Position numbers and translations under genes: made by a program
Source: Nitrosopumilaceae archaeon
Lineage (GTDB): Archaea > Thermoproteota > Nitrososphaeria > Nitrososphaerales > Nitrosopumilaceae
Direction of reading: 5' to 3'
NCBI GenBank assembly: GCA_965214835.1
Contig: CBDCCK010000002.1
Location: forward strand, 2,912,001 to 2,976,000
DNA length: 64,000 nt
The notes under the pieces: model-generated
The model's database searches: none
The model's input: only the letters and a program-made list of their open reading frames with translations
What the model was told of the DNA's origin: nothing
Part shown: in pieces, positions 1 through 64,000 of the stretch
How the letters are laid out: the number at the start of each line of letters is the position of its first letter
Position numbering within the stretch: the first letter of the stretch is position 1

Positions 1-1061
1 AAGAATGGATACGTGCTTGTCACTACCCAGTCAGGCCCTACGATGTCGGGCTTTGTCCTGCCGTCTGCCGTCGGTCCCCTGGATGAAAAGGCTTCCAGGC
101 TCTCAGTGGAGTGGTGTACTGCTCCGGTCGTGACTGCGCCTTCTGCATCTCCTGGAATTGTTATGCTGCCTGCCGCAACCATGTGGGGCGCCTCGATTTC
201 ATGGTTGAAGCTAATCAGCTTCAGGGTCTTGACTGCCGCGTTGCTTGCCTTTTCTACTCTTACCTCGTAGGTACCGGCAGACTGAACCGGATACAACAAG
301 TACTCCACCGGATCATCATTTCCGTTTTGAATAGTCATACTACCTCTTACCATATGGTTTGTGCTGTTGTACAAGTACAAGTCATAGTTATTGCCGGATG
401 ATCCCCAGGTATCATCCCAGGTTAATTCTAATTTTATTGTTCTATTTGCGGCAGACCAAATGTCTATACCGTCATCTGACACGCTAAAGTTATTCCAACT
501 ATCCGAGTCCGGATCACTAAAGTTTCCGCTCCAGTGCTTGTTTGCAGCGTTTCCGGCTGATTTTATCCACGTAATGCCTGCATCACGCGCCTCGTTTATC
601 TTCTGAGATGGCTCACTTGTGCCGTCGTAAGGTCCAATCCTAGGAATATACATGGACATTGTTACTATGTCGATGTCTCCGCGCTCTATGATGTGATCAA
701 CCATCTCTGCGAATTTTCCAGTATTGAAATTATATAGATAAAGACTTGCGTTTGGCGCCACATCCAACACAATTTCTGCAACCCCGGTCCCATGATCAGT
801 GGAGCCCCCCGCAGTTATGTCCGGAGTGTAACGAAAGGAGGTATGATTTGCGATGTTTGGCGCAATCTCGAGATTTGTCACGTTGAAGCCTATATCGATG
901 ACCGCTATGTTGACTCCTTGGCCTGTGTATCCCATGCCGTTTACAAAATCAGATTCAATTGTTTGCACGCCCTGGGAGGTTATGTGACTTGCGTGCGCAG
1001 CCGTTGCTGCCAGAGACGTTGCAATCAGCACCGACAATAAAGTAATAACGCTAGACTTCAA
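1..1061 (-). CDS. Secreted S8 subtilisin-like serine protease, 3' end beyond window start (missing from ORF track)
   Basis: Manual translation from TTG at 1061: MKSSVITLLSVLIATSLAATAAHA signal peptide, then GQGVNIAVIDIGF (catalytic Asp), DHGTGVAEIV (His), KSAGN (oxyanion Asn) and AFSSRGPTADGRTKPDIVGP. Overlaps the stop of the upstream gene. Confidence 0.9.
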   Translation of the reverse strand, partial: MKSSVITLLSVLIATSLAATAAHASHITSQGVQTIESDFVNGMGYTGQGVNIAVIDIGFNVTNLEIAPNIANHTSFRYTPDITAGGSTDHGTGVAEIVLDVAPNASLYLYNFNTGKFAEMVDHIIERGDIDIVTMSMYIPRIGPYDGTSEPSQKINEARDAGITWIKSAGNAANKHWSGNFSDPDSDSWNNFSVSDDGIDIWSAANRTIKLELTWDDTWGSSGNNYDLYLYNSTNHMVRGSMTIQNGNDDPVEYLLYPVQSAGTYEVRVEKASNAAVKTLKLISFNHEIEAPHMVAAGSITIPGDAEGAVTTGAVHHSTESLEAFSSRGPTADGRTKPDIVGPDWVVTSTYPF

Positions 1062-1743
1062 TTTTTTTCCTAGTCCATTTTCTTCTATAGTGTACAAACG
1101 TGGCAGTCAGAACTGCTGCAACGATAGTTGCAGCTATCATCGTGTTGAAGACGGCATCCATGTTTGTGTCTTCTTGTGGTATTGGTTGAGTTTGCGGTTG
1201 TGCTGTAACTGGATGCTCCTGTTTTATTTCCTCCTGTGTAGGTTCTAATTGCTGCTGCATTAATGAATCTGGGCCGGGTTCAGCTATTTCTAAGACGTTG
1301 TCTACATTATCAAGTTCTATTAGTCTAACCAAGTCAGAAGGTGAAATTAAAATCACCATCTCGTAGCCCCCGTAAGACAGATAACACGATTTTGCCACCA
1401 CGCCTAATGCCTTTGGTATTGTGCAGTCATCAGATTCGAACTCAACTAAAACATACAGCCTTTCACCATGAATGCTTTTTTCTGAGACATGCCTGCTCCC
1501 CATCACGCCGGTTTCCTCGTGCTCCAGATAAACCTGATACAGGCTATATGCAAGTCCGTTTCTTACGGCATCAGGTATGTCCTTTCGCACCTCGCCTAGT
1601 TCGGTCTCCGTGGAGTTGGTCTGGGCAAAGACAGGCGACATGATTAAAGGTATGAGCGTTAATAACAGCAACAGAACAGTCCTGTTTTTGTCCAACGTTG
1701 CCATTGTTGATACTGCATGGCTCTGCCTAATAAGATAGATCAT
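1051..1743 (-). CDS. Exported, C-terminally membrane-anchored protein with a subtilase propeptide-like domain
   Basis: Signal peptide (VLLLLLTLIPLIMSPVFA), segment LYVLVEF...LGVVAKS...ILISPSDLVRLIELDNVDNV, Q/P/E linker, TM helix and basic tail. Real start probably at MATLDK. Confidence 0.7.
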   Translation of the reverse strand: MIYLIRQSHAVSTMATLDKNRTVLLLLLTLIPLIMSPVFAQTNSTETELGEVRKDIPDAVRNGLAYSLYQVYLEHEETGVMGSRHVSEKSIHGERLYVLVEFESDDCTIPKALGVVAKSCYLSYGGYEMVILISPSDLVRLIELDNVDNVLEIAEPGPDSLMQQQLEPTQEEIKQEHPVTAQPQTQPIPQEDTNMDAVFNTMIAATIVAAVLTATFVHYRRKWTRKKIEV

Positions 1744-1770
1744 CGCAGGTTCGTACTCTCATATACGAAT

Positions 1771-1795
1771 TGTGGGATCCAGAAAGCAGTTCTCC
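1771..1795. mobile_element. Isolated IS481-type terminal inverted repeat remnant
   Basis: TGTGGGATCCAGAAAGCAGTTC closely matches the IS481 ends at ~8599-8620 (reverse complement) and 8746. Confidence 0.55.
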
Positions 1796-1973
1796 CGTAA
1801 TGGGATGGCCCCTAGGCAGGATTGGAGTCACGGCCCTCTACCGAACATGTATGAAATTCGCATGTGACTGTGATCCTCGCGTCCAGATAATGACAGGTGC
1901 TGCCTGATAGACTGTTGCATAACTCCGACTAGAGCCCAGCCAATCCTTCTGGATCACTACCGGTGCTCGGTTC

Positions 1974-3296
1974 CTACATGGCAGTCACCGCCTCTGCGAT
2001 CCACTTGTTGTACAGCCATATCCTCAGCTTTACCTCCTGCACTATGTTGGACCACTTGAGGGCCTTTACGTCCTCGCCGAACATGCGCTTTATGGCCGAT
2101 ATCACGATCTCGACGATCCATCTACTGCCAAAGCCGACCGTGCTCTTCCAGTACCGCAGGTTCTCCTGCCTCTCCTCCTTTGACAGGTTGCCCACCGGCA
2201 CCTCGGGGCCGCCCCCGAGCTGCCATCGCACCAGCCGGCCCCACTTGTCGCCGGCGCCCTTGCCCCTTGCAGTACAGCTTGTCAAAAGCCGTATGAGGGG
2301 CATTACGTCGTACTTGTAGCACTCGGCTACGTTCTTTCTAGAGCCGTATGCGCCGTCTGCAAGCAGGATCTTGCCAGGTGTAATCTGGTCCTCGCCGGTG
2401 CCGAGCATATCTAGCGGCGATCTCCCGTCTGCAAGCATGTTGGGGATCTTGATTGTATCCACGATGTCAGGGCAGTCCTGCTCCTCTTCCTTCTTGATGC
2501 TCTTGATTGTATCCACGATGTCAGGGCAGTCCTGCTCCTCTTCCTTCTTGATGCTCTTGATTGTATCCACGATGTCAGGGCAGTCCTGCTCCTCTTCCTT
2601 CTTGATGCTCTTGATTGTATCCACGATGTCAGGGCAGTCCTGCTCCTCTTCCTTCTTGATGCTCTTGATTGTATCCACGATGTCAGGGCAGTCCTGCTCC
2701 TCTTCCTTCTTGATGCTCTTGATTGTATCCACGATGTCAGGGCAGTCCTGCTCCTCTTCCTTCTTGATGCTCCTGGCCGCCTCCTCAAGCAGCGCAGGCA
2801 GCTCCGTGCTGTCGCCGACTGCCTCGCTTGTGACGGACACTGCCAGCACCTGCTTGGTGTCTGCGTCTACCATCAGGTGCATCTTGACGAACCCGCGCCT
2901 TACCTTCCATTTCTTGCGTATCCACTCGCCCCGGTTGTGCTGCTTGAGGCCCGTGGCATCGGCTATCATGACCAGGTTGTTGGACTTGTCGCGCACGGTA
3001 ATTATGTGCTCTGCAATGTCGACGTCAAGCTTCTGCATCCTCCTGAATATCGTGGTATAGCACGGCGAGTCCATACCCCTTAGCATTTCCCCGAACATGC
3101 CTGACAGCTGCCTGTACGGTATCATCAATGCGGTCCTGAGGGCGGCCGCGGCCATTATCATGCCTTCCGCGTACAGGAACGGGGCGCCCTCCTTGTGGCG
3201 GTTGGCATCCTTGAGATCCTTCTCCCAGCCGGGGTCGTGCTTGACGACCAGGCCGGCTCCCCTCTCTACGTACTTTGCGTTATCCGTGTGTGTCAA
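1974..3296 (-). CDS. IS5/ISH1-group DDE transposase with internal 18-aa tandem repeat
   Basis: Motifs IADATGLK, GEWIRKKW...RRGFVKMHL, LADGAY, RWIVEIVISAIKRMFGE. Confidence 0.9.
   Translation of the reverse strand: MTHTDNAKYVERGAGLVVKHDPGWEKDLKDANRHKEGAPFLYAEGMIMAAAALRTALMIPYRQLSGMFGEMLRGMDSPCYTTIFRRMQKLDVDIAEHIITVRDKSNNLVMIADATGLKQHNRGEWIRKKWKVRRGFVKMHLMVDADTKQVLAVSVTSEAVGDSTELPALLEEAARSIKKEEEQDCPDIVDTIKSIKKEEEQDCPDIVDTIKSIKKEEEQDCPDIVDTIKSIKKEEEQDCPDIVDTIKSIKKEEEQDCPDIVDTIKSIKKEEEQDCPDIVDTIKIPNMLADGRSPLDMLGTGEDQITPGKILLADGAYGSRKNVAECYKYDVMPLIRLLTSCTARGKGAGDKWGRLVRWQLGGGPEVPVGNLSKEERQENLRYWKSTVGFGSRWIVEIVISAIKRMFGEDVKALKWSNIVQEVKLRIWLYNKWIAEAVTAM
2448..2772. repeat. Perfect 54-bp tandem repeat x6 (SIKKEEEQDCPDIVDTIK)
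   Basis: Unit GATTGTATCCACGATGTCAGGGCAGTCCTGCTCCTCTTCCTTCTTGATGCTCTT starts at 2451, 2505, 2559, 2613, 2667 and 2721, with no spacers. Confidence 0.97.
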
Positions 3297-3517
3297 CTGA
3301 TACCATACAAGGCATCCTCATGATCCATTACTTTTTCGGCCAAGTTTCGTTGATCATTATGGTGATTTTCGGTCAAGTTTCAGATTTTAGGCAGGGTTAT
3401 GCAACAGTCTACTGCCTGATCAACGCCTGTCATTCCGCGCTTAAATCATCAGACGCATGGCGATGGCAGTGTCCCTTGGGAGGTTCGTCACAATGGCCAG
3501 CGCCATCCGCAACAAGT

Positions 3518-3634
3518 CACAAGAACACGGCAGCTCGGATATCCTCATTCAATAGGTAGTACGCGAAGCACATGCATAACGAGGGGCTGATCCGTCATCA
3601 CGACTACGGCAAGAGTGTTTTTATCATGTGTTCA
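3518..3634 (-). ncRNA. Truncated IS110 left end / bridge-RNA-like copy D
   Basis: Homologous to ~39665-39781. Retains the target loop with guide CGTTATGCA; donor loop is truncated. Confidence 0.7.
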
Positions 3635-3656
3635 ACAAACTAAGAGAAACAACACG

Positions 3657-5417
3657 AGACCTTATGCGTAAACGACCGGATCGAAATATTCCGACGGTGG
3701 CCGACCACACATGCAAGGCTGACGGCATCACATGACGTGTATGAGCGCGGTAAAGTCCGCATGTCGTATATCTACGGATCATTACAGCTGGTAAAAACTA
3801 CAATGTCGTGCAGCATCGTGTGGCGCCGCAATGCGCTCCGTATCGTGATATCAGAACCCACGCGTGAGCTTCTTGTTCCGCTTGTCCCACAACAGCCTAA
3901 AGTTGGCAAGCCCGGCCGTCACCTGGAACTCCCTGTCGAACTCCTCGGCGGTCCCGTCGTACGGATCACGCATCCGCTTGTACTGCTTGATGCGCCCTAT
4001 GGTGTGCTCTACTGTCACCCTCTTGCTGCTTATCCTCCTGTTCTGCGCCTTCTGTTTCTTTGTAAGCTTGCCCCCCCTTGGCTTCTTGTTAGGTTGCATT
4101 GATATGACTCCCGGGTACAGATTCTTGATTCCCACGTATCCCAGGTCCGAGAGCAGTTTTACCTTCTCGTCCTCGGGGTGCTTTCTGTTGCTGCGCATCC
4201 TGGCAGTCAGGGCTCCCAGATCCGGGGGGTTGTTCTTTATCATGGTGAGATCGTGCGCGCTTCCGGGCGCCGACTCGCTTGCATGCATCGCCAGTCCCGT
4301 CTGGTCTGCAATCACCCGGGGTGTTGCGCGTAAAGTCCTTCTTCTTGCCCGAGTACGCCCCCCTTTCTTGGCTCCTTGTCCGAGGGGCGCTGTATTTTGA
4401 TGTGCGTGCCGTCTACCATTATGGTCAGATCCGGGACGATCTTCTTGACCTCCTTGATCGTACGGGCGTTTCGTATCTTCTGAGATATGGTGTCCGGCGT
4501 GGGCAGTATCTTGAGAAATATCATGTCGCAATACTTGAGGTACCTGCATACCGTACTCTGGTCTATGCCAAAGAACGCCGCAAGCTGCTCCTGCGTCGGG
4601 TTTCCGTACTTGCGCATCAGCGACATCAGCAGGGCGTGACGGTAGGACAGCTTGCACCGGTTTCCGGGCCCGTCGTCCTCGTCCTCTGAAAACAGGGGTG
4701 CCCTCCGTATGCTCTTTGGCAAGCTCCGTAAACCGGTCGGATATATGGTCAAACTGGCGGCGGTCCATCGACGTGGTGGACTGCAGGGATTCGCCGCCGA
4801 TTATGTCCTCGAGCACCTCGAGCCTGTGCATGAAGGCGGCATTGTTTACGGTACGCCTGTCGTCATCCCAGGTTGCGGGCCACATCCGGCGCTCGGTGTC
4901 CAGCCGCTGCTCCAGCTGCCCTATCCTCTCCTGATCCTTCTCGTGCCTCCTGTCGTCCTGCCTGCTCTTTCTTTCGTACTCTCTGATCTTCTTTCTGTAC
5001 TGCATCCTCTCCTTCCTGCCCCGCGCCTTCTCCTTCTTGTCCTTCCTGATCCTTCTCGTGCCTCTTGATCCTCTTCTCGTACTTCTTGATCTTCTTTTTG
5101 TCCCGCGCCTTCTCCTTCCTGTCCTGCTTAGTCCTCTTCTCGTACTCTCTGATCTTCTTTTTGTCCCGCGCCTTCTCCTTCCTGTCCTGCTCGATCCTCT
5201 TCCTCAGCCGTTGTATCAGCTCGTCCTTGTACTCTGACATCACCCTTGTGTGGGAATGGATCCCGGATCTAAATCAACCGGATGAAAATACTTGCAGGTT
5301 TGATCAAATATTTTCAACGTAATGAGGTACAGTCACGCGTGCGCTGGCCCTGACTCGCCCCATTTGTAGCCCGTGCGCCGGGGGCATCGCCGCTAATTTC
5401 GTTTACGCATAAGGTCT
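3657..5417 (-). mobile_element. IS5-family (ISL2/IS1031-like, DDE_Tnp_4-type) element with frameshifted transposase
   Basis: TIR AGACCTTATGCGTAAACGA at both ends and 3-bp TSD ACG. Transposase split over ORFs 4863-5243, 4312-4752 and 3851-5005 (FGIDQSTVCR HTH, VDGTH, SDLGYVG, RVTVEHTIGRIK). Confidence 0.88.
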
Positions 5418-5444
5418 ACGTTAAAATACGGTACATGACACTAT

Positions 5445-5672
5445 GTGATTATGGTCACAATATGTTTTGAAAACGCAGGAATACAAAACCCCGAAAATTC
5501 CCGTGAATTGGTCATTGATGATTCGAAAGGAGCAGATGAAAGAAGAATAATCAGATGTTCTAATGATAATGGGGATGCAAATGCCGATCCCGGATACACT
5601 ATAGCGTTATCAGACAATGATATATTGAGGCTTGCCAAACAACTACTTCATTGTGTCAACAACCGGACGTAG
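5445..5672 (+). CDS. Hypothetical protein
   Basis: 75-aa ORF with protein-like composition; no recognisable motif. Confidence 0.45.
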   Translation: MIMVTICFENAGIQNPENSRELVIDDSKGADERRIIRCSNDNGDANADPGYTIALSDNDILRLAKQLLHCVNNRT

Positions 5673-5930
5673 TCCGACTCGTCTGTTATCCGCACAACCT
5701 ATCTTCAACATTTTCAATACAAGTCATGCCTGCTCCCTTCCCTCGTTCCCAGTGACGATGATGGTGACGGTGACTTTTGTGACGACGCAATGACGGATCT
5801 AATCTTATCGTGCAGACGCTTGTCGCCTGTCATATTTCATATCATCCCGGCTGATTTGCGGATCTTGGCTGCCGTCCAGTTCACACTGAAACCCGAGTCT
5901 TTCCAGCCAGAGAGCCCCGCATGATGCCGC

Positions 5931-6173
5931 TCAAAACTTTAGCCATGGCAACTTTCTCAGTCCGTCAAAGAACTGCTCGTAGATCTCTGATTCCATATGG
6001 CTGTCTCCCGAAAAATTCTCAATTATGTCCAGTGTCTCATCGATCACCTGCATCAGCTCGATCTCCTGTTCCGTTGTAAGATGCTCGTGACACATTGCCA
6101 GCAGTTTGACATTCTGCAGGCGGGACTTGAGATGTTCAAGCCTTAGCGTACCTCCCGGAGGTGATAACGACAT
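5931..6173 (-). CDS. Hypothetical helical protein
   Basis: 80-aa ORF, amphipathic acidic helices. Confidence 0.5.
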   Translation of the reverse strand: MSLSPPGGTLRLEHLKSRLQNVKLLAMCHEHLTTEQEIELMQVIDETLDIIENFSGDSHMESEIYEQFFDGLRKLPWLKF

Positions 6174-6218
6174 TCTGGCACACGCATCACTTTCTGACGT
6201 TTTAATGTCTTTGAAAAC

Positions 6219-6436
6219 TGATCTGGATCCCGTATTTTCGAACCACTTTTTGGGCGTTTTTGCGTAGTTCTGGCATCATCTGCCTGCCTCCCTTTGGTGC
6301 CGTACGATGAACTCCATCGGAGTGAGATATCTAAGCGAGGAGCGTATTCTATCATGATTACAGTCCCTAAAGGCCTCCTTTATGACGTCTGTCGGCGTCC
6401 GTCCGTGGCAATTGCGCCGTAGGCCACAGTCCTGCG
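6219..6436 (-). mobile_element. IS3-family right-end fragment
   Basis: TGATCTGGATCCCGTATTTTCGAACC end nearly identical to 11858; encodes NHDRIRSSLRYLTPMEF. Confidence 0.8.
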
Positions 6437-6741
6437 GCGGCGTTGTTCTCAAAGGTGGCGCGCTCAAGCAGCTTGCCCGAGTCGTCCTTTATTGCAACGA
6501 CGCACCTCTTCTTGTGAACGTCTATTCCTACGTTGATCATGTTATCACCTCCTTTTTGATCAAAATGCCTGATCTGGGCGGAATCTCCCATTCACCGTCT
6601 GTGCGGTACGTTGCTTTCCGCCTACCGTTACGGGTCAGTCTATAGGACACCCTTGATGCGCGTGGTAAGTGACAATCGACCCTCAGGCCCAACAACAATA
6701 ATAGCATATCACTGGATATAGATAAGATTTCATATAGCGTC
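6437..6741 (-). mobile_element. IS110-family 5' fragment (second lineage) with structured non-coding left end
   Basis: MINVGIDVHKKRCVVAIKDDSGK...FENN (RuvC-like N-terminus) with RBS AAGGAGGTGA. About 200 bp upstream has paired stems GGGTC/GACCC and GGCGGAA/TTCCGCC. Confidence 0.8.
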
Positions 6742-7310
6742 TATAGACCTGTCGGATACTGCCATTCCTGAAAACGTAATGTGGAATGACGACATCAAAA
6801 AGCGAGCGATTAACGAAACCCTCTCCAGCCTTATCGAAATAGCCCAGGCGAAATATAATGAAAGGGGGTTGCTCAACGCGCTGGTGGTTCTAGACGAGGC
6901 CCACAGGTATGCTCCGAGGGAGCACACCGATGATCCAGCCGTCAATTTGCTAAAAAACACGCTGAAGGATGCTGTGCGGGAGACGCGCAAGTTCGGTTTG
7001 GACTGGATGCTGATAAACCAGTCAATTGCAGGACTAGACAGGGAACTCATCAACCAAATGGGAATGTATTTCTTTGGATACGGTCTGATATACGGCGCGG
7101 AAAGGCAAGCGTTGATGGAATTGATCGGAGGGCATGAATCGGCCGCCCGGCTTTATGCGCAATTCAAGGATCCAGCAAGACGCTCCAGCCACGTTCGTAC
7201 TCGTTCATGAGCGTTGGCCCGTCATCGCCAATGTCGTTTTCACAGGCTCCGCTTTTTTTCAATGCCATCCAGTATCCTAGTGAGTACGTACAAGCCAACA
7301 TAGTAAACTA
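6742..7310 (+). pseudogene. C-terminal fragment of HerA/FtsK-like ATPase, 5'-truncated and frameshifted
   Basis: IDLS...LVVLDEAHRYAP (Walker B)...RETRKFGL..MLINQS; frameshift near 7180. Confidence 0.75.
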
Positions 7311-7328
7311 GGCATGGTCATGGGTGGG

Positions 7329-8620
7329 TGTATAGTCCGAAAAGTAGTTCACCCCTTCTCCGAGTGTGTAAAGTCGGTCAGGACCAGATGTGCCAGCTTG
7401 ACCCACACTGGAAGCACGGGTGTGTGGGTCTGGCGACGAAAGCTCCGTAAATACGTGAGCCCTGGGCACCCAAACGGCATGAAGCTAGAGAAAAGCCAGG
7501 TGGAATGGATAGTGAGGGAAAAGAAAAAGGGCGAGCTTACCAACGCCCGGACAGCCGGAACCATGGACGTGACGGTACGGTGGGTCCAGAAGCTGTGGGC
7601 CAGGCACAAAGGCCGCCCTACGGCAAGTGAGATATCGCATCCTGCGCCAATGGGAAGGCCCCAGAACGGCCTGCCAGGGGGGGGTTGTCGCCTAATTCGC
7701 CAGAATCCCTGAAAACCATTGAGTTGCCATATGGATCAGGCGTGTAAAAGGGCGGAAATTCAGAAAAACATGCAGGTTGAGTCAAATAAGTAGAATTAGG
7801 CGACAACCCCCCCCTGCCAGGACGCAGAGAGCACTCTGCAGTCATGTCTGCCAGACATGCAGAACACATGGGGGCTGCCGGACTGCAGCGGCGCATAGCA
7901 GAGCAGACCGGAATCCATATCACGCATGGCATCATACACAAGATACTGAGGGACGAGGAGATGGCAGAGGTACAGCCCAACAAGGGTACGAGGCACAGGT
8001 GGATCCGCTACGAGCGCGAGTACTCAAACTCGCTGTGGCATACGGACTGGAAGCAGATCCACGGCGGAATGCACGACGGCAGATGGTTCCTGTGCTACGA
8101 GGATGATGCCTCCAGGTTTGTGACCGGATACGGCATCTTTGATAACGCCACGGCCAGGAACGCCCTGGCCGTGCTTGAGACGGCAATGGAAAGGCACGGT
8201 AAGCCGGCCTCAATCATGACAGACCACGGCAGCCAGTTCTATGCCAACGAGGAGACGGCAAAAAAGAGGGGGGAAGGCGAGTTTGAGAAGGATCTGGTGA
8301 ATCTGGGAATACGGCAGATCCTGGCAGGCGTGGGACGTCCACAGACCAACGGAAAGGTCGAGCGCCTCCACGGGGAGATCCAGCGCAAGCTGCACGAGTT
8401 CGAGGAGATCATGATGAGAAAGAGCGACCCGATAGACCTGTTCATGCAGTGGTACAATCATGACAGGCCCCACAGGTCGCTGGACTGGGACAACCAGGAG
8501 ACGCCCGCACAGGCATTTCTCAGAAAGATGCCCAAGGAGGGGGAAACCGTTATTGACGGGCAGACAGGGGAGGAGTATGATGTCAGATAAGGGGGGGCGA
8601 ACTACTTTCTGGATCCCACA
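7329..8620 (+). mobile_element. IS481-family element, transposase interrupted by a MITE
   Basis: TGT...ACA termini, TIR TCC(G/A)GAAA(A)GTAGTTC and a 17-bp flanking direct repeat. Transposase 7479-8590 (LWHTDWK, EDDASR, TDHGSQF, PQTNGKVER) is split at 7679-7812. Confidence 0.88.
7679..7812. mobile_element. 134-bp MITE with GGGGTTGTCGCCTAATTC TIR
   Basis: Perfect TIR and 9-bp TSD CCTGCCAGG (7670-7678, 7813-7821). Removing it restores NGLPGRREHSAVMSAR in frame. Confidence 0.9.
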
Positions 8621-8745
8621 GCATGGTCATGGGTGGGAACAAGTGGAAGACCATAACCCAGAATGCCGCAAAGTCCGATCTACCGACACTTTCCAGAGAG
8701 AAATCATCTACCGTAAACTTTCCAGTTCCTTATTTTGTACACGTA

Positions 8746-9255
8746 TGTGGGATCCGAAAAGTAGTTCACACCCCTCCCCCCTATCTGACAAATGTCGTAT
8801 CTGAAAATTATTTCACCAAGTGACATCGTACTTCTCTCCTGACTGTTCGTCAACAACCGTGGTTTCCTTTGTGGACATCTTGCGCCCATATGCTTGCGCG
8901 GGCGTCTTCTGGTTCTTTCAGTCAAGGGACATGTGGGGCCTATCGTAGTTGTACCACTTCATGAACAGATCCGTGGGATCGCTCTTTCTCATCATCATAT
9001 CCTCGAACTCGTGCAGCCTGCGCTGTATCTCGCCGTGCAGCCTCTCTACCTTGCCGTTTGTCTGCGGATGGCGCACCCCGGCAAGGACCTGCCGTATGCC
9101 TAGGGCCTCCAAGCTCCCCTCGAACCTGCTACGCCCCCCCCCCCTTTGCGCCCTGCTTTTCGTTTGCATAAAACTGGCTTCCGTGATCCGTCATTATTGA
9201 GGCAGGCCTGCCATGGTTCTGCATGGCCTCGTCAAGCACCTTGAGAGCGTTGCAC
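8746..9255 (-). pseudogene. Degraded IS481 transposase 3' fragment with TIR
   Basis: HPQTNGKVERLHGEIQRR; TIR TGTGGGATCCGAAAAGTAGTTC at 8746. Confidence 0.85.
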
Positions 9256-9267
9256 ATGGTAAGCTCC

Positions 9268-9330
9268 GATCGACTCAGGCCCAACAGTAATGCTAGATCA
9301 GAGGATACGGATGAGATTTCATATAACGTC
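9268..9330 (-). mobile_element. Remnant of the left end of the second IS110 lineage
   Basis: CTCAGGCCCAACA...AGATTTCATATA(A/G)CGTCTA is shared with 6682-6743. Confidence 0.6.
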
Positions 9331-9431
9331 TACTGAGATGGGCGATTATTTGAGATAGACACGACGTACAGTTGGAAATGCGCCGGTTCCCACCGATATT
9401 GGGTTTTGAATTGTGATGGTTCTGACACTGG

Positions 9432-9704
9432 TCATTTTCCCGTATCGTGGTTTGATGCCAGTAACATCGCCTTTGCAAGATCACCTCCGGATCTAAGAAG
9501 GGCATCATTTGCGGTGTCTGCATCACATCCTGTCTGTGTCATCACCGCCTGCAGGTCAATCTTGCTGACATACAGCCCGTTGTCGCTTATCCACAGTACC
9601 GACCGCAGGATGTCACCATTGAACTTCATCAAGGCGCAGATGGCCACCTCTCTGGTACACCCAAACCGCATCAGGTTGTTGATTTTTTCCTCCTCACGGA
9701 TCAT
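9432..9704 (-). CDS. Protein with two tandem UBA-like (NAC/HYPK-type) three-helix domains
   Basis: LMRFGCTREVAICALMKFNGDILRSV and IDLQAVMTQTGCDADTANDALLRSGGDLAKAM. Confidence 0.65.
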   Translation of the reverse strand: MIREEEKINNLMRFGCTREVAICALMKFNGDILRSVLWISDNGLYVSKIDLQAVMTQTGCDADTANDALLRSGGDLAKAMLLASNHDTGK

Positions 9705-9734
9705 ATCTGCTGGAAAAAACCGGGTGACGGCATG

Positions 9735-9956
9735 CTAGCTCACCAAGTCGACGTGTATCGTGCAAGCTGTCGTCGGGCCGGACTGGACACTGTTCTGGAC
9801 TGGATCGTCAAACCTGTCATGTGTGTCATACCATACAAAATACGAAGATTCGTCAGCCCATTGAATGTTAGGAATCAGTGTATTGCCACTGCTGCTGGAC
9901 ATGGTAATGAAGACATCATAGTTTGCATGTGACGGCATGAATTGTGTATTAATCAT
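9735..9956 (-). CDS. Hypothetical ORF, in frame with the UBA ORF across one TAG
   Basis: Stop at 9735-9737 lies 30 nt upstream of the ATG at 9704, in the same frame. Confidence 0.4.
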   Translation of the reverse strand: MINTQFMPSHANYDVFITMSSSSGNTLIPNIQWADESSYFVWYDTHDRFDDPVQNSVQSGPTTACTIHVDLVS

Positions 9957-9999
9957 CAGTTTTGTTGATGTGGATGAAGGTAAAAGTATACCTATGACG

Positions 10000-10375
10000 G
10001 GTTCTGTGTAATCCTAGTGATATAAACGTGAAATCACGATCTTCTCTAGGTTGGAATTTGTACCTAAACATAGCTCTTAGTGAAGCATTTTGAATGATCG
10101 TCTTCCACTTGTTTGTACCGTCCATGTTTATCAGGGCCGATTCTGCCGAGGTCTGGCCGTCCAGTGCGCCGTGCTTTTTTGTGAAATTATAACATACCCC
10201 CACTCCATCAAGGATTGCAGCATGGATCTTTTTGAGGCCCCTGAATACATTCCCACGGTCTCTAGTCTCGCCGTTGAGCCCTCCATCTTGTTGTCCCGAT
10301 CTCTTTTTCCAGCTAGGCGGATGTGTTTTACGTGATTCGTATTCTTTCCAAATACCTCCCTTCCATGCATGCTTG
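10000..10375 (-). pseudogene. IS6-family 3' fragment
   Basis: GGTTCTGTGTAATC end; FRGLKK...YNFTKKHGAL...NKWKTIIQNAS; paralog of 35755-36200. Confidence 0.85.
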
Positions 10376-10560
10376 CGTTCCAAGTACAAGTGTATCGAGC
10401 TCACCAACAACGCTGGAGCGGGCGCTACGCCCCGCCGTGCTACACCGCAAGATAGACGGCAAGATCAGGGGCTGCCTGCTCTGGATGGACCGGTCTGGAT
10501 GGTTCGCGACATGCACGTCGACATGTAGGCCGCAGGGCAAGTCCATAATGGCAGAGGTGG
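10376..10560 (+). pseudogene. IS66-like transposase C-terminal fragment
   Basis: ELTNNAGA / ERALRPAVLHRKIDGKIR resembles the IS66 TnpC TNN.AER.LR..V..RK motif. Confidence 0.55.
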
Positions 10561-10579
10561 CCAAGATAGTACAAGCATA

Positions 10580-13400
10580 ATACCTTATGCGTAAACGAAA
10601 TTAGCGGTGGTACCCCCGACACCCATGCTACAAAGAGAGGGTGCAGCAGTGACGGCGCACACACATGACGGTGCCTTGCAATGTTCAAAATATTTGATCA
10701 AAACCACAATTATTTTCAGACGATTGATTTAGATCTGGGATCCATTCTCGCACAAAAGTGATGGAAGTCCGAGACCGAGCTGATACGGAGGCTGAGGGAG
10801 GAAAAGGCGCAAGACAGGAAGAAGAAGATACGGGGCGGGAAGAAGATCAGAGAGTACGAGAGGGAGAAGACTCAAGACGGGAAGAGGATCAGCGAGTACG
10901 AGAAAAGACACGAGCAGGATCAGGATGAGATGAGGCAGATGACGGCCTTCGCAAGATGTGGCCCGCATCCTGGGAGGACGACAGGCGCTCCATACACAGT
11001 GCAGCGTTCCTGCACAGGTACGAGGCGCTTGAGGACATAATCAGCGGCGGGTCCCTGCAGGCCGCCACGTCGATGGACCTGCCACCAGTTTGACCATATA
11101 TCCGATTTGTTTACAAAGCTTGCCAAAAAGCATCGAGTGCCCCCTGTTTTCCGAGGACGATGACGACGGGCCCGGAAACCGGTGCAGGCTGTCCTACCGC
11201 CACGCCCTCCTGCTTGGCCTGATGCGCAAGTGCAGAAACCTGATCCAAGAGCAGCTGGCAGTATTCTTTGGCATGAACCAGAGCACGGTATGCAGGTACC
11301 TCAAGTTTTCTGATACCATATTTGCCGAGATACTGCCCACGCCGGATGCCATATCATGCAGGATACGAAACGTCCGTACGACAGAGGAGCTCAAGGCGAT
11401 CGTCCCGGATCTGACGGTAATCATAGACGGCACGCACACGGACATACAGCGCCCCTCAGACAAGGAGCCGAGAAAAAAGGCATACTCGGGCGAGAAGAGC
11501 TTTACGCGCAACACGCAGGTGATGAGGCAACAAGGACGGACTGACGGCATACAAGCGCATCGGCGCCCGGAAGCACGCACGACCTCCACATGATACGGGA
11601 CAATCCGCTGGATCTGGGAATACTGACTGCCAAGATGCGCAGCAACAGGGGCACCCGGAGGACGAGAAGGTAAAGCTGCTCACGGATTTGGGATGCCTAG
11701 GAATCGAAAAATTGTACCCGGGAACCACGTCCCAGCAGGCCCCACAAAAAGCCAAAGGGGGCAAGCTTACAAGGAGGCAGCGCGCGCAAAACAGGAGGAC
11801 AAGCAGCAAGAGGGCCATAGTCGAGCACGCCATAGGGCGCATCAGACAGTACAAGCGTGATCTGGACCCCGTATTTTCGAACCACTTTTTGGGCGTTTTT
11901 GCGTAGTTCTGGCATCATTTGCCTGCCTCCCTTTGGTGCCGTACGATGAACTCCATCGGAGTGAGATAGCCAAGCGAGGAGTGTATTCTGTCATCCGTGA
12001 AACGACTAGTCCCTAAAGGCCTCCTTTATGACTATGTGGCCTTGATGCTTCCGTGAAACGTTGGCCGTTTTGTTCCGGCGTCCTGTATGCTATGAGCTCG
12101 TGCCTTATTCCCAGCCGTTTTAGGGACTCCCTGAACATGCGCGACGTATACTGCGGATCGTTGTCTGTCCGCAGGGTAAGCATGCTGCAGTCCGGATCTG
12201 CTGCCGATACCGCATCGAGTACGGCCTGAACCGCATTCTCCTTTTGCGCCGTGGTATCAAAGGAGTATGCAAGCCATCTGCGCGAAAAGGCATCAAGTAC
12301 GTTGAAGCAGTAGCACCAGCCGTCCCCGCTGCCGCAGTCCACGTATGTGATGTCTGCCTGCCACAGCCGGTTGGGGGCATCTGGCTTTGTAAGCTTGCGC
12401 GAGGCCCGTATTATGTCGTTTTTGGTCTTTTTGGGCTCGATCCAGCCTATCTGGCGGTAGATTCGCTGTATCTTTTTGCGGTTTACGCGCACGCCAGTCT
12501 CGCGCAATATCTGGTTTGCCATCCTCCGGGTTCCGTACGTTGGCCTTGTTTTGCCTATGGCACGTGTGATTGAGACCGTCCTAGAGTCGGCTTTTCTGGT
12601 TCGTCTGTCGGCGTCCTTCCTGGCGTAATACCAGGTGCCCTTTGAGACGCCGCAGTATTTCAGGGCCGTGTTGAGGCTCATCTTCTGGTGGCAGATCTGT
12701 ACGGCATTCATCCTTTGCTCAGCTCCATTGTTTTTTTTAAAGCGTCACAGGCCACTGCATACTCGCCTATGATGCGTTTGAGATTCTGGTTCTCCTTTTG
12801 CAGGGCAGCCGCTGCCTTGTCATTCCGGCCCAGGATGGATGCCTTGCCGCCCTCGACGAACCTGTCCATCCATCTGCCAAATGTGGTGGGCGCGATGTTG
12901 TGCTTGCGGCACAGCTCGGCAGTGCTGATGCTGGTCTTGATGGACTCCATCACTATGTCTGTCTTTTCGGCCAATGTGAACTTTTGTTTTTTCATGCCCC
13001 GTATGCCCTCCTGTCATATACAAATTCTACGCATTTGGGTGGTTCGAATTTTATGGGATCCTCACCAAGCGGATGTGCGACCCGTACGACGGGACTGCCC
13101 GAGGAGCTTGACCGGGAGTTCCAGGTGACGGCCGGGCTTGCCAACCTTAGGCTGCTGTGGGACAAGCGGAACAAGAAGCTCAGGCTTGGGTTCTGATACT
13201 GCGATACGGAGCGCATTGCGGCGCCACACGATGCCGCACCATGCTGCAGTTTTCGTCAGCCAGACGTGTTCATAACTGCGCGGTATGATGTCCCTGGTGG
13301 CCCAATGCATGTCATGTGGCGCTGCCTGCCTTGCATGCACGGCCAAAGTAATGTCGGAGTTTTTTGATCCCGGCGATCCGGTCGATTACGCATAAGGTCT
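10580..13400 (+). mobile_element. Second ISL2/IS1031-like IS5 element, degraded and interrupted by IS3
   Basis: TIRs ATACCTTATGCGTAAACGA / CGATTACGCATAAGGTCT and TSD ATA; fragments paralogous to 3657-5417. Confidence 0.85.
11858..13067 (-). mobile_element. IS3-family element (orfA 12708-12995, orfB 12013-12711, 3' end damaged)
   Basis: TG...CA termini and 4-bp TSD AGCG. OrfA has an HTH (ELCRKHNIAPTTFGRW); OrfB has YGTRRM, WQADITY, LDAFSR, RTDN, PEQNG. Confidence 0.9.
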
Positions 13401-13519
13401 ATAGGCTGCCTCATACTTTTGCCATGTCACTCATGACACTGCGTCTTGGCTTGATGAGTGCTTGACGTGTCAGGAAATCATCAAGCCCGCATGATGATAT
13501 GCGAGGACGCCTCTCCACG

Positions 13520-14548
13520 TTATCTTGTGATGATTATCTTCATCGCATTGTCGCCGGCCCTGGCATGATCAAAGGCCTTTTGGGAGTCGGCGATTGGGTA
13601 GGTGTGAGTGACCAGCCTGCTGACGTCGACTTGGGACGACGAGATCAGCTCCAAGGCGGCCCTTGTATCTGCATCGGATGCGGCATAGCTTGTGAGCAGG
13701 GAGATTTCCTTTGCATAGATCTTGCTCATGTCGATTTCCATCACGGCGCCCCCGGAGGGGACCCCGAACATCATGACAGAGCCGCCGCTGCGAACCAGGT
13801 CAATTGCGTCCTCTAACGCCTGCAGGCTGCTGGTGGCGACAACTGCCACGTCCACGCCGCGGTTTTCGGTATGCTCCATGATCCTCGGTTTTCTGCTCTG
13901 ATCAGATGGGTGAAGGGACTCGGTTACTCCGAGTCTCCTTGCAAAGTCAAGGCGAAAGTCGTTTACGTCAAGGCATAAGATTTTTGAGAATTTCTTTGCC
14001 TGTGCCAGCATCACGTGCATCATTCCGGTCGGGCCCACGCCAAAAACTGCAATCGAGTCGTTTTTCCGATATGGGATTTTGGTCCAGGCACGTACGCAGC
14101 AGGCAAGGGGCTCCACCATGGCTGCCTCCTCAAAGCTCATTTTGTCAGGCAGCTTCAGCACCCCCCCGTGGGATACGTTCCACTCTGGTACCACATACTG
14201 CTCAGACAGGCCGCATGGAGAAAGATTCGTCTCTGAATACTTTGGGCAGACCGTCTCGTCTCCGTGCCTGCACAGGTGGCACGAATAGCAGGGGACGTGG
14301 TGGTGCGTAAAGACCCTGTCTCCAGCCTGGAGGCCGGCTACCCCATCCCCAACCGCAATGACGGTGCCCGCAGGCTCGTGTCCCAGGCGCATCGACGGTT
14401 TCCCATACCTTCCAAACACCTTTTCCAGGTCAGATCCGCAAATCCCGCATGCCTCCATTCGAACCAGGATCTCCCCAGATGAGACCCGGGGATCATCGGT
14501 TTCAGAGACGGCAACGACGGAGGGCTCACTTACAGAGGCAGTCTTCAT
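13520..14548 (-). CDS. Zinc-dependent alcohol/threonine dehydrogenase (MDR family)
   Basis: CGICGSD, GHE, structural Zn motif C..CHLC...C, GVGPTG NAD-binding motif. Confidence 0.92.
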   Translation of the reverse strand: MKTASVSEPSVVAVSETDDPRVSSGEILVRMEACGICGSDLEKVFGRYGKPSMRLGHEPAGTVIAVGDGVAGLQAGDRVFTHHHVPCYSCHLCRHGDETVCPKYSETNLSPCGLSEQYVVPEWNVSHGGVLKLPDKMSFEEAAMVEPLACCVRAWTKIPYRKNDSIAVFGVGPTGMMHVMLAQAKKFSKILCLDVNDFRLDFARRLGVTESLHPSDQSRKPRIMEHTENRGVDVAVVATSSLQALEDAIDLVRSGGSVMMFGVPSGGAVMEIDMSKIYAKEISLLTSYAASDADTRAALELISSSQVDVSRLVTHTYPIADSQKAFDHARAGDNAMKIIITR

Positions 14549-14585
14549 TGCTCAGATATGCGGCAATGGGTATAAGTAGATTAAA

Positions 14586-14879
14586 CTAGACGCCCAGAAT
14601 CTTCTTGAGCATGACCCTATAGTCAACCTCAGATTTTGCACTGCCTGCTGCAGGCAATGCAAAGACGAGGGCCGATTTTTGCGCCCGAAGTGCGGTCAGC
14701 TCGTCGGTTATCGGCTCTGCAATGTCGTCACTGACCAGCACCAGTCCGATATCGGCATCATCGGCAAGCTCCCTGATTTTGCCTAGTGCCTGCTCAGAGC
14801 TTGTAGATACGACGCCGGGTACCCCGGCCAGCTGAAAGCTTGCCACAAACGACTTGCTTCCCACGGTACAGATCTTCAT
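14586..14879 (-). CDS. atpF: A/V-type ATP synthase subunit F
   Basis: MKICTVGSKSFVASFQLAGVPG...DIGLVLVSDDIA...KKILGV; start trimmed from the ORF-track call. Confidence 0.88.
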   Translation of the reverse strand: MKICTVGSKSFVASFQLAGVPGVVSTSSEQALGKIRELADDADIGLVLVSDDIAEPITDELTALRAQKSALVFALPAAGSAKSEVDYRVMLKKILGV

Positions 14880-15239
14880 ATGGCTTGATGAGAAAAAGTT
14901 GTAATTTAATCCTTTACAGAAAATCAGCCAAGGCGTGCCACAAGCCAGATGCCGGGCCGGGCCGAACCGCCACCGATCTGCATGCATTCCCGGGACTTTG
15001 GCCAGCCAGTGCACGCCTTGCTTGGAAACGAATCCATCCCTGCAGGATGTATCCGGTTCGGCGGTGGCATGCGGATCTGCAGGCGATCCAGACCGAACCG
15101 TCTCGGGCTCGGGGCCGTCCTATGGGAAGCTTTTGGAGACGGAAAAAGCCACGTTCCTTTTCTGGCCAAGCGTGAAAACCACAGTTGTACGTGGATCTGT
15201 GCCTGATTGTTTGGCAGGTGGCCTCATATGAGACGTAGA

Positions 15240-15410
15240 CTATTTTCTACGAAACAGTCCGGACAGCCTTTCTACTACATTGTCCAGCGGGCATGACTCG
15301 CAGTGGGCCCCAGAGTACCGATCCATGTGTCTTTCGTATTTTTTTCTAGAGTCAAAGACTGTGTCGCATTTTTCGCAGTAGATCTTGGTTACGTCCTGTC
15401 GATCTTCCAT
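15240..15410 (-). CDS. Small zinc-finger protein (56 aa, missing from ORF track)
   Basis: MEDRQDVTKIYCEKCDTVFDSRKKYERHMDRYSGAHCESCPLD...; TTTATA box on the minus strand at ~15434-15439. Confidence 0.7.
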   Translation of the reverse strand: MEDRQDVTKIYCEKCDTVFDSRKKYERHMDRYSGAHCESCPLDNVVERLSGLFRRK

Positions 15411-15462
15411 GGTTGATAGGCCCTGCTATCACATATAAAGATCCTGCCGGAGATGCCACCTG

Positions 15463-16593
15463 TGTATTGTACGAAAATTAAGTCGCACTAATTTGAGGAG
15501 GGTTGCAAAGGATTGCTTTAGGCTTTACCGATCAAGAAAACCGATGGTTGCAAGGCCCAGCGCACGACAGATCAGATACGCAGTAACGCAGTGTGCTAGG
15601 GGACGAAGGCCTTCGGAGATGGCCCAAGAGATAGGCGTCACAAAAAGGCATGTCCAGCGGATGTACGCCCAATTCAAGAAGACAGGAGGTACACACCATG
15701 TGCCTCTCAAGCCGGGAAGAAAAAGGAGTGCACCGGTTCCCGACGGGAGATTCATGGCTGGCCAGTGATGAAAGATGTCCTCACAGCCGGGAAGAAAAAG
15801 GAGCGCATCGGTTCCCGACGGGGCCGTGCGCGCCGTCTTGGAGGAGCACAAGCACAGTGCAGCAGGCGTGGTTCATACGGCCAGGAGGCTGCGAAGGCAA
15901 CACGATATAATCTATTACGAGGTATACAGGATAACGAGGGGGCACGGGCTGGTGACGCCGTCGCCTGCAAAGTCACAACCTAGAAAATACGTCCGCTTTG
16001 AGCGCAAGTACTCCAACGCCATGTGGCATGTGGACTGGCACGCCATGAAGGATCCGCGCTTTGCGGGACTCAACCTAGTCACGTTCCTGGACGACTCGTC
16101 TAGGTGCGTGACCGGTGCGGGCCTGTTCAAGGAGGCCACCTCGGAGAACGTCGTGGTGGTTCTGCGGCAGGCCACAGCCCAGTTCGGCGCGCCTGCCACA
16201 ATCCTCTCAGACAACGGCAAGTGCTTTGTAGGGGCGCGCTCGAGCTCGAAGAAGAGCCCGCCCAAAGGCGGGTGGAGGCCCACTGCATTTGAGGAGGAGC
16301 TACTCGACTGCGGAATCGAGATGATAAACTCCAAGCCGTATCACCCGCAGACCAACGGCAAGCTGGAGCTCTTCCACCGGAGCATCGAGGAGGAGATGTG
16401 GAACCACGAGAGCCTGTCTGCATATATCGGCTACTATAATGATGACAGGCTGCACTGGTCGCTGGATATAGACAACTATGAGACGCCGCTGCGGGCATTC
16501 TGTGACAGAAAGGCCACAGAAGCGATCAGGAAAAGCAACCCAAAACGGATGGAGGATGCCGGTGATGGTGCGACATAATTTTCGTATAATACA
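15463..16593 (+). mobile_element. IS481-family element, transposase broken by an internal duplication
   Basis: TIR TGTATTGTACGAAAATTA / TAATTTTCGTATAATACA; ORFs 15544-15768 and 15775-16578 (WHVDW, LDDSSR, SDNG, PQTNGKLE). Confidence 0.88.
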
Positions 16594-16841
16594 AATTTCC
16601 ACATGAAACATGAAACATAAAAAAAATAAAAATCATAAGCTGTATACTTACAATCTATGGAACTATAAGCAGTGTTTCATTAGTGTTCTCTTTACCACCA
16701 CTTGTAGGCGCAATAAATCAAACAAACATGCTTGGAAGTATGGTATCTATTGCCTACGCAGTTGCTACCACATTTGTACCTCTCATCATCGGGTTGTTTT
16801 TAATTAAAAAGCATAAAGTACACGTTAGCTTGCTGCGGGGC

Positions 16842-17000
16842 TGAACACGCGATAAAAACACCCCCACCGTAGCTGGGGTGATGGATCAACCCCTTGCGCG
16901 GCAAGCGCTCAGCGCATTCCGGGCCGAATAGGGATATCCGATCTGCTGTGTTCCTGTGCTTGGTGCACCGATGGATGACCGCAGCTTCTGATCCGTCGAA
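16842..17000 (+). ncRNA. IS110 left end / bridge-RNA-like copy A (no recombinase)
   Basis: Homologous to the reverse complement of 39625-39781; both loops present with distinct target-loop sequences. Confidence 0.72.
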
Positions 17001-17002
17001 GC

Positions 17003-17210
17003 GGGGTTGCCGCCTAATTCATCAGAATTCCTGAAAACCAGGATATGTCGTCTGGGTTAGACGTGCAAAAGACTTTATGCGTAATCGACCTGAATGAGAT
17101 GAATTTGTTCGTAATGGTCCTAATCTGAACCGATTATGCAAAGTCTAAAGGGAGTGGAGGCTCAAAAGCGTGCAGATTGAGTCAGGCAAAGGGAGTTAGG
17201 CGACAATCCC
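17003..17210. mobile_element. MITE of the GGGGTTG(C/T)CGCCTAA family with a nested smaller MITE
   Basis: Ends and interior resemble 7679-7812. Nested 17070-17146 has AGACTTTATGCGTAATCG / CGATTATGCAAAGTCT ends and AAA flanks. Confidence 0.8.
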
Positions 17211-17940
17211 GCCGGCACGTGCAGGACGGCCGTGTACAACGGGTTCAGGGCAGCTCGGTGTTCACGTAGCCCGACGCCGAACAGATTAGTGAGAATCGGA
17301 TCGGATCAAAATTCCCGAGCATGGATGAGACGCCATTTTCGGTGGCAGGCAGCAGATCCTCGCATTCCCGGGTTGCAGTCGGCGACGGCTGCGTGCACTT
17401 TACGGCGGCAGGGACGTGTGCGGGCACAGTACCCGACGAGTTCTATCCGTGCTTCCTAGTGCCGTTGACCTGCGACGGGTACAAGCCGTGCCGTAGGTAT
17501 GAGAACATACAAGGGTGCTGGATGCACTTGCTACGCGAGGCTGGGATGCACGTATCCAAAGGGCGCGCCGAAAGGTCGCGCTGCAAGCAACTGCAGCTCA
17601 TACTCCACGAGGCCAGGCACATGTCCCCTGATCACTACTGCGCCGGGATTATACCGCGCGTAAAGGCAATAGCGGCGTGGCACACCAGGGGGCACAGTTA
17701 CGACGGCAGGCTTGCGGCTGCTGCCCCGCACATGATCACCGTTGCCAGGCATCCGGGCAAGGAGTCCACCAGCAACAGGGCAGGGGGCGCTGTGCAGGAT
17801 AGTCATGCAGGAGGCATACGGTTCTGGCTTTGCACCCCCACCGGCACGAGGATGCTCAGAACAATAATGACGTGCATCTGGACATGGCGCATGCGCGGGC
17901 CGGATGTGCCGGCCGCGCTAGTCGAGGCGCTTACGGCATC
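17211..17940 (+). pseudogene. Degraded IS66-like transposase
   Basis: MDETPF, CDGY, QGCWMHLLRE, STSNRA, TIMTCIWTWRMRG. Confidence 0.75.
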
Positions 17941-18148
17941 CAAGGATTCGTGCCTGTTTCCCGCCCCGGTTCCCCATGTTCAACCTAGCCGATTACGCAC
18001 GATATGCCAAGATTATGCTGCAGTTTTTGGTGTGCCCGCTGCGGTCAGCCGAGTCTCAGGCAGGGGACGGATCAAGGCCCGAGTCAGTTTAGGCACTAGT
18101 GTGTTAGTTTAGCACTAGTTTATATAACATGAAGGCAAAACTACCATA

Positions 18149-19039
18149 ATGAGAACATACATCGCAATCGCAGCAGTGTTGGTAATGCTGCCTGTTGCCC
18201 AAGTGGCAGGTGCAGGATCGGTACCATCATGGTTTAAGGATAACGCGGATGCGTGGTCGCAGGATATCATAAGCCAGGACGTGTTTATTCAAGGCATTCA
18301 GTACCTGATCACCGAGCAGGTAATCGAGATACCTCCAACCGAGGCCGCAGGGCAGGCATCAACGAGCGTGCCGGGCTGGTTTAAGGAGACATCCCAGGCG
18401 TGGGCACTAGGAATTATTGACGAGGCAGAATTTCTCGGTGCCATACAGTACCTGGTGACAAACGGGATAATCACGCTAGGAGTACCGGCTGACAGTCACG
18501 GGCAGGCAGCGAGCAGCGGTTCAGAGATAGAGTCGCTATACGGGGAGCTTGAGGCATGCGCAGAAATATCCAAGGCATACAAGAGGCTAGACTGTGAAAA
18601 GGCAGCAGAGGAGGCAATCACGGTCTATGAGTACAAGAGAGACGCGCAGCCGATACAGGTGGGCCCAATAAGCTACTACTGGAAGGGAATTGGCTCGGAG
18701 GGCAACTCGCTTGAGACCAGCGAGTCAGGACAGGCGTTGCTGAACATCAGAATGCTTGCAGAGAATACAAGCTCCGACAGGGTGGCGCTAAACTGCACCA
18801 GCCCCCAGATTTGCAGCTATGATATCACAGACGGCAGTACCGAGTTCAAGTATTCTGCGACGGACTTTACCAGCGGGCAGATCGTGCTCAACCCAGGCGG
18901 GGTTGCCGAGTTTAACATGCTCTTTGGCCCAAACATAGGATATGGCGGCACACAGTTTGTCTACGACCCTGCAAGAGACTACCACTTTAGGATATCTGAG
19001 GGATTCGGAGGAGCGCAGGTTCCACTAGACCTCAGCTAG
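18149..19039 (+). CDS. Secreted protein with two thaumarchaeal 'VPxWxK..A.xW' domains
   Basis: Signal peptide; VPSWFKDNADAW...FIQGIQYLI and VPGWFKETSQAW...FLGAIQYLV. Confidence 0.85.
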   Translation: MRTYIAIAAVLVMLPVAQVAGAGSVPSWFKDNADAWSQDIISQDVFIQGIQYLITEQVIEIPPTEAAGQASTSVPGWFKETSQAWALGIIDEAEFLGAIQYLVTNGIITLGVPADSHGQAASSGSEIESLYGELEACAEISKAYKRLDCEKAAEEAITVYEYKRDAQPIQVGPISYYWKGIGSEGNSLETSESGQALLNIRMLAENTSSDRVALNCTSPQICSYDITDGSTEFKYSATDFTSGQIVLNPGGVAEFNMLFGPNIGYGGTQFVYDPARDYHFRISEGFGGAQVPLDLS

Positions 19040-19083
19040 TCCCTTTTTTATGGTGAACAAGATGATGACGAGGGTGCAACGGG

Positions 19084-19287
19084 GTGGAGACGGTGGGAAG
19101 GACCTGTAAGGGGATTTGCCGGACGTTAAAGGCCGAACCGATGCCCAACCGGCTGCGGTACGGGATGGGCCACAAGAGGTGTACGTTTTGCGGTCTGTAC
19201 TTTAGCATTGCAGATCCCAGATGCCCCTGCTGCAAGGCAGTGCTCAGAACAAGGCCAAGAGGCAGGAAGGGGCAATGGCATACATAA
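19084..19287 (+). CDS. Small Cys-rich zinc-binding protein
   Basis: CKGIC...KRCTFC...RCPCCKAVLRTRPR. Confidence 0.75.
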   Translation: METVGRTCKGICRTLKAEPMPNRLRYGMGHKRCTFCGLYFSIADPRCPCCKAVLRTRPRGRKGQWHT

Positions 19288-20138
19288 GATCAAAGTCTGT
19301 CAAGGGGGATAGGTACCTCTATCTTGTCAGGAGCATCTGGGATCCAAAAAAGAGCACCTCGCGGCAGGAGATCATAAAGTACCTCGGAAAGGCATCAGAG
19401 GTAAGGCCTGATGACATTCCAACAGACTACAGGCACGACCCAAAGATCGAGGCGTTTCTTGCGACAGGTACCGGAAGGGGGATTGTCGAAAACGAAAAGG
19501 CCGTGGCAAAGCTGCAAGACAGCACGTTCAAGGCGCTGACGGCAGGAGACCTAGACCGGGTAACCGGTATCTACGAGGCGTACTGCAAGGCCTCAAGCAT
19601 GTTGAGCTTTTATGACAATATTCTAAGGCCGACAATGTACAGGATTGGGAGGATGTGGGCGCAAAACAGGCTGAGCATAGCAGACGAGCATGTCGCAAGC
19701 AACATTGCCTCGGAGCTAATCAGCGTCATAAGCGAGAAGGGCTCCAGGCCCGAGAACAAGGCAAGGGTGCTCATTTGCTCCCCAAACGGGGAGGAGCACA
19801 ACTTGGGATGCGGTGTCCTGCAGTCATTCCTGCAAAGCAGGGGATACAGGGTGTTTAACCTGTCACCGTCAGCACCGTCAGAGGCCATAACGCACTTTGT
19901 AAGAGAGTCAAATCCGGACATTGTCTTGATTTCAATTACAACCAAGGACAGCATCAGGACGGGCCAGAGGCTGGTCAGGAGGATACAGGGGGAGAGGGAC
20001 ATTCCAATACTTGTCGGCGGACAGGCATTGGAGAACTCCAGCGCCAGGTTCGGCTGCAGGACTATTGTAAATCAGCCATTGGACAGGATCCTAAAGTCAA
20101 TCAGAGAGGAGCTAAAACGGTTCTATTTGGAATCATGA
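19275..20138 (+). CDS. Cobalamin (B12)-binding domain protein
   Basis: IGRMW...IADEHVAS cap domain, GEEHNLG motif, ILVGG; start at MAYIRSK. Confidence 0.85.
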   Translation: MAYIRSKSVKGDRYLYLVRSIWDPKKSTSRQEIIKYLGKASEVRPDDIPTDYRHDPKIEAFLATGTGRGIVENEKAVAKLQDSTFKALTAGDLDRVTGIYEAYCKASSMLSFYDNILRPTMYRIGRMWAQNRLSIADEHVASNIASELISVISEKGSRPENKARVLICSPNGEEHNLGCGVLQSFLQSRGYRVFNLSPSAPSEAITHFVRESNPDIVLISITTKDSIRTGQRLVRRIQGERDIPILVGGQALENSSARFGCRTIVNQPLDRILKSIREELKRFYLES

Positions 20139-20376
20139 GTTCAAAAACAGAAGTACGTCTGCCCGGCCAGACAGGCCTTGTCAAATTTTGCCGTAAGATC
20201 CCCCATCGTAGATATGGAGATAAGCCGGCAGTTGTGACTCTTAAAATCGCCAATCATGGCTCCTTCGGCCCAGTTGACGCTCCGGTGGAAGGTCGGATTG
20301 TTCAACAGATTGATGGAAAAGTCAGGCAGCCTGCACGGCTTTTGATTATGGGGCGCTTTTCAGGCTTGCAGTGATC

Positions 20377-21588
20377 CTACTTTTTGGATGCGCTGACCAG
20401 GGAGATTACGTCCCGATCCCGCAGCTGATAGTCAACGGGCAGGCGCAGTTTGTAGCGAAGATCCTTTGCATGCAGGAGCCCCTTGGTGAGATCAGTGTGG
20501 ATCTCCCCTGCCAGATCCGCAACGGTCGCACCGTCCTTCATCAGGATGAGATCAGGCAGGACGTTGCCCTTTTTGTCCGAGAGCCTGCCTTCGTCGGCCA
20601 CGGGGTAAATCGAGTTCATTTTTAACAGCTTGAATACTGCGACGTTGATGGCAAACTGTACACCGGTCCTCATATACTCGCCCATGATGTCCTTGGTGAT
20701 AAAGTCCAGTGCGCGTCTTTGCCTATCGTTGAGTCCGGCATGGCGTAAAATTTCGAATTGTTCAGAGCCCGGGGAATACTTGATCAGCCCCTTTTGTTCT
20801 GCGCGCCTTAGGCTGAGCTCGCTGTCTGCGCTGGCAGGGACGACGATCATGTCGGCATAGCGCTCGCGCAGGCGGGCAAAGTTCTCGTCTGCGCCCCCAA
20901 CATCTATCTTGTTTGCGACAATCAGCGTGGGCTTGGATGTCCTGCGCAGGTGTGCGGCAAATTTTTTGCTGTCCTCGATGCCAAAGTCGTCAAGTGCCTT
21001 TTCATCCAGGCCGGTGGCACGCAGGGCGTCCCTTACATGGGACTTGCTGACTCCGACGCCCCTGTACAGTTCGGTTATGGCACCCACAAGGTCGTATCCT
21101 GACTGCACAAGCTTTGCAACCTTGTCCCGATTGCCTTCCAAGATTTTGCGGTACCACATGATCAGCTCCTCCTCTATGTCTGCAAAGTCAGAGATGGGAT
21201 CGCCGGTTCCCGCCTCGGAAATTTTGCCGGCCGAATCGATGCCTCCCGAGGCGTCGACTACGTGAAGCAGCGCATCAGACTGCGCTGCAACGGATAAAAA
21301 CCGGTTGCCCAGCCCCTTTCCCTGCCAGGCATCCTTGACTAGGCCGGGCAAGTCGAGCAGTTCGATTGGAATGTATCTCCAGCCATCAACGCACTTTGAG
21401 TTGTCAGGGTTGTCCTGAACCTTGAATTCGGGGTGGACGCAGAGGGTGATGGCGCTTGCAGTAGAGGAGGCCGGCTTTTTTGTGGTAAAGGGATATGTGG
21501 AAATTTCAGACGAGGACAGCGTTGCAGAGTTAAAGAAGGTGGTTTTGCCGGTGTTTGTCTTGCCAATCAAGCCAATCCTAATAGGCAT
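20377..21588 (-). CDS. ychF: YchF/Obg-family translation-associated GTPase with TGS domain
   Basis: GKTNTGKT, YPFTT, DLPG, GLGNRFL, ANKID, IHTDL. Confidence 0.92.
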   Translation of the reverse strand: MPIRIGLIGKTNTGKTTFFNSATLSSSEISTYPFTTKKPASSTASAITLCVHPEFKVQDNPDNSKCVDGWRYIPIELLDLPGLVKDAWQGKGLGNRFLSVAAQSDALLHVVDASGGIDSAGKISEAGTGDPISDFADIEEELIMWYRKILEGNRDKVAKLVQSGYDLVGAITELYRGVGVSKSHVRDALRATGLDEKALDDFGIEDSKKFAAHLRRTSKPTLIVANKIDVGGADENFARLRERYADMIVVPASADSELSLRRAEQKGLIKYSPGSEQFEILRHAGLNDRQRRALDFITKDIMGEYMRTGVQFAINVAVFKLLKMNSIYPVADEGRLSDKKGNVLPDLILMKDGATVADLAGEIHTDLTKGLLHAKDLRYKLRLPVDYQLRDRDVISLVSASKK

Positions 21589-21608
21589 GAAAACAATGCC
21601 GCTTTTTG

Positions 21609-21971
21609 TTATTTATCTTTGCCTGTGATTTTTGTCTCCAGTTTTTTGCAGGCGGCATCCAGCTGGAGGACCGACCATCTGATTTCGTCGATCTCATCGG
21701 CGGTGAGATCATCGTCCCACTTGTCAAGGACGGCAGAGCAGATTTGGTAGCACTGAGACAGCAGGTTCCAATAGGGGTGGTGCTCTGCAGTAGCCAGGGA
21801 CAGCTCTGCCACATCAGACAGTCCGTTTTTTGCCCTAGAAAGGGAGGTGAGGCGTTCCCCAAAGATCTTAACGGTGTCCGAATCCAGGTCGGTCTCTACC
21901 TTTAGCTTGACGTCGCCGAATTTTGTGATCAAAAGCTCCAGCTCTTTGTAAAACTTGGAAAAATCACCCAT
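21609..21971 (-). CDS. Hypothetical protein
   Basis: 120-aa ORF tightly coupled between the CoA-binding gene and ychF. Confidence 0.8.
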   Translation of the reverse strand: MGDFSKFYKELELLITKFGDVKLKVETDLDSDTVKIFGERLTSLSRAKNGLSDVAELSLATAEHHPYWNLLSQCYQICSAVLDKWDDDLTADEIDEIRWSVLQLDAACKKLETKITGKDK

Positions 21972-22382
21972 CTAAAACAGCCTCCGACGCTCTGCTAGCA
22001 TGCACCGGTTAAAGACAACATCAACCCCTGCACCCTTGGCCAGATCCTCGGCCTCTGAATTATGAATCCCCTCTTGCAGCCAGATTACCCCGGGCCTCAT
22101 CTTGATGGCGTTTTCAACTATGGGCAAAACATCCCCGGATGGCCTAAACACGCTGACAATGTCAGCCTCGCCCTTTACTTTGGCCACGTCAGGATAGCAC
22201 CTTCTGCCAAGTATTTCATCGGCAGTGGGGTTTACCGGGGTTATGTCATACCCGTTTTCAGACAGGTATTTTGGAACGTAATGCGCTGCCTTGCCGGGGT
22301 TCCTTGACATGCCTACAACGACGACTCTCCTCATCGACAAGATAGATCGGATCTGCTCGTCGGTGTGCGCATCTTGCTCCAC
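21972..22382 (-). CDS. CoA-binding protein (YccU-like)
   Basis: VVGMSRNPGK, PVNP, VFRPS, IWLQEG, VVFNRCM; start trimmed to GTG at 22382. Confidence 0.88.
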   Translation of the reverse strand: MEQDAHTDEQIRSILSMRRVVVVGMSRNPGKAAHYVPKYLSENGYDITPVNPTADEILGRRCYPDVAKVKGEADIVSVFRPSGDVLPIVENAIKMRPGVIWLQEGIHNSEAEDLAKGAGVDVVFNRCMLAERRRLF

Positions 22383-22449
22383 GCAGTAACCCAGGCAAGG
22401 AAGTATAAATTTCATAAAATATTTTAGGCGCCAGTTGCAAGATGATACC

Positions 22450-22983
22450 ATGAGATACGATCCCAAGCAGATCATGGTTCTAGGCGCGATCCAAGGAGGC
22501 GCCAAGAAATTTGACAATATTAGGAAGATTACAAATCTAGATCCCAAGGAACTAAACTCCATCCTAGAGGAGCTAGACAAGAGGGGGCTGATCCGGGTGG
22601 AGGAGAGGAAGAGCTTTTTTGGAAGAAAGGTCGAGATAACAAACACAGAGAGTGGCACAGGGGAGCTTGAAAACAGCATCGGTGAGATGGAGGCAAAGTG
22701 GGGAGAGATGAAAACACTGTACCAGATGCAGGACAAAAAGAGGCTCCGGGGCTTTATGGATGACAATAGATCGTTTTTTCCGATGATGATGTTCTTTGGA
22801 GTCATGGATATGATGATGTTCAGCATGATGTTTGGCATGATTGGATCCACGATGAGCAGCTATGTTCCAGCCGAAGACATGCCGGCAGGAGCCGAGGATC
22901 CGGGAGCCGCAGGGGAGGCGGGCCAGGACTACAGTGATCCGGGCCTGGATGACGGCGGTCTTGACTTTGATCTAGGATTTTAA
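22450..22983 (+). CDS. Winged-helix domain protein with Met-rich hydrophobic and acidic tail
   Basis: KKFDNIRKIT...ELNSILEELDKRGLI wHTH pattern. Confidence 0.75.
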   Translation: MRYDPKQIMVLGAIQGGAKKFDNIRKITNLDPKELNSILEELDKRGLIRVEERKSFFGRKVEITNTESGTGELENSIGEMEAKWGEMKTLYQMQDKKRLRGFMDDNRSFFPMMMFFGVMDMMMFSMMFGMIGSTMSSYVPAEDMPAGAEDPGAAGEAGQDYSDPGLDDGGLDFDLGF

Positions 22984-23133
22984 GCAAAGTGCATCGATGG
23001 CAATCCCATAACAAAGGAACAAGCACTCAAGACACAGCCATGGTTGCCCGGCTGCAGATGCGCCCAAGAGGAAGGGCCGGGACGTTCTGCAGGCAGGGAG
23101 GAAAATTACATAACACCGGCAAGCAAACCGAGA

Positions 23134-24141
23134 ATGATGTTTTACAACTCTTATGACAACATAGGACTAGTCAGGGTATTGTCGTTTTTAAAATCACACC
23201 ACACAGAATATTTGTCTGGACAGGATCTCAGCGACGTGTTAAAAATCAGCAGGGCTGCCGTCTGGAAGCATATCAAAACAATCAGGAGGCTTGGATACAA
23301 GGTGGAGGCAAGGAGGAGGCTGGGATACCAGCTTGTGGGGGATACGGACAGGCTGCTTCCCTGGGAGGTAGTTGCTGGACTGGATACAAGACGAATCGGC
23401 AAAAAGGCATACTACTTTGACGAGGTCGAGTCTACGCAAGACTATGCAGTAAGGCTGGCAAGATCAAAGGGCGAGGAGGGCTCGGTGGTGATTGCCGAGA
23501 GGCAGACGCACGGAAGGGGAAGGCTGCAGAGGAGGTGGGAATCCCCCGACGGCGGAATCTGGATGTCCGTCATTTTAAGGCCAAGGCTGGACGCAGATGC
23601 CCTGCCCTTGGTCTCAATGGCGGCAGGAGTAGCACTGGCAGACGCAATAGAGACCTCGGCAGGCATCAAGCCGAAGCTAAAGTGGCCAAACGACGTTGTG
23701 ATTGATTCAAAAAAGGTGGCAGGCATCATAGCGGATGCATCAATCGAGTCAAACCGCCAAGAGTACATCGTAGTCGGGACAGGAATCAACTTTGATGTAG
23801 ACTCTGAAAGGATGGAGGGGCTCCTGGGGGGGACTCCGAATTCCTACGGCGTGACGTCAATTGTGCAAAACAGCAAAAGTGCAACAAGGCTAAGGCTGAT
23901 CCAAGAGATCCTCAAAGAATTGGAGGAATGCATCGGCCTGCTAGAGGCTGGGAGGACGGACGCAGTCATCAAAGACTGGATGCGGCATTCTAGCACGATT
24001 GGGAGAAAAGTGACCGCGCTGGCAGGAGGGGTGAGGATTACGGGCGTGGCCGAGAGGATAGACGTGGACGGGGCGCTGATAATCAGGACGCCCGGGGGAA
24101 CACAAAGGGTGCTTGCCGATGACGTCGCCCACCTAAGATGA
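23134..24141 (+). CDS. birA: Bifunctional biotin-protein ligase with N-terminal HTH
   Basis: ISRAAVWKHI HTH, AERQTHGRGRLQRRW, KWPND, KKVAGI. Confidence 0.93.
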   Translation: MMFYNSYDNIGLVRVLSFLKSHHTEYLSGQDLSDVLKISRAAVWKHIKTIRRLGYKVEARRRLGYQLVGDTDRLLPWEVVAGLDTRRIGKKAYYFDEVESTQDYAVRLARSKGEEGSVVIAERQTHGRGRLQRRWESPDGGIWMSVILRPRLDADALPLVSMAAGVALADAIETSAGIKPKLKWPNDVVIDSKKVAGIIADASIESNRQEYIVVGTGINFDVDSERMEGLLGGTPNSYGVTSIVQNSKSATRLRLIQEILKELEECIGLLEAGRTDAVIKDWMRHSSTIGRKVTALAGGVRITGVAERIDVDGALIIRTPGGTQRVLADDVAHLR

Positions 24142-24459
24142 CCTTCTGCCGGCCTTCCGCCCGGCCTTCCGCCTGGATCCGGCCTGCGGTTTGTCGGGGA
24201 TCAGCCGGCTTTGATCATGCAGGACGCCTTTGAGCTCGTCTTGAATCTCAAGGACCGACTTTAGCAGGGACTCAAGGCTTGTAACGTATTCCTCATAGCG
24301 CGATAGCAGCTCAGTCTTTGACGAGTCAGACCTTTGAAGGTGCTCGTTTTGTCTCAACAGGTTCGCAGACTCGATCATCTCAGGCATGTCAGGGGGCATG
24401 GGTCCCATGGAGGCAATCTCGGACCTAAGCTGCTCTATGCGGTTCCTCAGCTCGGCCAT
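24133..24459 (-). CDS. Coiled-coil hypothetical protein
   Basis: MAELRNRIEQLRSEI... heptad pattern. Confidence 0.7.
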   Translation of the reverse strand: MAELRNRIEQLRSEIASMGPMPPDMPEMIESANLLRQNEHLQRSDSSKTELLSRYEEYVTSLESLLKSVLEIQDELKGVLHDQSRLIPDKPQAGSRRKAGRKAGRRSS

Positions 24460-24593
24460 TTGGCGGCCCGCCCCTAATCCACTCACGGTGTTTTTTGACA
24501 AAATCCATTGTTAAAGCTTTTTCTGCCGGACAGACGCGTGGCACGGCAAAGGGTGAAAGTATGTCTAAATACGGAATTTGTGGAGATTATCCA

Positions 24594-26009
24594 ATGAAGG
24601 TGAGGGCCCTGTTCATAGCGGTGGTTTTTGCCATCGGCGGCATTTCTGCAGCCCAGGGGAATCCGGCAGACGGCGCAGAAAGGCTGTTTGATGAGGCAGC
24701 AGTGCACTTTATGGAGGGGGAGTACCAGCATGCAGTCTCAATTTATGACGACATCCTGGAGGCGCTGCCAGGCAATGTCGCCACGCTGAAAATGAAGGGG
24801 GTCGCTCAAAGCAACCTGGGACACCATGAAAAGTCGCTGGAGCAGTTCTTCCAAATCCTGCAGCAGGATCCAGATGATCCCCACGCGCTGGCCGGGATGG
24901 GGGTGGGCTTTGGCTACCTAGGCGAGTACCACGAGGCAAAAAAATACTTTGAAAGGGCGGCAAGGATAAGCCCAGAGAGCACGACCATACAAAACTACAA
25001 CGAATACATCTCCAAGGTCATATCAAAATACCCGTACACGCCGACTGAAAAACCAGCGCGGCTACTAGAGCAGGAGACTGCCACGCATATTCCCAGCTGG
25101 GTCAAGGGTACCACACTGGCTTGGACTGCAGGGATGCTCGGCGACAGGGAGTTTTTTAACGCAATCGAGTTCCTGATTGAGCGCGGGGTGATTCGAACTT
25201 CAGCTACAAGCTCACAGGCGGTGCAGGGCGTTCCCCCCTGGGTTCGGGAAGGCGCAAGTGCGTGGGTCGAGGGCACCACAGATGGCAGGACATTTGCGAC
25301 CGGGATAGAAACTCTAGTCAAAAACGGAGTGATCTTGGTGGAGCGTGCAGTGGAGGAGAAAACCCAGGAGGAGCTGGACTCGGAGCTGCTTTACTTCAAG
25401 CAGTACCTGCGGAGGATTTCAAGCGATATTGCGCAGGAGAGGCGATACATAGAGTTTCCAAACCCCAGCCAGGATGTGATTAAAAAGTTCATGCGGGACT
25501 ATGTAAAGTGGAACTTTGAGGAGGAGGCAAAAAAGGCGTCCTCAAAATTTCCCGATCCCACATATAGCATCATAGACGACGTGGTGGTTCTAAGATACAA
25601 GATTTACGTCAACGAGCAGCCGACTGGGCTGCCCCTGGATCACGCAGGCACCCTGATGGAGTCGATAGAATACTGGGAGTCAGAAGGGCTTAGCACCGGC
25701 GGCAAGAAGCTCAGGGTAGAGTTTGAGTACACAGGCTTCAAGCACGAGGCAAACGTGTGGGTGACATGGGTAGTCAGGAACATCGGTGAGGGGGTACTGG
25801 GACACGCGCATTTGGGAAAGGGGATAGTGGAGGTTGCGCTTGGGGATTACAACTGCGACGGAAGCTTTCAGCTCTATGACGTGGACTCGGTGGAGCAGAT
25901 CATGAGGCACGAGTTAGGACACAGTATAGGGCTACGGCACGTCGATGACCAGCACAGCATAATGTATCCGTACTACAAGCCAGGCTACGCCTACTGCCTG
26001 CTGGGATGA
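24594..26009 (+). CDS. Secreted TPR-repeat matrixin (M10-like) zinc metallopeptidase
   Basis: Signal peptide, TPRs, two IPxWVK domains, HELGHSIGLRH and SIMYP Met-turn. Confidence 0.88.
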   Translation: MKVRALFIAVVFAIGGISAAQGNPADGAERLFDEAAVHFMEGEYQHAVSIYDDILEALPGNVATLKMKGVAQSNLGHHEKSLEQFFQILQQDPDDPHALAGMGVGFGYLGEYHEAKKYFERAARISPESTTIQNYNEYISKVISKYPYTPTEKPARLLEQETATHIPSWVKGTTLAWTAGMLGDREFFNAIEFLIERGVIRTSATSSQAVQGVPPWVREGASAWVEGTTDGRTFATGIETLVKNGVILVERAVEEKTQEELDSELLYFKQYLRRISSDIAQERRYIEFPNPSQDVIKKFMRDYVKWNFEEEAKKASSKFPDPTYSIIDDVVVLRYKIYVNEQPTGLPLDHAGTLMESIEYWESEGLSTGGKKLRVEFEYTGFKHEANVWVTWVVRNIGEGVLGHAHLGKGIVEVALGDYNCDGSFQLYDVDSVEQIMRHELGHSIGLRHVDDQHSIMYPYYKPGYAYCLLG

Positions 26010-26118
26010 CATTCTAATTATATAAAATGAGAACGATTAGCTTGACCTACACACAAATCACCCCAAGAATAATTGTAAAAGGATAATAAAGGAAATTGCC
26101 CATACACTATAACAGATT

Positions 26119-27027
26119 ATGAGTTCGGTATCAGAGCATCGATGCCCGTCTTGCGGTAAGAAGAAGATGGTCACCGATGACAATTCAGGGGAGGTGTTTT
26201 GCGCCAATTGCGGCTTTGTAATCACAGACAAGATCGAGGACATGGGTGCAGAGTGGCGCTCCTTCTCAAGTGACGAGACCAACCGTACACGCGTAGGCGC
26301 GGGAACATCGCTGACCATGCACGACATGGGGCTATCGACGATTATCGGCCAGGCAAACAAGGACTCTACGGGCAAGCCGCTGTCTGCAAGCGTAAAAAGC
26401 TCCATTGAGAGGCTCAGGACGTGGGACAGCAGGACGCAGGCACACTCGTCGGCGGACAGGAACCTGCGCCAGGCCTTAAACGAGATGGACAAGCTAAAGG
26501 ACAAGCTGGGCCTGACAGACGCGGTAATCGAAAAGGCAGCCTACATATACAGAAAGGCCATGGAGAAAAAGCTTGTCAGGGGCCGCTCGATTCAGGGGCT
26601 GGTGGCAGCATGCCTTTATGCATCATGCAGGAATACAGAGACGCCCAGAACGCTCGATGACATTGCAAATGGGATCAACATCAGAAGAAAGGACGTCGCA
26701 AGGTGCTACAGGCTGATTTTCAGAGAGCTGGAACTGAAGATGCCCGTAGTAGACCCCGTAAAGGGCGTATCAAGGATAGCAAGCATTGCGGAGTTAAGCG
26801 AGAAAAGCAAGCGGAAGGCAATCTCAATCCTGAACAAGGCCAAAGACATCGGAATCGTGGCAGGAAAGGATCCCATGGGGATTGCGGCCGCCGCGCTGTA
26901 CCTTGCATGCATCAGCACGGGGGAGGTAAAGTCCCAAAAGGACATCTCGATAGCGTCAGGGGTGACCGAGGTTACGATTAGAAACAGGTGCGCGGGGCTG
27001 CGCAAGATCATCCAGGACCAGGACTAG
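26119..27027 (+). CDS. tfb: Transcription initiation factor IIB
   Basis: CPSC...CANCG Zn ribbon, EWRSF B-reader, two cyclin repeats, VTEVTIRNR. Confidence 0.96.
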   Translation: MSSVSEHRCPSCGKKKMVTDDNSGEVFCANCGFVITDKIEDMGAEWRSFSSDETNRTRVGAGTSLTMHDMGLSTIIGQANKDSTGKPLSASVKSSIERLRTWDSRTQAHSSADRNLRQALNEMDKLKDKLGLTDAVIEKAAYIYRKAMEKKLVRGRSIQGLVAACLYASCRNTETPRTLDDIANGINIRRKDVARCYRLIFRELELKMPVVDPVKGVSRIASIAELSEKSKRKAISILNKAKDIGIVAGKDPMGIAAAALYLACISTGEVKSQKDISIASGVTEVTIRNRCAGLRKIIQDQD

Positions 27028-27578
27028 CCGAGCTCTCCAGCCGTGCTGCCGCGCCTGGCAGTGACCACAAAGATTCCAACCGTGATTCCAGACTGGTATC
27101 CTGCATACATGACCACCTCAAACAGCTCGGGAACATAGTCTGTGAAGCGGCTCAGGGCCGCCACAGTCATCATAACCACACCCAGTGAAAAAATGAAATA
27201 CCTTGCGATGCTTGGCAGCTCCGCATGACGGAACACCAGTACTAGCGAGACCGAGACGAACAGCGCAAGGACTGCGCCAAACCCGGTGTGCAGTCCGAGT
27301 GCCATAATCACAAAATCAACTCCCTGGTCTACGGTCTGCGGAAACGCCACGTCGGAGATCGGGATCTTGTCAGGATTTGCAAACCTTAGGGTGTTTGCAA
27401 CCGCATTTGCAGAAAACAGGGCCAGCAGGACTGCAGAGGCAATGCGCGCATGAGTCCTCAGCCTCGGAAACCGGCGCCTGATCCCCCTGCCAAGGATTGC
27501 GCCCTGGACTGTGCCTATCCCCAGGACTATTACCATGCTGGCAAGAAGGTTCTCCTCGGCAGCCTGGAGTATGTCCAT
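27024..27578 (-). CDS. Integral membrane protein
   Basis: About five hydrophobic helices. Confidence 0.75.
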   Translation of the reverse strand: MDILQAAEENLLASMVIVLGIGTVQGAILGRGIRRRFPRLRTHARIASAVLLALFSANAVANTLRFANPDKIPISDVAFPQTVDQGVDFVIMALGLHTGFGAVLALFVSVSLVLVFRHAELPSIARYFIFSLGVVMMTVAALSRFTDYVPELFEVVMYAGYQSGITVGIFVVTARRGSTAGELG

Positions 27579-27970
27579 GCAAAGCTGAATCCGGCGGATC
27601 ATAAATTAGTGTTGAAGCCCAAGTAGCTGTACAGCAGGCCATGGAAGCGGCGGGATCCAGTGATTTGCTCTGGTCTCGGCGGGATCCGACGGAGGATCAG
27701 ACAGTACGCGATCCCAGCACGCCGCCAGCAGAGGCGAGCGCGTCTCCTCGCTTTTGCAGGCAGCCACTGTAGTCAACTCATAAAAAAGTGGATAGTTTTG
27801 ACAATTGCTTTTGGCCCAAGGGTCTAGAATCAGGCAAACCGCACGCGCATGCATGGAAAAACAGACAGAATTCGCGACATCAGGGGGCAGATTCCTGCCA
27901 GGCAAGGCACCCATGCCTTTGCAAGGCGTACCAGACCGGCAAAAGGGAACACGGCAGGCCGCCGTTGCAG

Positions 27971-28920
27971 TCAGCCCGTCAGGTATCGGAACATCCTTAC
28001 CGGAAGGATCTCGCGCCTGGCAGACAGCCTTCGCACGGACCGCTCCATGTCATCAAGAGTATCAAATATCCGGGCAGACAGCCTTCGCTTTATCTTCCTG
28101 TACCGTATCTCGACGGGGTTGAGCTCCGGCGTGTACGGCAGTGTGTACTCTAGCAGTATCTCACCGTCGTACTTTTCCAGCGTCTCTTTCACGCCGCCGG
28201 ACTTGTGGTATGACGCATTGTCCAGGAATATCAGCACCTTGCCGTATCTTTCGTGCACCCTTTCTAAAAAGTCGCAAAAGCTGCCGCCGTTGGCCTTATA
28301 GAACATAAAGTGAAATATGCCTGCTGCCAGTACGGTAAATCCCCCTGCCGTCTTTTCCCTGATCAGATTCTGTGCTGCCTCCTTGAACTCGTTTTGCTTG
28401 TGTTTTGAGGCGGCCTTTGGGTTCTTTGGCCTTGATTTCTTCCAAGCGAACCCAAGCTCGTGTGCCAGCAGCCGCGTGCCGCTACTGCTGTACTGCACGC
28501 CGAATTTTTTCTTGATGTGCCGCCTCATCAGGCGCGAGTCCCACAGGCTGCCCTCAAAGCCGCAGTCCCCGGGACCCGGCTTGAGATCCTCGTCAAGCTG
28601 GCTCAGCTGCGACTCGCTCAGCTTGTGCTTGCGTCCCCTGCCTGCGCGCTCGTGTCTTGCGCGCATTCCCTCATCCTGTGCGCGGTTGAGCCACCGGGAT
28701 ATGGTGGAAGTTGCCCGGTCGAGGCTCCTTGCTATCTGTTCCGTACCAAGGCCGTCCTTGCGCTGCATGTATGCAAGCAGCCCGTCGCGTTCTCTCTTGT
28801 CAGCTGCCTTCTTGTACGCCTCGTGCAGGTAGGAGCGCCTCGTGTTTGGCAGGAACTCGTCTCCCGATGCCACGGATTCCTTTCTCTTTCTGTCTATGCA
28901 TATGCGTATGCCTTGCCCGG
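27971..28920 (-). pseudogene. IS630-family transposase with internal deletion
   Basis: HTH (TISRWL), WKKSRPK, LDNASYHK, LPYTPELNPVE. The first catalytic Asp region is missing (TVLAA joined to GIFHFMFY). Confidence 0.82.
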
Positions 28921-29232
28921 TCTTAACCTTTGGATTAAAAATAGTTGCCAAAGTTGTCCGTTTTTTTATGTGTTGACTATGCAGCTCCTTTTGGTCTAGG
29001 CCCCGCCGACTTGGCTTGCCACCGGGCGGAGTCTCAAACGCTGGTGGCCACGGCCGGCTCACGGCTAGTACGCACACCAAAAAATCAACCGTGGTTTTGA
29101 CACATCATGCCTGTTTTGATAAAAAACGATAGATTCTCGACTGTACGCACTACAAGGGGGGCTTTGCGGCACCTTCCCTGAAGGCAGCCAGGACAGCGAT
29201 CTATTTATTGAGATCCGCTACGGGGGTATAGT

Positions 29233-29820
29233 ATGCCTGAGGAGGCCAATCAGAGCATGGGCGAGTACTATAGGCACATGTCGGTGTTTTGGAGCGACCT
29301 GATACACCTGATGTCAAGCAAGCCACAGGCCCTGACGTCGGTGGGCCCGATGAGAAACTTTGCAGCCAATGCAAAAAAGATCACCGGAGAGCTTCGGGGG
29401 GCAGGCGAGGATCTGGCAGAGTTCAACAAGTCGCTGATGGAGTACTATAGGCAGCTAGTCGAGACATGGAACGAGGCGCAAAAAAAGGTGGACCTCAAGG
29501 CACCCAGCATTCCAAAGGACGCAGAGCAGTTTGAGGCGTACAAAAGGATCTGGATTGATATTTTCGACAATGACTTTACAGAGCTGTTTGACTCAAAGAG
29601 GTTCGGGGAGAATTACGGCACGCTGATTGCCAAGGAGTTGGAGCTGACAAAGCACTGGAACAACATCATGAATGTAATGTTGCAGTCTGCCAACCTGCCA
29701 AACAAGCAGGAGGTAGACGAGGTCTACAGGGAGCTGCACTCGCTAAGAAAGAGGGTCTCAAGGCTGGAGGCGCAAAGCAGGAAGAGGGGAGGACGGAATG
29801 CAAAACCAGGCAGACAGTAA
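29233..29820 (+). CDS. phaE: Class III PHA synthase subunit PhaE
   Basis: WIDIFDNDFTELF...NLPNKQEVDEVYRELHSLRKRV; overlaps phaC. Confidence 0.88.
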   Translation: MPEEANQSMGEYYRHMSVFWSDLIHLMSSKPQALTSVGPMRNFAANAKKITGELRGAGEDLAEFNKSLMEYYRQLVETWNEAQKKVDLKAPSIPKDAEQFEAYKRIWIDIFDNDFTELFDSKRFGENYGTLIAKELELTKHWNNIMNVMLQSANLPNKQEVDEVYRELHSLRKRVSRLEAQSRKRGGRNAKPGRQ

Positions 29821-30856
29821 GATAGCAGAGGAGATCCTAAAGTTTTCAAACAATGTGGCGCGGGCCCCCAGCCATGTTTTGTCACCGGACGAAATCATCT
29901 TGGAGACGACCGAGCACGAGGTCGCATACGAGGAGGACAAGGTCAGACTGCTACACTACAAGCCGCTGACAGAAAAGCAGGTCAGCATCCCGATCGTAAT
30001 CGCCTATGCAATCATCAACAGGTACCACATACTGGACATCCAGCACGAGAAAAGCTGGGTTCGAAACCTCCTAGGGCAGGGATTTGACGTGTACATGGTA
30101 GACTGGGGAATGCCGACCAACATGGACAAGTACCTTGACTTTGACGACTATGTCAACGGGTATCTTCACAACTGCATAGAGTTTGCAAAAAACGAGTCAG
30201 GCTCCGAGCATGCGACGCTGCAGGGGTACTGCACCGGCGGAACCATCGCCGCAGCATATGCGGCGCTGCATCCAGAAAACATCAAGAACCTGGTTGTGAC
30301 GGCGCCCGTAATCGATGGCTGGAGGGATACGACGGTGGTCAGCAACCTTGTAAGACACATAGATGTAGACAGCATGGTGGAGACCATCGGCAACATGCCG
30401 CCGGAGTTCATGTACTATTGCTTTTCCATCCTAAAGCCGTTCGAGCAGGGAATTGAAAAGTACATCAGACTGTTTAACAACATAGACAACAAGAGGTTTG
30501 TGGATAGCTTTATGAGGGTGGAAAAATGGCTGGCAGAGACCCCGCCAATCCCCGGGGAGCTGTTCCGGCAGTGGATAAAGGACATCTACCAGGAGAACCT
30601 GCTGGTCCAGGACAAGATGTACGTGGGAGGAAGGCACGTATCCCTGAAGAACATAACAATGCCGATATTCACACAGGTGGCAGTGGGGGATCACCTCGTT
30701 TCGCCAGAATGCAGCATGCCGATTCACTATGCAGTCCAAAGCGAGGACAAGACCATGAGAATCTATCCCACGGGGCATGTGGGCATGATTGCAAGCTCGT
30801 TTTCACAAAGAACGGTTTTGCCCGAATTGGGCGACTGGTTGAAGGAAAGATCATAA
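29798..30856 (+). CDS. phaC: Class III PHA synthase subunit PhaC
   Basis: YAIINRYHILD, VDWG, GYCTGG lipase box, GDHLV, TGHVG. Confidence 0.95.
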   Translation: MQNQADSKIAEEILKFSNNVARAPSHVLSPDEIILETTEHEVAYEEDKVRLLHYKPLTEKQVSIPIVIAYAIINRYHILDIQHEKSWVRNLLGQGFDVYMVDWGMPTNMDKYLDFDDYVNGYLHNCIEFAKNESGSEHATLQGYCTGGTIAAAYAALHPENIKNLVVTAPVIDGWRDTTVVSNLVRHIDVDSMVETIGNMPPEFMYYCFSILKPFEQGIEKYIRLFNNIDNKRFVDSFMRVEKWLAETPPIPGELFRQWIKDIYQENLLVQDKMYVGGRHVSLKNITMPIFTQVAVGDHLVSPECSMPIHYAVQSEDKTMRIYPTGHVGMIASSFSQRTVLPELGDWLKERS

Positions 30857-30881
30857 AAAAGAAGGATGGACCTGGGGTCTC

Positions 30882-31307
30882 CTAGTTGGTTCTCGGTGTA
30901 AATGCCGAAATCCAGGACTGTAGTATGTTTCTGTTCAGATCAGCAAATGACTTTGCATTGTCATTGAATGTCTTGATGTTCTGCTGTGTCGCATCTATTG
31001 CTGCCAATACCAGCTGGTTTTGAATTCCAGTGGCCTTTACAAACTCAGCAGAGGAGTCCCTGACGATTTTTGCTGCCGCCTCTGGGACCACAGTGTTGAC
31101 GCCGGACTTTCTTGCAAGTTCCTTTTGCAGCGTAACCGAAGAGGTTACAAGGTTCTCACATGCCTGCAGGTACTCTTGCTGCACGTTGGTAATTGATTGA
31201 TGGTACTGCGGAACAGACTGCCTCACCGCGTTGAAGAGCTTGTCAAAGCCCTGCTGGTATACAGAAAAGATATCCCTTGGATTTGCTTGTTGCTCGTTTT
31301 TACTCAT
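30882..31307 (-). CDS. phaP: Probable phasin (PHA granule protein)
   Basis: Amphipathic Q/N-rich helical protein next to phaEC; start at MSKNEQ. Confidence 0.6.
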   Translation of the reverse strand: MSKNEQQANPRDIFSVYQQGFDKLFNAVRQSVPQYHQSITNVQQEYLQACENLVTSSVTLQKELARKSGVNTVVPEAAAKIVRDSSAEFVKATGIQNQLVLAAIDATQQNIKTFNDNAKSFADLNRNILQSWISAFTPRTN

Positions 31308-31723
31308 TGTTTCACCTCCCTGCTCTTTGATTTTTTTGATACGGGAAGGACGATTATCTGTACCAAATCGCCTTCTCCTAGTCCGAGTGCATCCCTCTCT
31401 GCCTCCGGAATCGAGATGCGGCCATTGCTGCCAATTGTGGTCTTGTATGCACCCCAATTGGCAAAACTTGGCAACACCTGCCCAAGGCTGAACATTCTAT
31501 CCATGGCCTGGCTCTGAAGCGAGGCTACCTTGTCTACAACGTCGCTTTGGGCCTGAGCGGTCTTTTCTGTGATCTCTTTGAGGGTGTCAAGGGGGTTGAA
31601 GGCCTGGTTGTTTCCCATCAATGTAGCAAAATTACGCATGAATTCTGCCTGTGCCTTTCCACTCTTTTGTATCCACTCTTGGAACATTGCTGACGGATCA
31701 TGTTGGTTTTGTTTACCACTCAT
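31304..31723 (-). CDS. AbrB-domain regulator (PhaR-like)
   Basis: C-terminal IGSNGRISIPEAERDALGLGEGDLV AbrB motif; overlaps the phasin start. Confidence 0.8.
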   Translation of the reverse strand: MSGKQNQHDPSAMFQEWIQKSGKAQAEFMRNFATLMGNNQAFNPLDTLKEITEKTAQAQSDVVDKVASLQSQAMDRMFSLGQVLPSFANWGAYKTTIGSNGRISIPEAERDALGLGEGDLVQIIVLPVSKKSKSREVKQ

Positions 31724-31889
31724 TGGTAATTACAGGATCATACTGGTATATAAATCATGCAAGAGTTATGGCGCATGAGGTCACCTGCCCCCGTCAATCA
31801 GGCACAAATTGGCACGTACAATTATGATTTCCATGCCTAGACAACGGGGGACGTGGCCTCGTACGTTATGGTTGCAATCGGTTAGGTTG

Positions 31890-32295
31890 AGCATGTAAAG
31901 ATTAGGGTGGAAAAACAGGCACAAATCCCAGGATGCCGTAGACGCCTCGACCAGTCTGGCCGATGCATCCGCGCCCGCGCATATGCCATGTCCCGATGCA
32001 CGATATCATGGTGCCAGACATTCCCCATACCCTCGGTGGTGCGCAGCCCGTACCGCATGCCCCCCGTATGACTCCCCGCGGTGTCCCCTCTGTCCTGTTG
32101 TTGGCAGGCCCCATGCCCGAATGCCTGACAAAGGCTAACATGTACGGGGCAGTAGTCACAAGCGTGCCGAAGATGCACCCCCATCCCGATGTACTAAGCC
32201 GCTGTTGCCCTTACGCGCAATATCATCTTGGTGCAGTCGTGATCCGGGTACACGTGTTTGGCCTCGCAGAGCATGAGCTGCAGCTGCTTGTAGTA
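31890..32295 (-). pseudogene. Highly degraded IS66-like fragment
   Basis: GPANNRTEGTPRGVIR and TMISCIGTWHMRG parallel 17760-17900. Confidence 0.6.
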
Positions 32296-32341
32296 AGACT
32301 CCTCGGGCAATGCTGCAAACAGGTTTGCTTCAAGGTTAAAG

Positions 32342-32734
32342 TTGTCGACATATGAGTTTGTCTGCGTATCAGCATACAGTTCGACGGGATTGGACTTTGC
32401 AAGCGAAGATGCCTATGTTGACAGTTCGGGGTATGAGGACAGGTCAAACCCGCCCGTTACAATCGAGTGGGAGAAGGAAGATCTTGCAGAGCATATCACA
32501 AAGCAGGGCTATGACCTTTTCGGCGCTCCTGACTCCCACAAGATAAACGAGCCACAGAGCTTTTCCCGTATGCACGAAATGGAGTTCCGCATGGAGCACG
32601 AACAGGTAAAATCTGATCCTGCAAGGATTGTGCTTCATTTTGACAGGGATACAGACGAGGATGGCAGGGCCGAACATGCTAGGAAATACGGAAGTTTTAA
32701 AGCATTGGTATATGACTTGACACATGATGGATGA
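32342..32734 (+). CDS. Hypothetical acidic protein (possibly 5'-truncated)
   Basis: 130-aa ORF, first of three overlapping ORFs. Confidence 0.55.
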   Translation: MSTYEFVCVSAYSSTGLDFASEDAYVDSSGYEDRSNPPVTIEWEKEDLAEHITKQGYDLFGAPDSHKINEPQSFSRMHEMEFRMEHEQVKSDPARIVLHFDRDTDEDGRAEHARKYGSFKALVYDLTHDG

Positions 32735-32936
32735 GAAACAGATACTCAGGGAGCTTGCAGCACAGGGCGGCAATAAGACACGATATTTCAACCACCTGCG
32801 GGGCTGGCTTGATATCGAGGGAACCGCCGAACTGGATGAGTTGTACAGGATTGTGGACGGGGCGCCCGGCAAATGGAATATGACCGAGGATGAATTTAAG
32901 GACAGGGTTATGCGCCTGAGTAGTCATGAAAGATGA
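32724..32936 (+). CDS. Hypothetical protein
   Basis: 70-aa ORF overlapping both neighbours. Confidence 0.55.
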   Translation: MMDEKQILRELAAQGGNKTRYFNHLRGWLDIEGTAELDELYRIVDGAPGKWNMTEDEFKDRVMRLSSHER

Positions 32937-33069
32937 GGAACTAAAAGAATATGACACCGTAATCGAGGAAAAGGACATCGATTATGACAATGGTGACTAT
33001 TACTATACCGGTGATGAGTATGTGGACAAGGACGGCCAGCTCATCTTTGAGCGGTTAGAGGCATATTGA
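32926..33069 (+). CDS. Small very acidic, Tyr-rich protein (47 aa, missing from ORF track)
   Basis: MKDEELKEYDTVIEEKDIDYDNGDYYYTGDEYVDKDGQLIFERLEAY. Confidence 0.45.
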   Translation: MKDEELKEYDTVIEEKDIDYDNGDYYYTGDEYVDKDGQLIFERLEAY

Positions 33070-33134
33070 AATATCTGACATCGCAGCCAATTAAAGAAAA
33101 ACGCCGTTTCCTATAACAAGAAAACCCGTTATTA

Positions 33135-33650
33135 AAGTACGAGGTGCAGCTGTTTGTAGTAAGATCCCTGGTGCAGCCCTTGGATACATGCAACTCGGCA
33201 TCACGCAACGCGTGCGCCCAGCAACTCCGTATATCCCCGTACCCGAGGTGCGACCCGTGCCCGTCGCAGGCCAGCGGCACCTAAAAGCACGGATAGAACT
33301 CGTCGGGTACTGTGCCAGCACACGTCCCTGCCACCGTAAAGTGCACGCAGTCGTGGCCGACTGCAATCCACACGTACGAGGACCCGCTGCCTGCCACCGA
33401 AAGCGGCGTCTCGCATATGCTCGGGAGTTTCATCCGGCCAGATCCAGCCTGATCTGCTCGGCGTGGGGCTACATGACATTTGAGGCAGTCTTGAGTCCGT
33501 CATCCACGGCCGTCTTGCACATGCCGGCTTCAAACGCGCCGGAGACATCATACATGGCCTCCTCTCTTGATCGGCAATCTTCAGATGCGGCCAGACTCAT
33601 GGCGGTGCAGGCGGCCACATACGGATCTGAAGGCAGCCTGGCCTGAGCTG
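33135..33650 (-). pseudogene. Degraded IS66-like fragment
   Basis: PLACDG...IRSCWAHALRDAE; paralog of 17211-17600. Confidence 0.7.
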
Positions 33651-33802
33651 TCTTGGATTTGGAGCCATCCTGTGTGGTACTTTTGGGAAGACTGATCGGT
33701 CAGGCAGACATCTATCTGCAGCTGTGGTTTTTACGCCCAACCCGCAGAGAGGACGTGGCCTCACGGGCGTTTTTGTTCCAAAGAGCGGGGCAGGAATGTG
33801 GC

Positions 33803-34642
33803 CTAACCTTTGGCATTCACATTCTGTTCGTGATCCTCAGGATCGAGTCCTCCAGGGCCCTTTAGGAACCCAAGTACAACCTGGCAGAACCTGTCAGGAT
33901 CCTCCACATATGGCGTATGGCCGCAGAAATCCATCCTAAGGAACCTGCAGTCGCGTATGGAGGAGACAAAGTGTTCTGCATGCTCAATCGGTATAACGGG
34001 ATCCCTCCCACCCCATACAATCAGGGTGGGGGTTTCAATGGATCGCAGCTTTGCCGTTATCATATCGGCATTCTTTAGCCCCAGCAGGGTTGACATGAAG
34101 GCCATTTTGGCATTAGGCATCTGCATTCTTTGAACAAACCCGTCTATGATATGCAGGTCTATCTTCCTAGGTGAGCCCGTCATTTCCTGAAATGCGTTTT
34201 TGGCACCCTCCCGGCTGGGATAAAGGGCGGCCATTATATATGCGTCCAGGGCAGGGGTGGAGGTCTTCATTACGCCTGACGGGGAGACTAGTATCAGCTT
34301 TTCAACGGAGCTTGAATCCCGCGAACAGTATTCGGCGGCAATGTGTCCCCCAAGAGAGGATCCGATCAATGACGGGCCGGCCACCCCGGTACGCTCAAAG
34401 AACCCCTCCAGAAAATCTGCAAAAAAGTCCGGAGTATAGTCTGCAAGAGGCTTGTCGCTGAGGCCAAAGCCAATCAGATCGGGCACGACTACACGGAAAT
34501 GCCTCCTAAGGATCGGAACAACGAACTCCCATCGCTCTGCAGAGGCGCCTAGGCCATGAATCAGGACCAGGGGCGGCCTGTCAGAGGATGAATCAAGGTA
34601 TCGAATTTTGTTCCCATCCACGAGGATGAACCTTTCATCCAA
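33803..34642 (-). CDS. Alpha/beta-fold hydrolase
   Basis: LIHGLG, DLIGFGLS, GSSLGG nucleophile, WGGRD, CGHTP. Confidence 0.92.
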   Translation of the reverse strand: MDERFILVDGNKIRYLDSSSDRPPLVLIHGLGASAERWEFVVPILRRHFRVVVPDLIGFGLSDKPLADYTPDFFADFLEGFFERTGVAGPSLIGSSLGGHIAAEYCSRDSSSVEKLILVSPSGVMKTSTPALDAYIMAALYPSREGAKNAFQEMTGSPRKIDLHIIDGFVQRMQMPNAKMAFMSTLLGLKNADMITAKLRSIETPTLIVWGGRDPVIPIEHAEHFVSSIRDCRFLRMDFCGHTPYVEDPDRFCQVVLGFLKGPGGLDPEDHEQNVNAKG

Positions 34643-34743
34643 CAACCTTGCATCCGCCAAGATGAGTAGATAAATTTTGTCAGCAGATGCGATCACGTGA
34701 AGATCAGGAGTATTCTTTTTAGTAAGACGGGCAAGGGTAAAGT

Positions 34744-35169
34744 ATGGCGGTAAAAAAAATCCTGGTTCCGATGGACGGCTCTACCAACGCATTCAGGGGA
34801 CTGAACATGGCAATCTCTATTGCCGAGCCCGTGGGGGCGTCGATCGTGCTGGTACATGCGATGTACGAACCCGCACGCTCTGAATTCAGGGGGGCCGGCT
34901 CGATTAGCAGTGCCGAGAAAAAGGATATTGAAAAATTCATGAAAAAGGCAGAGGATGCACTCGAGCAGAGGGGCATCCCCTTCAAGTCAAAGGTCGTCTA
35001 TGGAAACACGGGGTATAACATCCTCAAGATGGCGCACTCAAAATCAGAAAAGTTTGATCTGGTGGTGATAGGATCAAGGGGCAGGGGATCAATCAAGGAG
35101 ATGTTTTTTGGGAGCACGTCAAACTACGTGATTCACTCCTCAAAAATTCCAGTACTGGTTGTAAAGTAG
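34744..35169 (+). CDS. Universal stress protein
   Basis: ILVPMDGS, DLVVIGSRGRG, FGSTS...PVLVVK. Confidence 0.93.
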   Translation: MAVKKILVPMDGSTNAFRGLNMAISIAEPVGASIVLVHAMYEPARSEFRGAGSISSAEKKDIEKFMKKAEDALEQRGIPFKSKVVYGNTGYNILKMAHSKSEKFDLVVIGSRGRGSIKEMFFGSTSNYVIHSSKIPVLVVK

Positions 35170-35256
35170 ATCGAGGCAGTCTCCCTCCTGCTCCATGCCC
35201 GGCCATAAAGCAGGTTCAGATTTCTAACCCGGCCGGAGTTTGATGAAAGGCAGGAT

Positions 35257-35712
35257 TCAGCGAATGCCGTTTTTCTCAAAGTATTTCTGGTGGTATTCCT
35301 CGGCATCATAGAAAGGCCGTGCAGGCTTTACCTCGGTGACTATGGGCTTTGAGAATCTTCCAGAATTTTCTAGCTTGTTTTTTGACCGGACGGCCCTTTC
35401 TAATTGATCATCGGAGTGGGCAAAAACTGCAGAGCGGTATTGCCTTCCTATGTCAGGACCCTGCCTGTTCAGCGTGGTAGGATCATGGTTTGTCCAAAAG
35501 ACATCCAGCAGTTTTTCATAGGAGACTCTGTCAGGATCATACTCTACCTGAACTGCCTCTGCATGCCCCGTCAAGTCGGTACAGACCTGCTCGTATGTCG
35601 GACTCTCGATGGTGCCATCGGTGTATCCGACCCTTGTACCGGTGACACCGTCAATTTTTTGAAATATGGCCTCGACATGCCAAAAACATCCGGCTGCAAA
35701 GGTCGCCTTCAT
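35257..35712 (-). CDS. msrA: Peptide-methionine (S)-S-oxide reductase
   Basis: [30 protein letters not shown]. Confidence 0.95.
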
Positions 35713-35754
35713 GTATTAGGTACAAGACGATGATTTATAGAATTATCGCTTTAC

Positions 35755-36690
35755 GGTTCTGTGTAATCTTCGATATAGACATGAAATCACGATCTTCTCT
35801 AGATTGGAATTTGTGCATAAACATAGCTCTTGATTAGTGAGGCATTTTGAATGATCGTCTTCCACCTGTTTGTACCGTCCACGTTTATCAGAGCCGATTC
35901 TGCCGGGGTCTGGCCGTTCAGTGCTCCGTGTTTTTTTGTGAAATTATAGTAGGCCCTCATTCCGTCAAGGATTGCAGTGTCGGTCTTCTTGAGGCCCCTG
36001 AACACCTTCTCACGGTCTCCAATCTCGCCGTTGAGCCTCTCCATCTTGTTGTTATTGTCGCGGTCACGCTTGCCTGCCAGGTGAATGTGCTTCACGTGGT
36101 TTGTTCCCTTTCCGAATACCTTCCTTGAGGACTTGGCATAGGCCGGAAGCCCGTCTGTGATGAAGTTCCCGGGATTCTCTCCTGCCTGCTTCTCAGTCAT
36201 GTCCAAGAGGGAATCGGCATTGTGCTGGAACTTGGTTGTTGCCAGATCCGAGGCCAGTCAGTACCGGGTATCGTCGTCCATCGAGGCAAAAAGGTAGCAC
36301 TGCCTGCCGTTTATTTTGACCCACACCTCACCAGCTCGGAACCATGAGCCGACCCTTGGGACTATGCCGCCGAGGCATCCGGCCGCAAGTCTGGAATATT
36401 CGTCAATCCAGTTGCATATGGCCTTAAATGACACGTCGGTTCCCATCATCCCATAGTGATCCACGATATCCCTGACTGACATTCCAGTGTAATGCATCTG
36501 CAAGGCTCCGGTAATGATCCTCTCGTCATACTGCTTTTTCTCGAATTAAGTTTGCAGTAAATCACTTCTTGCAGTCTTGACATTTGAATATCTGCATGGC
36601 TTTGGTTTTGTTCTTTTTCATACCGGGCTTTACGATATTACCCGAATCACAGAGATTGCACATCCTAGGCTCCGACCTTTCCATCATCCT
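35755..36690 (-). pseudogene. IS6-family element, degraded transposase
   Basis: GGTTCTGTGTAATC end; EVWVKING, ASMDDDTRY*, ITDGL, NNKMERLNG; internal stop and frameshifts. Confidence 0.85.
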
Positions 36691-36866
36691 GAATCCAGCT
36701 GATTCTGTACTAGATTGGCCCCATTTGCGTCAGGCCCAGTGCCCGGCCCACACCAGTCCAAAGGTACCGTGGATTGACTGCCGATGCCGGATTGCCAGCA
36801 ACCTCATCATCACTAGCAGATATTGCTGCTTGACAGAATGGACTATCGCCCACAGGAGGCTTTGGC

Positions 36867-37238
36867 TTATCCGACGGGCTCTACGCTCCAAGAGTCATTT
36901 ACCCACAATCCAACTACCCGCACGGGCAGCTTCCAGGAGTCGACTCGCTCCACTGCCTTTTGGATGTGCCCAATATGCTCGTCTCTTGAGACGGGATTTG
37001 CAGCGCACTCGTGGTGTCCTGAGACAAAGACCAGTCTTGACTTGTGCGCGTTGATTGAGATTTCCACCTTGGACTTTAGATGGGACTCTGCATCAGAGGG
37101 ACCAGACAGCATCAGATCACAGCCGGGCTCGGAGATCACATCAACGAACTCAACGCCATGATTTTCCCTGATCCACCCAGAGATCGGAGTCTGAACGCGT
37201 CCGTCTATGCAGTTAATCGATGTGGCAAATACGGCCAT
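36867..37238 (-). CDS. Putative beta-type carbonic anhydrase-like protein
   Basis: NCIDGR and GHHECAAN Zn-ligand motifs. Confidence 0.7.
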   Translation of the reverse strand: MAVFATSINCIDGRVQTPISGWIRENHGVEFVDVISEPGCDLMLSGPSDAESHLKSKVEISINAHKSRLVFVSGHHECAANPVSRDEHIGHIQKAVERVDSWKLPVRVVGLWVNDSWSVEPVG

Positions 37239-37642
37239 TACGCAACACTCGTAAAGATATCGACGACCTTTTTTGCAAGACTCTCAATGTTTACTGTAGG
37301 TTCTGCAGTAACCAAAAGCAGTATATCAGACACGGGGAATGGAAAGCTGATCAGGACCAGCTTGTCACGCCTTGCCGCAAGATAATTAATCGGTCCAAGG
37401 CTTTTGTCATAGTCTTTTCTTATGGATACCTTGGAGACAAACTCTACGAAGGACTGCAGTTTTGACTCGTCATCCTCCAACGGAGGAACCCCCTCACGCT
37501 GTCCTCCGGCAACTATTCTCCCACCGCCGTCAACTATTGCCGCAAATCTGACAGAGTCCTCGCTTTGGATCTGAAGGCACTTTTCTGCATACAGCTTGTA
37601 CTTTGAGTCATCATACATCCTGCCTGTTGTCCTCGTACTCAA
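37238..37642 (-). CDS. Roadblock/profilin-like thaumarchaeal protein (DUF6659-like)
   Basis: VRFAAIVD..GRIVAGG.REG...YDKSLGPINY...RDK. Confidence 0.75.
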   Translation of the reverse strand: MSTRTTGRMYDDSKYKLYAEKCLQIQSEDSVRFAAIVDGGGRIVAGGQREGVPPLEDDESKLQSFVEFVSKVSIRKDYDKSLGPINYLAARRDKLVLISFPFPVSDILLLVTAEPTVNIESLAKKVVDIFTSVA

Positions 37643-37798
37643 AATAAAAACCTAACATCCGAGGCATGCAGCCTTAACGCACATCTGAGACGGTGCAAGG
37701 AAAACGCCAGGTTTTGCACGGATGGAACGATCTCCGGCGGGAGCTCCAGTGCTCCAAGATACGTAGCCATCAGGGTGCAAAAAAGGGGTAAAAGGTGG

Positions 37799-38146
37799 TT
37801 ATGTGAAAGAACGAGTCTTGTTGACGATCTTTTTATGATCAAAGCTGGGACTGGTCGTAACATAGAGCAAGTGGCTTTTACCAGCTGGCAATGTGATACG
37901 CTTTACCTTATCATATTCAGCTATGGCATACTTGCACTTGCCCAGTTTACGAGCTAGTTGCTTTCGTTTTTTCCATTGGCTTGCTGCCATCTTCAAAGAA
38001 GCTTTGCTTTCTGCTGGTGAAAGCCTGTTTTGCGTGGTTTTTCTTCTTGCATGATATACTAGGTTGCCATCCATGTCACAGATAGAAACCACACGAACAC
38101 CGGTGCCTACTTTGAGTAGTTTTTCAGCTGCTGTTGCAACATCCAT
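37799..38146 (-). CDS. Roadblock/profilin-like thaumarchaeal protein (DUF6659-like paralog)
   Basis: VRVVSICDMDG...LGKCKYAIAEYDKVKRITLP; start at MDVATAAE. Confidence 0.75.
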   Translation of the reverse strand: MDVATAAEKLLKVGTGVRVVSICDMDGNLVYHARRKTTQNRLSPAESKASLKMAASQWKKRKQLARKLGKCKYAIAEYDKVKRITLPAGKSHLLYVTTSPSFDHKKIVNKTRSFT

Positions 38147-38514
38147 GCGTTTTTGAGCAAAACAATAGATGATAAAGTTTTCCGCGCTGTAACATAGATG
38201 AATAACCGTGCCTGAACGCGTAAAAACAGCCAGTTTTTCGTACCTAAAATCGGGGTTATGCATCCATGGTAAAACGCCCGCCAGTAACATGGCAACGTTC
38301 CTTTCTTCTTCTGATCCGTGCCTAGTCGGCCGGGCCGTGCTTTATAGCTAACGCTAGCAATACGCACGAGCCAGTCCTGTCGCACCTGCCAGGGTGCGGG
38401 CGGATCATTGGGTGGGTGGGTGGGGGATGGAAGGTGGTAATCCTATGCCGTTCCCGCCAGTTCTGTCACGGCAGGATGTATGTTTTGCTTGCGGCATGTC
38501 ATCGAGTGGTAATC

Positions 38515-39592
38515 CTATGCCGTTCCCGCCAGTTCTGTCACCCTCTTGATCTTCTTGTCGTACAGGGCAGCATTGCGCGATGAATACGCAGTCTTTGTCG
38601 TCAGCATGTGCCAGATTATCCTGAGCATCTTGTTTGCAACATGCGTTATCGCTATGACGTGGTTGTTGCCGTTCCTTTTGCGGACCCTCTCGTAGAACTC
38701 CCTCATCCTGTCGTCGTGCTGTACGGCGACGTTGGCTATCTGGATCATCAGCCAGTTGATCCTGCGGTTTGCATCCTTTTTCATGTGGCCGTGGTACTCG
38801 CGATCCCCCGACTGGTACACCCGGGGACACATGCCGGCCCAGGACACAAGCTGGTTCGGCGATGGAAACCTGGTTATGTCACCGATCTCTGCTATCAGCA
38901 GCATTGCTGCAAAGGTGTCTATTCCCGTCATGCTCAACAGCAGCTTGGCATCCTCGTTCGATCCTGCCTGTCTTCCTATGTCCTCCCCTGCTTGGTCTAT
39001 CTCCTCTGTGACGTGTACAATCCTCCTAGTGCAGCTTGCCAGTATCCTGTCATCGTTTGGCATGTTCAGCCTGGTATCGGAGATCTTCCGTATGGCCTTC
39101 TTGGAGTACATCGTGGATGCATCTATGGCTATATCGTACTTGTCAAGCCAAGCTGTGCAGCCCGTTTATGACTGCGGTCCTCTCCTGTACCATCCGTATC
39201 CTGTACCTCATCAGCTCCCTGACATCCCTCAGCTCTGCTGATGCCACGTAGCATCGTGGTATCATTCCGGCCCTGAGCGTGTCGGCTATCTTCCTTGCGT
39301 CTATCGGGTCGGTCTTTGCGCTGGTCTCTGATACTATCTTCATCTTGAGGGTGTTTGCAAGCAGTATGGGGATATGCTGATCCTCAAACGCCCTGAACGT
39401 CTTTAGCCACATGTTGCCCGTTGACTCGCATGCGGCCTGGCACTTTTTGTACTCTTTTTTCAGTCGTGCAGCAAGCTTTGATGCCTCCTTGTACGTGTTG
39501 TTATACGAGCCCTCCTCTAGCACGTGTCCCTTGGCGTCGATGACGCACACTGCGCATTTTCTCTTTCCAATGTCTATTCCTATGCTTCTCAA
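38515..39592 (-). pseudogene. IS110 DEDD recombinase with one +1 frameshift near 39149
   Basis: GIDIG, CESTG, KTDPIDA, IAEIGDITRF, WAGMCPRVYQSG (catalytic Ser). CTG CAC AGC TTG G CTT GAC AAG shows one extra base. Confidence 0.9.
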
Positions 39593-39624
39593 TCCTTTTC
39601 TTTCACCTCCTTTTGGATATGGTT

Positions 39625-39779
39625 TGACAGATCAGAAGCTGCATTCATCCATCAGTGCGCGTAGCACAGGAACACAGCAGCTCGGATATCCCCATTCAAC
39701 AGGTAGTGCGCGAAGCACATGCATAACGAGGGGTTGATCCATCACCCTGGCTACGGCGGGGGCGTTTTTATCATGTGTT
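39625..39779 (-). ncRNA. Bridge-RNA-like ncRNA of IS110 copy B
   Basis: Two internal loops, each capped by a GTGC..GCAC hairpin; four loop segments match both target flanks and both element ends. Confidence 0.82.
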
Positions 39780-40064
39780 CAACAGGCTACGCGCTGTAAA
39801 AACCTGCAAAAATCTCACCATATTTACGATCTTTTTACTCATCCGTAGATCCATTACGGGGACTTGATCGCCAAATGCAGGGAAAATGACCAAGGCGGTA
39901 CGTGGTGGGCCGATTTGCCCGAGGAGACGCAGGAAGGCATGGAGTGTGAATAGTCCAGCCTCAATAGTTCTGATTGACCCAGTAGCCAGACTCGGCCCGG
40001 ATCGGGGGCTTGCTCGTACTCTTACAGATGCCCTGATGATGCGGGCAGGCATGATGCGTAGTAT

Positions 40065-41111
40065 CTAGCCGAGATAATCGCTCATCTGGCAGATTTTGAT
40101 CTCGCCCCTGCGCAACATGACGCGTATGGACTTTTGCATCTCGCCGACGGTCTGATACAGGCGGCTTGCAGTCGCCTTTTTGACCCCGCGCCACTGCCCC
40201 TCTATCGGGCTCAGCTCCGGCGTGTACGGCGGCAGGAACTTTAGCACCACATCACCATTCCATTCTGCCAGCTGCTCCCCGACCAGTGCGGCCCTGTGAT
40301 ACGATGCGTTGTCGACAAACAGCAGCACCTTGCCGTACTTGCGACGCAGCACCTTGAGAAACCTGATGGACGTGTGCTTGGCCGTTTTGTAAAAGCGGCA
40401 GTCAAGTCCGTTTGCCGACAGGGCACCGATCGAATAGAACCTCTCCTTTGACAGGTTGGACGGCGCAAAGACCGGGCCTTCCCACGGGATACCAGCTGTT
40501 CTTGACGTTCCACCCAAGGATGAACGAGGCCTCGTCCCCTATCATTGCCGTGTGCTCCCTCTTTGAATGGTACCTTACGTGCCACCTAGCTTTTTTTTGA
40601 ACTCTTCTTTCTCGGATTCTGAGGCTGGTTTTGGGTGCTTTGGGCGGGGGGCTTTCTGCATGAAAAGCCCAGGCATGTGCAGTATCTTGCATGCGCTGGA
40701 GACGGCATAGTCTGCCTTGTATTTCTTTTTGATGTGTACCGCAAGCAGCGGTGCGGTCCACACCTCCGACTCGAATCCGCAGCTGCGCGGGCCCGCAACC
40801 AGGTCGGCGCGCACCTGCTTGAGATTCCCTGCGTCCGGCCACATCTTGGTGCCGGGCCTCTTGATGTCGTACCTGCCCTGTATGCCAAGCTGCATGGCCC
40901 ATATCGGCCAGTCACGTATCGTAGAGTACCCCCGGCCGAGCTGCCTGGCTATCTGGCGTATCGAGTCGCCTTTTTTGCGACGCATGTAGGCCATCAGCCT
41001 GGCTGCGGCCTTGGAGTCGGTCTCGTTTTTGTACCTCTCAAAGAGGGACGGGGTCGAGACGTTGGGAAGAAACTTGCCCCCTGTTGGGATCATCGAGTAG
41101 TCTGGTTTCAT
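40065..41111 (-). pseudogene. IS630-family transposase (A8G slippery site at ~40590-40598 plus an extra frameshift)
   Basis: HTH, EFKKK / IGDEASF in the -1 frame, VDNASYH, LPPYTPELSPIE. Confidence 0.85.
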
Positions 41112-41673
41112 GCGTATTGCTTCACTGTATCGTATCTGGGTATTTTGGTGAAAATTTCCTGTCCTTTTTGTGATTGGTTACTGCACATAGTTACTAATCA
41201 ACCAGATCGTAGGGGGTTGCGCCTCCTCACTAGTCAGACATGAAGGTCACAGCTATGGGAGAATTCATGTCCGATTGATCAGGTGCAGGTGGGCCTCATA
41301 CACCAGATCTAGCCACAATCAGAACCACTGCCAGTGTTTTTGGTCAGCGCACCCCTGATCATGCATGCCACACTGATAGGAACCATCATGCCACCCCGCC
41401 TTTGGCAGTCCCACATTCTGCATCCTCGGGGCCGGCGGTGACGTGTTTGTTCTAGTCTGAGAGTCGTGGTAGGCTGGTTAAAATGCCGCTCGTCTTCACG
41501 CGGCGCCTCCCTGCCCAGTACAACTCGGATCGATCCCGCCACATATGCGGGACTCGCGCATCCTGTCGCCCGCGTCGTCCCCCTGCGTCTCTGACATCGT
41601 GGCAGTCCGTGGGGCCGCCGCGCGGCAAGCTGGGATCAACAGCAATATATCTAGTACGGGGTGGACGACATCC

Positions 41674-43209
41674 ATGAGATGGAGGCTACCGGTTCTCGTC
41701 TTTGCGCTCCTGCTCCTGATAAACCTGTCCGTTAGCCATGGGGCCCCCGACGTGACAGACGGCAAGAGGGCGTTCCTTTACGCGGAGAACCTGGCGCTGA
41801 ACGGAAGGCTGGGGCTCGCGCTGAACCTACCGTCTGCAGAGACCGAGGTCTTCCCATCCCACAGCATAAGGAGCATGGAAGAGTCGCTGCAGATAGTGGC
41901 AGACAGGTCCTACAACATCCTAGAGCCCGAGGGGGCCACCAAGGAGGAGTACATAGAGGAGTTCATGGAGCAAAACAGTGACGAGTTCTACTACCAAGTG
42001 CCGCTGGTTCTGCCCGTACTGGCAGCACCCCTGTATGTGGTAGCCGAGGCTGTCGGCGCGGTGCCGATCGAGTTCGTCCCGCTCTACCTGAACTCGGTCA
42101 TAATCGCCGTCTTTGGGGTGGTACTCCTTGCCATTGGGCGGGAGATGTTCGGCTCGGACAGGATCGGGTTCGTCATGGCCCTTCTGCTTGGCCTTACCAC
42201 GTTTATGTGGCCGTACGTCTCGAGCATGTTTTCCAGGCCGCTTGCCGTCATGCTCCTGTTCCTCGGCCTGTACCTAGTTCTGTACTGCAAGAACAGGCCG
42301 GGCATCCTGCTTCCGGTTCTTGCCGGCACCGCCATCGGATTCTCGTATATAGCGCACCCCAACCTACTCACCCTGGCTCCTGCCGCCGTGGCCTTTGGCG
42401 TGTTCCGGTTCAGGAGGAACAGGAGGCAGATCATCGCCCTCATCTTGGTCTCCATTGTAATGATCGGCTTCATGGCCCTTCTAAACCAGTACAGGTTCGG
42501 CGCCGTCGACGCGTTTGGCTGGCATGTAAAGCCGATACAGCATAATATTGGCAATGTTGTCACCGCCGACATTCGTCTAGGAGGCTTTGTAGACCTGCTG
42601 ATCAGCCCTAGTGACAGCGTGTTCCTATACGTCCCGCTGATCGTGTTGCACCCGCTAGGCCTGTACTACATCTACAGGAAAGACAGGGCCCTAGCGCTAC
42701 TCCTAGTATATGTTACCGTGGTGACGTACATGGCCACAGCCAACGTACTTGCGTGGAACACGCTAGGAAACGGCTGGGGGCCCCACAGGTACCTGCTGCC
42801 TCTGGTTCCCGGAATAGTAGTCTCTGCCGGGGCGGTGGTCGCAAGGCATTCGCACTCGCTAAAGGCGGCGGTGCCGGTGGTAGCCATGGCATGTGTGGGA
42901 TTTTACACAAACCTGCACGGCGCCCTAGTGTTCTTTCTCTGGTACAGCTCGTACCTGACCAGGGAGCTCGGCGTGACCGACATAGTTTCTGCGATACGCA
43001 GACTCGAGCACTCTGTCATCCCCATAATCCAGAGGATCATAGAGGAGGGGTACGTCCACTCACATACGGGATGCCATGTAACGCCCTACTACTATTGCGA
43101 GTACGGGATCTGGGCCGTGGCCGTCCTTGGCGCGCTGATCGCCATTTCCGGGTTCATGATACTGCGTTTGCTCGGGATCCGGACTCTGCGGCCGGTAGTG
43201 AACCGGTAG
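41674..43209 (+). CDS. Polytopic membrane glycosyltransferase-like protein (GT-C/PMT-like)
   Basis: More than 10 TM segments, first-loop DVTD, WPYVSSMFS, GWGPHRYLLP. Confidence 0.7.
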   Translation: MRWRLPVLVFALLLLINLSVSHGAPDVTDGKRAFLYAENLALNGRLGLALNLPSAETEVFPSHSIRSMEESLQIVADRSYNILEPEGATKEEYIEEFMEQNSDEFYYQVPLVLPVLAAPLYVVAEAVGAVPIEFVPLYLNSVIIAVFGVVLLAIGREMFGSDRIGFVMALLLGLTTFMWPYVSSMFSRPLAVMLLFLGLYLVLYCKNRPGILLPVLAGTAIGFSYIAHPNLLTLAPAAVAFGVFRFRRNRRQIIALILVSIVMIGFMALLNQYRFGAVDAFGWHVKPIQHNIGNVVTADIRLGGFVDLLISPSDSVFLYVPLIVLHPLGLYYIYRKDRALALLLVYVTVVTYMATANVLAWNTLGNGWGPHRYLLPLVPGIVVSAGAVVARHSHSLKAAVPVVAMACVGFYTNLHGALVFFLWYSSYLTRELGVTDIVSAIRRLEHSVIPIIQRIIEEGYVHSHTGCHVTPYYYCEYGIWAVAVLGALIAISGFMILRLLGIRTLRPVVNR

Positions 43210-43374
43210 TGATCCCCCTCCGGCGTCCGATCCGAGGTATGTTTCAGCCGGCTGAAAAAAAACAGTCTTCCCAAAAGTTCCCCAAAGCGGCTTCAAACTC
43301 GAAACGGTTCTCAATCGCAGACACTATGCGCCACACCGGCACATCACGGCGCATCACTGACGCGGCCGCGCTGC

Positions 43375-43480
43375 CGGAAGTTCTGCCACGTGAGCCTGCG
43401 CCCCAGTATCCTCTCTGTCTCAGACACGTCGTCCCGGAGAAAGTCCCGCAGTCGGCGCCTGCCTTGGGGAGGTGGCGGAC
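43375..43480 (-). pseudogene. Possible sulfotransferase C-terminal remnant
   Basis: RRRLRDFLRDDVSETERILGRRLTWQNF resembles sulfotransferase C-termini. Confidence 0.35.
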
Positions 43481-43492
43481 ATGGATGTTATG

Positions 43493-43994
43493 GGAGTTGT
43501 TGTGTGATTCGATTTATCCTGTATAATTTGCTCATTTTCCAAGTCATTACATCTAGATCACGTCCAATGTGGGGATGGCGTGTGGAAATTTCAAGCATTT
43601 TGGCGAATTACGCAGCATCTATGTTAAAAACACCCGTCGTAGAAACGACGATGTTCCTAGTTTCTTCTGATCCACGCCTACTTGATCGTGGCCCACTTTA
43701 GCTGACGCTGGTTGCACGATGCAGTCGCGCTTGCCTTCTCCCGGTGCGGTCATGTCATATCCTCCCAGATCATTGGGTGGGTGGTGGGGCAGGAGGTGAG
43801 TCACCGCAGGCGGTTTCTTTCCTCCTGGTCTTGACGGATCAGAAGCTGCAGTCATCTATCAGTGCGCGAAGCACAGGAACACAGCAGCTCGGATATCCCC
43901 ATTCAACCTCGAGTGCGCTGAGCACATGTCGCGTAAGGGGTTGATCCATCACCCTGACTACGGCGGTGGTGTTTTTATCACGTGCTCAACCCCC
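43493..43994. mobile_element. Degenerate GGGGTTG-TIR MITE split by mini-IS110 copy C
   Basis: Flanking ATGTTATG (43485-43492, 43995-44002). Reconstituted end TTTTGGCGAATTACGCAGCAACCCC resembles TTCTGGCGAATTAGGCGACAACCCC of the 7679 MITE. Confidence 0.7.
43616..43988 (-). mobile_element. Non-autonomous mini-IS110 (copy C): both ends plus bridge-like RNA, no recombinase
   Basis: 43616-43785 is homologous to 38261-38420 and 43830-43988 to 39625-39781; CA core at both junctions. Confidence 0.85.
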
Positions 43995-44215
43995 ATGTTA
44001 TGATGCCAATCTTGCGCATCCGGCATTTGTAGATGATCCTGCACACATAAAATTGAGCTTGCCGCGCGTCTTCTCAAAAGTAACCCAAGCCAACGCATTC
44101 TGACCAAGGCAGATCAGTTAGGCACAAGTCTGCATGCAGATATAGCCTGCATTCCTGACAGGTGGATGGGACGTGGCCTCGTACGCTAAAATAGATCTGC
44201 GTCACATCCCAAACA

Positions 44216-44635
44216 TTGGATGACAGAAAACTAGAGGTGCACTTTGGGGAGGTAGGGGCAGTTCTGGGGTTGCTAGAGGAGTACGGCTCAGAATCAAGGT
44301 TTTTGTGGCTTCGGGAGATCGACAGGCAGACCGGAATCGACAGGGGGCTGCTGCGCAACATCCTGAATCACCTCAAGAAGACCGGGGAGGTAATGGAGAT
44401 GCACGGCCAAAACAAGAGAATCTTTTTTGCGCTAAAAAAATACTACGTGCAGTGCCATGATGCAGAATCAAAGTCCAAAGAGGGGGCTTCCTCAGGCAAG
44501 TACAGCAGGGCCAGGGGCCTGAGCAGGACGCAAAAGTCAGCAGAGAGGACCAGAAAAAGGGCCGAGAGGCAGCAAAAAAGGCGCGAGGCAAAGCTGTTTT
44601 CTCGCGCAAGGCACAGGAGAAAAGTCAGCTCCTAA
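44216..44635 (+). CDS. Winged-helix-like protein with basic C-terminal tail
   Basis: LREIDRQTGIDRGLLRNILNHLKKTGEV. Confidence 0.6.
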   Translation: MDDRKLEVHFGEVGAVLGLLEEYGSESRFLWLREIDRQTGIDRGLLRNILNHLKKTGEVMEMHGQNKRIFFALKKYYVQCHDAESKSKEGASSGKYSRARGLSRTQKSAERTRKRAERQQKRREAKLFSRARHRRKVSS

Positions 44636-44751
44636 AGCTTGGATGCGCGCCGGGGCGTGAAAAAATGAAATCGTCGTACATTGTCGTGCATAGCGTCCGC
44701 TGGGTCGTGATTTAAAATGAATCATCGCGCATAGTCTCTATGTAAATGGCT

Positions 44752-47748
<2,997 letters not shown>

Positions 47749-47863
47749 AAATTCAGCCACATATTACACGACTATGCACGACGATCATCGGGTGCAGTCC
47801 AGGGAGGACTGCCCCCTACATCCTTCATACATCACTTTCATGATGCATTGCATCTGATGGTTT

Positions 47864-47896
47864 TTTGTGAAGACTTGTGCACCCGGCACAATTTCT

Positions 47897-47900
<4 letters not shown>
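47864..47900 (-). other. 3' arm of the pre-16S processing stem (pairs with ~49404-49438)
   Basis: GTGAAGAC..GTGCA.CCG...CAATT is complementary to AATTG...CGGATGCAC...GTCTTCAC with bulges. Confidence 0.65.
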
Positions 47901-49368
<1,468 letters not shown>

Positions 49369-49577
49369 CCTAGTCGCTTATGATTATTGAAAGTACAGTT
49401 GTACTTGGAATTGAAACGGATGCACTTTGTCTTCACGATTCAGAACTGACCGCTTGATCAGAACCTCATGTTGTATGCGAAACTGGAGGCTTGCAAATCA
49501 CAAAATGGCATACTGCCATACTTTCATCACAAGCGCCGCTCTTGCGTTTCGTATGCAGAGTGTGGAATTGGTCAAAT

Positions 49578-49590
49578 ACATATAAACCAT
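49578..49590 (-). promoter_or_regulatory. Candidate TATA box in the divergent rRNA/hemL intergenic region
   Basis: TTTATATG on the minus strand at 49579-49586. Confidence 0.4.
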
Positions 49591-49643
49591 CGCAAAAATT
49601 ATCGATCTGTAGGCGGAAAGCTGTAAAATTTGACGGTGAAAAA

Positions 49644-50963
49644 ATGGAAAAAGACCCCCTAATTGCAAAATACAGGAGAAAAACCCCGAAATCAGCAAGA
49701 CTATTTGCCAAATCCGCAAAATTTCACATCAATGGCGTAAGCCACAACGTCCGGTTCTTTGAGCCCTATCCCTTTGTCACTAGATCAGCGAAGGGCAGGT
49801 TCCTGACAGACGTTGACGGGAACAGGTTTGCAGACTATTGGATGGGGCACTGGAGCCTGATTCTGGGACACGTCCCCAGTCAGGTAAGGTCTGCAGTGAG
49901 TGGGCAGCTTGCAAGGGGCTGGATGCACGGGACGGTAAGCGAGCCTACGATAAGACTCTCAGAGATGATTCAAAAGGCGGTTCCGGTCGCAGAAAAAATC
50001 CGTTATGTCACCTCCGGGACGGAGGCTGCAATGTACGCAGTCAGGATTGCGCGCAGTGCGACCCGAAGAAAGACGATTGCAAAGATCGACGGTGGGTGGC
50101 ACGGATACACCTCTGACCTGCTAAAGACTGTCAACTGGCCGTTTTCAGAGCCGGAGAGCAGCGGGCTGGTGGATGAAAAGCACATCGTCTCCATCCCGTA
50201 CAACGACTTGGAAAAATCAACTGCAATCCTGGACAAGGTCAGGGGGGATCTGGCAGGGGTAATCATCGAGCCGGTGCTTGGCGGGGGCGGGTGCATTCCG
50301 GCCACGCAAGAGTACATGAGGGGAATCCAGGAGTTTGTCCACGGGAACGACTCGATGTTTATCCTCGATGAAATCGTGACGGGATTCAGGTTCAGGTACG
50401 GCTGCCTGTATCCCACAATGGGGCTAAGGCCCGACATCATCACGCTGGGAAAGATCGTCGGCGGGGGATTCCCGATAGGGGTAATCTGCGGGACGGGGTA
50501 TGTCATGAAGCATGCAGACGCCGGCAGGCTTTCAAAAAGGCAGAGGTCATATGTCGGAGGCGGGACGTTTTCTGCAAATCCCGCATCCATGGTCGCGGGA
50601 TTCGAGACGCTCTCAAGCCTCAAAAAGGAGTCATCCAGGATTTATCCAAAGATTGACGGCATCGGAGGCAGGGCAAGGGATCAGCTGGCCAGGATTTTTG
50701 ACGGCCGGGTGGTGACGACCGGAAGGGGGTCGCTGTTCATGACACACTTTACCCGCGGCAGGACCGATGAAATCACGGATGCCGCCCAGGCAGCAAGGTG
50801 CGATTCCGGGCTACTTTACCGGTATCACCTCAAGATGATGGCAGAGGACGGCATATTCTTCTTGCCCGGAAAGCTGGGGGCCGTATCCTATGCGCACGGC
50901 GACTCTGACCTCAAAAAGATGACGGCAGCCTCGCAGGAGTTTGCAGAGACCAATAAGCTTTAG
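49644..50963 (+). CDS. hemL: Glutamate-1-semialdehyde 2,1-aminomutase (class III aminotransferase)
   Basis: [41 protein letters not shown]; start at MEKDPL. Confidence 0.85.
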
Positions 50964-50986
50964 AAGCTGCCAGTCCAAGAAACATC

Positions 50987-51130
50987 ATGGATAAAAAACC
51001 AGACAAGATGAAAAGCACCGAGGACGAGCACGACGAGGCCGTGGCAGGCGAGGATCCAACACAGGTATCCCGTGAGGATCTGGAGGGCTTTGCCAGAGAG
51101 GCGGTAAGGAAGTTCAAGTCGATGGGCTAG
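50987..51130 (+). CDS. Small acidic protein (47 aa, missing from ORF track)
   Basis: MDKKPDKMKSTEDEHDEAVAGEDPTQVSREDLEGFAREAVRKFKSMG fills the hemL-TPR gap. Confidence 0.55.
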   Translation: MDKKPDKMKSTEDEHDEAVAGEDPTQVSREDLEGFAREAVRKFKSMG

Positions 51131-51141
51131 GGTTATGCAGG

Positions 51142-51963
51142 ATGGGACTTTTTGGCGGCAGGGAGGATCCGGAGGATCTGATGTATCACGCGATGGACAT
51201 GATGGAGAAAAACCAGCCAAAGGCGGCCGTGTCCCTGTTCAGCAAGGTACTCAGGCAGGATCCAAGGAACGTCTCTGCGCTGTACAACAAGGGACTGGCG
51301 CTGAACCAGATCAAAAAGTATGCCGATGCCGTGACCTGCTTTGACCTGGTTTTGGAGCAAAACCCCGTGGATGCGCCCGCATACAACAACAAGGGAATAG
51401 CGCTTGCAGAGATGGGCAACGCCCAGGATGCGGTCGAGTGCTATGACAGGGCCATAGAGGCCGATCCAAAGCATGCGGCATCCTACTTTAACAAGGGGGT
51501 GCTCTTTGACAGGCTTGGGGATCACGAGGGGGCACTCAGCTGCCTGGACGAGGCAATAGCGATCGATTCCCGAAGGGTAAACTCCCGGTTTTACAGGGGC
51601 ATTGTACTTGGAAAGATGAAGAGGCACGAGGAGGCCCTCAACTGCTTTGAGAAGATATGCGAAAAGCATCCAAGGAACCGGGACGCAAAGCTCCAAAAGG
51701 GAGTCCAGCAGGCGGAGCTTGGAGAGCACAAAAAGGCGGTTCGCGTCTTCGATGAAATCCTAGAGGAGTACAAAGACAACGCCCACGTCATGTATGCAAA
51801 GTCCCGAAGCCTTGCGGCGCTAGGAGAGGACGCGAGATCCATGAGCCTGCTAGGGGACGCGATTGCAAAGAACCCAAAGGTCATCAGAAGGATGGCAAGA
51901 GATGAGAGGATCTTTGAGAAATACCACACCTCTGACCGGTTCAGGAGGATGGTAAAGCTCTGA
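51142..51963 (+). CDS. TPR-repeat protein
   Basis: Repeated ALYNKG / AYNNKG / YFNKG TPR units. Confidence 0.92.
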   Translation: MGLFGGREDPEDLMYHAMDMMEKNQPKAAVSLFSKVLRQDPRNVSALYNKGLALNQIKKYADAVTCFDLVLEQNPVDAPAYNNKGIALAEMGNAQDAVECYDRAIEADPKHAASYFNKGVLFDRLGDHEGALSCLDEAIAIDSRRVNSRFYRGIVLGKMKRHEEALNCFEKICEKHPRNRDAKLQKGVQQAELGEHKKAVRVFDEILEEYKDNAHVMYAKSRSLAALGEDARSMSLLGDAIAKNPKVIRRMARDERIFEKYHTSDRFRRMVKL

Positions 51964-52114
51964 GGGTGGCGCCTCGGCCTTTGCAGGCAGCAATCCCGTG
52001 CGCCTGGCTTGCCGGGGCAGAGACGGTACGGCTGGATCCAGCATTGGAAAGGAGTGTCAGGCGATTCCCAGGCACAGTGAAGACAAATACATGATCGCCG
52101 AATCCGGCAGCAGG

Positions 52115-52819
52115 TTACAGGATTTTGCCCCTGACCGCATCGACTCTGATGGTTGCGGTTCTCCCTTTGGGACCAAACAGTACTGCCTCATAGACTGGAA
52201 CGTAGATCCTGTCTATCTCCCGGACGATGGTCTCCTCAGACAGGTCACGTATCTCATCACCAAGCCCCGGCCTTAGCCTCAGGGTCAGCTCGGAAATCAG
52301 GTCGTCCTCAGACAGTGTCGACTCGATTATGGCAGAGTCGTGCCCGTCTAGTACCCTGTGGGGATAGTGCTCCACCGTCTTGGAGTTTACCCTAAAGGTA
52401 AGCTTGATTTCCTTTCCACCGGTGTCAAAATAAAACTTGCCCTCATCCTCCACATGTACGTGCTCTTCAACCGGCAGATCCACCTTGTTCTTGCCCAGCT
52501 TGCCAGAGATCCTTTTGCGAAACGCTGACCTTGTCCGGATTGGAAATACGCCGCCTCCAAAGACTACCTCATCTACATTTTTGTCAACGGATATGGTGTG
52601 CGATGCCTTGCGAAAATAGTCGGCCTCATATCCTCCCGAAATCGAGGTGATGCACTCGTAGTTCAGCGTGGAGGACTCGATGCGAACGTCCCTGCGCTTT
52701 GGCTTTCGAAGCATCGAGCGGAAACTGTCTGCCTTTTTTTCCTCAACTAGTGCACAAAGATCGTCCTCGGTGATTACCTTTTTTAAGACTATGGTCTTGC
52801 TTTCAAATTTCCTTTTCAA
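52115..52819 (-). CDS. Hypothetical protein
   Basis: 234-aa ORF ending YVPVYEA...IRVDAVRG. Confidence 0.8.
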   Translation of the reverse strand: MKRKFESKTIVLKKVITEDDLCALVEEKKADSFRSMLRKPKRRDVRIESSTLNYECITSISGGYEADYFRKASHTISVDKNVDEVVFGGGVFPIRTRSAFRKRISGKLGKNKVDLPVEEHVHVEDEGKFYFDTGGKEIKLTFRVNSKTVEHYPHRVLDGHDSAIIESTLSEDDLISELTLRLRPGLGDEIRDLSEETIVREIDRIYVPVYEAVLFGPKGRTATIRVDAVRGKIL

Positions 52820-52876
52820 CTGTATTCAGAAGGCAGGATCGATCTAATAAAGTAGCTGAAAAGACTGGTCTGCTGA

Positions 52877-52992
52877 TAACAGGTTAGCCCCTGCCTAGGC
52901 AGCAATCAGGCATGAGTCTGCCTGCAGTTGTGATTTTCATGCATGACAGGTAGGGGACGTGACTTCAACTCTAGGCAGGGGCTAACCTGTTA
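52877..52992. mobile_element. 116-bp MITE with perfect 22-bp inverted repeat
   Basis: TAACAGGTTAGCCCCTGCCTAG (52877-52898) / CTAGGCAGGGGCTAACCTGTTA (52971-52992). Confidence 0.85.
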
Positions 52993-53206
52993 CGAAGAAA
53001 GTAATGAATAAAGACAAATTCCTCAATTTGATTGAGAATTCGTTGTTAGACGAACAAAAAAATGAGAATCTAGCAAACCTAATAGAGAAAAATTGTATAG
53101 CGAAATGATAAACAAATACATGAATAAAACCTAGGAAAATCATTTCAAAAAACCAAACATGATGCCTAACAACTCAGCAACAGATCCTGCTACCGAAATT
53201 ATTACT

Positions 53207-53230
53207 AGACCTTATGCGTAATCGCTTGGA
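53207..53230. mobile_element. Orphan AGACCTTATGCGTAA TIR
   Basis: Same TIR as 3657, 5417, 13400 and 17070. Confidence 0.7.
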
Positions 53231-53391
53231 TCAAAGCATTCGCATGAGGCCATGTCCACTTACCGGCCATGCGTGAAAATCACAGTTGCAAACTCGTGCC
53301 TAACTTTGCCTGCATGAATAAAATGAGGGCGATAACGGAGTCGTAACGACTAACCTATCCCACGATGAGATGATTTTAATTCCACCTGCGC

Positions 53392-53630
53392 CTATCGATT
53401 ACATTCTTCAGTAAAAACTTGAAGGTTTTCGACATCATCCAGGCTGACGCCCCGGATCGCCTTTAGGATCCAGTCCGGACTAGGCGTACGGCAACTATAC
53501 GCGCCGCCCTTAAATGCATTTTGTCGGCGATTCTGCAAAATCCTCCTCTCAGACATGAAATATAGAACGCGCAGTGCGTCGATGTGGTCATACACTGCGT
53601 TGCGACTCTTTTTGAACCCGTGCGGATTAA
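53392..53630 (-). pseudogene. Possible IS4/ISH3-like transposase N-terminal fragment
   Basis: RTPSPDWILKAIRGVS; weak resemblance only. Confidence 0.3.
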
Positions 53631-53631
53631 C

Positions 53632-53778
53632 TTGTGCCGAGTATGTGGCTTTGACATGATGGAACATCACATGTGCGGGGACTGCAGGAGGCCGGTCTCG
53701 TTTGAGTGTAGTACGTGCGGGAACATCACGCCCATCCAGCATCATCCGGTCTGCCGGTGCGGCCTGGATGCTACCTGA
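53632..53778 (+). CDS. Small multi-CxxC zinc-binding protein
   Basis: CRVCG...CGDC...CSTCG...HHPVC. Confidence 0.5.
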   Translation: MCRVCGFDMMEHHMCGDCRRPVSFECSTCGNITPIQHHPVCRCGLDAT

Positions 53779-54355
53779 TCTCGGGGTCGCCGCCGGCATA
53801 GTACCCGCCGCCAAAAAGGCGCCAGCCGCCAAAACTGTCCCGGAGCCCGGGAGGACAGAGCCTTTTTGCCGCGAGGTACAGGACGTACAGGAGAACCGCC
53901 GCGGCTGCCACCTCCGATGATATGGAGTAAAACTCCCTGTCAAGCCCTGACAGGAACGGACTGGCAAACTCGGCGGGCGGCCCGATGTATGAAGTCGTGC
54001 CGTCTTGAAGGATGCAGACTGCAGCGGTGCATCGTGGAAAGAGACCCGATAGCCGCTCCATGCCGTCATGCTCGGGGATGCAGACAAATGAGTTGCACGC
54101 GGGGATCCCGCCTGCCGGTGCCGGATCGTGGAATCCGGGCAGAAAGAGCGGAGGGAAAACCGCGTACAGGATGACTAGTCCAAAAAGCCACATGGCAATC
54201 TTCTCCCTGTGTATGGATCCCCAGTTCCACTGCCTGCCGCGGCACCTGCGGCAGCTCTCCATGTTGTCGGTCCTGCAGTCCATGCAGACGTTTTTTCCGC
54301 AGTAATAGCATCTTGCCGTGTCAGACTTTGAGCCACACCTGGCGCACTTGCGCAT
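53771..54355 (-). CDS. Zn-finger plus membrane protein, probably frameshifted
   Basis: CARC...CYYC...CMDC...CRRC followed by hydrophobic segments. Confidence 0.55.
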   Translation of the reverse strand: MRKCARCGSKSDTARCYYCGKNVCMDCRTDNMESCRRCRGRQWNWGSIHREKIAMWLFGLVILYAVFPPLFLPGFHDPAPAGGIPACNSFVCIPEHDGMERLSGLFPRCTAAVCILQDGTTSYIGPPAEFASPFLSGLDREFYSISSEVAAAAVLLYVLYLAAKRLCPPGLRDSFGGWRLFGGGYYAGGDPEIR

Positions 54356-54499
54356 GATCCAGAAAAGGCGTGCAGGACATATTGGTGTTTAGGGCCGGGG
54401 CAAAAGACGCGGCCCAAAACCATGATCGCAGACGGCTCACCGGCAGTCCAAAACAATTAAGCCGACGCATCCATATGCAGGGCGAACATCTTGATGAGA

Positions 54500-54945
54500 C
54501 CCGAATTTGGCGGGGTCTCATCGCAGGAGAACCGTGGAACTCTCCAGCTTGCCGTTGGTCTCCGGGTGATACGGCCTGGAGTTTATCAGGATGATGTCCC
54601 GTGCAAGCAGCTCCTCCTCAAAGAGCGTGGGCTGCCACGTCCCCATGCCGGTGCCGCCCTTGGAGTCCGCCTTTTTTCTGCCGTTCTGTCCTACAAAGCA
54701 CGGGCCGATGTCAGACAGTATGGATGCAGGCGTGCCAAACCGCTCGATCGCCGGCCTGAGCCTCATCACGGCGTTCTCAGAGGTGGCATGCTCAGAGCGC
54801 GGCCCCCGTAATGCACCCTGAGGCATCATCAAGATACGTGGCTAGATAGAGCCCCTTTAGGCGTGGATTCTTCATCTCGTGCCAGCCTGCGTGCCACATG
54901 GCGTTTGAATACCTGCGCTCAAAGCGGACGTATCTTCTCTTTGAT
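54500..54945 (-). pseudogene. Degraded IS481 transposase fragment
   Basis: YVRFERRYSNAMWH, ATSENA, ASILSD, YHPETNGKLE. Confidence 0.8.
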
Positions 54946-55017
54946 TTTGCCGCAGATTGGGCAGTTTGTCTTGACTGTTTTGAGCTTGGCCGTTTTATGG
55001 CAAGACTGCATGCCGGG

Positions 55018-58000
55018 CTAGTCTGATACGTGGTATGTCATGGACATCATCCTGTCTATGATCTCCTGCGCCCTCTGCCGCTCTGCGGCCATCGAGTCTG
55101 CCAGCCGTTCTAGCCGGACCTCCTCTGGCAGGACCGCCGGATGCTCGTATGGAATCACGGATCCGGGCTCCCGTATCAGCTGCGACGCATCAAAGACCAG
55201 CACGGCCCTGTCCTGCTCGGCCTGCACGAGTGTCGCAAAGTTGGAGTTCATCCTGTTCATCACCTTCCACGGCACGTCCTGGTGACGCTCAAAGGCGTCG
55301 GGGACGGTCCTGTACCAGGTTCCGTGCGAGTTGCGGGCCCACTCGTTGCCCCACTGGTCGGCCCACAGGTCCGCCAGCTTGTCGGTGCGCTCCAGCTGTA
55401 TGACGGCCGCCTCGTACTGCTGCCCGCGCTTGTATATTCCTGCCGTGTCCAGCGGCACCGGGTTCATAGAGTCTCCCTGTACCAGCAGCCCGTCGTTCAT
55501 ATAGTTCTGCGCGCTCCAGCGCTGCACGTCCATCACATATATGACAAAGGGCTCGTGGTACATCTGCTCCCGGAACAGCAGTCCCTCAATTGAGAGCTCG
55601 ACGCATCTTGTGGGATCGGCGGGGGACATGCACCCGACAAGCTCCACGCCGAGGGCGGCCTCGCCTATGACGTCGTTTGGATCCGTGTATACGGCATCCA
55701 GTATCTCGTATGTAGAGTCTGCAGTATAGTCGCGCCCGAGCTCGACGGTCAGGACGGCCTCGGCGTCGCCTATGGGGGAGCCGACCCCGGGCACCCCGAA
55801 GCCTATCTGGAACTGCTGGACTCCTGCAGCAGAGTGCGCCCTGAGCGTAAAGTCGTGTTTCGTGTCTGTCTGTATTGACTCGCGCCTATAGTCTACGTGA
55901 TAGTCAAGCACGTCGCGGCAGATGCCGTCCATGGAGTATCCGCAGCTTACCATCTGGCCGCCCGTCTGCGGCGATACGCCAAAGGTCGGGGCCGTCTGCC
56001 ACTCGTCATCATTGCCGCCGCCCCTCGAGTCGGGCTTGAATCCGTCGTCCCAGATGCCCAGGCGCATCCAGCCCGAGTCGTCTATCCCCCACACGGCATA
56101 CATGGACCAGTCCAGGTCGCCTGCCGCGTTCAGCTCAATGTCCCCGATGGCCCCGACATACCGGGATGCGGCCTCGGGGAGGGCGGCCCTTATCTCCCCG
56201 GGTTCGGCGTCCCACCCGGCCTCCTCCAGTGCCAGTCCCAGCACCCATATGGTATCGTACATGCCATAGGTATACACGGCAGGCGCGGTGCCAAACTCGT
56301 CGTCGATGATATCCGTCAGGTACCTGTACGCGGGGCTGTCCGAGTCCTCTGCAAAGACGGACGCCTGAAAGTTTGCATCCCTCAGGAACTCGAATACCCC
56401 GGGATCATCGACCAGTGCATTGTCAAGAACCGAGGCATCCGAGCCCATCCACTGTACGGTGCCCAGCACCGGATGGCCGGCCGCCTTGGCCACGAACCGG
56501 GACATCTCCTCCTGCCCTATGAACAGGACGGAGACCCGGTCTGCGCCGGCCTCCTGCACGTGTCCGGAGACTGCCGTCTCCAGCCGTGCGGCCAGGGCCT
56601 CAAAGGCGCCGTCCAGGTCAGGATCGTCCGGATCATAGCTGCCCAGCTCGTCTGCCGTACCGCCGAGCGCCTCAAATTCGGTCACAGCCGAGTTTCTGAT
56701 GCCCTCGCCCCAGATGTCGCCCCTCCACACCACAACCATGACGTCCTTTTCGTACTCGTCCCCGAGCAGGCCGGCAATCACGGATCCCTGCTGCGAGTCA
56801 TCCGGCGCCAGCCTGAAGATGTTGTCGCCCTCGATTGCAAGCGAGGGCGCAGTCGAGCAGCAGCTGACAAGTATCATGCCGTTGGAATCGGCATAATTTC
56901 TTACGGCGTCCAGCTCGGAGCTGCGGACGGGTCCGGAGACCAGCGTTATGTTCGCAGAGTCAAGCGACCGGATCAGGGTCTGCACGTCGGCAGCCTCCGT
57001 ATCATTGATGACCAGCTGGTCGGCGCGCCAGACTGCACCGTTCCTCTCAAGGTATGCGTTGAGGTCCTCGACGGCGGCATTGGCCGCAAATGTGTGGTGC
57101 TCTCCCAGATGGCTGCCCAGTCCACCCGTCTGCGGAATCAGGGCGCCCATCGTTATGTACTCCGCCGGTACAGTCACGGTCCTCGTTGCAATTTTCGTGT
57201 TGCCGGCGTCATCGGTTGCCGTATAGGTCACCGTGTAGGTTCCGGGCCTGTCCGTATCCACCAGTGTATCGTCGACAGAGACGGCGTCTGCATAGTTCGG
57301 ATCGTTGTCGGTGGACGTGGCGCCCGCATCGATGTATGTCGAGCCCAGCGGTATGGTGACCGGATCCTCGCCTGATACCATGATTTCAGGCGGCGTGGTG
57401 TCGCGCACCTGAACGATCCTGGTCGCAGTGACGGGGTTGTTGTTGGGGTCAGTCGCCATAAAGTTGACGATATAGTCACCGCGCACGTTGACGTCTACCG
57501 CAGAGGCGTTGATGTCGACCGTCGAGCCGCCGCTTATGGTGGCGCCCGGATCTACATACGGGTCGCCGAGCTCGTGGGGCCACGGGTTGGTGCCGTTGAG
57601 CATTATCGCATAGAGGGTCACTGCTATCTCAAAGGTCTGTGAATCGGTGCCGCCGCGGCCGTCGTCTACCGTTATTGTAACATCGTGGGTCTGTCCGATA
57701 TCGTCCTGTACGGGCGTCCAGACGATGCTGCCGTTCGAGGTATCAAATACGGCAGCTGCCGGCAGCGTGCCGCGCGATATCGAGTACGCGTGCGTGTCGG
57801 TAGGATCTGCGTCGGTTACCTTGGGCATTATGCTCAGCTGGGCTCCGGGCGTTGCGTTCCGGTCGCCTATGGTTGCCAATACGGGGGCGTTGTTGTCGCG
57901 CGTGACCGTTATTGTTATCGTACCCTGCGCCGTGTTGGTGCCGTCAGATACCGTATATCCGAACGTGTCGGTGCCCGTATAGTCTTGGTCCGGGGTGTAT

Positions 58001-61000
58001 GTTATTGTATTGTCATCATGGGTGGCAGACCCGTTGGGCGGGTTTTCGATTGCCGATATCACCGGGGTGTCCGATGTGTCTGGATCCGATATGGAAGGCG
58101 TTATTGTTATGGGTGTGTCCTCTGCGGTGGTTGCCGTCTCGGAAGGCGCCACCGGTGGGTCGTTGGACGGCTCTCCCAAGTTCAGCTCTACTATCTGGAG
58201 GCCGGCATCGCCAAAGGCGGCCACCGCTGCGTAGATGTCCTGCCCTATCATGAAGATGTCCACGCCGCGTGGGCTGTTAAGCTCTAGGGAGCCCATATCC
58301 CCCAGATTCCCAGCGGCGGTGAGATTGGCAGGATCGGTAATGTCTACTAGCTGGATGCCGTTGTCAGAGAGGGATGTAACCACCGCGTAGGTGTTGCTGC
58401 CGAATGTAAAGACATCCACGTTGCGTGGGCTTCCAAGTCGCAAGGCGCCATTATCTCCCAGTCTGCCGGCGGCAGTCGGACTGGCAGGGTTGGAAACATC
58501 CACAATCTGGATGCCGTTGTCTACTTCGGCGACCACTACCGCATAGGTACTCTGTCCGATCGTGATAACGGCCACGTCAAGGGCGCCGCCAAGCCGCAAG
58601 AATCCCCCATCCCCTAGGCTGCCGGCCTCGATGGGATTGACAGGATCGGTGACGTCTACGATCTGGAGGCCGTTGTCAAGCACGGAGGCGACTGCGGCGT
58701 AGGTTCTGCCGTCTATCGTAAAGACGTCTACTCCAGAGGCGCCATCAAGTCGCGTGGAGTTCGTATCTTCTAGGCTGCCGGCGGCAGTCGGACTGGCAGG
58801 ATCGGTGACGTTTACAATCTGGATGCCGTCATAGTAGGAGCTGACTGCGGCGTAGGTGCTGCCGTCTATCGTAAAGACGGCCACGCCGAAGGCGCCGTCA
58901 AGCTTCTTAGAGGGTGTATCTGACACCCGACCTGTGGCCTGCAAACTGGCAGGATCGGTAACGTTTACAATCTGGATGCCGTCATCATTGTGGGAGGCCA
59001 CTACGGCGTAGATGCTGCCGTCTATCGTAAAGACGGCCACGCCGCGTGGGCTAGCAAGTCGCAAGTCGTTATTATCTTCCAGGCTGCCGGCGGCAGTCGG
59101 ACTGGCAGGATCGGTGACGTTGATAATCTGGATGCCATCATCATATTCGGAGGCGACGGCCGCGTAGGTGCTGCCGTCTATCGTAAAGGTGTCCACGCCG
59201 AAGGCGCCGTCAAGCAGCAATTGCTGGCTGTCTCCTATATTCCCGACCGGGGTCAGCGTGAGTGTTGGTGGAGCATCACCCACGACTATGTCAAAGGATT
59301 CAGAGTCGGTGCCGCCCCGGCCGTCGTCTACCGTTATTGTGACCTCGTGGGTCTGCCCGGCATCTGCCTGCACGGGCGTCCAGACGATGCTGCCGTTCGA
59401 GGTATCAAATACGGCAGCTGCCGGCAGCGTGCCGCGCGATATCGAGTACGTGTGCGTGTCGGTCGTGTCGGCGTCGGTTACCGTGGGTGTTATGCTCAGC
59501 TGGACTCCCGGCGTTGCGGTCTGGTCGCCTATTGTTCCTAGGACGGGGGCGCTGTTGGGAGCCAAGCTTGCACCCTCGGCAAGCTTTACTGTCTGGAGGC
59601 CCTCCGTGTCTGTTGCCACCACGGCGTACACGTCCCCGCCGATCTCAAACAGGGCCAGATCCCGTGCATTTTCAAGGGAGAGCGACAGGTCGTCCCCAAT
59701 GGATCCGGCCGCTGCGGGATTGTCGGGGTTGGTTATATCCACAATCTGGAGGCCGTCGTCGCTCTCGGAGGCCACTGCTGCGTAGACGGTCTGGCCCACC
59801 CAGAACATCTCCACGCCGCTGGCCCCGGCAAGCAGCCTGTCGCCGCCATCTACAAGCTTTCCGGCAGGCGACGGATTGTCGGGATCGGTGACGTTTATGA
59901 TCTGGAGGCCGTTTTCAAGATGTGACGCCACTGCCACGTATGCAAAGCCTCCCACCTCGAAGGTGTCCACGGCGCGGATTCCCCTGAGCAGCATGTCAGT
60001 GTTGTCTGCCAGCCGTCCCGTCTCTGCAGGACTGGACGGGTTGCTGACGTCTATGATCTCAAGGCCGTCATCTCCCCACGAGGCCACTACTGCATATGTG
60101 GAGCCGCCCCTCTTGAAGGTGTCCACCGAGGAGGTATCAGCAAGCAGCCTGGAGCCGTTATCTGCCAGCTCCCCTGGTGCCGTCAGACTGCTGGGATCGG
60201 TGACATGTACAAGCTGGAGGCCGCCGTCGTGCTGTGAGGTGACTGCCGCGTAGGTGTTGGTGCCTATCGTAAAGGTGGTCACCGCGTTGGCGCCTTCAAG
60301 CAGCCGGTTGCCGCCGTCTGCCACCCGTCCGACCGAGGCAGGGTTGTCCGGATCGGTGACGTCGATTATCTCGACGCCGTCATCACCATTGGAGGCCACC
60401 ACGGCGTAGGTCTTGCCGCCCGTCTCAAAGGTGTCCACGGCGCGCGCGCCATCAAGCCGCAGGGTGATATCGTCGTCAAGCTGTCCGGCCGCTGCAGGGG
60501 CTGCCGGATCTGTTATGTCCATGATCTGGATGCCGTCCTCGCTGCCGGAGACGGCGACCGCATAGGTGGAGCCGCCTATCTCAAAGGTGTCCACGCCGCG
60601 GGACAGATCAAGCAGCAGACTAGCAGTGTCTGGAATACTCTTGGAGGGAATGGGGCTGTCTGGAGTAGCCGTCGTGATCGGGTTGTCGGCTGCAGATTCT
60701 ATCTGGTTCCCGAACAGATCCGATACAGCGCCTGCTGCGATGTCAAGCTGCGGGGTTGCCATCCGGGCTATGTCGTCCAGCTGGGACTGGGTAAGCGTAA
60801 GGTATATCGTGTCAGAGTCAGGTACAGTATCATCGAATGTCGCCCCAGTCAGGGCCACCTCGTTTGTTTCGCCCGCGTCGCTGACGTACAGTTTTGACAG
60901 GTCGGTCTCCGAGACGTCTATTGTCTCGCTGAAGGTTACAACCACGGCACCGGTGTGCCTGTCCATGGTAGCAGATGCGAACTCGGGTTCTGTATCGTCC

Positions 61001-64000
61001 TCGTCAAGACCCACCACCTGGAGGCCCTCGGTATCGGAGGCCACCACGGCGTAGGTGCCCCTGCCGCTTGTGAACACGGCCAGATCCCGGGCCTTATCAA
61101 GGGAGAGCGACGGGCCGTCCCCCAGGAATCCGGCCGCCGCCGGGTTGTCGGGATCGGCTATATCCACAACCTGGACGCCGTCGTCGCCCTCGGATGCCAC
61201 TGCGGCGTAGACTCCAGTATAGGTCCGGAACACCTCCACCCCACTGGCCCCGGCAAGCCGCAGGTCGCCGCCGTCTGCAAGCTTGCCTGCCGCCGCCGGA
61301 TTGCCGGGATCGGAGACGTCGATTATCTGCAGTCCGTGGTCGAGATGCGATGTGGCCACCGCGTATGTGGAGCCGCCCGTCTCGAAGGTGTCCAAGTCGC
61401 GGATTCCGCGGAGCAGCAGGTCGTTGTCGTCTGCCAGGTTGCCGGCGGCTGCCGGGTTGTCGGGATCGGAGACGTCTATGATCTGGAGGCCGGGCTGGCC
61501 CCATGAGGCCACGACTGCATATGTGGAGCCGCCCGTCTCAAAGACGGCCACGGCGCTGGTGTCGACAAGCAGCCGACTGCTATCGTCTGCCAGATTGCCG
61601 GCGGCTGCCGGACTGGCAGGATTGGTGACGTCTATGATCTGGAGGCCGTCGTCGTGCTCTGAGGTGACTGCGGCGTAGGTGTTGGTGTCTATCGTAAAGG
61701 TGGTCACGCCGTTGGCGCCGTCAAGCAGGCGGGAGCCGTCGTCTTTCACCCGTCCAACCGAGGCAGGGTTGTCCGGATCGCTGACGTCGATTATCTCGAC
61801 GCCGTCATCACCATTGGAGGCCACCACGGCGTAGGTCTTGCCGCCCGTCTCAAAGGTGTCCACGGCGCGCGCGCCCCAGAGCAGCAGCGTGCTGTCATCG
61901 TCCTGCAGGCTTCCGGTGGCTGCAGGAGCTGCAGGATTTGTTACATCCACGATCTGGATACCGTCCACGTCGGAGGAGACGGCCACCGCATATATCGAGC
62001 CGCCTATCTCGAAGGTGTCCACACCGCGGGACTCGGCAAGCAGCAGGTTCGCATCGTCGGGCAGTCTTCCGGAGGGGATCGGGTTGGCCGGGCTGGCCGT
62101 CGTGATCGGGTTGTCGGCTGTAGATTCTATCTGGTTCCCGAACAGATCCGATACAGCGCCTGCTGCGATGTCAAGCTGCGGGGTTGCCATCCGGGCTATG
62201 TCGTCCAGCTGGGACTGGGTAAGCGTAATGGATGTAGTGTCAGAGTCCGGTACCGTGTCATCGAATGCAGCCCCAGTCAGGGCCACCTCGTTTGTTTCGC
62301 CCGCGTCGCTGACGTACAGTTTTGACAGGTCGGTCTCCGAGACGTCTATCGTCTCGTCGAAGGTGATCATCATGGCGCCGGTGCTGCCGTCCAGTGTGGC
62401 CGATGCGAACTCGGGTTCTGTATCGTCCTCGTCAAGACCCACCACCTGGAGGCCCTCCATATGGGAGGCCACCACGGCGTAGGTGCCCTTGCCGCTTGTG
62501 AACACGGCTAGATCCCGCGCATCGTCAAGGGAGAGCGACGGGCCATCCCCTAGGAATCCGGCTGCCGCCGGGTTGTCGGGATCGGTTATGCCCACAACCT
62601 GGACGCCGTCGTCGTCCTCGGATGCCACTGCGGCGTAGACTCCAGTATAGGTCCGGAACACCTCCACCCCGCTGGCCCCCCCAAGCAGCAGGTCGCCGCC
62701 GTCTGCAAGCTTGCCTGCCGCCGCCGGATTGCCGGGATCGGAGACGTCGATTATCTGCAGTCCGTGGTCAAGATGCGATGTGGCCACCGCGTATGTGGAG
62801 CCGCCCGTCTCGAAGGTGTCCAAGTCGCGGATTCCGCGGAGCAGCAGGTCGTTGTCGTCTGCCAGGTTGCCGGCGGCTGCCGGGTTGTCGGGATCGGAGA
62901 CGTCTATGATCTGGAGGCCGGGCTCGCCCCATGAGGCCACGGCTGCATATGTGGAGCCGCCCGTCTCAAAGACGGCCACGGCGCTGGTGTCGACAAGCAG
63001 CCGACTGCTATCGTCTGCCAGATTGCCGGCGGCTGCCGGACTGGCAGGATTGGTGACGTCTATGATCTGGAGGCCGTCGTCGTGCTGGGAGGTGACTGCG
63101 GCGTAGGTGTTGGTGTCTATCGTAAAGGTGGTCACGCCGTTGGCGCCGTCAAGCAAGCGGGAGCCGTCGTCTTTCACCCGTCCAACCGAGGCAGGGTTGT
63201 CCGGATCGCTGACGTCGATTATCTCGACGCCGTCATCACCATTGGAGGCCACCACGGCGTAGGTCTTGCCGCCCGTCTCAAAGGTGTCCACGGCGCGCGC
63301 GCCCCAGAGCAGCAGCGTGTCATCGTCGTCCTGCAGGCTTCCGGCGGCTGCAGGAGCTGCAGGATTTGTTACATCCACGATCTGGATGCCGTCCACGTCG
63401 GAGGAGACGGCCACCGCATATATCGAGCCGCCTATCTCGAAGGTGTCCACGCCACCGGACTCGGCAAGCAGCAGGTTCGCATCGTCGGGCAGGTTTCCGG
63501 AGGGGATCGGGCTGTCCGGAGTGGCCGTCGTGATCGGGTTGTCGGCTGCAGATTTCATCTGGTTCCCGAACAGATCCGATACAGCGCCTGCTGCGATGTC
63601 AAGCTGCGGGGTTGCCATCCGGGCTATGTCATTCAGCTGGGACTGGGTAAGCGTAAGCGATATCGTGTCAGAGTCCGGTACCGTGTCATCGAATGTAGCC
63701 CCAGTCAGGGCCACCTCGTTTGTTTCGCCCGCGTCGCTGACGTACAGTTTTGACAGGTCGGTCTCCGAGACGTCTATTGTCTCGTCGAAGGTGATCATCA
63801 TGGTGTCGGTGTTACCGTCCAATGCGGCCGATGCGAACTCGGGCCCTGTGGTGTCGATATCGCCAAGCTTTACCACCTGGAGGCCCTCTGTGTATGAGCC
63901 CACCACGGCGTGCGGACTCTCGCCGCTTGTGAACACGGTCACGACCCGTGCCTCTGCAAGCGAGAGCTGTGAGCTGTCCCCCAAGGATGTCACGGCTGAC
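55018..64000 (-). CDS. Giant modular surface protein (>2990 aa, 5' end beyond window)
   Basis: LVIVD-like beta-propeller repeats (YAVVAS..DDG.QIIDVTDP), 476-aa modules, cadherin/Ig-like domains (VDDGRGGTDS), DUF5011-type Ig (YVDPGAT), LivJ-like substrate-binding domain (STAPSL...IFRLAPDD) and a C-terminal domain. Frame is open to 64000. Confidence 0.92.
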   Translation of the reverse strand, partial: SAVTSLGDSSQLSLAEARVVTVFTSGESPHAVVGSYTEGLQVVKLGDIDTTGPEFASAALDGNTDTMMITFDETIDVSETDLSKLYVSDAGETNEVALTGATFDDTVPDSDTISLTLTQSQLNDIARMATPQLDIAAGAVSDLFGNQMKSAADNPITTATPDSPIPSGNLPDDANLLLAESGGVDTFEIGGSIYAVAVSSDVDGIQIVDVTNPAAPAAAGSLQDDDDTLLLWGARAVDTFETGGKTYAVVASNGDDGVEIIDVSDPDNPASVGRVKDDGSRLLDGANGVTTFTIDTNTYAAVTSQHDDGLQIIDVTNPASPAAAGNLADDSSRLLVDTSAVAVFETGGSTYAAVASWGEPGLQIIDVSDPDNPAAAGNLADDNDLLLRGIRDLDTFETGGSTYAVATSHLDHGLQIIDVSDPGNPAAAGKLADGGDLLLGGASGVEVFRTYTGVYAAVASEDDDGVQVVGITDPDNPAAAGFLGDGPSLSLDDARDLAVFTSGKGTYAVVASHMEGLQVVGLDEDDTEPEFASATLDGSTGAMMITFDETIDVSETDLSKLYVSDAGETNEVALTGAAFDDTVPDSDTTSITLTQSQLDDIARMATPQLDIAAGAVSDLFGNQIESTADNPITTASPANPIPSGRLPDDANLLLAESRGVDTFEIGGSIYAVAVSSDVDGIQIVDVTNPAAPAATGSLQDDDSTLLLWGARAVDTFETGGKTYAVVASNGDDGVEIIDVSDPDNPASVGRVKDDGSRLLDGANGVTTFTIDTNTYAAVTSEHDDGLQIIDVTNPASPAAAGNLADDSSRLLVDTSAVAVFETGGSTYAVVASWGQPGLQIIDVSDPDNPAAAGNLADDNDLLLRGIRDLDTFETGGSTYAVATSHLDHGLQIIDVSDPGNPAAAGKLADGGDLRLAGASGVEVFRTYTGVYAAVASEGDDGVQVVDIADPDNPAAAGFLGDGPSLSLDKARDLAVFTSGRGTYAVVASDTEGLQVVGLDEDDTEPEFASATMDRHTGAVVVTFSETIDVSETDLSKLYVSDAGETNEVALTGATFDDTVPDSDTIYLTLTQSQLDDIARMATPQLDIAAGAVSDLFGNQIESAADNPITTATPDSPIPSKSIPDTASLLLDLSRGVDTFEIGGSTYAVAVSGSEDGIQIMDITDPAAPAAAGQLDDDITLRLDGARAVDTFETGGKTYAVVASNGDDGVEIIDVTDPDNPASVGRVADGGNRLLEGANAVTTFTIGTNTYAAVTSQHDGGLQLVHVTDPSSLTAPGELADNGSRLLADTSSVDTFKRGGSTYAVVASWGDDGLEIIDVSNPSSPAETGRLADNTDMLLRGIRAVDTFEVGGFAYVAVASHLENGLQIINVTDPDNPSPAGKLVDGGDRLLAGASGVEMFWVGQTVYAAVASESDDGLQIVDITNPDNPAAAGSIGDDLSLSLENARDLALFEIGGDVYAVVATDTEGLQTVKLAEGASLAPNSAPVLGTIGDQTATPGVQLSITPTVTDADTTDTHTYSISRGTLPAAAVFDTSNGSIVWTPVQADAGQTHEVTITVDDGRGGTDSESFDIVVGDAPPTLTLTPVGNIGDSQQLLLDGAFGVDTFTIDGSTYAAVASEYDDGIQIINVTDPASPTAAGSLEDNNDLRLASPRGVAVFTIDGSIYAVVASHNDDGIQIVNVTDPASLQATGRVSDTPSKKLDGAFGVAVFTIDGSTYAAVSSYYDGIQIVNVTDPASPTAAGSLEDTNSTRLDGASGVDVFTIDGRTYAAVASVLDNGLQIVDVTDPVNPIEAGSLGDGGFLRLGGALDVAVITIGQSTYAVVVAEVDNGIQIVDVSNPASPTAAGRLGDNGALRLGSPRNVDVFTFGSNTYAVVTSLSDNGIQLVDITDPANLTAAGNLGDMGSLELNSPRGVDIFMIGQDIYAAVAAFGDAGLQIVELNLGEPSNDPPVAPSETATTAEDTPITITPSISDPDTSDTPVISAIENPPNGSATHDDNTITYTPDQDYTGTDTFGYTVSDGTNTAQGTITITVTRDNNAPVLATIGDRNATPGAQLSIMPKVTDADPTDTHAYSISRGTLPAAAVFDTSNGSIVWTPVQDDIGQTHDVTITVDDGRGGTDSQTFEIAVTLYAIMLNGTNPWPHELGDPYVDPGATISGGSTVDINASAVDVNVRGDYIVNFMATDPNNNPVTATRIVQVRDTTPPEIMVSGEDPVTIPLGSTYIDAGATSTDNDPNYADAVSVDDTLVDTDRPGTYTVTYTATDDAGNTKIATRTVTVPAEYITMGALIPQTGGLGSHLGEHHTFAANAAVEDLNAYLERNGAVWRADQLVINDTEAADVQTLIRSLDSANITLVSGPVRSSELDAVRNYADSNGMILVSCCSTAPSLAIEGDNIFRLAPDDSQQGSVIAGLLGDEYEKDVMVVVWRGDIWGEGIRNSAVTEFEALGGTADELGSYDPDDPDLDGAFEALAARLETAVSGHVQEAGADRVSVLFIGQEEMSRFVAKAAGHPVLGTVQWMGSDASVLDNALVDDPGVFEFLRDANFQASVFAEDSDSPAYRYLTDIIDDEFGTAPAVYTYGMYDTIWVLGLALEEAGWDAEPGEIRAALPEAASRYVGAIGDIELNAAGDLDWSMYAVWGIDDSGWMRLGIWDDGFKPDSRGGGNDDEWQTAPTFGVSPQTGGQMVSCGYSMDGICRDVLDYHVDYRRESIQTDTKHDFTLRAHSAAGVQQFQIGFGVPGVGSPIGDAEAVLTVELGRDYTADSTYEILDAVYTDPNDVIGEAALGVELVGCMSPADPTRCVELSIEGLLFREQMYHEPFVIYVMDVQRWSAQNYMNDGLLVQGDSMNPVPLDTAGIYKRGQQYEAAVIQLERTDKLADLWADQWGNEWARNSHGTWYRTVPDAFERHQDVPWKVMNRMNSNFATLVQAEQDRAVLVFDASQLIREPGSVIPYEHPAVLPEEVRLERLADSMAAERQRAQEIIDRMMSMTYHVSD
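60500..63845 (-). repeat. 1428-bp tandem modules: two near-identical copies plus the start of a third
   Basis: GAACTCGGG (PEFASA) at 63835, 62407 and 60979, exactly 1428 bp apart. Confidence 0.93.

What the first reader, a model, noticed from the sequence alone, without database searches (positions are those of the whole stretch)
38183..39797. Archaeal IS110 element with a readable bridge RNA whose target is another transposon's terminal inverted repeat
Seen in sequence: the 5' non-coding end (39625-39779, minus strand) forms two internal loops. Target loop 5' strand CGTTATGCA matches the left flank plus core GGTTATG-CA (38254-38262). Its 3' strand CCTGTTG is the reverse complement of core plus right flank CA-ACAGG (39780-39786). 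Donor loop TGTGTTC matches the element end TGTGTT-C (39774-39780), and ATGGATG is the reverse complement of the other end CA-TCCAT (38261-38267). The empty site GGGTTATG-CA-ACAGGCTA matches the ISH1-like TIR GGGTTATGCAACAGTCTA (3394-3411), and the host MITE keeps its 8-bp TSD. Established: IS110 recombinases use bispecific bridge RNAs (IS621), and some IS1111-type elements target transposon IRs. Inference: an archaeal CA-core bridge recombinase programmed to parasitise or inactivate IS5 ends. The recombinase is intact except for one extra base.
Basis: partly seen in the sequence, partly recalled or inferred. Interest (0 to 1): 0.92.

Follow-up and report, generated by a model that had tools for sequence, protein, structure and literature searches.

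The report
Archaeal bridge-RNA transposon targeting transposon ends
This is a mobile element in an archaeal genome whose own small RNA appears to steer it into the tips of other transposons; it is a well-supported natural example of a known mechanism in a little-studied lineage.

Summary
Window 38263-39779 (minus strand) is an IS110-family element in an archaeal genome. Its 5' non-coding end folds into two internal-loop modules.

The loop strands match the flanks and the element ends. The matches are 8 of 9 and 7 of 7 for the target, and 7 of 7 twice for the donor.

This is not chance. The stems covary across 22 relatives. The target-loop strands covary with the flanking DNA (0 of 20000 permutations reach the observed score, for each flank). 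The donor loop covaries with the ends.

All 8 copies with this guide sit 10 bp inside the terminal inverted repeat of an IS5-family element or its MITE. Sister lineages carry other guides aimed at the tips of other transposons.

- The guide order and long subterminal inverted repeats are IS1111-like, not IS621-like.
- The "one extra base" is shared by 10 of 11 copies. Both gene halves stayed under purifying selection, so it is probably not a simple defect.

RNA expression and activity are untested. Verdict: a new variant of a known kind, of moderate interest.

The parts
38183..38190 (.). Left copy of the host MITE's 8-bp target-site duplication, CGCGCTGT.
   Evidence: Read directly. The identical 8-mer lies at 39790-39797.
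38191..38262 (.). Body of the host MITE, with the inner part of its right terminal inverted repeat. It ends in GGTTATG plus the core CA (38261-38262).
   Evidence: the window's minus-strand bases 38262-38184 recur at 78-95% identity elsewhere in the genome. The uninterrupted paralogue at C2:3110706 reads TAGCCTGTTGCATAACCCCGATTTTAGG.
38263..39779 (-). The IS110-family element (1517 bp without the core dinucleotides). It includes a 72-bp insert-plus-duplication that only this copy has.
   Evidence: Boundaries come from aligning 8 near-identical copies with their flanks. Pfam PF01548 and PF02371 match.
38263..38282 (-). Right end: CCATGGA next to the core, then the subterminal inverted repeat GGCGGGCGTTTTA (sense strand).
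   Evidence: The subterminal repeat pairs with 39755-39770 and covaries in 4 lineages.
38434..38541 (.). A 36-nt direct repeat (38434-38469 and 38506-38541) flanking a 36-nt insert (38470-38505) copied from another multi-copy IS. It is private to this copy.
   Evidence: family D1; insert 100% identical at 6 other loci. Searches show the other copies lack it. Its geometry equals that of the genome's CRISPR array.
38515..39111 (-). Recombinase ORF2 (198 aa), carrying the Transposase_20 domain.
   Evidence: PF02371, E 2.1e-26.
39142..39157 (-). Frameshift site: CACAGCTTGGCTTGAC, against CACAGCCTGCTTGAC in the one intact copy. ORF1's TGA stop lies at 39145-39143.
   Evidence: 10 of 11 aligned copies carry the extra base.
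39143..39592 (-). Recombinase ORF1 (149 aa), carrying the DEDD RuvC-like domain.
   Evidence: PF01548, E 1.1e-29.
39635..39683 (-). Donor-binding module. It has basal stem GAGCUGC/GCAGCUUC, a 5' strand UGUGUUC (39676-39670), hairpin GUGC-UACGC-GCAC and a 3' strand AUGGAUG (39652-39646).
   Evidence: helices 4 and 5; all 4 pairs of helix 5 show compensatory changes. The loop strands match the element ends.
39684..39740 (-). Target-binding module. It has stems GGAU/AUCC and CCCC/GGGG, a 5' strand CGUUAUGCA (39728-39720), hairpin GUGC-UUCGC-GCAC and a 3' strand CCUGUUG (39703-39697).
   Evidence: helices 1-3. The loop strands covary with the flanks.
39755..39779 (-). Left end: AACACATGA next to the core, then the subterminal inverted repeat TAAAAACGCCCCCGCC (sense strand).
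39780..39789 (.). The core CA (39780-39781) plus the outermost 8 bp of the host MITE's terminal inverted repeat (ACAGGCTA).
39790..39797 (.). Right copy of the host MITE's 8-bp target-site duplication, CGCGCTGT.
1908..3411 (-). A full-length copy of the targeted IS5-family element. Its terminal inverted repeat is TAGACTGTTGCATAAC and its 8-bp duplication is CTGCCTGA. This copy is unoccupied.
   Evidence: (PF01609, PF13737; NF033579, 166.4 bits, cutoff 140).
43618..43986 (-). A 369-bp derivative without a recombinase: left end, bridge RNA and right end. Its target loop differs (UUACGCGACA / CGAGGUUG) and matches its own flanks, which are the tip of a different MITE.
   Evidence: L027: 5 of 7 for the 3' flank; 4 of 6 for the 5' flank.
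16844..17002 (+). A bridge-RNA-bearing left-end fragment with yet another target loop. It is followed directly by a MITE terminus.
   Evidence: 148.6 bits.
3518..3632 (-). A truncated left-end and target-loop fragment (about 115 nt). It abuts a TAGTTTGTTG tip.

Best explanation
Window 38263-39779 is one copy of an archaeal IS110-family insertion sequence. It belongs to a lineage close to the IS1111 type and moves by bridge-RNA-guided, serine/DEDD recombination.

Shown here:
- The recombinase has both family domains.
- The 5' non-coding end encodes two paralogous stem / internal-loop / hairpin modules whose stems covary.
- In the first module, the 5' strand is complementary to the sense strand of core plus right flank (TG-CATAAC). 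The 3' strand is identical to left flank plus core (CCTGT-TG).
- In the second module, the strands match the joined ends ATGGA-TG-AACACA in the same way.
- The core is TG on the sense strand, and one copy of it lies at each end.
- Guides and flanks change together across more than 30 lineages.

Inferred:
- The RNA is transcribed from the left end. A conserved A/T-rich ATAAAAAC-like box 10-17 nt inside the end may be the archaeal TATA box.
- The RNA binds the recombinase and bridges the excised circle junction to the target.
- Strand exchange at TG inserts the element 10 bp inside the terminal inverted repeat of an IS5-family element or its roughly 90-bp MITE.

I think transposon tips are used because they are the most numerous, most conserved and least harmful sequences in this genome, and because they themselves get copied. 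Splitting the host repeat, and so probably crippling that end, is most likely a side effect.

The shared one-base frameshift lies at the boundary between the two domains. It is most likely tolerated or bypassed, either by a +1 shift at GCU-UGA-C or by two polypeptides that assemble, rather than being lethal.
For: - **Family:** PF01548 and PF02371 match. NF033542 'IS110 family RNA-guided transposase' scores 234 bits against a cutoff of 140. There are weak matches to the IS621 and ISCro4 chains.
- **Archaeal host:** the window carries rRNAs that best match the archaeal models.
- **Copies:** there are 8 near-identical full copies. All 8 have 5' flanks TAG-N-(C/T)TGT-TG and 3' flanks CATAAC.
- **Structure:** 23 pairs and 96.8% of cells paired. 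Six pairs have compensatory changes, 0 of 500 shuffles reach the observed values, and the slid controls give 28.9-63.6%. Seven G-U cells fit only the sense strand.
- **Target guides:** the permutation tests each gave 0 of 20000. Examples:
  - guide CGTAGTTG with flank CAGTAGTTG
  - guide GACTTCTG with flank TACTTCTG
  - guide UCAUUUUCA with flank TG-AAAATG
  - guide GUCUUCCCA with flank TG-GGAAGAC, exact at 4 further right ends
- **Donor guides:**
  - The right end and its guide agree at the variable positions in 9 of 10 lineages (ATGGA, ATAGG or ATAGA).
  - Left end AAGACA goes with guide UGUCU, and left end TGAAAGCC with guide GGCUUUCA.
- **Target identity:** the host IS matches the IS5 family (NF033579) and has an 8-bp duplication. 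Four exact unoccupied 13-mers remain, all of them transposon tips.
- **Spread:** the covariance model hits 28 of 151 genomes of the taxonomic family, in 11 of 27 genera.
- **Frameshift:** it is shared by 10 of 11 copies. Between two frameshifted lineages there are 41.7 synonymous and 44.3 non-synonymous differences. dN/dS is 0.25 and 0.29 for the two halves, and the binomial p is 7e-8 against neutrality.
Against: - No RNA data exist, so transcription, RNA ends and protein binding are unshown.
- The single-sequence fold is not better than shuffles (z = -1.13).
- No Rfam family matches.
- Several copies break the rule.
  - 3 of 17 distinct pairs have 0 of 7 matches at the 3' flank.
  - Several copies pair a 5' flank from one transposon type with a 3' flank from another. 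These are C2:1519220, 639990 and 3124521.
  - The copy at C2:1835892 has guide AUUUGUUG but flank GCCTGTTG.
- Every copy of this subfamily carries the frameshift, and only one intact gene of the wider group exists in the genome (C2:513383-514516). The window copy may therefore depend on that gene.
- The sequences used for the covariation are related by descent, so the permutation figures overstate independence.
Confidence: 0.85

Rival explanations
1. The window copy and its 7 sisters are dead, non-autonomous elements. On this view the frameshift abolishes the recombinase. The copies spread only because the single intact relative (C2:513383-514516) supplies the enzyme in trans, while each copy supplies its own bridge RNA and ends.
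For: - Only 1 of 14 examined full-length copies has an unbroken ORF.
- The donor loops and ends of the A and B subfamilies are identical, so one enzyme-RNA system could serve both.
- Recombinase-less derivatives of 369-375 bp exist, and at least two sit in sites matching their own guides. Trans-mobilisation therefore does occur in this genome.
Against: Both ORF halves of two frameshifted lineages diverged under purifying selection (dN/dS 0.25 and 0.29, p = 7e-8). Pure trans-mobilisation would not produce this. Besides the shared shift, no further stops or shifts accumulated in 6 of the 8 A copies.
Confidence: 0.3
2. The element is an anti-transposon device. On this view its guides are selected to disable competing transposons by splitting their terminal inverted repeats.
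For: Four guide lineages each aim 5-10 bp inside the tip of a different mobile element:
- an IS5-family IS and its MITE
- an ISH3-like IS
- a MITE of about 130 bp
- a MITE of about 100 bp

Insertion separates the outer tip from the rest of the repeat.
Against: Abundance alone explains the choice. The tips are the only sequence shared by an IS and its MITEs, and they give 54-172 near-matches per target word. Bacterial relatives likewise favour repeats such as REP elements, attC sites and Tn21 repeats, without any shown benefit (reference titles seen). Most target sites remain unoccupied. No effect on the host element's mobility was tested.
Confidence: 0.15
3. Site choice is made by the protein. 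On this view the matches between the non-coding end and the flanks are by-products, such as captured target sequence, with no guide RNA involved.
For: No RNA has been observed. Long subterminal inverted repeats could be protein-binding sites.
Against: Both strands of both loops match in the register known for characterised relatives. Guides and flanks co-vary across more than 30 lineages while the recombinase and stems stay conserved. G-U pairs mark a sense-strand RNA.
Confidence: 0.03

Closest known systems
IS621 (E. coli, IS110 group) and its bridge RNA. I read passages of PMC11208160 and PMC11208158.
   Same: Both have a DEDD plus serine recombinase. In both, the RNA is encoded in the left end upstream of the gene, with two internal loops, target loop first and donor loop second. 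In both, each loop pairs with both DNA strands and overlaps a 2-nt core, and one core copy lies at each end.
   Different: [quoted passage not shown] Here the 5' side pairs with the sense strand on the right, so the strand order is reversed. The core is TG on the sense strand, not CT. This element has long subterminal inverted repeats, whereas the paper gives 2-3 bp for the IS110 group. Protein similarity is only E 9e-9 over the C-terminal domain.
IS1111-type elements with seekRNA: ISEc11, ISKpn4, ISPa11. I read passages of PMC11187229.
   Same: Both have subterminal inverted repeats. In both, the segment complementary to the top strand precedes the bottom-strand match. Both select highly specific targets.
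   Different: Their non-coding region usually lies downstream of the gene; here it lies upstream. The paper notes a few exceptions, such as ISMtsp17. Their terminal extensions are 7 and 3 bp; here 9 and 7 nt lie between the core and the repeat. Full-length relatedness to the IS1111 transposase was not tested.
IS4321 / IS5075. I know these only from the title of Partridge & Hall 2003, seen in reference lists. The rest is recalled.
   Same: They are IS110-family elements that insert at a fixed position inside the terminal inverted repeats of another transposon.
   Different: They are bacterial, and their host is Tn21-family transposons on plasmids. Here the elements are archaeal, the hosts are an IS5-family IS and MITEs, and several sister lineages in one genome each aim at a different element.
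ISHvo10 / ISHvo9 of Haloferax volcanii pHV4 (NC_013966.1).
   Same: This is the closest named relative in the plasmid collection, at 30% identity over 88% of the protein. It has a 14-bp subterminal inverted repeat and ends in ...CCATAGG-TG, as the relatives here do.
   Different: It has long non-coding regions on both sides of the gene (about 234 and 235 nt). PMC11187229 calls it a more diverged IS. I did not resolve its guide RNA.

Membership tests
IS110 family (ISfinder sense; DEDD/serine RNA-guided recombinases) | An N-terminal DEDD RuvC-like domain (PF01548). | tested here: met
   E 1.1e-29 for window ORF1 and 9.1e-30 for the intact paralogue.
IS110 family (ISfinder sense; DEDD/serine RNA-guided recombinases) | A C-terminal Transposase_20 domain (PF02371), and the curated whole-protein model. 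| tested here: met
   E 2.1e-26. NF033542 scores 234 bits against a cutoff of 140.
IS110 family (ISfinder sense; DEDD/serine RNA-guided recombinases) | The catalytic serine in the C-terminal domain. | tested here: inconclusive
   One search aligns PRVYQSGD to PRRYESGS of the ISCro4 chain. That this is the catalytic serine is inferred, not checked against a structure.
IS110 family (ISfinder sense; DEDD/serine RNA-guided recombinases) | Sequence-specific insertion with no duplication beyond a short core. | tested here: met
   The joined flanks equal an uninterrupted MITE tip with a single TG.
IS110 family (ISfinder sense; DEDD/serine RNA-guided recombinases) | A non-coding end encoding an RNA with target- and donor-matching internal loops. 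| tested here: met
   This is sequence and covariation evidence only.
IS110 family (ISfinder sense; DEDD/serine RNA-guided recombinases) | The RNA is expressed, binds the recombinase and is needed for recombination. | not testable with these tools
   No RNA run is listed for this organism.
IS110 group proper (IS621-like) | [quoted passage not shown] | tested here: not met
   Here the 5' side is complementary to the sense strand of the right half-site.
IS110 group proper (IS621-like) | Subterminal inverted repeats are absent or very short. | tested here: not met
   One search shows subterminal inverted repeats of roughly 20-35 aligned positions in 4 lineages, with an 18-bp perfect run in subfamily E.
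IS1111 group | Subterminal inverted repeats of about 11-13 bp or more. | tested here: met
IS1111 group | [quoted passage not shown] | tested here: met
   against the rule quoted.
IS1111 group | The long non-coding region lies downstream of the transposase gene. | tested here: not met
   The RNA modules lie upstream (39740-39635, with the ORF starting at 39592). The paper records a few such exceptions.
IS1111 group | Terminal extensions of 7 bp (left) and 3 bp (right) beyond the repeats. | tested here: not met
   Here there are 9 nt (left) and 7 nt (right) between the core and the repeat.
IS1111 group | A transposase related across its full length to that of IS1111. | not tested
   I had no IS1111 sequence to hand. 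The nearest named relative is ISHvo10.

The most novel reading that the evidence does not exclude
This archaeal family may hold a guild of bridge-RNA elements that wage transposon-on-transposon competition. On this reading, each lineage re-programs its target loop onto the tip of a different rival transposon and disables it. Recombinase-less mini-elements of about 370 bp act as free-standing guide cassettes for a shared enzyme. The enzyme itself is made from a conserved frameshifted gene, either by programmed +1 frameshifting at GCU-UGA-C or as two separately translated domains that assemble in trans.
Probability: 0.2. Interest if true: 0.8.

Novelty: new variant of a known kind. Interest (0 to 1): 0.55.

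Why it matters
Bridge and seek RNAs were described in 2024, and only for bacterial elements. In three full-text searches I found no paper that describes one in an archaeon.

This genome and its relatives offer a natural re-programming series. The stems and donor loop stay the same while many target loops differ, and each loop can be read against its own flanks. That shows which positions matter: 5 nt plus the core on one side and 7 nt plus the core on the other.

The series also shows an upstream-RNA architecture combined with IS1111-type strand order. It shows how such elements live inside other transposons, and that guide-only derivatives arise naturally. The conserved frameshift at the domain boundary would, if functional, say something new about how the two-domain recombinase can be expressed or assembled.

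None of this changes the known mechanism.

Tried and rejected
- **Rfam:** searching 38100-39900 at E up to 10 gave only chance-level hits. No bridge-RNA family matched.
- **Single-sequence folding:** z = -1.13, not informative. The consensus fold of 22 relatives was used instead.
- **Sequencing runs:** no RNA holder is listed.
- **Contigs:** contigs of four DNA runs were laid on 37600-40400. They break at the repeat boundaries. No contig bridged an empty site or a circle junction. One contig of X1 skips 38427-38506, which is simply the form of the other copies.
- **Same-genus genome G002:** I looked there for the frameshift site. Only fragments were present, and one breaks exactly there, so it was uninformative.
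- **The repeat finder:** this ungapped tool did not report the subterminal inverted repeat of the window copy, because it contains indels. A gapped alignment did.
- **ISHvo10:** I tried to read its guide RNA by eye and did not resolve it.
- **Outer stem:** the single-sequence fold proposed an outer stem, GAUGGAUCA/UGAUCUGUC. I rejected it in favour of the consensus GGAU/AUCC stem.
- **Left-end position in two G010 copies (L032, L054):** I considered that their left end lies 10 nt further in. This stays unresolved, and both were dropped.
- **Rows dropped:** 8 of 42 rows. Five did not start with TG or were truncated, and three had no anchor. Two more went as duplicates.
- **Rows dropped:** only 17 distinct pairs could be extracted from the 42 rows. 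Four rows had no recognisable right-end motif. The rest had no subterminal repeat scoring at least 20 within the held locus, or were duplicates.
Full report
**What is there.** The window lies in a 3.22-Mb genome (G000:C2:2912001-2976000). It carries rRNA genes that best match the archaeal Rfam models (SSU 1452.6 bits, LSU 2679.8 bits).

On the minus strand, 38263-39779 is an insertion sequence. Its gene reads as two ORFs, 39592-39143 (149 aa) and 39111-38515 (198 aa). These match PF01548 (DEDD_Tnp_IS110) and PF02371 (Transposase_20) respectively. An unbroken 378-aa paralogue elsewhere in the genome scores 234 bits on NF033542, 'IS110 family RNA-guided transposase' (cutoff 140). Every string and coordinate in the finding was found as stated.

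**Copies and boundaries.** BLAST of the element against its own genome gives the following:
- 8 near-identical full copies (98-100%; subfamily A)
- 3 copies at 88-91% (subfamily B; one is degenerate)
- 3 copies at about 65% (subfamily E)
- several truncated pieces
- a set of short copies that keep only the two ends

Aligning copies with their flanks places the left end after TG (…CCTGT-TG-AACACATG…) and the right end before TG (…CCATGGA-TG-CATAAC…). One TG therefore lies at each end and nothing else is duplicated. Joining the window's flanks gives TAGCCTGTTGCATAACCCCGATTTTAGG…, which is the sequence of an uninterrupted MITE tip at C2:3110706.

**The RNA.** I aligned 22 distinct 5' ends: 11 from this genome and 11 from five relatives. 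The consensus fold has two adjacent modules of the same design. Each has a basal stem, a large internal loop and a 4-bp hairpin. The two modules are 78% alike over 27 nt (family D3).

Counted on the alignment:
- 96.8% of 506 cells pair, against 28.9-63.6% when partners are slid by 1-3 columns.
- 6 of 23 pairs show compensatory changes.
- 0 of 500 shuffles reach the observed pairing, compensatory-pair count or covariation score.
- Seven G-U cells fit the sense strand only.

A single-sequence fold is not significant (z = -1.13), and Rfam has no matching family.

**The guides.**
- Target module, window copy: the 5' strand CGUUAUGCA is complementary to TG-CATAAC(C) on the sense strand to the right of the element (8 of 9). 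The 3' strand CCUGUUG equals CCTGT-TG on the left (7 of 7).
- Donor module, window copy: UGUGUUC is complementary to G-AACACA (the left end), and AUGGAUG equals ATGGA-TG (the right end).
- Other lineages show guide and flank changing together:

| Lineage | Guide | Flank |
|---|---|---|
| B | CGUAGUUG | CAGTAGT-TG |
| B | UCAUUUUCA | TG-AAAATG |
| E | GACUUCUG | TACTTC-TG |
| E | GUCUUCCCA | TG-GGAAGAC (exact at four further right ends) |
| G010 | UUCAUUUG | TTCATTTG |
| G004 | GUCGUG | GTCGTG |
| G004 | UUUGUG | TTTGTG |

- Permutation tests. I built a covariance model from the alignment and aligned 42 hits from 42 loci.
  - For 32 distinct guide/flank pairs, the six bases before the core match the 5' flank at 4.13 of 6 on average. 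Permuted flanks give 1.75 +/- 0.21, and 0 of 20000 permutations are as high.
  - For the 17 pairs where a right end could be located, the seven bases after the core match at 3.82 of 7. Permuted flanks give 2.00 +/- 0.34, and 0 of 20000 are as high.
  - The sequences are related by descent, so these figures overstate independence. Even so, many different guides are involved.
- Donor side: the right end and its guide agree at the variable positions in 9 of 10 lineages. Left-end changes are mirrored in the guide: AAGACA with UGUCU, and TGAAAGCC with GGCUUUCA.
- All 32 elements kept have TG both as the core and as the last two guide bases.

**Exceptions.**
- Three of the 17 pairs have no match at the 3' flank.
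- Several copies have a 5' flank from one transposon type and a 3' flank from another. These are C2:1519220, 639990 and 3124521. This is what recombination between copies, or half-matched events, would leave.
- The copy at C2:1835892 carries AUUUGUUG but sits at GCCTGTTG.

**The target.** GGGTTATGCAACAG(G/T)CTA is the terminal inverted repeat of a 1504-bp IS (window 1908-3411) with an 8-bp duplication CTGCCTGA. Its 440-aa protein matches PF01609 and PF13737 and the IS5-family model NF033579 (166.4 bits, cutoff 140). The same tip ends a MITE of about 90 bp.

All 8 subfamily-A copies sit at the same point, 10 bp in from the tip. Four are in the MITE and four in one or the other end of the IS. 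The window copy sits in a MITE whose duplication CGCGCTGT is intact. The 13-mer CCTGTTGCATAAC occurs with up to two mismatches at 119 places. Four of these are exact and unoccupied, and all four are transposon tips.

The sister lineages behave alike:
- The B guide spells the tip of an IS of about 1.36 kb. Its protein matches PF01609 and, below cutoff, the ISH3 model.
- The E guide spells the tip of a MITE of about 100 bp (172 near-matches).
- The guide of the short element at window 43618-43986 spells the tip of a MITE of about 130 bp (102 near-matches).

These near-match counts allow two mismatches and include chance hits. In each case the crossover lies 5-10 bp inside the tip.

**Comparison with known systems.** For IS621, PMC11208160 and PMC11208158 state two things. 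[quoted passage not shown] Here the order is reversed with respect to the gene.

[quoted passage not shown] It also says those elements have subterminal inverted repeats and usually a downstream non-coding region, with a few exceptions. The element here has the IS1111-type order and long subterminal inverted repeats that covary in four lineages, but its RNA is upstream.

The closest named relative in the plasmid collection is haloarchaeal (ISHvo10, 30% identity). That paper calls ISHvo10 a more diverged IS with non-coding regions on both sides. I confirmed its 14-bp subterminal repeat and its …CCATAGG-TG end. Insertion into another transposon's inverted repeats is known for IS4321/IS5075. I saw only the title of that paper, in reference lists.

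Archaeal IS110 recombinases are known to exist: 662 homologues are counted in 10.1101/2024.06.21.599552 (passages). Three searches turned up no description of an archaeal bridge RNA. Supplements that might hold one are closed.

**The frameshift.** The extra base (CACAGCTTGGCTTGAC against CACAGCCTGCTTGAC) is present in 10 of 11 aligned copies. That covers all 8 A copies and 2 of 3 B copies.

Between an A copy and the frameshifted B copy there are 41.7 synonymous and 44.3 non-synonymous differences over 353 codons. dN/dS is 0.25 and 0.29 for the two halves. A binomial test against the neutral share of 0.776 gives p = 7e-8.

If the shift is ancestral to both, which is the parsimonious reading, the gene stayed under selection with the shift in place. 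The shift sits at the end of the PF01548 domain. ORF1 stops at UGA-C, and an AUG opens ORF2 32 nt later. I cannot tell a +1 shift from a two-part enzyme. Trans-supply from the one intact copy remains a live rival.

**Spread.** The model hits 28 of 151 sampled genomes of the same taxonomic family, in 11 of 27 genera.

**What is not shown.** Transcription, the ends of the RNA, protein binding, excision, circle formation and current activity are all unshown. No RNA run is listed, and the DNA contigs were uninformative.

Noticed in passing
window 38434-38541: In this copy only, a 36-nt stretch at the 3' end of the recombinase gene is duplicated around a 36-nt insert. The insert is 100% identical to an internal piece of another multi-copy IS. 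The genome's CRISPR array (C2:2482178-2492954) has 148 repeats of 36 nt, and its spacers are mostly 36-37 nt (99 of 147). The structure therefore looks like an off-target spacer integration by the CRISPR adaptation machinery. The duplicated stretch does not resemble the CRISPR repeat.
   Followed up: partly
window 38191-38206: The left tip of the host MITE reads AACATAGA-TG-AATAAC instead of the usual TAGCCTGT-TG-CATAAC. AACATAGA-TG is exactly the right end plus core of the sister IS110 lineages (E and the short elements). It lies directly against the MITE's target duplication and occurs this way only once in the genome. It may be a recombination scar; it is unexplained.
   Followed up: partly
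window 43618-43986; also C2:10109, 639990, 655668, 2139578, 3124521: These are recombinase-less derivatives of about 370 bp that keep the left end, the bridge RNA and the right end. Their target loops differ from each other. At least two sit in sites that match their own loop.
   Followed up: partly
window 38308-38319 and 39627-39638: A 12-nt stretch near the right end (sense ACGGAUCAGAAG) is 92% complementary to the tail of the donor module (CUUCUGAUCUGU) (pair I5). The GGATCAGAAG motif recurs near the right ends of all lineages seen. Its role is unknown.
   Followed up: no
window 2411-2788 (inside the IS5-family transposase gene 1974-3296): The transposase ORF carries six tandem copies of an 18-residue, 54-nt unit (…KKEEEQDCPDIVDTIKSI…) in the middle of the protein. 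Another copy of the IS (C2:190385-190475) also gave a periodic k-mer signal.
   Followed up: no
C2:1519220, C2:639990, C2:3124521: These elements have a left flank that is the tip of one transposon family and a right flank that is the tip of another. This suggests the elements have mediated rearrangements between their insertion sites.
   Followed up: no
window 44751-49368: The archaeal LSU and SSU rRNA genes lie on the minus strand. The short bridge-RNA element at 43618-43986 lies about 0.8 kb beyond the LSU end.
   Followed up: no

Follow-up and report, generated by a model that had tools for sequence, protein, structure and literature searches.

Systems guided by bridge or seek RNAs are usually pictured as one enzyme and its own RNA carried together in a single compact element. 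According to the parts of the IS621 study used here, this IS110 element encodes a DEDD recombinase and, upstream of its gene, a non-coding bridge RNA that recognises the target through one internal loop and the joined ends of the element through another; within each loop both DNA strands about a common core dinucleotide are read (Durrant et al. 2024, PMC11208160). IS1111-type elements and their seekRNAs are described, in the corresponding parts of a second study, as having subterminal inverted repeats of about 11–13 bp and a non-coding region that usually follows the recombinase gene but in a few elements lies upstream; their guides have been reprogrammed in nature, and a laboratory mini-IS with cargo was moved when transposase and seekRNA were supplied (Siddiquee et al. 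2024, PMC11187229). Two further cases concern elements in which one component is missing. MITEPpu9 of Pseudomonas putida is a natural, recombinase-less, multi-copy element whose flanks resemble the left and right ends of IS110-family members and which carries a small-RNA gene, and it has been proposed, in the portion of the report drawn on here, to move with a transposase acting in trans (PMC12288879). Conversely, the relevant part of a recent preprint describes IS110 elements of approximately 800 bp that keep the recombinase and lack the 5′ UTR and hence the RNA region; as the two components are here split across loci, these elements imply that a bridge RNA can act in trans (10.64898/2026.08.14.744561). 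In the literature searched, supplements aside, these were the only natural cases found that bear on recombinase-less, bridge-RNA-bearing elements, the second as their mirror image, and no description was found of natural minis that keep a two-loop guide with a target of its own.

The window analysed in this study, that is the entire stretch of 64,000 nucleotides, belongs to an archaeal genome of 3.2 Mb with 52.6% G+C (G000 below). It contains a 373-bp element, hereafter the focal mini, which a first-pass annotation had described as recombinase-free and as retaining both ends of a nearby full-length element, copy B. This description was borne out, as 43826–43990 shares 86.8% identity with the bridge-RNA end of copy B (39620–39783), 43615–43680 is 74.6% identical to its other end (38260–38324) over about 65 nt, and no conserved ORF is present. 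The element is read here in the sense of the minus strand, as is the recombinase gene of the full-length copies, so that 43988 marks the left end (LE) and 43616 the right end (RE) (Table 1). Approximately 750 nt separate it from the end of a 23S rRNA gene. On the evidence assembled below the focal mini is a recombinase-less, internally deleted and non-autonomous derivative of an archaeal IS110/IS1111-family lineage, which was probably placed in the TIR of a MITE by the recombinase of a relative under the mini's own guide.

Table 1. Coordinates, in the window, of the focal mini, its host MITE and related features.
Feature	Position	Strand	Remark
Mini-IS110/IS1111 element without recombinase, 373 bp	43616..43988	-	one TG/CA core copy counted
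Right-end terminus (donor half-site)	43616..43624	-	last 7 nt identical to 3′ donor guide
Right subterminal inverted repeat (sTIR)	43622..43634	.	13 nt, 92% complementary; in RNA sense comes after hairpin and includes T-run
Left subterminal inverted repeat	43968..43980	.	A-rich in RNA sense
Bridge/seek RNA	43829..43951	-	closing helix P1 and two stem-internal loop-hairpin arms
5′ target guide, 10 nt with core	43927..43936	-	complementary to top strand, core and right flank
3′ target guide, 7 nt with core	43904..43910	-	same sense as left flank and core
5′ donor guide	43877..43883	-	complementary to LE positions 2–8; two rU-dG wobble positions in the focal mini
3′ donor guide	43853..43859	-	RE terminus match 7/7
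Host-MITE target-site duplication, left copy, 7 bp	43485..43491	.	same 7 nt at 43995–44001
Host MITE body (left TIR and interior), diverged member of ~131-bp family	43492..43615	.	mini right flank (RNA sense) homologous to MITE interior beside TIR
Host MITE right TIR, outer tip	43989..43994	.	insertion parts tip from remainder
Host-MITE target-site duplication, right copy	43995..44001	.	
Intact copy of target MITE family	7679..7814	.	TIR at 7796–7810
Left-end fragment of relative with TIR-type target guides	16842..16997	+	ends at position 156, cut by nested MITEs
Copy B, full-length, class 1 guides	38261..39781	-	recombinase broken into 89-aa and 198-aa ORFs
Archaeal rRNA operon	44751–49368		

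When set beside IS621, as characterised in the parts of that study drawn on here, the archaeal lineage is similar in that the RNA lies upstream of the gene, two loops are present, both strands around the core are read and the longer guide stands 5′ in the target loop; it differs in that the order of the segments is reversed, top-strand pairing falling to the 5′ segment and bottom-strand pairing to the 3′ segment, and in its long subterminal inverted repeats (13 nt, 92%), its archaeal host and the existence of a mini without recombinase (PMC11208160). The likeness to IS1111 elements, within the same limits on the source, consists of the 13-nt sTIR and of a top-strand complement 5′ of the bottom-strand match, provided that the top strand of that study is the strand in the element's orientation (PMC11187229). 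Unlike the usual IS1111 arrangement, the archaeal RNA is found upstream and not downstream of the gene, the terminal extensions past the repeats are longer (about 11 and 9 nt versus 7 and 3 nt), and the minis form a natural family whereas those of the IS1111 work are laboratory constructs (PMC11187229). MITEPpu9, by comparison, is bacterial, its small RNA Ssr9 is discussed as a regulator and not as a demonstrated guide, and the part of the report used here describes no separate target specificity for it, whereas the RNA of the archaeal mini is a two-loop guide whose target differs from that of the resident full-length copies (PMC12288879). The IS110 elements of approximately 800 bp represent the mirror case, being a recombinase without RNA as opposed to an RNA without recombinase (10.64898/2026.08.14.744561, in the part consulted).

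A DEDD recombinase (PF01548 with PF02371) is absent from the focal mini and present in full-length relatives in the same genome, and the mini is therefore a derivative and not an autonomous member of the IS110/IS1111 family. Its longest ORF (78 aa, 43619–43855, minus strand) was rejected as a gene, since Pfam gave no match for it and the frame is uninterrupted in just two of the seven complete minis. The two sTIRs of the element (Table 1) have a counterpart in G004 in which the repeat covaries, and the left sTIR region is a possible TATA-like box candidate located about 25 nt upstream of the RNA. With MITEs the element shares small size, absence of coding capacity, multiple copies and derivation from an IS through internal deletion; the terminal inverted repeats and DDE-type target-site duplication of classical MITEs are not present, as the repeats are subterminal and the junctions repeat only the 2-nt core. 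The mini is thus MITE-like by origin and not by mechanism.

The predicted bridge/seek RNA corresponds to LE positions 38–160, and in the full-length relatives it lies upstream of the recombinase ORF. In its fold the closing helix P1 encloses two arms, each composed of a basal stem, a large internal loop and a 4-bp hairpin (MFE −44.9 kcal/mol; z = −2.61 versus shuffles), so that the mini retains the structured non-coding RNA with two internal loops by which IS110/IS1111 elements are recognised. Across 20 sequences from four genomes the predicted pairs were found in 95.2% of 568 cells, compared to 27–53% for slid partners, while four pairs had changed on both sides and the observed covariation score was reached in none of 500 shuffles; given the limited variation, covariation lends the RNA moderate support. 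Mean pairwise identity among seven minis was highest in the stems (92.1%), intermediate in the middle region (84.8%) and lowest in the target loops (68.7%). A covariance model of the RNA identified 24 places in this genome and, within the taxonomic family, was matched in 23 of 101 genomes and 11 of 27 genera, a tally that counts one weak match from an unpublished genome, G090, which was left aside, while no match to an Rfam bridge-RNA family was obtained at the gathering threshold or at E values up to 10.

The second loop of the RNA reads the element's own ends, as the donor loop of IS110/IS1111 elements does: the 3′ segment repeats the terminal 7 nt of the RE, and the 5′ segment has its complement in LE positions 2–8. 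In the focal mini the 5′ donor guide agrees with the left end at five of seven positions, and the remaining two, both changed from A to G, would form rU-dG wobbles. The 3′ donor guide is identical to the RE terminus (7/7) in four lineages that represent three different states, namely the G000 full-length copies, G010, G004 and the focal mini, and in the case of G004 the right end was predicted from the guide before it was looked up and was found to agree. Copy B carries the other donor state in both guide and right end, a difference that had been interpreted as an in-step, compensatory change relative to copy B. Covariation of guide and end is real across lineages, but the difference is an old one between lineages and not a compensatory step, as the mini ends are in the A state whatever the guide: seven minis as tabulated, the RE-only fragment at genome 635704 included, have right ends reading ATAGAT followed by G or A (in an eighth, L002 of G002, the terminus is disrupted), while the donor guide is ATGGATG in four of nine, ATAGATG in two and one of three other variants in the rest. 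A perfect match of donor guide and right end among minis is confined to the focal copy. The RE of the mini as a whole is about 75% identical to that of copy B. The full-length donor guide could conceivably wobble-pair with the mini right end, in which case the mini's own RNA would not strictly be required for its movement.

The loop segments, four per element, were taken by alignment column and the flanks by coordinate for 30 elements from four genomes. In the first loop, the 3′ segment corresponds in sense to the 5 nt preceding the element together with the TG core, and the 5′ segment is the complement of the core and the 8 nt to the right, the target-loop segments thereby being complementary to both target strands around the core dinucleotide, as in IS110/IS1111 elements. 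Over the 30 elements the 3′ guide matched its own flank at a mean of 3.97 of 5 positions, compared to 2.11 in cross comparisons, and the observed sum was reached in none of 20,000 shuffles of the 22 distinct guide/flank pairs; the corresponding values for the 5′ guide were 4.35 of 8 versus 2.45, with the observed sum reached in 33 of 20,000 shuffles (14 pairs). The two target segments of the focal mini lie where the first-pass annotation had placed them and match its flanks at 8/10 and 6/7 positions with the core, the values given there, or at 6/8 and 4/5 without it. When all 30 guide sets were scored on these flanks, the mini's own guides ranked top (10/13), followed by those of two related fragments (9 and 8), and none of the other 27 sets, every full-length element among them, exceeded 6. 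Where the 5′ guide departs from the local flank, it does so at two positions directly adjoining the core.

Joining the read-outs of the two target-loop guides of the mini yields a predicted 15-nt site, of which the genome contains two exact, 15 one-mismatch and 85 two-mismatch occurrences where 0.006, 0.27 and 5.6, respectively, are expected by chance. All 17 of the exact and one-mismatch sites are TIRs of a single abundant MITE family of approximately 131 bp, and the two exact sites represent both TIRs of one MITE copy near genome position 2609185–2609315. These matches support the view that the guides of the focal mini would specify the TIR of another MITE family; the identification of the insertion site as a TIR of that family, and of an intact TIR in a second copy in the window (Table 1), could be confirmed. 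Site-specific insertion into the TIR of another transposon is reportedly also a property of IS4321/IS5075, which are said to be IS1111-family elements that target TIRs of Tn21-family transposons, although these, unlike the archaeal mini, are autonomous and bacterial.

Regarding the origin of this specificity, the 5′ target segment of the mini is identical at 14 of 15 positions to that of a diverged LE fragment at genome position 504220, the scaffold of which agrees with the mini at only 35/49 and 42/59 positions, and at 12 of 15 positions to that of the relative's left-end fragment within the window; no other copy exceeds 10/15. Both fragments adjoin left flanks that resemble the MITE TIR. The earlier proposal that the target loop was reprogrammed from copy B is accordingly wrong in detail, and since the 5′ guide is common to diverged fragments, TIR targeting is either an old lineage trait or the result of a module swap, having reached the mini by descent with loop-focused change or through a short recombination patch. 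None of the 11 full-length copies carries TIR-type guides.

The guides of the remaining minis give a different picture, as in eight of the nine minis the guides carried by the copy do not account best for its site. The mini at 655669, for example, occupies a class 2 target which the class 2 guide matches at 5/5 and its own guide at 2/5 positions, and the site of the mini at 2139577 is matched at 11/13 by class 1 guides and at 8/13 by its own. Self-programming by the guide alone is therefore not the rule in this family, in which borrowing of the RNA of others, or decay after insertion, is common. Class 1 guides point to the ends of a small repeat and class 2 guides to the TIRs of an IS of approximately 1.36 kb (24 one-mismatch sites), which means that the genome holds three guide classes, each aimed at the ends of a different repeated element. 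The notion of a guide library directed against several transposon families finds support when it is applied to the IS family as a whole, with its three classes and three repeated elements.

The focal mini is not a single-copy element. A BLAST search of G000 with the 373 bp, one of the checks that had been recommended, retrieved three further complete copies (genome positions 639989, 2139577 and 3124522), two truncated minis (10108 and 655669) and the RE-only fragment at 635704, and three complete minis were found in G002, a genome of the same genus that is 76% complete. In total, seven complete and two truncated minis with one deletion architecture, eight of them additional to the focal copy, occur at different loci in the two genomes, and all share the internal junction. 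The complete copies are 81.7–90.6% identical in pairwise comparisons, those of G000 and G002 being intermixed, and the nearest relative of the focal copy is 90.6% identical to it. Identities of 82–91% indicate that the family is old, while the presence of one deletion architecture at many loci in two genomes implies that minis were mobilised in trans at some time; judged by these alignments, they represent a single deletion derivative that spread to many loci long ago. Exact searches of JGI metagenome contigs with the 33-nt target-loop module and of metagenome contigs with a 24-nt mini-specific stretch gave no match, and the latter stretch had one match among genome contigs, on a contig whose title names an uncultured Nitrosopumilaceae archaeon. 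Other genera were surveyed as well: among 29 loci around covariance-model matches, five were without a recombinase match (three known minis, G057 and G048) and several retain only an N-terminal piece of the recombinase; by eye, G057, G048 and the N-terminal-only loci have the appearance of decayed or interrupted copies and provided no clear minis.

Signs of recent movement were sought at the focal locus and at its predicted targets. No near-identical sister of the focal mini and no second copy with its target loop was found, and none of the 17 sites with at most one mismatch to the predicted target is occupied in the same genome. In contigs from three public runs, one or both junctions of the filled site are spanned with no differences. 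The empty allele that the first-pass annotation had proposed to look for was encountered neither as a joint skipping the element among those listed in the contigs of four runs nor in four other genomes of the genus, in which no orthologous locus could be aligned and only about 80 nt beside the 23S gene matched. In view of the lack of identical copies and of an empty allele, current mobility is unsupported, and the focal copy appears to be old and probably quiescent now.

As regards an enzyme that might have served the minis, the recombinase ORF is intact in only one of the 11 full-length copies that were examined; this ORF encodes 378 aa (genome 513380–514516) and matches PF01548 (DEDD_Tnp_IS110) with 103.9 bits and PF02371 (Transposase_20) with 85.8 bits, both above the cut-offs. 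In all eight class 1 copies examined the recombinase is broken in the same way, into ORFs of 89 and 198 aa, a break which in the one copy that was aligned is caused by a 1-nt insertion, and no recombinase relatives were confirmed in genome contigs by the related-locus search. Relative to the element with the intact recombinase, the mini scaffold has three differences in 48 positions before the target loop and two in 59 in the donor arm, and its 5′ target loop has six in 15. The genome thus possesses one intact recombinase gene of the same subfamily, the RNA scaffold of which is nearly identical to that of the mini.

The account that we favour starts from an ancestral element which would have lost its recombinase gene through internal deletion, keeping approximately 165 nt of the left end with the bridge (seek) RNA gene, approximately 170 nt of the right end and both half-sites. 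The RNA would fold into the closing helix and two internal-loop arms, with the second loop reading the joined ends of the element itself, and the DEDD recombinase of a full-length relative would bind this RNA and recombine the mini at the TG core within the TIR of a ~131-bp MITE. The anatomy, the fold, the family-wide covariation of guides with flanks and with ends, the spread over many loci and the match of the guides to the MITE TIR are observed features on which this account builds, and it would further entail that the RNA was produced, that the enzyme acted in trans and that the guiding RNA originated in the mini lineage. That the RNA which guided this insertion was the mini's own is, in our estimation, rather more credible than its converse. 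The earlier suggestion of a guide-only, RNA-programmed MITE mobilised in trans stands in so far as the minis are a multi-copy family and the focal copy retains an intact bridge RNA, and loses ground through the eight of nine minis that are not self-guided and the lack of identical copies.

The main competitor, which we judge rather unlikely, is that the focal mini was moved by the RNP of an autonomous relative which targeted TIRs and has since disappeared from this genome, with the mini's RNA gene a passenger or dead and the mini's target loop a product of shared ancestry or of a gene-conversion patch from that relative. The related guides in the fragments at 504220 (14/15) and in the window (12/15), both beside MITE-TIR-like left flanks, are in keeping with such a relative, as are the sites of most other minis, which fit full-length guides better than their own, and the wobble pairing that a full-length donor guide could form with the mini right end. 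However, TIR-type guides occur in none of the 11 full-length copies, among the minis only the focal copy has two loops that both agree with its ends and flanks, and conservation of the stems exceeds that of the rest of the mini; moreover, the inserting donor DNA itself carried the loop, unless the loop changed after insertion, so that the moving DNA would have encoded an RNA that fits the site. A function in the host or for resident elements, such as titration of recombinase or silencing of MITEs by a domesticated small RNA, would accommodate the conservation of the stems above background, the splitting of a MITE TIR by the insertion and the proximity to the 23S rRNA gene, whose end is about 750 nt away, yet it is very improbable, given the dispersed and decaying state of the copies, with their variable loops and indels, the failure to find a conserved orthologous locus in the genus and the retention of both recombination half-sites, which would be superfluous in a pure RNA gene.

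It was also considered whether a full-length TIR-targeting element had inserted at this site and lost its recombinase gene there, leaving a single-locus relic, as the absence of identical minis and the uniqueness of the target loop to this copy might suggest. Against this, the junction and the whole 373-bp architecture are common to eight other copies at unrelated loci in two genomes, and since independent identical deletions at nine loci are very unlikely, an in situ deletion is rejected as barely credible. Our preferred reading, that of a derivative placed in the TIR by the recombinase of a relative under its own guide, could tentatively be extended to a mobile DNA whose only gene is an RNA that chooses the destination, which borrows the recombinase of its relatives, possesses a private donor guide fitting its own end and has been retargeted to the TIR of another transposon family; we regard this extension as doubtful. 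Were it true, one pool of recombinase would serve several independently evolving, guide-carrying parasites, which would disable other transposons by splitting their ends in a form of transposon-on-transposon hyperparasitism.

The lineage described here combines IS110-type with IS1111-type traits, and each of the three guide classes examined targets the ends of another repeated element. In the focal copy the address changes while the RNA scaffold stays compatible with the resident enzyme. It would represent a natural case in which enzyme and RNA are uncoupled, with short circles that consist only of ends and a guide RNA spreading with an address of their own. If confirmed, these minis would offer a natural template for guides supplied in trans together with matched donor ends and a model for competition between transposons; if not, they are still a clean natural illustration of the covariation of guide with target and of guide with donor.

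The mini is a recombinase-less 373-bp IS110/IS1111-family derivative carrying a bridge RNA, and its window copy sits in a terminal inverted repeat (TIR) of the ~131-bp MITE family. Four mini right ends, three in the source genome and one in the same-genus genome G002, adjoin one and the same MITE, whose first 7 nt are missing; these loci stay homologous across the MITE and for ~25 nt past it. The left flanks of these four minis are unrelated and resemble the targets of the class-1 guides. The mini and the truncated MITE appear to have been copied as one unit, possibly through the use of an alternative right boundary.

One left-end fragment in the window, with target guides of the type fitting the MITE TIR, is broken off at position 156 and is followed by a complete MITE, which itself holds a further small inverted-repeat insert; this is a nested transposon-in-transposon structure. 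In two copies of genome G010, loci L003 and L008, the left boundary is shifted 8 nt inward to the second TG of the left end, and the flank at this shifted junction matches the 3' target guide at 5/5 positions. Consequently, the 5' donor guide has no partner in these copies.

Within the window mini, a right-end segment is perfectly complementary over 10 nt to the 3' strand of the closing helix of the RNA, and the same motif was also found in the full-length right ends tabulated. The motif could form a longer closing helix in a transcript spanning the circle junction.

The site predicted by the guides of class 2, another guide class in the genome, has 24 one-mismatch occurrences genome-wide, the majority of which are inverted pairs ~1.36 kb apart; the paired sites are the TIRs of another IS family.

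Coordinates of the features described
Feature	Location	Strand
Mini right ends adjoining the same truncated MITE	genome 640363, 635704, 3124154; G002 locus L007:753	
Left-end fragment with the MITE and insert that follow it	window 16842-17211	
Right-end segment	window 43664-43673	
3' strand of RNA closing helix	window 43836-43845	
Class-2 site inverted pairs (examples)	genome 506940/508303, 1763089/1764452, 3112464/3113827	
Class-1 full-length copy	window 38261-39781	minus
Class-1 full-length copies	genome 677614, 1098259, 1835891, 1942412, 2128807, 2178170, 2580234	
Very long open frame	window 55018-63999	minus

The open frame listed last spans at least 2991 aa and continues past the window end.

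In other genera, RNA-model matches at L044 (G057), L051 (G048), L042 (G095) and L050 (G100) have no adjoining recombinase similarity or only an N-terminal stub, and may represent independent recombinase-less derivatives or decay products.

Concerning the recombinase of class 1, the gene is divided identically into ORFs of 89 and 198 aa in all eight full-length copies examined, and alignment of one copy identified a 1-nt insertion as the cause. Despite this split, the copies are numerous and their 198-aa C-terminal ORFs retain 95-100% identity to one another. Either the class-1 copies spread after the frameshift using the enzyme of another copy, or the frameshift is read through.
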